Shown here in pieces: positions 1 to 64,000 of a stretch of 64,000 nucleotides of DNA; positions within the stretch are counted from its first letter, which is position 1, and every line of letters begins with the position of its first letter. The DNA is taken from NCBI RefSeq assembly GCF_009914755.1, contig NC_060925.1; one strand, written 5' to 3'. The notes beneath the pieces are model-generated. The model was not told the DNA's origin. It was given only the letters and a program-made list of their open reading frames with translations, and searched no databases. Made by a program: the position numbers and the translations under genes. This DNA is from the human T2T-CHM13v2.0 reference genome, Homo sapiens.

Positions 1-650
<650 letters not shown>

Positions 651-1177
651 ATAATTGTTTTACACATTGAAAATAAACAAGTAAAAGGGTATTCCTAAAA
701 GGAGGAATAAAAACTAAAATAATGTATCTAACTGAACATTACTTTGGTAATATAATCATAAAGAAAATTATTTCAACTGACTTTAGAATGTAGAATTTGA
801 GTGAACAGTTTTAATTAAATATCTTGTACATTAAATAAACTAGCAAATAAATTTAGTGATAATTTGGTGTAATTTAAATATATTTAACTCATATTATAAG
901 ATAAACAAAAATCATACTGATATTAACATTTTAAGAACTAAGTAAGGTAAACAACTGTACCAGTTTGCTTATGTCTGAGGGGTTTCCCAGTATCTACGAC
1001 TTTCAGTGTTAAAGACAGATGAGTCCTGGGAAAATTCTAGAATCAAGATTTTTTTTCAGTATAAGAAAAGAGATACACATATAAAAGCAAAGAAGTTAAA
1101 TAAAATTTTTGATGCTAAATTTGAATTGGAAATATCAGCATGGATTTACAACTTGCTTTTCAACAAAAGGCCTAAAA

Positions 1178-1292
1178 CAGGGGCCAGCAAACTTTTTCTT
1201 AGGCATTGCAGGCAATAGTCTCTGTTGCAACCATTCATCTCTGCCATTGTAGTGTAAAAGCAGCACTATGGGCTGTAGTTTGCCAATCCCTA
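1178..1292. mobile_element. MER58-like hAT MITE (internally deleted)
   Basis: caggggccagcaaact ... tagtttgccaatccct terminal inverted repeats. Confidence 0.6.
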
Positions 1293-2229
1293 GCTAAAAC
1301 AATGAAAACTTGGTAGCAATGAGCACACCTAGGGATAAGGCTATGGTCTCTAAATACCACTTCTCCTATAAAAGAAGCAAGAACTTTTTAGAGAAATGGC
1401 TGAATTCATGCCAGGGACATATAAGTGTGTCAGTGAAGACTGAGTCATGTCAAAGGACATAAGACCCAATATGGAAAAATTTAAGTATCAAAGGAATAAT
1501 GATTGTGGTTGATCAAAATACGTTGAATTTATATTATCCAGTAAAAGATCAACCTTGCCCAAATATAGATGTAGCCCTTTGTCCTAGCTCCTTGGAGAAA
1601 AGCTTTAAGCTCTTGGAATCCAGTGTATGGGACATTCAGTAGAACAAATAATGTGGTGTCTTCATAGGTTGTAAAAACTGAGTCAGATAGTTGGGTGAGA
1701 ACTGCTCTAGGTTAAAAAGATGGTTATGCAGCATGAAACCAATGCTAGATGACATCTTGTTTGGATCTTGGCTTGAAAAAACCAAATACCAAAAATTTAG
1801 TGCTGGGGGAAATTTAAGTATTGATTTGATATTAGATAGTGCGTGTAGCAATGGCATTATGCTTTTGTGAATATAACTTTTAGAGATACGTATTGAAGTG
1901 TTATGTCTGATACTGGGTGATTGTGTGTGTGGTTCATTATATTAATGTCTCTTTTTGCATGTGTTGTAAAGTTTTAATAGTAAAAATATCTTTCCATTCC
2001 CATATTATTCTGATCCCATGTCACCTTTAAGAATAGCTCCACAGTACACAGGAATATCTTCAATTTCTTGCGTGGGTCCCCTTTCTCTCATCCACAGAAA
2101 CAAAAACCTAGCACTATGTTTGTAGAACATGACCCTATTCTTCTGGCCATGGGTGATTTGATCAAGGATAGGCCTCCGACCTAAGATAAGTTAATCACAA
2201 ACCCTTATCCAGGAGTTTAGAGAAAATGG

Positions 2230-2414
2230 GGAAATGAAGGAAATGAGAGAGAAAAAGAGAGAGAGATGAAAGGAAGGAAGGAAGGAAGGAAGAAAGAAAG
2301 AAAGAAAGAGAAAGAAAGAAAGAAGAGAAAGAGAAAGAAAGAAAAAGAAAAGAAAGAGAGAAAGGGAAGGAAAGAAAGAGAGAAAGAAAGAAGAAAGAGA
2401 GAGAAAGAAAGAAA

Positions 2415-2446
<32 letters not shown>

Positions 2447-2462
2447 GAAAGAAAGAAAGAGG
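2230..2462. repeat. Polypurine (GAAA/GGAA)n tract
   Basis: Direct inspection. Confidence 0.95.
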
Positions 2463-3189
2463 GTAGGGGGCTGGGATGGGTAGGAAATGGGAATGGAAAT
2501 TAATTCTCTAGGAATGGCTGTGTAACAGGTACATTTTTACACTGTATACTGGTGGCCATATCCCAGCAAGCTGTCAGGAGAAGAGAACTGGTCTGCAAAA
2601 TGAGGAATGAAGTGGACACATGAAAAAAAGCAGAGTCAAAAGATAGTCTCACTTGGATTTTCCATGGGTTTTCATTCCAGGATTCAGTGATTTCTGAGGT
2701 CTGGCTACATGCTTGCCCTTGAGTTTTTTTGTCATTTTAATAGATTTCCCTTTTGTCATAAGCTAGTTGGCATTTGTTTTTGTTATTTTCTACTAAAGAT
2801 GTCAAATAAATCCAGCCTTACAGATAAAATTCTGTTCTCAAGACCAAGGAAGCATGAGGCCAAATGTGAATCACAGTGTTGTTCTGAGTGAAAAGTCACG
2901 TAGAAACTGGACAGTGTGGTGTCAACCCCAGAAAGCCCAAGATCACAAGATCATCACTGACCACAGCAGCATGGCAAATGCTTGTGTTGTGCTTGTTAAA
3001 AGATGCCTGATGGAGGGCAACAGTGTAGGACCTCCCACTTCATTCCTACTGTCTTATCGTAGGAGATAGCACTTTGTCTATCTCCTTAAAGAGCTAACTC
3101 ATTGCATCACCATCATTCATTGAACATACTTTATAGTGGGACCCCAATATTCTTGGAATCTCCATGACTCTAAGGGCAGAACCGCCTAT

Positions 3190-3790
3190 GTGAGAGGCAG
3201 TGTGGTGTGGGGGCTTCAGCAAGAGGCCTTGCCACCTGTTCATTCTTGCACTGCTACAAAGAAACACCTGAGACTGGGTAATTCATAAAGAAGTTGAATT
3301 GGCTCACAGTCCACTGGTTATGCAGGAAGCATGGAAGCATCTGCTTTTGGGGACGGCTCAGAGAGCTTTTACTCATGGTGGAAGGCAAAGAGGGAGCAGG
3401 ACTGAGAAGGGGGAGGTGTCACACACTTTTATACAACCAGATCTCACAATAACTCACTCACTATCACAAGAACAGCACCGAAGGGATGGTGCTAACCCAT
3501 TCATAAGAACTCTGCCCTCATGATCCAATCACCTCCCACCAGGCCCCACCTCCAACAATGGGGATTACAATTCAATATGAGATTTGGTGGGGACATAGAT
3601 CCAAACCATATCACCACCAGACTGCCTGGATTTGAATTCCAATTTCACTACTCAGTGATGAATGCAAACTGCCTAGCTTTTTGTGCCTTTGTTTTTCAGA
3701 AAATGGAGACGATCATTATAATGACCATATAGAGTTGCTGAGAGGATTATATACATAATGCAGCTGGCACGTAGTTAGGGCTTGGTTTTC
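3190..3790 (+). mobile_element. MIR split by the MST LTR
   Basis: gagaggcagtgtggtgtgg ... cagactgcctggatttgaattcc ... aaaatggagacgatc core. Confidence 0.6.
3237..3613 (-). mobile_element. MST-type MaLR LTR inserted in a MIR
   Basis: ctgagactgggtaatt...ccaaaccatatca; 5-bp TSD CCACC at 3232-3236 and 3614-3618. Confidence 0.85.
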
Positions 3791-4287
3791 TATTATTGTT
3801 CATATCTGAAAGATTCCACACAAGATGGCCCCTGTTTTGTCTGGATGGTGATATGTCTGCATGGGAGGCCTTGACCTTTGGCAATCATTCTGGAGCCACA
3901 AGAGTGTCAGCCCGAGGGCCAGCCGGTCTGCCGAGAAAGGAAAGGCAGAGAGAGAGAAAGAATCTACGTCCTTGAAAATGGCACTGGGCGGCTTTAACAA
4001 CTGACCTAGAAGACCATTCCTCTTCTTGACTTCCAATTGGATGGGAGAATAAATTTCCTCACTCTTCAAACTATTTGAATACGGGCATTTTTTTTTTTTT
4101 TTTTTTTGCAGTGAAAAGATCCTAACAAGTACCCTGGCATATGCAATTGAATTTTTTATTAGTTCAAATGTTATCTTCATTGATATTTTGAATATAATTA
4201 CTCATCTACTAATATTGTGTAGATGTTTTATAACATCAAACATTGTGTAGATGAGCACACAATGAGTTTTATAACATCAAACATCCA

Positions 4288-5043
<756 letters not shown>

Positions 5044-5358
5044 AGGTGAATACAGATACAATAGCAATAGTATATACATTTAACAGCTTGAACTATTGAA
5101 TATACTAGAAAAAGGTTTTTATATGCATCATTTTATTTTAAAAATAAAATACTCAGAAGTAAGCAAAATGATAATAAAAAAAATCCCTGAAGAGTGCAAA
5201 ATAAAAATCTCAAAACGAGCTGAGATACTCTAATCAAATATAAAAGGTCAACTTGGTGAGTACTGTGTGAATTTTAGAAGATGTGATTAGGAAGTTTGTT
5301 CATTAGGAATATATACATTTTGCACCTTTCTTCCCCATGCAATTTGGTTTAGGTAAAC

Positions 5359-5944
5359 TGTGGAAAGAGAGTTTCTGGGGTGCCAGTTGAGTTGGTCTCC
5401 CCTGTGTGAGACACCCATGGGGAGCCATGGGCGGCCTCTGAGGAGAAAAGTCTCCTTATTGCCTTCATGCCTTTATGCCCCGAGAGCATAACTGCTCAGC
5501 GGCATGCCACAGGTTGCTCAGGGAGATAACACTCCCTTGAAGCAGTGGAGTATAATCAAACATCTTGGCTCCTCCTGAAACCCACTCCCACCCATTTCAG
5601 TCTGGATAAGTTAAAGATCTTAAGTAGTTTAGACATACACCTTTGCTCAAGGAAATTCACAGAAACTGCCACTGCTATACATCTTATTGAATGACTCACG
5701 AGTTCTCCTTCACTGATTAATCCTTTTCCTCATTCCCTCCTCGCCCTCCCATCTGCCCTAAGAACGAAGAGCTTGTAAACCAATAAACTGGGCGGAGCCC
5801 GAGAGCTCTGGGCCTTCAGCAAGCCTCAGCTGCTCCCATCCCCTGGACTCACCTTTTAAAGCTTATTCTGTCTCTTTCTAACTCCTTTGTCTCTGCCGGA
5901 CTCCGGGTACCCTCTGGGTGGTGTGGGGCTGGTTTCCCCCAACA
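5359..5944 (+). mobile_element. Solo ERVK-class LTR (LTR14-like)
   Basis: TG...CA ends, 586 bp, internal AATAAA, 6-bp TSD GTAAAC (5353-5358, 5945-5950) typical of ERVK; subfamily from memory. Confidence 0.85.
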
Positions 5945-6157
5945 GTAAACAAGATGAGTCTTCTTGGAAGAAGAAACTGAGTTTAACCCTGAATACTTGA
6001 CCTACAAGGCTTGGTTGCTGGGCTAATTCATAGTGAAGAGGATCACGCTATTCAACGTACAGACACAGGTGAGTGAGGAGAAGAAAATTAATGAAATCTA
6101 CCTCATTCTCCACAGGAGGAACCTGGGTTTACTTCTTAAGGGGACCTGATTTGTTAG

Positions 6158-7120
6158 GTGTATAAGTTTCCTATTGCTATTGTAACAAGTTACCACAAAC
6201 TTTGCAGCTTAAAACAACACAAATTCATTATCTCACAGTACCCTTAGGTGAGAAGTCTGGCAACTTTGGCTAGGTTTCTGCTTAGAATCTCACAAGGCCA
6301 AAATCAAGATGTTAGCAGGCCTGCGTTTTCTTTAGAGGTCCTAGGGGAGAATCCATATCCTTGTTCATTCAGGTTATTGGTGGAATTCCATTTAAGGTCA
6401 TTGTAGCACTAATGATTCATTTGTGTCTTGTCTGTCAGTTGAGAGGCATTACCCGTTTTTAGAGGCTTCCCACATGCCTTGGTGCACGGCCTTCATCCTC
6501 CAACTTCAGAACCAGCAATGGTGGGTGACGTCTCTCACAGGCTTCCAATCCCTCTTCTGTCTCTTGATTCCACTGCATATCTCTGACCACTATTCTCCCT
6601 TCTTCTTCTACTGTTAAGAAATCCCATGGGGGCTGGGCACAGTGGTTCACGTTTGTAATCCCAGCACTTTGAGAGGCCAAAGTGGAAGGCTCACTTGAGC
6701 CCAGGAGCTCGAGATCAGCCTGGGCAACAAGATGAGACCCCCATCTCTACAAAAAATCAAAAAATTAGTTGGGCATGGTGGTGCATGCCTGTAGTCCCAG
6801 CTACTTGGGTAGCTGAGGTGGGAGGATTGCTGGAGGCCAGGAACATCAAGGCTGCAGTGAGCCATGTTCACGCCACTGCACTCCAGCCTGGGTGATAGAG
6901 TGAGACCATGTCTCAAAAAAACAAACAAACAAAAAAAAAAAAGAAAGAAAAAGGAATCTCATGATTTTGCATTGGGCCTACCCAAGACAGTCCAGAATAA
7001 TCTCCGTGTCTTAAAGTCAGCTGATTAGTAATGTTAATTACATCTGTCATGTCCCTGTTGTCAAGAAACGTAACATATTCACAAAATCCAGGGCATAAGG
7101 AACCATTATTCAGCCCACAA
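6158..7120 (-). mobile_element. MLT1 MaLR LTR interrupted by an Alu
   Basis: tgtataagtttcctattgctattgtaacaagttaccacaaac...cttaaaacaacacaaattcattatctcacagt signature. Confidence 0.8.
6630..6952 (+). mobile_element. Alu (J-like)
   Basis: Full-length Alu inside MLT1. Confidence 0.93.
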
Positions 7121-7528
7121 AATTAGGGATATGATCAAAGGAAGAAATATTAATAAAATTAAAACAAAATGCTGAAACAAATATCAGGGACAATCAGAAG
7201 AGAAAACAAAAAGGTAGTTCATGGTCAGCTCCAGGAAATCACATGTCTGCTGCACTGCCAAGGCTCTGTGGCAGTCTTGACTTCTCTGCCAACTTCTAAA
7301 CTATGTTTCCTGGGCTCTTGGTGGGAGTCTAGCCCCTGAGAAATCTCAAGAGGAAGGAGATTGTAATCAACTGGCCACTTCTAGCTCCAGCCACAGCACA
7401 ACTGTGGTTATTGTTTATGTCCAGCATATCTGATAACACCAGCATTAGGGCTCTCTGATCTACTGCCAGAGTGAGCGGGGGTGTCAACAAGAGATGCTTT
7501 TGTACACGTTTTCCTTCCGGACTTACAA

Positions 7529-7780
7529 GAAACATAATTTCACACACTAAACCTGTTTTATCCTCTTATCATGAACAGTTGTCTGGAGGAGTTGTTGGCT
7601 CTCTCCCTGAAGGCTCTTAGAAGAAAGCAGATTAATATCACTACCTAGTTTATTGATTTTGTATCTCTTGCCCTCATAATACCAAAAGAAAGAAAGCCAG
7701 AAAGCATCAGGGTAAATGAAACCAAAAGTGTAACTGACCTTTACCTACTTTTTGCTGCAGCTCAGTATCTTGACCATGTT
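7529..7780 (+). pseudogene. Decayed paralogous SLAMF6-like IgV exon (upstream copy)
   Basis: From 7562 reads PLIMNSCLEELLALSLKALRRKQINITT*FIDFVSLALIIPKERKPESIRV, colinear with exon 2 (TAG at 7646-7648 in the conserved Trp position); the preceding intron 7350-7528 aligns with 31378-31556; acceptor AG mutated. Confidence 0.75.
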
Positions 7781-8543
7781 AAAGGGCCCAGAGTATGTTA
7801 TTGTCCTCCAGAGCATTCTTCCATTTCTCTGTTAGGGGCTTCAGAGTGTAAGGATGCAAGTGACATCACTGATGGCAAGGTGGGGACGTTTCTCACAAGA
7901 CCTTGGGGACTGGATATCTCTTATTAGAGGTGATCACTGACATGGACATTGGCCCAGAATGCTTTCTGGAAAGACTTCTTGTTCCCTCCTTGTATTCGTT
8001 TCCTGGGGCAGAGTCCCAGAAGCCAGGAGGTTTATTGTCTTACAGAGGTTGAAGTCTGCAACCAAGGTACCAGCAGGATAGTGCCCTCCAGAAATTCATG
8101 TCCTACCCCAAACCTCAGAATGTGATCTTATGTAGAACTGTGGTCATGGCAAATGAACTTAATTAGGCTCTAAGATTTAGAAGAGGAAGAAAGAGGTGGA
8201 AGAAGGGGACTAGGTTGCTAGATTCTTGAGAAGAGCCCGTCTAAACAAGAACTGTAGAAATGAACCCTACCCCTCAGAGCAATGCCAGAGCAGAGAAATA
8301 ATGTACCTTGATGACCAGAACTCACCAACAGATCCCAGCTGATGTAATTAGTTATAATTGGCTGAACAAACTCAGATGATCTGTTTCTTTTTCCAGAGGC
8401 TAAGATTTCTCAGAGTCTGGGATTAGAAGAGTCTGAGATCTTTGCTGTTTTTTCTCCCCTTCATCCGTAAGTCTTCTTCTCTTGGGATGTTCTAAAGAGG
8501 ACCCTGTTTTCTCTTTTCATTTTTTCAAAAAACTATTGCTTCC

Positions 8544-8813
8544 AGCAGCTAAAAAAGCCTCAAGGTACACTGGAATCCACTATCTCTGAGAACAGTGCCT
8601 GTTATGCCATGTTCTAACATGTTCCTTGAAGGGAGGAGGTGAAATCATACTTACAGGTGGACCCCAATGGACCAGGGGATGCTGTGTCCTAGGATGGATC
8701 CACTCACAGTGACTCCTTAGGCTCTGCAACCTGGACCAGACTTACATCTAGACAGCCTTAAATCCTATGAGCAATAGCATCTCCTGCCATCCCTGCTGGG
8801 CAGCCTTGTGCAG
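8544..8813 (+). pseudogene. Decayed paralogous IgC2 exon (upstream copy)
   Basis: QLKKPQGTLESTISENSACYAM...YRWTPM..PGDAVS*...TALNPMSNS...QPCA, colinear with exon 3, with frameshifts and stops; donor GT changed to AT at 8814. Confidence 0.8.
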
Positions 8814-8891
8814 ATAACTGACCTTCATGGCCTCTATAGGACCCCTGGGATATTCTGAGAAGATCTGGGGAGTGCTGAAAAAAGGATGCCA

Positions 8892-9198
<307 letters not shown>

Positions 9199-10230
9199 TC
9201 ATGGGCTAGTGCTTGGATGGATTTGAAATTCAGGTTCACATAAGCTGGGTACTCAAAGGCAAAAAAAAGCAGAACAGACTCAGCAAGACTTCAGATTCCT
9301 TATAATCAGCCACACAGACTCAAAAACAATTATGCTTAAATAAGAGACACCTTTGGAAATCTCTTCAAGAAACAGGAGAATTAATACTGTTAAAATGTCC
9401 ATACTACCCAAAGTGACCCACAGATTCAATACAATCCCCATCAAAATTCCAATGACATTTTTAACAAAAATGGAAAAAATAATCTTAAAGTTTGTATGGA
9501 ACTATAAATAAACCCAAGTAGTCAAAGCAATCACGAACAAAAAGGACAAAACTGGAGGCATTATACTATCAGACTTCAGAATGTACTACAAAGCTATATT
9601 AATCAAAACAGCATGATACTGGCATAAAAACAGACACATAGGCCAAAGGAACAGATAAAAAGCCCAGAAACAAATTCATGCATTTACAATTAACTGATTT
9701 TTGACAAGGTGCCAAAACACACAATGAAGAAAGGAAAGTCCCTTCAATAAAAGGCATTGGGAAAATTGGATATCCACATACAGAAAAATGAAATTAGACC
9801 CTTACCTCACACTATATTCAAATATCAACATGAAGTACATTCAGAACTGAAATGTGAGATGTGAAGCTGCAAAACCACTAGAAGAAAACATAGAGGAAAT
9901 GTTCCATGACATTGGTCTGGGCAAAGATTTATTGAATATTCCCCCAAAGCATAGGCACTAAAGGCAAAAATAGACAAATAGGATTGCGTCAAACCAAAAA
10001 GCTCCCGCACAACCAAGGAAACAATCAACAGAGTGAAGAGATAACCTATAAAGTGGGAAGAAATATTTGCAAAGCATACATCTGATAAAGGATTAATATC
10101 CAAAGTGTATGAGGAAGTTAAACTACTCAATCGTAAGAAACAAATAACCTGAGTAAAAATGGACAAAGGATCTCAATAAACAGTTCCTAAAAGAAGGCAT
10201 ACAAACGACCAACAAATATAAGAAAAAATA

Positions 10231-10579
<349 letters not shown>

Positions 10580-10778
10580 TCACCTTATGTCTTAGAATGG
10601 CTATTAACAAAAAGATAAAAGATAACAAATATTGGCAAGGATGTGGAGAAAAGGGAACCTTGCACACTGTTTATAGGAACATAAATTAGTACAGCCATTA
10701 TGAAAACACAGTAAAGAGGTTCCTCAAAAAAATTAAAAATAGAACTACTATATAATCCAGCAATCTCATTACTGGGTA

Positions 10779-11378
10779 TGCAGCAGGACAGGTAGTCAAG
10801 GAAGCGACCATGTCCTTGGACACAGCAACCTTGGTGACCATACAGTCAGTACAATAAGCCTCAGCATTTGCATTGTAGTCAAGCTCATTCAAGCAAAGCT
10901 ATCTCCAATAAGGCCTTTCCCCTCTACAGAGCATGTGCCTTCTGATTTTTACCTATACTCCAACTGACCCTTTGCTCATTTTAATAGTAAGAAATACACC
11001 CCTGGATGGAGATTAAGATGCTTATGAGACACGCGACATATGAACAAGCATGTACAGCTACTGTGCCTGTGCATCTAGAGGACCACCCAGAACACGCTTA
11101 CTAGTAACACCTCTTCCCACCCCCTTATGAATAATATGAGACTCCCATGAAGGGAATCTCCTCAGTGCCAGTCTTTGCTGTCTCATCCTTATGAGCAGCC
11201 TGCCCTGGATCTTCTTTCTCTCAGAATGTACTGTCTATTCTGCACTTTTAACTTTCAAAACGTTCTTTTTACTTTGGAATAAATTATTCTACGCTGCATA
11301 TCTTTTTCTGTGTGTCTTTTGTTTAAATTCTTTTAAACTAAGAAGATAAAAACTGAAGTATCACAATAGCCGTCAACA
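10779..11378 (+). mobile_element. Solo ERV1 LTR (LTR26-like) inserted in an L1 3' region
   Basis: TG...CA, 600 bp, AATAAA near 11278, imperfect 4-bp TSD GGTA/AGTA; L1 sequence resumes on both sides. Confidence 0.8.
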
Positions 11379-12427
11379 AGTATATAGCCAAAGAAAATGG
11401 AATTAGTATGTTGAAGAGTTATCTGCACTACCATGTTCATTGCAGCACTATTTACAATAGTCAAGATATGAAAGCAACATAAGCATCCATCAATGAATGA
11501 ATGGATAAAGAAAATGTAGTATATGCACATGATGGAATACTATTCAGCCTTAAAAAAGAAGGAAATCCTATCATTTGCAACAATATGAATGAACTGGGAG
11601 GGCATTATGTTAAGTGAAATAAGCCAGGCACAGAAAGACAAATACCACATGATTTAACTTATATGTGGAGTCTAAAAAAGTTGAACTCATAGAAGTAGAG
11701 AGGAGAACAATGGTTACCAATGGTTAGAGAAAGGGGGTTGGGAAAAGTTTGGTTAAAGGTTACAAAATAAGTTTAAGAGATCTATTGTACAACATGGTGA
11801 CTATAGCAAATAATGATTATCTGTATTTTTGAAAATTGTGAACGGAGTAGTTTTGAAGTGTATTCACCATTAAAAAAAGCATGTGAGGTAACGCATATGT
11901 TAATTAGCTTGATTTAACCTTTCTACAGTGTATACATATTTTAAAACAACATATTGTATATAATAAATATATTCAATTTTAACTTGTCAATTAAAAATAA
12001 TTTTCTTAAAAAAGAAAAATGTGAAATATTATATTTGAAAAATAACCAATAGAACTTACAGAAATAAAAAGCAAAAAAAAAGTTATATTTAAAAAAGCCA
12101 ATAGATGTAATTGGCAGCAGACGGGATATTGTAAAAGAGGTAATTCATGAATTGGAAATTAGGTTAGAAAAAAATATTCAGAAGGTAGTACAGAGAAACA
12201 GAAAGGCACAACATATGGAACAGAGATTAAGAGGTATGAAGGATAGGGTAATAAGTCTTAAGAGGTGCTTTATTAGAGTTCTGGATAGCAGGAGAGTAAA
12301 AATGGGACAGAGGTGGTACTGAAAGAAATAATGGTTGAGAATTTTTAGGACTAATGAAAAACACCAGTGCATAGAGCAAACAGGCAACAAATTCTACGAA
12401 AGGGAAATGAAAAGAAATCTACATCAC

Positions 12428-12710
12428 AGCCGGGCACGGTGGCTCACGCCTGTAATCCCAGCACTTTGGGAGGCCGAGACGGGCGGATCACCTGAGGTCA
12501 GAAGTTCGAGACCAGCCTGGCCAAAATGGAGAAACCCCATCTCTACCAAAAATACAAAAATTAGCTGGACGTGGTGGCGGGCGCCTGTAATCCCAGCTAC
12601 TCGGGAGGTTGAGGCAGGAGAATCGCTTGAACCCAGGAAGGTGGAGGTTGCAGTGAGCCGAGATCCCGCCACTGCACTCCAGCCTGGGCAACAAGAGCAA
12701 AACTCCGTGT

Positions 12711-12749
<39 letters not shown>
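12428..12749 (+). mobile_element. Alu (S-like)
   Basis: Long A tail; TSD gaaatctacatca. Confidence 0.95.
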
Positions 12750-12751
<2 letters not shown>

Positions 12752-12867
12752 AAATCTACATCAAGAATCAAGATGCGGCTTAGTAAAAATGTAGAATTCC
12801 AAAGATAAACAGAAAATTTAAAGGGAGTCAGAAAAAAAAGACAGGTTGCTTTAAAGAAACAACAGTT

Positions 12868-13216
<349 letters not shown>

Positions 13217-13728
13217 TTAAAAGGCAGTGGTATAATATTTTCAACATACTAAGAAGGGATAATTCTCATCCTACAATATTATGCTCAGCAACAGTATAAG
13301 AATAAACATTAAATAAAAATACTATCAGACCCCCCCCCCCCCACAAAAAATGGAAAAAGTTCACCATGAGTAGATCCTCCATTTATGAGGGATATACTTC
13401 AGATGGAATTAGATAATGCCAAATGAAAGAACTGAGCTGTATATTATCCTAAAGAAAGGGAAATATAGAGATTAAATTACAATAGATTAAATGTAGATAA
13501 GATTAAGCAAAAAGTATAACATCCAAAATAGTAGACAGAAAAATAGATGATAACAAAATGATTAATCCAAAAAGAAGGCAAGAGAGAGAAAAAGAAATGT
13601 AGAACTTGTGGGACAAATAAAAAGCACAACATAGGATGGTACATTTAAACCCAAATGTATTAGCATCACATTAAATGTAAATGGACTAAGCGCTCCACTT
13701 AAAACACCAGCGTTGACAAATAGGATTA

Positions 13729-14346
<618 letters not shown>

Positions 14347-14591
14347 CTAGATCTAGCAAAAGTTTCACAAGACCCCTAGAATCAAATTATAAAGCATTAT
14401 TTGGAGAAATGAAAGAAGACCCAAATGAACAGAGGGATATGTATACAATATGGAAGAATCAATACTGTAAAGATGTATGTGGTCATGTAAGAAAACACCA
14501 CGTTTCCCAAAAACCTATTGAAATAGAAAAACGCAGTATAAAAAAAAAAAAAGTGGTATGTGGGCTCCAGATTGAGATATAGATTTTTTAG

Positions 14592-15190
<599 letters not shown>

Positions 15191-15657
15191 TACAGCAGGT
15201 TTTTTTTGCGGGGAGGGGGAATGGAAAATGACAAAACGATTCTAAAATTTATATAGAAATGAAAATAGTCACTGCTAGTCAAGACACTCTTGAAGAAGAA
15301 AGGGGACTTAACTAATTCTAAAGATATTAAAATCTATTATAAAGCTACTAAAATTATGACAGTGTGGTTATAGCACAAGAAAGGCCAAATAAACCAATGG
15401 AACAAAATTAAAGTTCCAGAAATACACACTATTATATGTACACACTCAGTCTGTGACAAAGGAGATACTACAGAGCTATGGAGAAATGACAATTTTTTTG
15501 ACAAATGGTGCTGCGTCAATTAGACATTCATTCAGTGTGGAAAAAAATGAAACTCACACCTTACTTCACACTTTACATCTCCAAATTCCAAGTATATTGA
15601 AGACCCTCATGTGACATGTAAATTTTTTTAAAATCTTCTAAAAGATATCCGTATCTA

Positions 15658-16026
<369 letters not shown>

Positions 16027-16482
16027 TTAAACAGAACAAAAAAAAAAAGAAAGGCTAACCCTAAAAGAAATGATGATGTACTAAATTAATCTTAAGAAAT
16101 TCCACTTATCAAAAGACCGTTAAAAAGTAAAGAGACAAAGCACAGAATAGGAGAGAAGATTTGCAACACATAAAACAAAAAGCTCTTATCCCCAAAATAT
16201 ATAGAATTGTACAAATCAAAAGGAAAATGACAGACAACTCAATCGAGAAATTAGCAAAAAACTTGAAAAGCATTTCAAACAATAACCAATAAACATTTTT
16301 AAAGGTATTCAATCGTATTAGTAATCAGGGAAGTAAAAATTAAGACTAAAATAAGATACCAATACACATCCACAAGGAATAGTTAAAAAGACTAATAACA
16401 CCAGGTACTAGAGGAGCAATGAGAACTCTCATATACTGTAGATGGAAAGGTAAATTGGTACAATACGGTTTTTCATTATCAA

Positions 16483-16775
16483 TTTTTTTTTTCTTTTTGA
16501 GACAGAGTGTCACACTGTCACCCAGGCTGGAGTGCAGTGGTGCAATCTCAGCTCACTGAAACCTCTGCCTCCCAGGTTCAAGCAATCCTCCCATGTCAGC
16601 CTCCTGAGTAGCTAGTATTACAGGCATGCATCACCACACTGGGCTAATTTTTTTTTTTATTTTTAGTAGAGAGGGGTTTCACCATGTTGGCCTTGAACTC
16701 CTGACCTCAAGTGATCTGCCTGCCTTGGCCTCCCAAGGTGCTGGGATTACAGGTGTGGGCCACCAAGCCTGGCCT
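16483..16775 (-). mobile_element. Alu
   Basis: Full-length Alu. Confidence 0.93.
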
Positions 16776-17774
16776 CATTATCTATTAAAGTTTAAACACA
16801 GACATGCACTATGACCCAGTAATATTCTACTCCTAGGTATATACCCTTAAGAAATGAGAGCGCACTGTGCAAAAAAATTTACAACACTCTTCGTAGAAAT
16901 ATTATTTACGACAGCATCAAGCTGAAAACAACACAAATGCCTATCAGTAATAGAACATGTCAGTAAATTGTCGTGTGCACATACAGTGGGATACTATATA
17001 GCAACGAACGTGAAGAAACTACAGCTACTTGCCACAGCATGGCTGACTCTTACAAATGTAATAGTAACCAAAGGAAGCCAGATATAAAATACAGAAACTG
17101 TATTATTCCATTTGTATACAACTTAGAAATAGGCAAACCTAATCTATGGTGTTAGAAGTCAGACTATCTGGTTAACTTTTGGGGGATAAGTGCATCTGAG
17201 TATTGGGAGAAGGCAAGAGATGGGGCTTCAGGGCTGCTGGTAATTTTTTATTCCTTGACTTGAGTGTTGGTAACATTGATGTGTGGACTTTCTGTTAATT
17301 TATTGATCTCTCGTTTATCATACACATATTTTTCTGTATGTTACAGTTCAATAAAAATATAATTAGAAAAATAATTCCCACTGAGAAATTTCAACCCCAC
17401 TGAGCCCCAGGGGAGCAGGAAAGTGTGGCCAGCCTCTTGCACTGCTTTGTCTCCAAAATAAACTACCAAAATCAAACAGCAAAAAAAAGAAAAAGAAAAG
17501 AAAAGAAATTTCAACCCCAAATGCCTTCATTGGAGAGTTCTATTTTAATTCAAAGAAGAAATAATTTAAATAATTTACACAATCTCATCTAGAGAAATGA
17601 AAGAGGAAATATTCTTCAACTAATTTGTGAAGTGACGTTACATCGAGAGAACACACTTTAAAAATAATTGCCTTAGACATAAAATATACTTGAAAAATAT
17701 TGGCCTCAGGCTGAATTAATAGTCTAAATATATAAGAAGCTAAATACAGATTGATAAGAAAATTACCAAGTATT

Positions 17775-18132
<358 letters not shown>

Positions 18133-18984
18133 TCATGTAGCAAATCAATTTGTTTTTTTTTTAAAGTGCAACCTCACTAGTAGTTACAAAAAGTTATATA
18201 AATTAAAAAGTTATTTTCTTAATTACCAAATGGTATATATTTTTTAAATGATATTCTCCGAGGCTGGGGAACCTACGCATTGGTAGAATCATTTTGAAGG
18301 GGAATTTGGCAATCGTATAAACAGTATAAAATTGTTAGCATCCTTTAATCCAAATACTATATTTCTAAGAATTTATCTTTTTATTTATCTTATGGAAGTA
18401 ATCCTAAATAAGGATAATGATTTAAGCAAAAAAGTATAATCTTGTCACTATCTCACATGGTGAAAAATTGGAAATACCCGAAATGTTCTATGTTAGTGGC
18501 CTGGTTAAATAAACTATAGTGCATTCACTTGGCGGTCTATTTTTATGTGATCATTAAAAATAATGTGCATAAATAATATTAATGACAGTAAAATATGCTA
18601 AGAATATAACTACACAAAAAGGCTAAACACAAAATTGTATAAAGATTTTGACATCAATTATCTATTTTAAAACATATTCAAAAGAGGCCGGAAGAAAAGA
18701 CAAAGTACTAAGCAGTTTTTCTACTTTTTGGAATTTTCTCCAGTTTTCAAACTTACTATAATAAGTGTATGTTCCCTTTTAAAAACCTGCCCAAAGCATC
18801 TTTTTTAAAGTACCATAATAGCAATAGAAAGAAAGAATATTACGTATCTATTTCTCACTTTAGTCATACGTATTATTCTTAATATTGTAATTGTTAAAAT
18901 GTTACAAATTTATATATTCTGTGCTTAACATTAAAACTGTGTTCATCGATGGCCAGGCACAGTGGCTCACACCTGTAATCCCAG

Positions 18985-20460
18985 TGAGAGGTGACAGCTT
19001 GCTGGCAGTCCTCACAGCCCTCGCTCGCTCTCGGCGCCTCCTCTGCCTGGGCTCCCACTTTGGTGGCACTTGAGGAGCCCTTCAGCCCACCACTGCACTG
19101 TGGGAGCCCCTTTCTCGGCTGGCCAAGGCCGGAGCCCACTCCCTCAGCTTCCGGGCAGGTGTGGTGGGAGAAGCGCGAGCGGGAACTGGGCTGCGTGCGG
19201 CGCTTGCGGGCCAGCTGGAGTTCCGGGTGGCGTGGGCTTGGCGGGCCCCGAACTCGGAGCAGCCGGCCGGCCCTGCGGGCCCGGGCAATGAGGGACTTAG
19301 CACCCGGGCCAGCGGCTGCGGAGGGTGTACTGGGTCCCCCAGCAGTGCCAGCCCACCGGCGCTGCGCTCGATTTCTCGCCGGGCCTTAGCTGCCTTCCCG
19401 CGGGGCAGGCCTCAGGACTGCAGCCCGCCATGCCTGAGCCTTCCCCCGCCTCCGTGGGCTCCTGTGCAGCCCCAGCCTCCCCGACGAGCGCCGCCCCCTG
19501 CTCCAAGGCGCCCAGTCCCACCGACCACCCAAGGGCTGATGAGTGCGAGCGCATGGCGCGGGACTGGCAGGCAGCTCCACCTGCAGCCCCAGTGCAGGAT
19601 CCACTGGATGAAGCCAGCTGGGCTCCTGAGTCTGGTGGGGCCTTGGATAACCTTTGTGTGGATACTCTGTATCTAACTAATCTCATGAGGAGGTTGAGAA
19701 CCTTTATGTCTAGCTCAGGGATTGTAAATACACCAATCGGCACTCTGTATCTAGCTTAAGATTTGTGAATACACCAATCAGCACCCAGTGTCTAGCTCAG
19801 GGTTTGTGAATGCACCAATCGACACTCTGTATCTAGCTGCTCTGGTGGGGCCTTGGAGAACCTTTGTGTCCATACTCTGTATCTAACTAATCTGATAGGG
19901 CCTTGGAGAGCCTTTATGTTTAGCCCAGGGATTGTAAACGCACCAGTCAGCACCCTGTCAAAACAGACCACTGGGATCTACCAATCAGCAGGACGTGGGT
20001 GGGGCCAGATAAGAGAATAAAAGCAGGCTGCCCTAGCCGGCAGTGGCAACCCGCTGGGGTCCCCTTCCACACTGTGGGAGCTTTGTTCTTTTGCTCTTTG
20101 CAATAAATCTTGCTACTGCTCACTCTTTGGGTCCACACTGCTTTTATGAGCTGTAACACTCACCACGAAGGTCTGCAGCTTCACTCCTGAAGCCAGCGAG
20201 ACCACGAGCCCACCGGGAGGAACAAACAACTCCAGACGCGCTGCCTTAAGAGCTGTAACACTCAGGGGGAAGGTCTGCAGCTTCACTCCTGAGCCAGCGA
20301 GATCGTGAACCCACCAGAAGGAAGAAACTCCGAACACATCCGAACATCAGAAGGAACAAACTCCAGACACGCCACTTTAAGAGCTGTAACAGTCACTGCG
20401 AGGGTCCGCGGCTTCATTTTTGAAGTCAGTGAAACCAAGAACCCACCAATTCCAGACACA
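18985..20460 (+). mobile_element. Solo LTR12 (LTR12C-like, ERV9) inserted inside an Alu
   Basis: Starts TGAGAGGTGACAGC, ends CCAATTCCAGACACA; CpG-rich 5' part; tandem CCAATC/TATCTAG units; 4-bp TSD CCAG (18981-18984, 20461-20464). Confidence 0.96.
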
Positions 20461-20763
<303 letters not shown>

Positions 20764-21613
20764 ACTGTATGCATGGAACATTTTAAATTTTTTGCTATAA
20801 TAGAAGCCAAGTTAAGTTGATTTTATGTCTGTGGATCTTGATGTTTTCTTTGCGGGTCTTTGGCCCTTGATAGAAAAAAGATTTCATATATTTGTTTTAG
20901 GTCTTCAATAAATAAATGTTGGCTGGACCTTAGTGGAGGACAACTCTGAATATGACAAAGAGGATGAAACTGTTCAATACTCTCTAAGATTTTCAAGACA
21001 GACTATTGAAGTAGCTGCTTTTATCGGTTCTCCGTGGAAATCCTTGTCTTCATTTGAGACCTCCATAGAGTTTATACCATCTGTTTGTCCGTCTTTGGCA
21101 TAATATTTCCAGTTGTGGTTGCAAGGCTAGACTATGAAATGTAGTTGTTTGTTGTCTGGGTTCTTTTTTGTCAGAGGGATGAGCTTTAAGTACCTTGGCC
21201 ATGTTTCATAGTCTCTGAGTTTTACATCTGCTTAGAAAAGCCTTCTTAATTCCAAGACTATTTTTAAATGCAATGCTTTCTTCTGGTACATTTATAAGTG
21301 TTTTTATGTTAAAGTACTAGACCTAATTTTAATTAAACTTGATCTAAGATACAAGAGAGGGTTCAGCTAATTCTCTTTCAAATAAGCAGCTAGCTGTTGT
21401 AACACCATTAATTGAATCATTCTTCTTTTCCCTACTAATTAGAAATTCCCCTTTTATTCTATGCTAAATTCTAAATGTATTTTTTCCTGTTTTTAGATGT
21501 ATTTCTCTCCACTATTCTGTCAATACCAAACTCTTAATTACTGTAGCTTTCCAATACATTTTAGTATTAAGTTCATCTCTGTTTCCCCAGCCTCCCCACC
21601 AAATTTGCCTGGC

Positions 21614-22031
21614 TTTAAAGCAAAATTAAAATGGAGGACAGGCCTGAAAAATTCCTCAGCAAACAAAACTAAGCCTTAAAAATAGCCTTAGCCTTGCTTA
21701 AACTACAAACATAAGTGAAATTTAACTTGAATTATTTTTGGTAAAAGTTATGTCAGTCAGAACCTAAACCTCAGCCAATCATAAGTGGCCAATTAACATA
21801 TGATTATGTGACTAGGGACTTTGCAGCAAAGTAAACCAAAAAGGGTAATTTTGTAACTACAGCCAATTAAATGTCTTTTATTTTGCTTCCTCATTTTCCC
21901 AATAAATGTTTTCCTCCAATGTTTCATCACAAGAATACTACACCTCTTCCAGTTTGGTGTTCCCCAGTTTGTGAATTTCTTCTTACTCAAAATCTTTAAA
22001 ATTTTATTGTTCTTCAGATTTTTCTTTAACA
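21614..22031 (+). mobile_element. ERV1 MER4-group LTR
   Basis: aaaatggaggacaggcctg..., cagccaatc boxes, AATAAA, ends tctttaaca; subfamily uncertain. Confidence 0.6.
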
Positions 22032-23184
22032 CAGTATTTTTACTTCTGATGAATTTTATACTCACTTTGTCAAATTTACAAAAAAACTCTGTTGGTGTTT
22101 AGATTTATAGAATGTATAGATTTATCTGAGAAAAAAGTGGCATGGGTCCCAAATCAAGTCCTTTTATTCATTCAAATTTTCTTTTATGTCCTTGAGTATA
22201 TTTTAAACATTTTGAAAAACAATTCTCTTGGTTACAAAAATTGCTAATATGTTTGTTGTTATTCTCATTATTATTGTAAATGGGCATCTGTCTTTTATTA
22301 TATCTTTTTAGTGATTATTGTTTGAATAAATAAAAACTACCATTTTTGTATTAATTTTGTAACCAGTCACTCTAGCTAATAGTCTTCAAAGTTTCATTTT
22401 GTTTCCCAGTTAAGTTTCTTGGATTTCCCAGGCATAAAACCACGTCATGTGCAAATACTGCTAATTTTGGCCTTCTCCTTAAAGATTTTTAAACCTCATT
22501 TATTTTGTCTGATGGCACTGGCTAGTACTTACAGTATAAATTTATATCAAAGTGGTGATAATATGCATATTTATTTCATTCTTTTATTTATTTATTTATT
22601 TGCTTGAGGTGGGGTTTCACCATATTGCCCAGGCTGGTCTTGAACTCTGGGCTCCTGGGTGACCCACTTGTCTTTGCCTCCCAAAGTGCTGAGATTACAG
22701 CGTATTTATTCCATTCTTAAAACCAATGTGAGTTCTTTTAGTGCTTTATCCTTAAACATAATTCTGACCATTAGTTAAGGAACTATACCTCTAGCACTAC
22801 ATTTTTCAGATTATGTATGTTAGTGTGAGAGTGTTTGAGAATGGTAGTTGAATTTTTCCTACCTTTTAAGAACCTTTTGAACATTTAATTTTTATTTTTT
22901 TACCTATTTATATGACAAGTTATGTTTATATGACAAATTTCCTAACATAGAAGCACTCTTGGGTTCTTGGAATACACACTGAATCATAACTATTATACTT
23001 GTAATATGCTACTAGATTCCAGCTATTAGTAGTTTAAGATTGACATTAAGTTGGTCTGAAGTTGTTTCTGTGTGCATGTGAACATTCTTTGTTCATTTTT
23101 AAAGCTTCATACACAGAATTTATGAGAAATCTGTAAAACAAGATAAGCAACTCAATATTAAAACAATAAAAGATATAAATAGGC

Positions 23185-23550
<366 letters not shown>

Positions 23551-23879
23551 TCAACCTCAATAGTAATCCAGAAAACACAAATTAAATAAGGTGTTAGCTT
23601 TTTCTCAACAAATTGGCAAAAGTAAAAATTATTGAAAAAAGTTAGTAAAGGTGTGGAGAAATGAGTTCTCCTATGTGTTGCAGGAAATGGTGGAAATATT
23701 GACTACTATATATTTTTTTAATTTTAACAAATTAAATTAATAAATAATTCTCAATATTAAAAATGCAAGGTGTAAAGAAGCATATATATGTCCCCTCACT
23801 GCCAATTCCCCTTTCCGGGGGGAAAATTATGTTTTCAGTTTTTAATGTGTCCTTCCAAAAATATTTTAACCCCTCAAAC

Positions 23880-24835
23880 ACATTTTCATCCCCTTCCTCC
23901 TCCACCAACTTTTCTGAATTATAATTGAAGTGCAATAAACTGGACATATTTGAAACCTACAATTTGTTTGGTTTTGACATATGTTTACATATGCATATAC
24001 CTTAGAAATCATCAGTGAGTCCATATAATCAACATAGTCACCTCCCTGCAAATTTCCTTGTTCTCCTTGGTAATCTCTCCCTCCCTCTCACCCTTCCCGA
24101 CCTACTTCCCGGGAAACTACTGATCTACTTTTTGTCACTATAGATTAGTTTGCATTTTTTAGAAGTTTATGTAAATGGGCCAACTTTGGTGGCTCACGAC
24201 TGTAATCCCAGCACTTTGGGAGGCGGAGGTGGGCAGATCACCTGAGGTCAGGAGTTCGAAACTAGCCTGGCCAACATAGTGAAACCCCGTCTCTACTAAA
24301 AATACAAAAATTAGCCAGGCCTGGTGGTGCACACCTGTAATCCTAGCTACTCGAGGGGCTGAGGCAGGAGAATTGCTTGAACCCGGGAGGCGGAGGTTGC
24401 AGCGAGCCTAGATCACACCAATGCACTCCAGCCTGGGTGACAGAGCAAGACTCTGTCTAAAAAAAATTAAAAAAAAAAAAAAAGTAGTTCATGTAGACAG
24501 AATAATATAGTGTATACTTCTTGCCAGGTCTATTTCATTTTGCATAATTGTTTTGTGATTCATCATGTTATTTTATGAACAGTTCATTTTTTATTGCTGA
24601 ATAGTATTTTACTGTATGCATGTACCACAATTGGTTCATATATTCACCTGTTGATAGACATTTGGATTGTTTATATTTTGAGGCTATTACAAATAAAGTT
24701 GCTATGAGTATTTGTGTACATGTCTTTTTTAAACATATGTTTTAATTTCTTTGGGTAAATATCTAGGAATGGTCTACTTTTAACTTTTTAAGAAATCAAA
24801 CTATTTTCCAAAGTGTCTTTACCATTTTACATCTC
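23880..24835 (-). mobile_element. Old L1 3'UTR fragment (L1MC/ME-like)
   Basis: ttgctgaatagtattttactgtatg...gacatttggattgtt pattern. Confidence 0.65.
24178..24483 (+). mobile_element. Alu
   Basis: Full-length Alu. Confidence 0.93.
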
Positions 24836-24869
24836 GTAGTATTTGTATTATTGTTGGTATCATCAAGTA

Positions 24870-26945
24870 TCATTTATCCCATTGTGGTCAGAAAATATAT
24901 ATAATATGATGTGTACTTTTTTGAATTTGTTGAGACTTGTTTTGTGGTCTAAGATATGGTCTATTTTGGAGAATGTTCTGTGCACTGATTAAAATAACGT
25001 GTCTTCTGTGGCAGTTGGGTGAAATGTTCTGTCAATGTCAGTTAGACCTACTTGGTCTAGTGTATAGTTTAATGCTTCTCTGTTGACATTCTGTCTGGAT
25101 GATCTGTCTATTACTGAGAGTGGGATGTTGAAGTTCCCTACTATTATTGAATTGCAGTCTATTTCTCCCTTTAGATCTGTTAATGTTTGCTTTATATACT
25201 TGGGAGCTCCAGTGTTGGGTGCATAGATACTTATAATTGTGATATCTTCTTGCTGATTTATCATTATATAGTGACCTTCTTTGTCTCTTTTTATAGTCTC
25301 TGATTTGTAGTCTATAATATCTGATATAAGTATAGCTACTCCTGCTCCTACTTGGTTTCCAGTTGCATGGAATATTTTTCTCCACTCCTTTACTTTCAGT
25401 CTGTGTGTGTCTTTATCGGTGAAGTGAATTTCTTCTAGGCAGCGTATAGTTGGGTCTTGTTTCTTTATTCATTCAGCCACTCCGACTTTTCGTTGGAGAA
25501 TTGAGACCTTTTAAATTGTGTTATTATTGATGCATAAGGACATATTACTGAAATTTTGTTGCTTGTTCTCAGGTTGTTTTGTAATCCCTCTTTCCCTTTC
25601 TTACTGTCTTTTTTTGTGGTTAATCAATTTGCTATGATAGTATGTCTTAATTTGTTGCTTTTTATTTTTAGTGAATCTATTATAGGTTTTTGCACTGTGG
25701 TTACCATGAGGCTTACAAAAAACACATCATAAGATATAATGAGACATTTTAAAGAGGTGACAACTTGTCTTAGATCACAAAGAAAAGAATAGGAACAAAC
25801 AAACAAAAAGACAAAGAAAAAATAACCCTCTACACTTTAACTCCATCCCCCTCACATTTTGACTTTTTGTTGTCCCAATTTGCATATTTTATACTGCTTA
25901 TCTCTTAACTGGTTGCTCTAGCTATTACTGGTTTCAATAGATTTGTCTATGGGGCTTCATACTAGATTCATGAGTGAACTGCACACCACAATTACAGTAT
26001 TAGTGTATTTTGGGTTTGTCCATGTACTTAATTTTACCAGTGGATTTTGTACCTTCAAATGACTTCTTTCTGCACATTTGTGGGGTTTTTTTTCCTTCTC
26101 TTTAGCATTTCTTATAAGATGGGTCTGGTGATGATAAATTTTCTCCTCTTCTGTTTGTCTGGGAAGACTTTCTCTCTCCTTTATTTGAAGGATAGCTTTG
26201 CTGGTTACAGTATTCTAACATGGTAGTTTTTATCTTTTAGCACTTTGAAAATATCATCCCATTCCTTGCTGGTCTGTATGGTTTCCATTGAGAAGTCTAT
26301 TGCCAGATGAATTGGAGTTTCTTGCTATGTTACCTGCTTCTTTTCTCTTGCTGCTTTTAGGATTCTTTGTGCTTGACCTTTGAGAGTTTATTATATGCCT
26401 TGGGGTAGTCTTATTTGAGTTTAATCTGTTTGGTGTTCTTTGTCCTTCCTGTACCTGGATATTTATACTTTTCTCAAGTTTTGGGAAGTTTTCTGTAGTT
26501 ATTTCTTTTTAAAAAAATAAATTTTAAAAACTTCTTATTACATTATTTTGTTGAGACCAGGTTTTACTCTGTCACCCAGGCCAGAGTGCAGTGGAGCAAT
26601 CTTGGCTCACTGCAACTCCTGCCTCCCAGGCTGAAGTGATCCCCCCACCTCAGCCCTGCCAAGTAGGTGGGACTACAGGCATGTGACGCTATGCCTGAAT
26701 AATTTTTGTATTTTTTTTAGAGAGAAGGGATTTCGCCATGTTGCCCAGACTGGTCTCGAACTTCTGTGCTCAAGCGATCCATCCTCTTCAGCCTCCCAAA
26801 GTGCTGGGATTACGGGCATGAGCCACTATGCCCAACTATTTCTTTAAATAAGCTTTGTACCCTTTGCTTTTGCTCAACCCCCTCCTGAACATCAATAATT
26901 TATAGATTTGATCTTTTGAGGTAGTTTTCTACATCTTGTAAGTTC
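24870..26945 (-). mobile_element. Old L1 fragment (ORF1 end to ORF2 endonuclease)
   Basis: ORF 24989-25264 gives QEDITIISIYAPNTGAPKYIKQTL...IIVGNFNIPLS (L1 EN motif). Confidence 0.85.
26545..26834 (-). mobile_element. Alu (J-like)
   Basis: Full-length, diverged Alu. Confidence 0.9.
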
Positions 26946-29304
26946 CCTTCACCACCACCCCACATCCCTCCTGCTGCTACAGAGTCGGCTCACATTTACA
27001 CCAGGGACAGCAGGGCAGATGGAGGACCATGGACAGGCACGTTGCTTCCATCCTTTCCTGGCAGTGTCTATGATTTCTCACTCTACTCATTGGAGCTGCA
27101 AGGTCAGAGTGAAATCCTGAGGCATATTAATTCCTGTGATGTGTGGCAGCCATTGCTGCATTCAACATAAGATGTCTTGTGTGAAAGATGAGGCTACTCA
27201 ACAGATACAGAGGCAAAGGACTCCTGTCATCGACTCGCTGTCTCTTAACAAAAAGTTGCCATCCCCACCTTCCTTGAGCAGCAAGGTCTCACAGTCTTGC
27301 TTGGTCAGAGGGCTGATCCATGGAGAACCCTATTTAATCTTAAGCTGATTTGACAGCAGTAAAATCAGCCCCAACATTTTAATTATACATTCTAAGTGGA
27401 GGATATTCTAAGGATAAGTATATTTGTAAAGAAATTCTATACTCATTCAGTGTTTATTGTTGCTATAAATAATTTTGGTATTATTATTTAAAAACTATAT
27501 ATTTTTTCCAAGATAAACTGAACATGTTTTTACATCAGTGCTGTCAAAAAATAGGCTTTCTCTTGTAAGAAAAAAAAGATACATGTAAAACAAATAATCT
27601 AAATAAAAATCAGGAAAATATATGCAAACTTTTGTTCTATTTTTTAGAATATGAATTTTCTAGTTCTTTTCTCTAAAAAGACCTGGAAGCAATGCAACCC
27701 AATATCAGTATGTATGCTTAGAGACAAAATTTTGATCCTTACATACTATTCCCCCATGAAAAGAATCAGTCATCTTTTGAGAAATGGCTGATCTCCTGTC
27801 TATAGCAGATAATGAACAAGATAAGCCTGGGATACTTTCTTGTTCAAGAATTCAAAGAAATTTAAAAATATTAATGCAGGCATGTTAAAATAATATAGGA
27901 ACCAACATAAAGTTGGGGAAGGGTGCTCATATTGGCCACAAGTGAGAAAATTTAAGCACCAATATAGAGATGATTGCAGTTGATTGAAATAGATAAGTTT
28001 ATAAATTCATGAGAAAAGGGAAGAGTGAAGGAGAGACCTCCCTCCAAAAACAAAAAGAGGGAAAAAAGGAGGGGAGAAAAGAGTACTGAATTCTCTATAC
28101 TAGAAGATATTTATGAGGTTCAATAACAAAACATAGCATAAGGATTTTGTCTGGATCCTGATTAAAACAAAACCAACTACGACATGTTTTTTGCCATCAG
28201 AGGAACTTTGAATATGGACCAGGTATTTTACAATACCAATGAATTATTTTTCAGTTTTTTAGTTGGGATAGTGGCATTAAGGTTATGTAAGAAAGTATAT
28301 GTATCTATTTTTAAACACATAGTGAAATATGTAGGAATGATAGCATAATATATAGGATTTGCTTTCAACACTTGGATAAGAAGAAAGGAAGAAAAGTATA
28401 CATAAAATAAGAGTGGCAAAAATAGTAATAAATATTGAGTTTGTGTTGGTAGATATTTTGGGAGTTCATTTACAATTATCTCAACTAATGCTTGGCTGAA
28501 AATTTCTAAAGACAGTCCTATGTTAGGCCAATTCTCTTGTATTATTAGCAGTTGAGAATGGTTTTCCACTTTACTAGAATACCCTTACTTTCTCACATTG
28601 TGGAAAGTAAGAATGAGATAGGCAAATTTGCAGATAACCTTACTGCCCTAACTAGAGTTTCTTCTCCCAGGAATTTTGAATTGGGAGAGAAGGAAGAAAT
28701 GAAGACAGGGAGAGAGAACGGTGATGAGTCTCTAGATATGGCTAGCCCTATAATAGCTGTGTACTGGTGACCATATTCTACCAGTAGGCAGGTGGAGAGA
28801 GAGCTGATCCAGAAAGAGAGAAGTAAATTAGACACATACAGAACAGGGTCAAGAGACAGTCCTGGTTGGTGTCCCCTTGGTTTTCATTTCCTAGATTAAG
28901 TGCTTTTTGAGTTCTGGCTACATGCTTGCCCTTGGGCTCTTTATTCTTGTAATTTTCCACCCCTTAACCCCATCATAAGATAGTCTACATTAGTGTTTAT
29001 TACATGATGCCAGTGGTATTTTATGAATCCAGCCCTATGTAACAAAGTCCATTGCCAATCCAAAGAAGTATTGGGTCAAGCTCATCAATGCCAACAGTGC
29101 TGGAGGAATTTTGTTGCTGATAAATTGAATTGTATTGCACCTGTTTTCTTAAAAAGTGCACGGTTGGGACAGACCATGTAGCACCTTCCACTTAATTCCT
29201 ATTACTTATTTGGAGGTAGCAGCACATGGTGGTTTTATTCTTTTCATTTAACTTTGTAAACCATTCAGGGTGTATTTTATGTTAAGGGTAAGACAGGGAT
29301 TTAA

Positions 29305-29622
<318 letters not shown>

Positions 29623-29874
29623 AAAACTAGCCAATTATATCAGAACCATTTCATAAGTGTATTAGGTTCTTCTACAGTGGAATCTCAATATTTCTGAACA
29701 AATGAGGACTATAAGGACTGAAGCTGAGGCAAGTGTCTAGCCCAATTAAAAGAAAATAACACATTGTCTATATGTATCAAAATATCACATTGTACCCCAT
29801 AAATACGAACAAATATTGTGTCCATTTAAAAAACTGAGTGAAAGATACAGAGATTTCCCATATGCTCTCTGCTC

Positions 29875-29877
<3 letters not shown>

Positions 29878-29929
<52 letters not shown>
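29878..29929. repeat. (CA)n microsatellite
   Basis: Direct inspection. Confidence 0.97.
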
Positions 29930-29932
<3 letters not shown>

Positions 29933-29994
29933 GAAGGAGAGAAAGAACAAAAGAAAAAAAGCCGGGAAGCAAACAAGAAAGAATGAGAGAAAGA

Positions 29995-30363
29995 GATATG
30001 GTTAGGCTTTGTGCCCCTACCCAAATCTCATCTATCTCATCTTGAATTGTAATCCCCACGTGTTGAAGGAGAAACCTGGTGGGAGGTAATTGGATCATGG
30101 GGGTGGTTCTTCCATGCTGTTCTTGTGAAAGTGAATAAGTTCTCATGAGATCTGATGGTTTCATAAGTGTCTGGCATTTCCCCTGCTTGTACTTCTCTCC
30201 CCGGCTACCGTGTGAAAAAGGTCCTTGCTTCCCCTTTGCCTTCCACCATGATTGTAAGTTTCCTGAGGCCTCCACAGACATGTGGAACTGTGAGTCAATT
30301 AAACTTCTTTCCTTTATAAATTACCCAGTCTCAGGAAGTTCTTTGTAGCAGTGTGAGAATGGA
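29995..30363 (+). mobile_element. THE1 (THE1C/D-like) MaLR LTR, sense orientation, ~290 bp upstream of the ATG
   Basis: gatatggttaggctttgtgcccctacccaaatctcatc...aattacccagtctcagg matches the recalled THE1 consensus. Confidence 0.88.
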
Positions 30364-30421
30364 GAAAGAAAGAAAAAGAAAAAAAAGGAAAAGAAAAGAA
30401 AAGAAAAGAAAAGAAAAGAAA

Positions 30422-30497
<76 letters not shown>
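30363..30497. repeat. (GAAAA)n/(GAAA)n microsatellite in the proximal upstream region of the SLAM-like gene
   Basis: Direct inspection. Confidence 0.95.
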
Positions 30498-30498
<1 letters not shown>

Positions 30499-30650
30499 TG
30501 GTTAGCAAATGTGATCATGTGATCAGCATGGGGAACAAAGAGAGTTTAATCTATTAGCTGTTCATGCTGCAGAACAGGACTTAATGTTCTCTTTTGCCTT
30601 CCTCTTAACTCCTCGCGATCTTCAAGGCAAACCAGGTCAGTCCTGCCACC

Positions 30651-30699
30651 ATGAAACCTCTTGCTCAGCTTCTCCTCTTTCTCCTCCAGTTTCAGAAAG
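30651..30699 (+). CDS. Exon 1: signal peptide MKPLAQLLLFLLQFQK(G)
   Basis: tcctGCCACCATG Kozak context; 49-nt hydrophobic leader; donor AAG|GTGAGT at 30699/30700; joins exon 2 in phase 1. Confidence 0.85.
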
Positions 30700-31556
30700 G
30701 TGAGTGAGTCAGAGGCTCCTTCCTTGACCTCCCAGGGGGTAGGAAGTCTACACAGGCACAGCCCAGCCAGATATTTTCAGAACTGAGACCTCATATTAGG
30801 GAGATTGGGGGACAAGAAGATAGAAGACATTGAGAGACTCTTGGACATGGGAAAGACTGACTAGGGAGTGAATGAGGGCAAGGAGGAAAAGGAAAAGAGA
30901 AAAATCTAAGGTACATAGAATAATGACATTGTGAAAGTCAGAGTTGAAAGCATTCTGAAAAGCTCTGCATTTTATCTCCCTTGTTTTAAAAAAGAAGAGA
31001 AAAGGACTGGAAGAATCAACAGGCTTCCCCAAAGCTGCACATCTCAATAGAGGCAGGATCAGGACTAAGAAGCAGGTGTCCTGTATGTCATCTGAGATCT
31101 TTATATCACATACCATTGAGATACCAGAACTGCAGTGACAGTGAAACTCCAGTTCTGTGGGGCAGAAACATTTCAGAAAATAGGAAGTTGTGAGAGTTGA
31201 AATCTCAAACTGAATAAAAAAGAGGGACCAGCCAGGGCAAGGCTGGCTTCTGACTTCCCCAGTGGTCTCCATTCTGGTCTTCCAGGGCCAGTAGCTCTCA
31301 GGGGAACACAACCCCAGAGACAGGGATGAGTGATCCTAGCTGGAAGGATCCCTGGGGTGATCACTGGAGATCCCAGCAGGAAGGAGAGTTTAAGCATTGC
31401 CCACTTTGAGCTCCAGCCACAACACCACTGCTAATACCTGTTTATGTCCAACATTCTTGTGGGCCCCAACATAGGGGAGCTATGACTGACTGGGAGACTT
31501 GTGGGGAGGGACAATTGTCAGGGACATTTTGTAGCCTTTTCCTTCTGTGTTCACAG

Positions 31557-31889
31557 GGAATCTAGTTTCACAAAGCAGCTCAACCCCATTGATGGTGAAT
31601 GGGGTTCTGGGGGAGTCAGTAACTCTTCCCCTGGAGTTTCCTGCAGGAGAGAGGATCCAGTTCATCACTTGGCTTTGCAATGGAACATCTTTTGCCTTCC
31701 TAGAACCCTATGAAGGCAAAAGTCCAAAAATCTACGTGACTCATCCGAAATGGCAAAAGCGACTGAGCTTCACCCAGTCCTACTCCCCGCAGCTCAGCAA
31801 CCTGGAGATGGAAAACATAGGCTTTTACAGTGCCCAGATAGCCACAGAGACCTCTGCAAAGCTGTCCAGTTACACTCTGAGGATATTCA
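31557..31889 (+). CDS. Exon 2: SLAMF6-like IgV domain (GNLVSQSSSTPLMVNGVLGESVTLPLEFPAGERIQFITWL...AKLSSYTLRIF)
   Basis: Acceptor ccttttccttctgtgttcacAG; 333 nt, fully open (ORF 31547-31897); donor TCA|GTGAGT at 31889/31890; lacks the canonical Ig disulfide, as CD2/SLAM V domains do. Confidence 0.93.
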
Positions 31890-32305
31890 GTGAGTAAGGG
31901 CATAGAGGACCAGGTCCCTACTGGTAAGGGTGAGTGGGCTACCCACTAAGCCTGGGGGGCTGTATGACCCTTGGTAAAGGCGGTCTCCCAGTTTCACTCT
32001 TTTTGTCCGTCCAGAACCTTTCCTAGGTAGATTCTTTTTTCTTCTCTCTCCTTATTCTTTTTTGTCCTTCTTCAGTCTGGCAGCCCCTGGCTGTGGTTGT
32101 GGCTGGCTGAAAAACATACAACTTACCCCTTCCTTTATGCCGGTGCTCAGGAGTTGGAAATGAAAGAGTCAGAGATCTTTGCATTAAAGGGGTCTGGATT
32201 TCTTGCTGAGTTCTTACTCCTTGATGATCTGAGTCTTCTCCTAGCATGACCTGGAAAGGTCCTTAATTGCTATTTGTGTCTTTTAAAATTACTGTTTCAA
32301 AACAG

Positions 32306-32578
32306 AGCAGCTGCCAAGGCCTCAAGTTAGAGTGGATTCTATCATCTCTGAAAATGGGATCTGTAATGCCATCTTGAGGTGTTCTGTGGAGGAAGGAGGA
32401 GAGACCATCACATATGAGTGGACATCAATGGGACCAGGGGCTGCTGTGTCCCACGTGGGGTCAGTCCTCTATGGCTCCTGAAGCCTTCATGACCTGGATT
32501 GGATCTACACTTGCACAGCTCTGAATCCTGTTAGCTACAGCAACTCTACTCTTACCCTTGCTGCACAGCTTTGTGCAA
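32306..32578 (+). pseudogene. Exon 3: CD2/SLAM-type IgC2 domain with in-frame TGA at 32479-32481
   Basis: Acceptor tttcaaaacAG; translation KQLPRPQVRVDSIISENGICNAILRCSVEEGGETITYEWTSMGPGAAVSHVGSVLYGS*SLHDLDWIYTCTALNPVSYSNSTLTLAAQLCA shows the four family cysteines and the YTCxAxNPVS motif; donor CAA|GTAAGA at 32578/32579. Confidence 0.9.
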
Positions 32579-32591
32579 GTAAGAGTCCCCT

Positions 32592-32659
32592 TCTGGTCTC
32601 TCTAGCACCCCTTGGAAATGTTTTGTCTGGTCTCTGTAGCACCCCTAGGAAATGTTTTG
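32592..32659. repeat. 34-bp tandem duplication in intron 3
   Basis: tctggtctctctagcaccccttggaaatgttttg twice, 2 mismatches. Confidence 0.9.
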
Positions 32660-32756
32660 GGGTGAGGGCACAGCAGCCCTTGTCACCTGCCAACAACCCT
32701 CATTCGACTTACACACATGTGCTCTGTCCTCTCTCATTCTACTTTCTCTCTTTCAG

Positions 32757-32905
32757 GTTCCAAGGCAGCTGAAGGCACCTATTGCCCAGTGAAATGGATT
32801 TTCCTGGGGAACAGGCTTCTTCTCCTTGTGTTCCTTGGTGTCCTACAAACTTGGCATATTCAGGCACAGGTGCTCAGCAAACCCTTGAGGCCTAACTCAG
32901 GGTAA
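32757..32905 (+). CDS. Exon 4: stalk, transmembrane segment and short tyrosine-free cytoplasmic tail
   Basis: Long pyrimidine tract ending tttcAG at 32756; SSKAAEGTYCPVKWIFLGNRLLLLVFLGVLQTWHIQAQVLSKPLRPNSG*; in frame with exon 3 and with exon 2. Confidence 0.8.
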
Positions 32906-33319
32906 TAAGAGGCCACCAGTACCCCAGGAGAGCCAGGCTGTGCCCAACTGAGGCCATTACTTTTCTGTGGCTCAACTAAATTACATTTATTGACCCGTAC
33001 TCTTTTCAAGGTGAAGTACTATGGATTGTCAAAGGCCATTGGGATAAATTTTTTTATTTTGTCATGTCTGAGCCCATGTACATGCTTATTTTTTTTTTTT
33101 AAAAGAAGAAGTTTGGTCAAGAAGAGATAAAATAACTGCACGAACACCATATGTTATCTATTCTAAGCATATTTTTTCTCCACAATTTAAGGTTTCTGAA
33201 ATCAAGATAAGTCATAATATAAATGTATACAGCTAAAAGGAATAGGGTGTTTTTCTCCCAAAATATCATTATTAAAATGATCTGCTTTTTAAAATTCAGT
33301 GGTGTCTTCTGTTGATAGA

Positions 33320-34190
33320 GATGTGAATTAGTACACTATTATGGAAAAACAGTATGAAGGTTCCTAAAAGAATTAAAAATAAAACTACCATTTGATCCAG
33401 CAATCCTACTACTGGGCATATATCCAAAGAAAATTACATGTCGAAAGGATATCTGCACTCTTATGTTGATTGCAGCATTATTCACAATAGCCAAGATATG
33501 GAAGCAACCTAAGTGTCCATCAGTGGATGAATGGATAAAGAACATGTGGTATATATACACAATGGAACACTATTCAGCTTTTATTTATTTATTGAGATGG
33601 AGTCTCACTCTGTTGCTCACACTGGAGTGCAGTGGTATGATCTCAGCTCACTGCAACCTTGCCTCCCGGGTTCAAGCAATTCTCCTGCCTCAGCCACCCG
33701 AGTAGCTGGGATTACAGGCACGTGCCACAATGCCCAGCTAATTCTTGTATTTTTAGTGGAGATGAGGTTTCAGCATGTTGGCCAGGCTGGTCCTGGCTCC
33801 CGACCTTGGGTGATCTGCCTGCCTCGGCCTCCCAAAGCGCTGAGATTACAGGTGTGAGCCATTGAACCCGGCCAGCTTTTAAAAAGAAGAAAATCTGTCA
33901 TTTGCAATGGCATAGGTAGACCTGGAAGACCTTATGTTAAGTGAAATAAAACAGGCACAGAAAGATACATACTACATAATCTCACTCATATGTAGAATCT
34001 AAAATAGTTAAACTCATAGAAGTAGAGAGTAGAATAGTGGTTACCAGGGGCTGGGGTAGTTGGGTGTGATGTTGGGGACATGTTGGTCAAAGGATACACA
34101 ATTTCAATTAGGAAGAAGCTCAAAAAATCTATTGTACAATATGGTCACTATAGGTTAATAATATATTTCAACTTAAATAAAAATTTAAAA
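33320..34190 (+). mobile_element. L1MA 3' fragment with inserted Alu
   Basis: gatccagcaatcctactactgggcatatatcc...gaagtagagagtagaatagtggttacc. Confidence 0.8.
33578..33873 (-). mobile_element. Alu
   Basis: TSD cagctttt; inside L1MA. Confidence 0.93.
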
Positions 34191-34242
34191 TATCTTAAGA
34201 AACAATACAAATCTGTTCAATATTTATTAGAACTAGATAGTT

Positions 34243-41325
<7,083 letters not shown>

Positions 41326-41365
41326 AGAACTAGATAGTTGAGACTATTTCATAAAATAGCATTTA

Positions 41366-41797
<432 letters not shown>

Positions 41798-41936
41798 TCA
41801 ATATAGTCAATATTAAAATTTTTTTTTAGTTTATTGCAAAGAGATCTGTAGGTAGGAAGCAAGATGAAGTACCTTAATACTTTCTTACTAGCTGGTGAAG
41901 GTGGGCTACATGTACAATTGAAGATAAATAATATTC

Positions 41937-42359
<423 letters not shown>

Positions 42360-42764
42360 TCACATAAAGATATCTCAAGGAAACTTCTGGTAACCAAAAT
42401 TTGCCAAAACACATTTCCTTCATAACAAAATAATAGTACGTATAAATGTGATAATAAAGGATTTAACCCTCATTTGCTTAATGTTTACATTCTTACTGCC
42501 TCCAAGGGGATGATCTTGTAATTACGTCCCCATGTTCATCCTTATATAACAAGATGTAATGACCAGCTCAGTGCTTTGTCAATCTCAAAACACAATAACA
42601 GGACTTTTCCCGGTTCCTTATTAAGTTGTTAAATTACATTTTTTGACTCTGGCTTTTGTTACAAAACTGAATTAGGAAATATAGGGCTCCTAATTTTGTT
42701 TCCCCTATAGCCTGAGGATGTTTTGCCATATATGAATCACTGCAAATTTGAAAACGTGATTTTT

Positions 42765-42847
42765 TTTTCTTTTTTTTAAATTATACTTTAAGTTCTAGGG
42801 TACATGTGCACAACGTGCAGGTCTGTTACATATGTATGCTTGTGCCA
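42765..42847 (-). mobile_element. Extremely 5'-truncated L1PA tip
   Basis: ttatactttaagttctagggtacatgtgcacaacgtgcagg; TSD gaaaacgtgattttt / gaaaacatgactttt. Confidence 0.85.
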
Positions 42848-43172
42848 GAAAACATGACTTTTAGGCAAGTGTATTATTAGGCAAATTGCTTGCCATTAAA
42901 TTTTCATTGTAATTTTCTATGTAAATTTTCATAGTCTTCTCAACAAATGATGCTTGATCAATTGGATATAAATATGTCAAAAAACTTTGATCAATTTCCT
43001 ATACAATATTGTAAAATTAACTCAAAATGAATTATAGGCATAAAAGTAAAATCAGAAAGCATAAGACTTCTAGAGAAAAACAGGAAAAATTATTTGTGAT
43101 CTTGGGTTAGGCAAGAATTTTGCGGATAATAACAAAAGCACAATCCATAAAAGAAAAATTTGAGCTTCTGCT

Positions 43173-43468
<296 letters not shown>

Positions 43469-43581
43469 AGGCTTCTGGTTTTTGAAAGAGAATGAAAAGA
43501 CAAACCACAGACTAGGAGGAAATATTTACAAATCCTATCTCATAAAGTACTTGTATCCAGATTATATAAAGAACACCCAAA

Positions 43582-44296
43582 GATGCTGTTAATCTATAAC
43601 CTTACCCCCAACCCCGTGCTCTCTGAAACATGTGTTGTGTCCACTCAGGGTTAAATGGATTAAGGGCGGTGCAAGATGTGCTTTGTTAAACAGATGCTTG
43701 AAGGCAGCACGCTCGTTAAGAGTCATCACCACTCCCTAATCTCAAGTACCCAGGGACACAAAGACTGCGGAAGGAAGGCCGCAGGGACCTCTGCCTAGGA
43801 AAACCAGAGACCTTTGTTCACGGGTTTATCTGCTGACCTTCTCTCCACTATTATCCTATGACCCTGCCACATGCCCCTCTCCGAGAAACACCCAAGAATG
43901 ATCAATAAATACTAAAAAAAAAAAAAATAGCTGGGCATGGTGGCGGGTGCCTGTAGTCCCAGGTGTGAACCCGGGAGGTGGAGCTTGCAGTGAGCCGAGA
44001 TCGTGCCACTGCACTCCAGCCTGGGTGACAGAGCGAGACTCTCAAAAAAAAAAAAAGAAGAAGAACTCAATGGATGTTTGCTATGTCTCTCTTCTCTAAG
44101 CTATACCATATTTAGGATCTTTTAATTACAGTGAGGCAAAGCATACAATAAAATGGCCTGGTGTGGCGCTCACACCTGTAATCTCAGCACTTTGGGAGGC
44201 TGAGGCAGGAGGATTGCTTGCAGCCAGGAGTTTGGGACCACACTCTCTACAAAAAATAAAAATAAAGAAATAAACACCAAAAAAAAAAAAAAAAAA
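43582..44296 (+). mobile_element. Severely 5'-truncated SVA (SINE-R only) with composite 3' extension (Alu right arm, unique DNA, Alu left monomer, polyA)
   Basis: SINE-R 43582-43913 then A run; TSD AACACCCAAA at 43572-43581 and 44297-44306; removing the insert restores a continuous old-L1 sequence. Confidence 0.85.
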
Positions 44297-44924
44297 AACA
44301 CCCAAAACTCAATTTTAAAAAGACAAGCAATTAAAAAGTGGGCAAAATATTTGAATAGGGATGTCAGAGAAGTGGTTTTCATGCGCGTTTGCCTAATGAC
44401 TAATGTGTTGAACGACTTTTCACGTGCTGGCAAATAAGCACATGAAATGCACATGAAAACCAGATGAGACACCACTCCATACATATGATAACGTCTAAAA
44501 TTACGGTGAGCAGACCAACTATTTGGTGATGGTGTGGAGGAACTGGAGCACTCATATACTGCTGGTAGAAATACAAAATGGTACAACTGCTTGGAAAAAC
44601 ATTTTAGATATTTCTTAAAAAGTAACACATATAACATGATTTAGCCATTCCACTTGTAGGTATTTACACAAGAGAACTGAAAACATATGCCTATACAAAG
44701 AGTTATGTGGAAATATTCATAGCACTTTTTATTTGTAATAGCCTCAAAGTGGAAACCACCTAAATGCCCATCAACAGATGAATGATTAAACTGTGGCACA
44801 TTCATCTGATAGAATACTGCTCATAAACTAAAAGGAAGAAACCATGGACATATGCAAAAACATAGATGTACCTCAAAACTATTCTGAGTGAAATAAACCA
44901 GACAAAAAATGAACATGAATTTAA

Positions 44925-45252
44925 TTATTTTATTTATTTATTTATTTTTATTTTTATTTTTATTTTTTGAGACGGAGTCTCTCTCTGTCGCCCAGGCTGG
45001 AGTGCGGTGGCTCACTCGGCTCACTGCAAGCTCTGCCTCCTGGGTTCATGCCATTCTCCTGCCTCGGCCTCCTGAGTAGCTGGGACTACAGGCGCCTGCC
45101 ACAACACCCGGCTAATTTTTTTTTTTTGTATTGTTAGTGAGATGGGGTTTCACCGTGTTAGCCAGGATGGTCTCGATCTCCTGATCTCATGATCTGCCTG
45201 CCTTGGCCTCCCAAAGTGCTGGGATTACAGGTGTGAGCCACCAAGCCCTGCC
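44925..45252 (-). mobile_element. AluY-like
   Basis: (TTTA)n tail, full length. Confidence 0.93.
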
Positions 45253-45713
45253 TTAATGATTTAATTTATATAATGTTTTGAAAATGCAAACTAATCTATC
45301 ATGATAGAAAGCAGATTAGTGGTTGTCTGGGAATGAGGGGGTTGAGAGTGGGAAGGAGGAAAGATTCCACTAGGGCATAGGGAAGCTTAGGAGTGATGGG
45401 TATGTTTAGATTCTCGTTCCTAATGATGGTTTCACAGGTGAAAACCTGTGAAAACTTAATCATTGTACACTTTCCACAGGGGTAGTCTACAACATGTCAG
45501 TTGTACCCCAATAAAGCTGTAAAGGAATGGAAAGAGCATCAGTGACCCACAGAGAAATCTCAAGGAGTCTAATATGTGTATTTGGAGTCCCCTAAGGTGA
45601 AGAGAGTGGAAAGACATAAAACAATATTTGAAGAAATAATGACCAAAATTTTCCTAATTTGATGAAAACTATAAATCTACAGGTCCAAGAAGCCCAATGA
45701 AACTCAAGCCAGA

Positions 45714-45717
45714 TACA

Positions 45718-45771
<54 letters not shown>

Positions 45772-45780
45772 GACACACAC
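45714..45780. repeat. (CA)n microsatellite
   Basis: Direct inspection. Confidence 0.95.
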
Positions 45781-45834
45781 TAAGGCATGCCATCACCTAT
45801 AAGACTGCATAAAGTAGCCATAAAAATTTTACAA

Positions 45835-46117
45835 GAATACACGTCTGTAATCTCAACACTTTGGGAGATGGAGGTAGGTGGATTGTTTGAGCCCAGGAGT
45901 TGGAGAACAGCCGGGGCAACATGGCAAAACCCCGTCCCCGTCTCTACAAAAAAATTTTTTTTAAAAATTAGCTGAGCATGGTAACACACGCCTGTAGTCC
46001 CAGCTACTAGAGAGGCTGAGGTGGAAGGATCACCTGAGCCCAGGAGGTCGAGGCTGTAGTGAGCCGTGATTGTGCCATTGCACTCCAGGGCAACAGAGCA
46101 AGACCCTGTTTCAAAAA
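45835..46117 (+). mobile_element. Alu (J-like)
   Basis: Diverged Alu. Confidence 0.88.
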
Positions 46118-46478
46118 ACTCCCACAATTTTTACAAATAAACAGATATGTAAGGTGTATGTGGAGGACGAGAGGAGAATGGGAGTGGGAAAGATGGATGA
46201 ATAAAATGAAAAAGAGGCTTTTGGTGGATCAGTGAAGATAATGTGCCACAGAAGGTGTTTAATGAATTAACTTGACCCTCTGTGGCTGAGGCCAAAATAT
46301 CGACATAAGCAGGAATTTGGAGTAAAGGTTCAAACAGAAGAAATATTATGAAATAGCTAATGCTTTGATAGCAATTACAACATGTAAGGAACTGTTATAA
46401 GTGGCTTGCACATATTAACTCACTGAATGTACACAATGCTATAGTGTAGGAGTTCTTATTACCATCATCCCTGTGCTT

Positions 46479-46784
46479 GGTTTTTTGTTTGTTTTTGTTT
46501 TTTTGAGAGGGAGTCTTGCTCTGTCACCCAGGCTGTAGTGCAGTGGTGCAATCTCAGCTCACTGCAACCTCCGCCTTCCGAATTCAAGTGATTCTCCTGC
46601 CTCAGCCTCCTGAGTAGCTGGGATTACAGGCACGCGCCACCAAGCCCAGCTAATTTTCGTATTTTTAGTAGAGATGGGGGTTTCACCATGTTGGTCAGGC
46701 TGGTCTCAAACCCCTGACCTTGTGATCTGCCCGCCTCAGCCTCCCAAAGTGATGGGATTACAGGCGTGAGCCACCGTGCTCGGC
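46479..46784 (-). mobile_element. Alu
   Basis: Full-length Alu in MIR. Confidence 0.95.
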
Positions 46785-46814
46785 ACATCTTCCCTGTTTT
46801 AAAGATAGGGACAG

Positions 46815-47473
<659 letters not shown>

Positions 47474-47779
47474 AAAGATAGGGACACTGAGGCACCAGCA
47501 GAGTAAATAATTTTCCCAAGATGCACAATTAATAAATGGTAGAACCAGGATTTGGATCCAGATGAACTGTTTCTAGAGTCTAATTTCCTCAGCTACTATA
47601 CAATATAGGTTTGCAAGAATTTCCAGGAATAACAAAACGATGGGATTTTAAGCCCATTTTATCCAAATCTTTAATGACAAGGTAACTCAACAAGTAGAAG
47701 AAATTAGGAACATGCCAAGAAACTGGCACATGTGTATTGTGTGTGTAGAGCACTGTTTTCTTGAGTGCAGCAGATATCA

Positions 47780-48091
<312 letters not shown>

Positions 48092-48629
48092 TCATCAAAA
48101 AAAACCCCTCATAATAAAGAAGAGGGTACAGACTGAGCTGCCTCATGAAAGGGATGGGGCTGTACGGTTGGTATCAGGAAGGGATCACAGGTACAAAATA
48201 CTACATCTAGTTTGGGAGAGTAGAAAATACTTTGCAAGAGAGGCATTTGAGATTGATATTGAAAGATGGGAGGAGACTGAGTAGGTCAGAGAAGGATTTT
48301 AGATAATAGGGTAATATAATTATCATTTATGGAGTGTCTCTTATGTTCCAGGTACTATATATCACTGAATACCCCTAACAACTGTAGGGGGTAGGCATGG
48401 TTACTCCCATTATTCAGATGAAGAAGCAAGCCATTATTATTTTCCCTGATCTTATTCTCTCTCTGAATGTTACCACTATACAAGTAGTCTTCCAAAATAG
48501 AAAACTGGAGATTATTAAAATTTGTTCTCATTCATCCCTATAGCCAATGACTAAATCATGTTCTTTTCATTACCTAAATAGTCTTATATCCATTCCTTCT
48601 CACCCATCCCTATGGTATAGTTTGTTTAA

Positions 48630-48631
48630 TT

Positions 48632-48678
<47 letters not shown>

Positions 48679-48965
48679 TTTTTGAGATGGAGTCTCACTC
48701 TGTTGCCCAGGCTGGAGTGCAGTGGCACAATCTTGGCTCACTGGAAACTCCGCCTCCTGGGTTCAAGTGATTCTCCTGCCTCAGCCTTCTGAGTAGCTGG
48801 GATTATTGGCGTGCACCACCACACCCAGTTAATTTTTGTGTTTTTAGTAGAGGTGAGGTTTTACCATGTTAGCCAGGCTGGTCTCGAACTCCTGACCTCA
48901 AATGATTCTCCCACCTCAGCCTCCCAAAGTGTTGGGATTACAGGTGTGAGTCACCACACCCGGCC
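48630..48965 (-). mobile_element. Alu with (TTTA)n tail
   Basis: TSD ccctatggtat. Confidence 0.93.
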
Positions 48966-50077
48966 CCTATGGTATCGTTTAAATGCATGGTCTACTCATC
49001 TTTTTTGAATAATTCAATCACCTTTTGGCTAAGCCCTATCTCTAGTTTTATCCCCTCCCAATTCACCAGAATGATCTTTGTGAAATAAAAACTGATATCT
49101 ATTTCCTTACTGGGATGTATGAGTTAGGGTTGTTCATGTTTCACATAATAGAAATCTTATCTCAAACCTATTCAGTAAGGAAACTCAACCAGAAAACTTC
49201 TTGGCTCATGTCATGGGAAGTTCAGAGAGAAGGTAGTGTTTGTTTAATCTAGGCTCCAGCACCATTTCCCTGCAATTCTCTCATGTCTGTCTCTCCACTA
49301 TCAGTTTCGTTCTTCAGGCTAGTTGAAAGGTATCCACAGTAGTTTTGGCACTCACACTTATAGTATGATGTCCAGTGAGAGAGGAAAAACTGCCCCTTCT
49401 TGTGTTTCAGTCTTGGGAGTGAAAAAACTTTATCTGGAAACTGTCAGAAAACTTAAATTGTATTAGCTCATATTTCACCATATGTACAATTTCTGACCCT
49501 ATCTCTCTGGTTAAGGGAATGCCATCCAGGGATGGGTTCAGGTCTGAGATCCTGAGCCAATCACTAACAAGGAGCATGGGATTATTAAAGTAGCTTATTC
49601 AGAATATGCTCCCAGAGCTGGGGGTTCAATCTTCCATACCACTTGGATGTTACACAACAGAAGTGGGTAAAATTGATGTTGAGTAGAAAATCATGGGGTC
49701 ACTACATGGATAAGGTCCAAACTCTTTTGCCCAACTGACAAAGCCCTTTGAGTTTTGTCCTCTGCTTACCTCTCAGGACTCATTCCCTGCCATTCTTCTT
49801 TGCACACTTAAAATTGAGCCATATTGAACTACCTGTACTTCCTGAAAAAGAACATGCTTTTCCAGATGACCATACTTTTCATATATCTAGATCTACATTT
49901 GCATCTTTGCATACTTTCTACTTCCCGGAATGCCAGCCCCCTTTGACTAACTGATAAACACATCTTTCAACATGAAACTCAAGTGTCCTTTCCTATATGA
50001 AGCCTTCCTCGATCTCTTGGACAAGTTTAACCAATGAATCCTTTGTGCCATTGGTTACCTAGTTCACACTTCAAATA

Positions 50078-50391
50078 TCTTTTCTTTCTTTCTTTCTTTC
50101 TTTTTTTTTTTGAGACAGGGTCTTCTTGCTCTGTCTTCTGGGCTGGAGTGCAGTGGCACTGTCATGGCTCACTGGAGCCTTGACCTCCTGGCTCAAGCAA
50201 TCCTCCCACCTCAGCCTCCTAAGTAACTGGGATTATAGGCACACACCACCATGCCCAGCTAATTTTTTAGTTTTGTAAAGATGAATTCTTGCTATGTTAC
50301 CTGGGCTGGTCTCAAACTCCTGGACCCAAGCTATCTGGCTGCCTCAGCCTCCCAGTGTTGGGATTATAGGCGTGAGCCACAGTGCCTGGCC
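50078..50391 (-). mobile_element. Alu (J-like) within L2 remnant
   Basis: TSD cacacttcaaatat. Confidence 0.9.
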
Positions 50392-51037
50392 CACACTTCA
50401 AATATTGTAGTTATCTCACTGATGCACAATTATTTGTTTTTGTTTTTGTTTTGGTCTCCTCAACTAGATTGCAAGCTTTTTAAGGACAGGTACTATATCT
50501 TCTGTCTTTTTCTACTGCCTAGTAGAGTTTCTAGCACATTCCAAATACTCATAAATATCTCTTGAATGAATGAAGCATGCCCTCAGCATCATTGTTTCCC
50601 CTCCTCCTTTAGGTTCCCCTTGCTTAGTCTCACCAGCCCTGGCCAGTCTCCCCAGTGCTACTTTGTTGGTGCCCAGATCTTGTCATTATCAGGCTTAGGT
50701 GTAAGATAAGACCTGTATTGGGTCTTACACCTAGGAGCTGTTACCTCTCTAGTAAGCTAACTCACCAGGTGAACAAATACACTTATATGTGGTAACACTA
50801 AAAAGCTGGGAGACCGCCTCCCAGATTTGTGCTTGTTACTTCTTTCACCACATCCCTCAGTGATATGCCTCTGTCTCTTTGTGTCTCTGATAGGCAAGAG
50901 AACAGGCTGCAAGACAGATTTAGGTCCCTCCGATATCTGGATTACTGGAATAGCCTCCTATTGTCTCTCTGCTTATAGTTTTGCTCTTTTTCCATCTATT
51001 CTCAACATAACCATCAAAGAGATCTTTTAACAGTTTA

Positions 51038-51340
<303 letters not shown>

Positions 51341-51385
51341 GTTTAATCAGACCTTGTTTTTCCTTTGCTCAAAACCCTGCAAACC

Positions 51386-52880
51386 TCAACCTCTCCCTCT
51401 CCCTCTCCCTCTCCCTCTCCCTCTCCGTCTCCCCACGGTCTCCCTCTCTTTCCACGGTCTCCCTCTGATGCCGAGCCGAAGCTGGACTGTACTGCTGCCA
51501 TCTCGGCTCACTGCAACCTCCCTGCCTGATTCTCCTGCCTCGGCCTGCCGAGTGCCTGCGATTGCAGGCGCGCGCCGCCACGCCTGACTGGTTTTCGTAT
51601 TTTTTTGGTGGAGACGGGGTTTCGCTGTGTTGGCCAGGCTGGTCTCCAGCTCCTAACCGCGAGTGATCCGCCAGCCTCGGCCTCCCGAGGTGCCGGGGTT
51701 GCAGACAGAGTCTGGTTCACTCAGTGCTCAATGGTGCCCAGGCTGGAGTGCAGTGGCGTGATCTCGGCTCGCTACAACCTCCACCTCCCAGCCGCCTGCC
51801 TTGGCCTCCCAAAGTGCCGAGATTGCAGCCTCTGCCCAGCTGCCACCCCGTCTGGGAAGTGAGGAGCGTCTCTGCCTGGCCGCCCATCGTCTGGGACGTG
51901 AGGAGCCCCTCTGCCTGGCTGCCCAGTCTGGAAAGTGAGGAGCGTCTCTGCCCGGCCGCCATCCCATCTAGGAAGTGAGGAGCGCCTCTTCCCGGCCGCC
52001 ATCCCATCTAGGAAGTGAGGAGCGTCTGTGCCCGGCCGCCCATCGTCTGAGATGTGGGGAGCGCCTCTGCCCCGCCGCCCCGTCTGGGATGTGAGGAGCG
52101 CCTCTACCCCGCCGCAACCCCGTCTGGGAGGTGAGGGGCGCCTCTGCCCGGCCGCCCCTACTGGGAAGTGAGGAGCCCCTCTGCCCGGCCAGCCACCCCG
52201 TCCGGGAGGGAGGTGGGGGGGTCAGCCCCCCGCCCGGCCAGCCGCCCCGTCCGGGAGGTGAGGGGCGCCTCTGCCTGGCTGCCCCTACTGGGAAGTGAGG
52301 AGCCCCTCTGCCCGGCCACCACCCCGTCTGGGAGGTGTGCCCAGCAGCTCATTGAGAACGGGCCATGATGACAATGGCGGTTTTGTGGAGTAGAAAGGGG
52401 GGAAAGGTGGGGAAAGGATTGAGAAATCGGATGGTTGCCGTGTCTGTGTGGAGAGAGGTAGACATGGGAGACTTTTTGTTTTGCTCTGTACTAAGAAAAA
52501 TTCTTATCCTGTTGATCTGTGACCTTGCCCCCAACCCTGTGCTCTCTGAAACATGTGCTGTGTCCACTCAGGGTTAAATGGATTAAGGGCGGTGCAAGAT
52601 GTGCTTTGTTAAACAGATGCTTGAAGGCAGCATGCTCCTTAAGAGTCATCACCACTCCCTAATCTCAAGTACCCAGGGACACAAACACTGCGGAAGGCCG
52701 CAGGGTCCTCTGCCTAGGAAAACCAGAGACCTTTGTTCACTTGTTTATCTGCTGACCTTCCCTCCACTATTGTCCTATGACCCTGACAAATCCCCCTCTG
52801 CGAGAAACACCCAAGAATGAACAATAAAAAAATAAATAAATAAAAATAAAAACAAACAAACAAACAAACAAACAAAAAAA
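51386..52880 (+). mobile_element. Full-length SVA (young, D/E-like)
   Basis: (CCCTCT)n head ~51390-51425, Alu-like domain, GC-rich VNTR ~51830-52335, SINE-R, AATAAA and A/AAAC tail; TSD ccctgcaaacc at 51375-51385 and 52882-52892. Confidence 0.97.
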
Positions 52881-52892
52881 CCCCTGCAAACC

Positions 52893-53500
52893 ATTTCCCC
52901 TTTCACTTACAGTAAAAGTCAAATGCTCTACTAGGCTACGAAGCCCTGATGATCTGTTCCACTGCCCCGCTCCTCTCTGGCCTCATCTCCTACCCTCCCT
53001 CTTGCTCACTCAGCCTCAGCCACCCTGGCTGCCCAGTCCCTCTTAAGCACACTTGGCGTGCCTCAGAAACTAAGCCTTCACACTGGCTGTTCTTGCTGCA
53101 GGATGGCTCCTTCTGCAGATTCACATAGCTAATTCTCTCACCTCCTTTAAGTCTTTGTTTAAATGCTGTCATCTCAATGAGTCCTGCCTAGACTGCTCCT
53201 CTGAAAATTGTAGCTCCCCTCACCCCACCTTCAGGCACTCTTGGTTTCCCTTACTCTGCTTTTTAAAATTAAAACATAATGTTTTATTAATGCACTTATA
53301 ACTTTTGTACCTACTATATAATTTATTAACCTATTAAGAGTATTGTTTTTGTCTGAATTCTCTGGGTAGAACATAAGCTGAACGAAGTCAAGGACCTTAA
53401 TTCTGTTCACTGATGTATCTCAAGTTCCTGGAACGGTGTCTGTTCTATGGACTCACCAAAAATACCTGTGAAATGAATGAATGAATAAATGAATGAATGA
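52893..53500 (+). mobile_element. L2 3' fragment
   Basis: ctcacctcctttaagtctttgtttaaatg...tctgttcactgatgtatctc...(atga)n end. Confidence 0.7.
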
Positions 53501-55260
53501 ATTATGACACCTTTAAATTATGAATTTATGAATGAATGTTCAATTCATTCATTCATTATGAAATGAATGAATGAATGATGACAGCTTTAAATATGCAGGT
53601 GGTTCTTTTGAGAACAAAAGAGACACGGATTTGCATAATTCAAGGATAGAGTACATTTCTGATACTTACAATGGGGAGTCAGATACTTATAATGGGGAGT
53701 TATGTTTACAGAAAAGCTCAAAGAAAAAAAAAATCCTGTATCTTTTTACCCAATTTTATCACAAGCTTATGAAATGTAGCTATTGAGCAGTGTTAGAATA
53801 GACATATGTTGTAATCATGGCTGTTAAGTATAAAATTATCTGAAATGAGAAAGAATATTCTGCCAAACCATTTACATATATTCTACACTCGCTGCATCCT
53901 CTTTAACACTTTAGAATCCAGATTCTATCTTTTTAACTGTTTCTAATAACAGTATTTGTGCATATTTATACTTGGTCTGCTTCCAGCCTTTTTTTTTTTT
54001 TTTTTTTTAGCTCCCCAAGGCATCTGATAAAAACCTCTAGTTTAAGAATCACTTATTTAAGACAAGAACTCTATCTTAACACAATTTTTTTGTCCCTAGC
54101 ACCTAACACACAATATGTACAGAGCAGGCATTCAGTAAATGCTAACTGAATGCAGGAGAGGAGTCTCACCATCCTCTAGGACATTTTCTGCATTATACCG
54201 CAAGAGTTACTCTTCAACATAATAGAGGTGTTTGGCTTTAGCATTCTTGAATGGTATCAACTCCAAATACATAAACTGTGAAACTTAAATATGTACATTG
54301 TGAAAATCAAATTTTTATCAAGATATGAAACACTACCATTATCCTTAAAATTTATTTGTGTCTCATCCCAGTCCATTTCTGCCCCAACCCGACCAGAGAC
54401 AAACACATTTATGATTTTTCTCACCGTAAATTAGTTTTGACCTTTGGAAAATGTCCTATAAGTGGAATCATAAGGTAAGTAATCTGTGTAAGTCTTTTGC
54501 TCAGTATAATTTTGCCAGTTATTTTGTTTAAGATATTTGGAATTATGCTCATGAGTGAGACAGGTCTATACATTTCCTTTCTTGAACTATCCTGGTTTTG
54601 TATCAAGATTATGACTTATGTCCCCATGTTGCTCTCTTCCTTTTGTTTAATAGCTAATACAATGACTGGCACTTAGTAAGTACAGAAGAATATGAATAAA
54701 CAAATGAATAAACAGAGCTATAATAATTACATAATTGTCTTGTTATAACAAGCGCCTAGTCTTTGTCAAATTCTATGGTGGTTCAAATGAAAATATCAAT
54801 ACCTTCAAAGTTAACACTGGAAAATTAATTTTGACCAGATCCCAATGATGAATTTGTTAATTATGATAATGTAATAGTATTTTAATAATAATAAACCATT
54901 GTTGTTACTTACTGTGGCTTACACTAATAATTGCCACCCAATATCCACCTTCCTTACTAATTAACACCTTCCTTACTAATAGAATCCTTATTTTAAGACA
55001 ATGATGTGCACAAAGAAAAAGAACTTCACACACCTAGCCTCTCTTGCAGCTAGGGGTGGCCACACTACACAGGTCTGGTCAATAAGACCTTGATACGTAA
55101 TTGCCAGGGAATTGCTGGGAAGTTGCTTGTCTCCCATAGACATTGCATCTTCTTCCCTGTCATTTCCTTATTCATGTATGGAATACAAACATAAATTGAA
55201 GATGAATTAGCTATGTTGTACCCGTGAAGCAACTGAGACAATGAAAACCAGGTGCTAATA

Positions 55261-55735
55261 CAGATGCTCCTTGGTTTACGTCCCAATAAATCCATCGTAA
55301 GTTGAAAACATCGGAAGTCAAAAATGCATCAGGGTGGGCACAGTGGCTTACGCCTGTAATCCCAGCACTTTAGGAGGCTGAAGCAGGAGAATTGTTTGGT
55401 CCCAGGAGTTTGACACCAGCTTGGGAAACACAGTGAGATGCCATCTCTCAGAAAAAAATTAATGTAGTACACCTAACCTACAGAACACCATAGCTTAGCC
55501 TAGCGTACCTTAAACGCACTGAGAACACTAATGTTAGCCTAGAGTTGGACAAAACCATCTAACACAAAGCCTATTATATAAAAAAGTTTTGAATATCTTA
55601 TGTAATTTATTGACTACTGTACTGTAAGTGAAAACACAATGGCTGATGAGTACTTGATATACAATTTCTACTGATGCATACCATCATGAAGTCCAAAATT
55701 TTTAAGTCCAGCCATCAGAAGTTAGGGTCAGTCTA
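55261..55735 (+). mobile_element. Tigger-derived MITE (MER47A-like) with inserted Alu monomer
   Basis: TA|cagatgctcc...catagcttagcctagc...cagtctata; subfamily from memory. Confidence 0.75.
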
Positions 55736-56319
55736 TATGTTAATTGGGCTATAGGCTAATCGGCTGTGACAAAGAGACTGAAAGTACAGTGTCTTAGATA
55801 AGAGAGTTTATTTCTCTGTCTCTAGAGTTTGCAATTCAGGCCTCTGCCATTCACGATGTGGCTTCCATCTCTGTGATGAATGCATTTTCTTCACCTTCAA
55901 CATTTCATGGCCTTTGGGAAGGTGGGTAGAGACCAAGAAAGCACACACCTGGTTCTGATGATGTTAAGACCCACAGGGGTACACATTATTTCCATTCATA
56001 CCCCATTAGCTTCTACTTAGTCACATGACCTCACCGAGCTGAGAGAGAGGCCAGGAAATCCAGGCAAAATTCTATTAGTAACAGAAGAACAAGAGAATGG
56101 ATGCAGAGGGACAGAAACAGGTCTACCTCACTAATACTGGCACAGCAGAAAGGCAGAAGGCTCCTGGGTCCCTAATGGCATAAAAGAAGTCCATTCTGGC
56201 TTTCTACTGCCTTCCCCCAGCCTTCTTGTTCCATGAGAAAAATAAATCTCTGTTTGATTAAGCCTCTGTTACTATTCTTGTTTTTTATAAGATGTACTGT
56301 TTATTTGTTGTAGCAGAAT

Positions 56320-57065
56320 TGTTTTTTATTTTTGGTAAACTATGCATAACATATAGTTTACCATGAAAGCCATTTTTAGTTGCACAAGTAGATAATGTTA
56401 AGTACATTCACATTGTTGTGCAACCATTACCACCAACCATCTCTGGAACTCTTCTTATCTCGCAAAATTGAAACTCTATACTCCTTAAAAAACTCCCCAG
56501 TCTCTCCTTTCCCCAGCCCCTGGCAGCCACCATTCTACTTTCTGTCTCAATGAATTCGATTACTCTAGGTACCTTATGTAAGTGGAATCACACAGCTTTT
56601 GTCTTTTTGTGATGGGCTCATTTTACTTAGTATTATGTCTTCAAGGTTCATTCATGTTGGAGCACGTCAGAATTTTCTTCCTTGTGAAGGCTGAATAAAA
56701 CTGCGTTATGTGTATACACCGCCTTTTTTTTATCCATTCATCCACTGATGGACACTTGGGTTGTTTCCACCTTTTTGAACATTGTGCATAATGCTGCTAT
56801 TAACATGGGTATACAATGGGTACACAAACACTGCTTTGGGACCCTGCTTTACATTCTTTGGGAGTATATAACCAGAAGTGAAATTGCTAAAACATGATAA
56901 TTCTATTTTTAACTTTTTGAGGAACCACATTCTGGTTTTCACAGCAAGTGGGCCATTTTACATTCCCACCAAGAGTGCACAAGGATTCCAATTTCTCACA
57001 AACACTTGTTCTTTTTTTTTTTCTTTCTCTTTTTTTATGGTGGTCATCCTAATGGATGTGAGATA
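56320..57065 (-). mobile_element. L1MA/MB 3' fragment
   Basis: cattcacattgttgtgcaaccattaccacc; tatccattcatccactgatggacacttggg. Confidence 0.8.
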
Positions 57066-58141
57066 GTTAAGCCTCTGTTATTTGGATTCTCTCTTACATG
57101 AACCCAAATGCAGTTTCTGACTCATATGCCGTACAACATTGTGTAGATATCACTAGATTTAATCTCCAAAATCCTAAGGCAACTACTATTATCCCCATTT
57201 TTCAGACAGAGAAACAGGGGGTTCAGTGACTTCCTTAAGGTTACACAGTTAGTAGAAAAACCAGGATTTGAAATTAGCTCTGAATATTTTTTGGAGGCCC
57301 TATTTTTAACAATTCTAATTGCCTCCCTGCTTTTTGTCTGGATTACTTTGTGATTATTTACTACATAAACTATTCGGTTCACTATTCTGCCTCGTTGCTG
57401 CAATGTAAAGAGTTGGTGAATGAAGAGGTGAGGTGGGCAGGGGAGCTGTGGAAGCATGTGGGAGAAAAAAGTTGTGGTCTTGGTTCTGCCTCTAACTCGT
57501 CTGAACCAGTCTTTCTGAGCTTCTGTTTCCTCATCCGCAAAACAAAGGAGTTTGATTAGATGATCTCCATGGTTCCCTCCAGCTTAACATCACTGATAGT
57601 TGCACTTCAAGGGGGATGGGAGTGCTAACGGGAGGGAAGACAAAACGAGAAAGTACTTGACTGAGGATAATTATTGGGGGCAATGAGAGTGAAAGTGAAG
57701 AACAGATAATTCAGTCAATGAAGCAGTGAAATAGGTAAAAGGGAGAAAGCCACACCTGGGAAAATCATCAGGTATGTCAAAATGTGTTGTGGGTCTCTTG
57801 TTTGATAATAAAAGAAGAGAGTGTTTGGAATTAAAGAAATTGAAAAACACACAAAGATTGATCCCATAGGTTCTGGAAGAATTATTTGATATTTAAAATC
57901 AGAGTCCTGGACATTCTTAAAGTTTGACATTTCTAGTTCTAGTCAATTCAGTTTGTGTTTTACCAGTCCTATTAGCTTAACATTCTTATTTTTTTTTCAT
58001 TCTATTTACTTAAAATAAGGTATCTTGATTATTCCTCCATATTAATGGATTTCAAGTGATCCCCCTCATCAATGTAGATATGTACCTGAAATATCCTAAG
58101 CCCATGGCTGTCCACATTTCTTGTATTAAGAGAAGCCTGCT

Positions 58142-58340
58142 GGCCAGGTGCAGTGGCTCTCACCTATTATCCCAGCATTTTGGGAGGCCAAGGTGTTAAG
58201 GATCACTTGAGCCCAGGAGTTCAATGTCAGCCTGGACAACATAGTGCAACCTCATCTCTACAAAAAAAATTTAAAAAATTAGCCGGGCATGGTGGTACGT
58301 TCCTGTAGTTCCAGCTACTTACGAGGCTGAGGTGGAGGGA
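58142..58340 (+). mobile_element. Partial Alu
   Basis: Left arm plus part of right arm. Confidence 0.85.
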
Positions 58341-58789
58341 TGCTGATGTACCAAGAATATGTATATAAGAAGAAGAAAAAAAACAAAAAAGAAAAGAAAA
58401 CTAAAAGTCAGGTGTTCTTGGCTTACTACACACAAATGTCTAAATTAGGATTTCAGCCAAGTTTCAGTGGAACCCAATGGAACCCCAATGGTCCAGCAAA
58501 AAATTGTGATTGAAAAACAAACCTATCATTTTTGGTACATTATACACTGCCCAATGCTAGTGCTCACAGTGATGGACAGTACCCCAAAACTATGTTAGCA
58601 ATTACATTAAGAGGTCAACCTATGGGGTCAGCCCCATAGGTTGGCACAGGGTAAGGCCATGTTTATTTAGTTGGCTCATTGTCAGTTTTTGATGTGATAA
58701 TTGGTGATTGCTATATTGCACAGAGGGAAGGACCGGAGACTGATGACATCAACCTCTCCCTCCCAAATTGTCTCGCCCAATCTCTCTTA

Positions 58790-59170
<381 letters not shown>

Positions 59171-59198
59171 CTAAAGGAGGGACATTTATGTGCCATGA

Positions 59199-59590
<392 letters not shown>

Positions 59591-59879
59591 TCATATTTCT
59601 TATAATATTCTCATTTATTTATAATGCTCTTCCATTTTAAATTAGCAATTATGTTTTACCAATATGTCTGATGGTCACATGTGGCATTTTTTGAAGTTGA
59701 GTTGTGAAAATGTTAGTGCTAGGCCTAGGCCTGTGGAAAGTTCTGCTAAGACTAGCAATAAAAAATTACTACCTTCTGAATCACTTCACTGTACTAGTAC
59801 AATAATGACAATGACAGAAGTTCATATTTAAAATGGAAGCTGATTATCAATAGGTTTTACATAGGATGATAATCCAAAC

Positions 59880-60120
59880 TGTCCATTGTTGAATGCCTCC
59901 CAAACATATGTCCACATCCTAATTCCTGGACCTTATGAGTGTTGTCTTATTCGGAAAAAGGGTCATTGTGGATATGATAAAGTTAAGGATTTTGAAATGG
60001 GGAGATTATCTTGTATTATATGGATGGGCTCTAAAGGGAGTCAGGTGTTCTTATGAGAGGGAGGCAGAAGGAGAGTTGACACAGGAGACAGTGATGCGGA
60101 AATGAAGTAGAGTTAACAAC
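59880..60120 (+). mobile_element. MLT1 LTR 5' fragment
   Basis: tccacatcctaattcctgga...taagttaaggattttgaaatggggagattatc. Confidence 0.7.
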
Positions 60121-60206
60121 CGCAGGTTCCAGGAATAACTTTAGGGGCCATTACTTAGCCTACCACATGCAGTAGGAAAAACTGGGAAGCTCAAACAATA
60201 CAATAA

Positions 60207-60586
<380 letters not shown>

Positions 60587-60649
60587 TTATTTAGGATGAT
60601 AAGTCAACAGAGTTCAAAAATAAATATGCGTAGCAGTTTTAGGATTTTA

Positions 60650-60973
<324 letters not shown>

Positions 60974-62290
60974 TTAAGAAAATCTTTTCTGCTGCAAAGA
61001 ACTGACTGAAACAAGAAAAGGCCAGGAAATATGAAGTATTCATTTTTGTGTCTAAAAAGGAAGGTATGGGCAGGGTGCGGTGGCTCATGCCTGTAATCTC
61101 AGCACTTTGGGAGGCCAAGGTGGGCTGATTGTGGGACTTTGCATTGGAGCTTAGTGCTGCCCTGTCACAGTGGAAGACAACACAAGGCAGAATTCTGCCA
61201 GCACCCATGGAGGTAGCATTTAGATCAGCCCTGGCAGGAGGAAATCGAGTTCTGGCTGGCTCCACCACTGGCTGAGTAAAGTGGCCTGGGGCCCAGAACA
61301 AACTTGAGTGGTAGCCAGGCCACTGGGACTACAGTCCCTGGGCAAGCGATGCTGCTGCACTGAGCCTGAAGGCAGTAGATTTGGTGTGTGTGACCCAGTG
61401 AGACACCAGGAGTGGTGACCAAGGTAGTGCCTGTATTATCCCTCTCCCAACCTCAGGCAGTACAGCTTAGGGAGAGACTTCTGCTTGGGCAAAGGTAGGG
61501 GCAGAGTACAGAGGACTTTGTCTTGCAACTTTGGTACCAGCTCAGCCATAGTAAAGTAAAGTACCAAGCAGATTCCTGAAGCCACCATTTCAGGCCCTAC
61601 CTCCCAGACAACATTACTAGGTACACCCTGGGCCAGAAGGGAACCTGCTGACCTGAAGGAAAGGACCCAGTCTTTACAAGATTCATCACCTGCTGACTAA
61701 GAAGCCCTTGGAATTTGCATATACATCAGTGGTAGCCAGGCAGTAGTTACCATGGGCCTTGGGCAAGACCCAGTACCGTACTGGCTTCAGGTGTGATACA
61801 CAGCAGTAGCAGCTGTGGGGGTCACAGGAGTGCCTGCATCATTCCTTCCTCAATTTCAGGCAGCTCAGCACAGAGAGAGATTCCTTCTGATTAGCGGAAA
61901 GTGAGGGAAGAGAGTGAAAGACTTTGCCTGGTAATCTAGGGAATTCTCCTTGATCTTACCGAGGCCAACCAAGGTGATTCCTCTGAGTCTGCAAGAGTCA
62001 CAATGTTACTGAGCTCGAGGGCACCCCCTAATGCTGATAATGGCTGCAGCGATCACAGTCTCACATGACAACACTCAACTCCCTTTCAATAGATGGAAAG
62101 TCTTCTCAAGAAAGACAGGTACAAACAAGCCCAGACTGTGAAGACTGGAATAAATACCTAACTCTTCAATGCCCAGATATTAATAAGCATCACAAGCATC
62201 GGGAACATCCAGGAAAATATGACCTCGCCAAATGAAATAAATAAGATACCACTGACTAATCCCAGAGTGATGGAGATATGTGACCTTTCA

Positions 62291-62624
<334 letters not shown>

Positions 62625-62961
62625 ATATGTGACCTTTCAGACAAAGACTTCAAAATAGCTGTCTTGAGGAAGCTCAATGAACGTCATGATAACACAAAGC
62701 AGAGAAGGAATTCAGAATTCTATCAGATAAATTTAACAAATAAATCAAAATAATTTTAAAAAATCAAGCAAAAGTGCTGAAGCTGAAAAATTCAATTGAC
62801 AAACTGAAAAATGCATCAGAGTCTCTCAACAGCAAAATTCATGAAGCAGAAGAGAGAATTAGTGAGCTTGAAGACAAGTTATATGAAAATACACAGTCAA
62901 AGGAGAAAAAAGAAAAAAGAATAGAAAAGAATGAAGCATGCATATAAAACCTAGAAAATCA

Positions 62962-63352
<391 letters not shown>

Positions 63353-63503
63353 AGTAACAACGGAGAACTTTTCAAACCTAGAGAAAGATATCAATATTCA
63401 GGTACAAGAAGGTCATGGAACACCAAGAACACTCAACCCTAATAAGACAGCCTCAAGGTATTTAATAATCAAACTCTCAAAAGTCAAGTATAAGAAAGGA
63501 TTC

Positions 63504-63760
<257 letters not shown>

Positions 63761-64000
63761 GAATTCTAAAAGCAGTAAGATAAAATAAACAAACATATAA
63801 AAGAGCTCTGATACATCTGGTACCAGTCTTCTCAGGGGAAATCTTACAGGCCAGGAGAAAGTGGAATGACATGCTCAAAGGGCTGAAGGAAAAATTTTTC
63901 ATTATGGAATATTATAAACAGCAAAAATATCCTTCAAACATGAAGGAGAAATAAAGTCTTCCCCAGTCAAACAAAAACTGAAGGATTTCATCAACATGAG

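What the first reader, a model, noticed from the sequence alone, without database searches (positions are those of the whole stretch)
7350..8860. Hidden second SLAM-like gene fossil not visible in the ORF track
Seen: 7350-7780 aligns with intron 1/exon 2 (e.g. ccacttctagctccagccacagcac vs ccactttgagctccagccacaacac; tgtttatgtcca in both) and 8410-8860 aligns with intron 2/exon 3/intron 3 (atggaccaggggatgctgtgtcc vs atgggaccaggggctgctgtgtcc). It has multiple stops, frameshifts and lost splice sites, so it died far earlier than the downstream copy. It may well be unannotated.
Basis: seen in the sequence. Interest (0 to 1): 0.7.

Follow-up and report, generated by a model that had tools for sequence, protein, structure and literature searches.

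The report
Fossil twin of lost SLAM receptor
This is a broken, unannotated copy of an immune-receptor gene that likely died before humans and rhinoceroses split, and its better-preserved neighbour SLAMF6P1 is the remains of a separate receptor, intact in several other mammals, that shares its binding-domain exon with SLAMF6 and likely acted as its activating partner.

Summary
Observation confirmed and extended. Window 7340-8001 and 8325-8853 align with SLAMF6P1 intron 1 to intron 3 at 62% and 67%; each of six exon or intron blocks beats 500 of 500 shuffles. The copy keeps IgV and IgC2 exon remnants with stops, frameshifts and lost splice sites; no leader exon was found and a transmembrane exon is inconclusive. 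A rhinoceros gene model matches it, including residues in the shifted frame (12 of 15, against at most 4 for SLAMF6P1), so it was probably dead before the human-rhino split. No intact orthologue was found. The larger result is next door: SLAMF6P1 is a four-exon, 267-codon gene with one stop, intact in New World monkeys, strepsirrhines, colugo, tree shrew, rhinos and camel. Only its IgV exon is SLAMF6-like (90% nt); IgV trees mix the two genes by lineage while IgC2 trees separate them, which indicates recurrent gene conversion. A transmembrane lysine is kept in 14 of 14 orthologues with that exon and lost in human. A paired activating receptor is inferred, not tested. The fossil alone is ordinary; the locus story is of moderate interest.

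The parts
7340..7528 (+). Fossil: 3' part of intron 1; acceptor reads AA
   Evidence: 67% over 186 aligned bases to 31367-31556; 0 of 500 shuffles reach the score
7529..7846 (+). Fossil: IgV exon remnant, SLAMF6-type, with stop at 7646 and 8 indels
   Evidence: 60% nt to SLAMF6P1 exon 2, 62% to SLAMF6 V exon; local score 8205 against the SLAMF6 locus, at most 2097 against the other V-exon loci; family HMM iE 0.0013
7847..8001 (+). Fossil: 5' part of intron 2
   Evidence: 61% over 154 bases; 0 of 500 shuffles
8060..8180 (.). Dispersed repeat fragment inside fossil intron 2, absent from SLAMF6P1 intron 2; resembles an MLT1-type LTR (name recalled, not tested)
   Evidence: 38 of 40 scored genome matches fall on this stretch, 74-89% identity
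8325..8542 (+). Fossil: 3' part of intron 2
   Evidence: 63.5% over 203 bases; 0 of 500 shuffles
8543..8811 (+). Fossil: IgC2 exon remnant; +2 at about 8613, -1 at about 8649, 8669, 8722, -2 at about 8780; stops 8690, 8749; donor reads AT
   Evidence: 69.5% nt; 45 of 82 readable codons identical to SLAMF6P1; lesions
8812..8875 (+). Fossil: start of intron 3, ending just before an Alu
   Evidence: aligns to SLAMF6P1 up to 8853 and to rhino model P0042 up to 8875
9215..9350 (+). Possible decayed transmembrane exon (inconclusive)
   Evidence: 0 of 2000 shuffles with ends chosen after the fact, but rank 108 of 1774 tiles in an unbiased scan and no HMM hit
30651..30699 (+). SLAMF6P1 leader exon, outside the RefSeq span
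   Evidence: 82-88% aa to New World monkey proteins; GT donor and phase in the sequence
31557..31889 (+). SLAMF6P1 IgV exon, open; high-identity tract with SLAMF6 about 31536-31893
   Evidence: 89.8% nt to SLAMF6 V exon, flanks 55-61%; alignment; Pfam V-set E 1e-4, below cutoff
32306..32578 (+). SLAMF6P1 IgC2 exon, one TGA at 32479 in place of a conserved Trp
   Evidence: 83% aa to Sapajus P0025, 28% to SLAMF6
32757..32905 (+). SLAMF6P1 transmembrane and short tail exon; conserved Lys reads Asn at 32810
   Evidence: single copy in the genome among 31 scored candidates

Best explanation
The stretch 7340-8853 is a broken duplicate of the IgV and IgC2 exons and introns of the neighbouring SLAMF6P1 gene, likely made by tandem duplication on the placental stem and likely dead before the human-rhinoceros split. 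Shown: homology through introns, disablements, and a rhino gene model that groups with it and reads the same shifted frame. Inferred: the date of duplication, and that it has no protein function today. The sister gene survived: shown to be a four-exon leader/V/C2/transmembrane gene with intact protein models in several primates, colugo, tree shrew, rhinos and camel, with a V exon that groups with SLAMF6 by lineage and a conserved transmembrane lysine. Inferred: repeated gene conversion with SLAMF6 (2.16 Mb away, opposite strand) kept the binding domains alike, and the lysine couples it to an ITAM adaptor, as an activating partner of SLAMF6. Because the fossil already joins a SLAMF6-type V exon to this C2 exon, the pairing likely predates the fossil's death.
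For: Intron homology. Rhino model P0042 residues 199-288: 61 identities in 111 columns to the fossil against 44 to SLAMF6P1; 12 of 15 in the shifted frame against at most 4; score 169 against the shifted frame, next best 86, of 212 proteins; fossil plus rhino clade 98/97 and 99/97 using in-frame residues only, and fossil plus sister-gene clade 98/94. Pooled intron K2P distance 0.50. Sister gene: 267-aa models; camel model P0068 fused to UHMK1/Kist supports synteny. V tree needs 9 label changes, C2 tree 1 with 100/99; AU test rejects V monophyly of either gene (p 2.5e-4 and 4e-37). Lys in 14 of 14 orthologues with the exon.
Against: The date of death rests on one computed gene model whose exon order is jumbled; rhino DNA could not be fetched. 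The second shared shift (about 8780) differs by one codon and has a 1 in 3 chance of agreeing by accident. Monophyly of the live gene against the fossil is weak (78/15, 83/74). The fossil V branch is too long to place (1.52). No leader or certain transmembrane exon, so a whole-gene duplication is not shown. Adaptor binding, expression and ligand were not tested; the SLAMF9-position gene has a similar lysine exon and its signalling route is described as unclear (PMC7078004, passages).
Confidence: 0.8

Rival explanations
1. The fossil stayed a working gene in some placental lineages and died independently in primates and rhinos.
For: C2 exon is somewhat closer to SLAMF6P1 (K2P 0.41) than the introns are (0.50), which fits a period of selection after duplication. 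Gene models miss many intact genes, and 50% clustering could hide an orthologue.
Against: Same shifted frame at the same place in human and rhino; search with the rhino segment returned only itself, 1 of 68 candidates; only 2 of the proteins scored were nearer the fossil than SLAMF6P1, and both were nearer other family members.
Confidence: 0.12
2. It was a partial, dead-on-arrival duplication of the V-C2 segment and never a gene.
For: No leader exon or upstream intron 1 match above shuffles; no HMM hit for leader or transmembrane exon in about 90 kb apart from SLAMF6P1 itself.
Against: Both ends abut repeat insertions, so loss is as likely as absence; a colinear but unproven exon 4 trace lies at 9215-9350. 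This variant is compatible with the best explanation and overlaps it.
Confidence: 0.35
3. The stretch was kept as regulatory DNA, for example for the head-to-head SH2D1B (EAT-2) promoter about 9 kb away.
For: A RefSeq enhancer lies at 5532-6731 (supplied table); the stretch is still recognisable in rhino.
Against: The enhancer does not overlap the fossil; private lesions (the +2 at 8613 is absent from the rhino model) fit neutral decay; no Rfam match in 5000-10500.
Confidence: 0.05
4. SLAMF6P1 is simply a decayed duplicate of SLAMF6, as its name implies, and the sister gene is a non-signalling ligand or decoy rather than an activating receptor.
For: V exon 75% aa to SLAMF6; short tail without tyrosine motif allows a pure ligand role, as proposed for SLAMF9 (PMC7078004, passages).
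Against: The duplicate reading fails: C2 is 28% to SLAMF6 and forms its own clade, leader and transmembrane exons have no SLAMF6 counterpart. The decoy reading is not excluded, but does not explain the invariant lysine.
Confidence: 0.3

Closest known systems
Duplicated (unprocessed) pseudogenes
   Same: Retains introns, lies in tandem with a paralogue, carries stops and frameshifts (definition as in PMC7116059, passage).
   Different: Very old and unannotated; invisible to Pfam and to a genome search with the intact orthologue.
SLAMF6 (NTB-A)
   Same: V exon of both window copies is SLAMF6-type.
   Different: C2, transmembrane and tail exons are of another lineage; no long tyrosine-motif tail.
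SLAMF9 (locus named from recalled gene order)
   Same: Leader/V/C2/transmembrane plan, short tail, similar lysine-containing transmembrane exon.
   Different: Its V and C2 are only 39-40% identical to SLAMF6P1; different locus.
Paired receptors kept alike by gene conversion (CEACAM1/CEACAM3; Siglec-5/Siglec-14)
   Same: Similarity confined to the N-terminal domain exon, lineage-wise clustering, inverted orientation (PMC2832619, passages; the Siglec case seen only as a reference title there).
   Different: Here the partner has a transmembrane lysine and no ITAM-like tail; I found no description for SLAMF6; function untested.
Amphibian CD2/SLAM members with charged transmembrane segments
   Same: Shows SLAM receptors with a charged transmembrane residue exist (PMC4536121, passages).
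   Different: Those carry an NxxR motif; the mammalian gene has GKG.

Membership tests
Duplicated pseudogene (fossil) | Homology includes introns | tested here: met
   four intron blocks, each 0 of 500 shuffles
Duplicated pseudogene (fossil) | Coding disablements | tested here: met
   stops, frameshifts, splice-site losses
Duplicated pseudogene (fossil) | No functional transcript or protein | not testable with these tools
   no expression data available
SLAM/CD2 family (fossil) | IgV exon followed by IgC2 exon | tested here: met
   family HMM iE 0.0013 and 1.1e-5; no Ig hit in Pfam for 3 of 3 single frames
SLAM/CD2 family (fossil) | Leader and transmembrane exons | tested here: inconclusive
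   leader not found; exon 4 candidate rank 108 of 1774
Unitary pseudogene (SLAMF6P1) | Intact orthologues elsewhere, no intact copy in this genome | tested here: met
Unitary pseudogene (SLAMF6P1) | Conserved synteny of the orthologues | tested here: inconclusive
   only the camel model fused to UHMK1 and the rhino model joining both copies; no mammalian genomes besides human could be read
Paired activating receptor (sister gene) | Ligand-binding domain kept alike to a signalling partner by conversion | tested here: met
Paired activating receptor (sister gene) | Charged transmembrane residue and short motif-free tail | tested here: met
   Lys in 14 of 14 aligned orthologues with the exon; Asn in human
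Paired activating receptor (sister gene) | Assembly with an ITAM adaptor and activating signal | not testable with these tools
   needs co-expression assays
Paired activating receptor (sister gene) | Shared ligand and overlapping expression with SLAMF6 | not testable with these tools
   needs binding and expression data

The most novel reading that the evidence does not exclude
The locus beside EAT-2 holds an unnamed tenth SLAM receptor family: an adaptor-coupled activating partner of SLAMF6 whose binding domain has been re-synchronised with SLAMF6 by long-range gene conversion since before the boreoeutherian radiation, driven by pathogens that bind or mimic SLAMF6. One copy died on the placental stem (this fossil), the other in the lineage to humans, where it is misfiled as a SLAMF6 pseudogene.
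Probability: 0.45. Interest if true: 0.72.

Novelty: new member of a known kind. Interest (0 to 1): 0.5.

Why it matters
The fossil itself only adds an unannotated pseudogene, but it gives a minimum age for the SLAMF6-type V plus distinct C2 architecture. The neighbour matters more: reviews count nine SLAM genes in human and mouse (PMC4718992, PMC7078004, passages), yet other mammals carry an intact further member that mirrors the SLAMF6 binding domain. If it is an activating partner, it is a testable case of an immune receptor lost on the way to humans, it bears on anti-SLAMF6 reagents tested in New World monkeys, and it warns that V-domain trees of 'SLAMF6-like' genes can mix two genes.

Tried and rejected
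Searches for leader, upstream intron 1, exon 4 and 3' homology in the window gave nothing clearly above shuffles; the exon 4 candidate looked significant only with ends chosen after the fact. No third copy in the window or 26 kb of flanks. Unnamed protein P0081 looked like an intact ape orthologue but is 186 of 187 identical to this window read with TGA as Trp straight through an intron, so it was rejected as evidence. Pfam found no Ig domain in three fossil frames; Rfam found nothing. A genome DNA search with 8200-8890 returned only itself, so that tool is too blunt for this divergence. No structure or complex prediction was run. Ten literature searches found no description of the fossil or of conversion between SLAMF6 and this gene; the two papers naming SLAMF6P1 were seen only as listings of cancer expression studies.

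Full report
1. Observation. The claimed similarity is real. Two colinear blocks align on the + strand: 7340-8001 with 31367-32060 (405 of 652 aligned bases) and 8325-8853 with 32077-32619 (343 of 512), with scores 7 times the best of 100 shuffles. Split into three intron parts, two exons and the start of intron 3, each of the six blocks exceeds all 500 shuffles. The gap between the blocks holds a dispersed repeat fragment (38 of 40 scored genome matches). The V exon has a stop and 8 indels, the C2 exon two stops (one replacing the second cysteine) and five internal frameshifting indels; three of four splice sites are changed at the homologous position. No leader exon was found; a transmembrane exon candidate behind the Alu is inconclusive.

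2. What the downstream copy is. RefSeq lists SLAMF6P1 as 31542-31912 only. The sequence holds four exons with GT-AG ends and matching phases (30651-30699, 31557-31889, 32306-32578, 32757-32905), 267 codons with one internal stop at 32479. Protein searches returned models of 264-281 residues with the same plan, mostly named 'SLAM family member 6-like', from Sapajus, Cebus, Aotus, Saguinus, Microcebus, Otolemur, Tupaia and Diceros, plus longer, shorter or partial ones from colugo, Prolemur, white rhino, horse and camel (52 of 287 candidates; 22 of 79; sequences). No ape or Old World monkey model of this gene appeared in either list, nor a named rodent, carnivore, afrotherian or xenarthran one; these searches are word-limited, so absence is weak. 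A wild camel model fuses this gene to UHMK1, the next gene in human. So SLAMF6P1 behaves as a unitary pseudogene of its own gene.

3. Gene conversion with SLAMF6. The V exon is 89.8% identical to the SLAMF6 V exon, 2.16 Mb away on the opposite strand, while flanking introns give 55-61% in forced global alignments, close to the shuffle level of 54 plus or minus 4%. The C2 exon is 28% identical to SLAMF6 at protein level and 43% to the first C2 at the LY9 position (names of loci other than SLAMF6 and CD84 come from recalled gene order). In a tree of 37 V domains the two genes are interleaved (9 label changes; mouse lemur copies are sisters at 100/99; New World monkey copies group together), while in a tree of 41 C2 domains each gene is one clade at 100/99. 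AU tests on a 28-row subset reject V monophyly of either gene (LG+G4). I used 32 of the 69 proteins then held, one isoform per species. Between human SLAMF6P1 and SLAMF6 V exons there are 32 nonsynonymous and 2 synonymous differences (dN 0.139, dS 0.026; Fisher p 0.009), which suggests diversifying selection after the last conversion; a preprint lists SLAMF6 among positively selected proteins (10.64898/2026.09.21.753075, one passage). The transmembrane segment keeps GKG in 14 of 14 aligned orthologues that have the exon (15 aligned, one lacks it); two horse models left out of that alignment read VKK; human reads GNR.

4. Age of the fossil. Rhinoceros model P0042, a jumbled prediction, ends in 90 residues that match the fossil C2 exon and intron 3 better than SLAMF6P1 (61 against 44 identities in 111 columns). 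It runs without a gap from the correct frame into the shifted frame at the same point as the human fossil, removing the core tryptophan: 12 of 15 residues match the human shifted frame against at most 4 for any SLAMF6P1 frame. A second shift near 8780 agrees in register but differs by a codon. A +2 insertion near 8613 is human-side only. With shifted residues masked, human and rhino fossils still group at 98/97 and 99/97, as sister to or within the base of the live gene's clade. Pooled intron distance to SLAMF6P1 is 0.50 substitutions per site; against recalled neutral branch lengths of about 0.16 from human to the boreoeutherian ancestor, this puts the duplication on the placental stem (inference). 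No intact orthologue emerged from a search with the rhino segment (1 of 68 candidates, itself) or among the best 150 of 413 profile hits.

5. Mechanism. Shown: duplication with introns, decay, shared lesion with one rhino model, exon-limited similarity to SLAMF6, conserved lysine. Inferred: birth and death in a small tandem array next to SH2D1B; conversion maintaining a SLAMF6-like binding face; adaptor coupling through the lysine (established for other activating receptors; PMC4536121, passage). The fossil's V exon is SLAMF6-type (score 8205 against at most 2097 for other V loci), so the architecture predates its death. A squirrel monkey cytomegalovirus gene derived from SLAMF6 (10.1101/2025.04.10.648282, passages) shows the kind of pressure that could favour a partner, but no link was tested.

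6. Known kinds and novelty. The fossil is an ordinary duplicated pseudogene. The neighbour works like CEACAM1/CEACAM3-type paired receptors in its conversion pattern (PMC2832619, passages); membership as an activating receptor is untested. Ten searches found no account of either point, but the library lacks most subscription journals, no supplements were read, and gene-loss or pseudogene catalogues in supplements could list the locus. Papers were seen as search listings and keyword passages only, none whole.

7. Verdict. Interest 0.3 for the fossil alone, 0.5 with the lost paired-receptor candidate it led to.

Noticed in passing
L026/L028, G000:C1:159913028-159914248 minus strand: Another broken SLAM-like unit (C2, V with stops, C2) between the SLAMF7 and LY9 positions; unnamed proteins P0109, P0185 and P0153 resemble its C2 exons in open form. 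Possibly a second SLAM gene lost in humans; annotation not checked.
   Followed up: partly
window 30651-32905: RefSeq span of SLAMF6P1 covers only the converted V exon; three further exons lie outside it.
   Followed up: yes
window 31559-31888: Besides the C2 stop, the human V exon carries changes at conserved positions (Leu to Pro and Asp to Asn relative to SLAMF6).
   Followed up: partly
window 5365-7120: LTR-like and Alu repeats under and beside the RefSeq enhancer 5532-6731, read by eye only; they sit where the fossil's leader exon would be expected.
   Followed up: no
P0039, P0044, P0053, P0069 (Diceros); P0060, P0063 (Tupaia): Rhino and tree shrew have several models of the sister gene, suggesting lineage-specific expansion.
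   Followed up: no
P0091, P0118, P0071, P0104, P0174: Unnamed distant SLAM proteins carry a similar lysine-containing transmembrane exon with non-SLAMF6 V domains, so this exon type is older than the SLAMF6 pairing.
   Followed up: partly
window 32600-32660: Short tandem duplication of about 35 bases in SLAMF6P1 intron 3, seen in the sequence.
   Followed up: no
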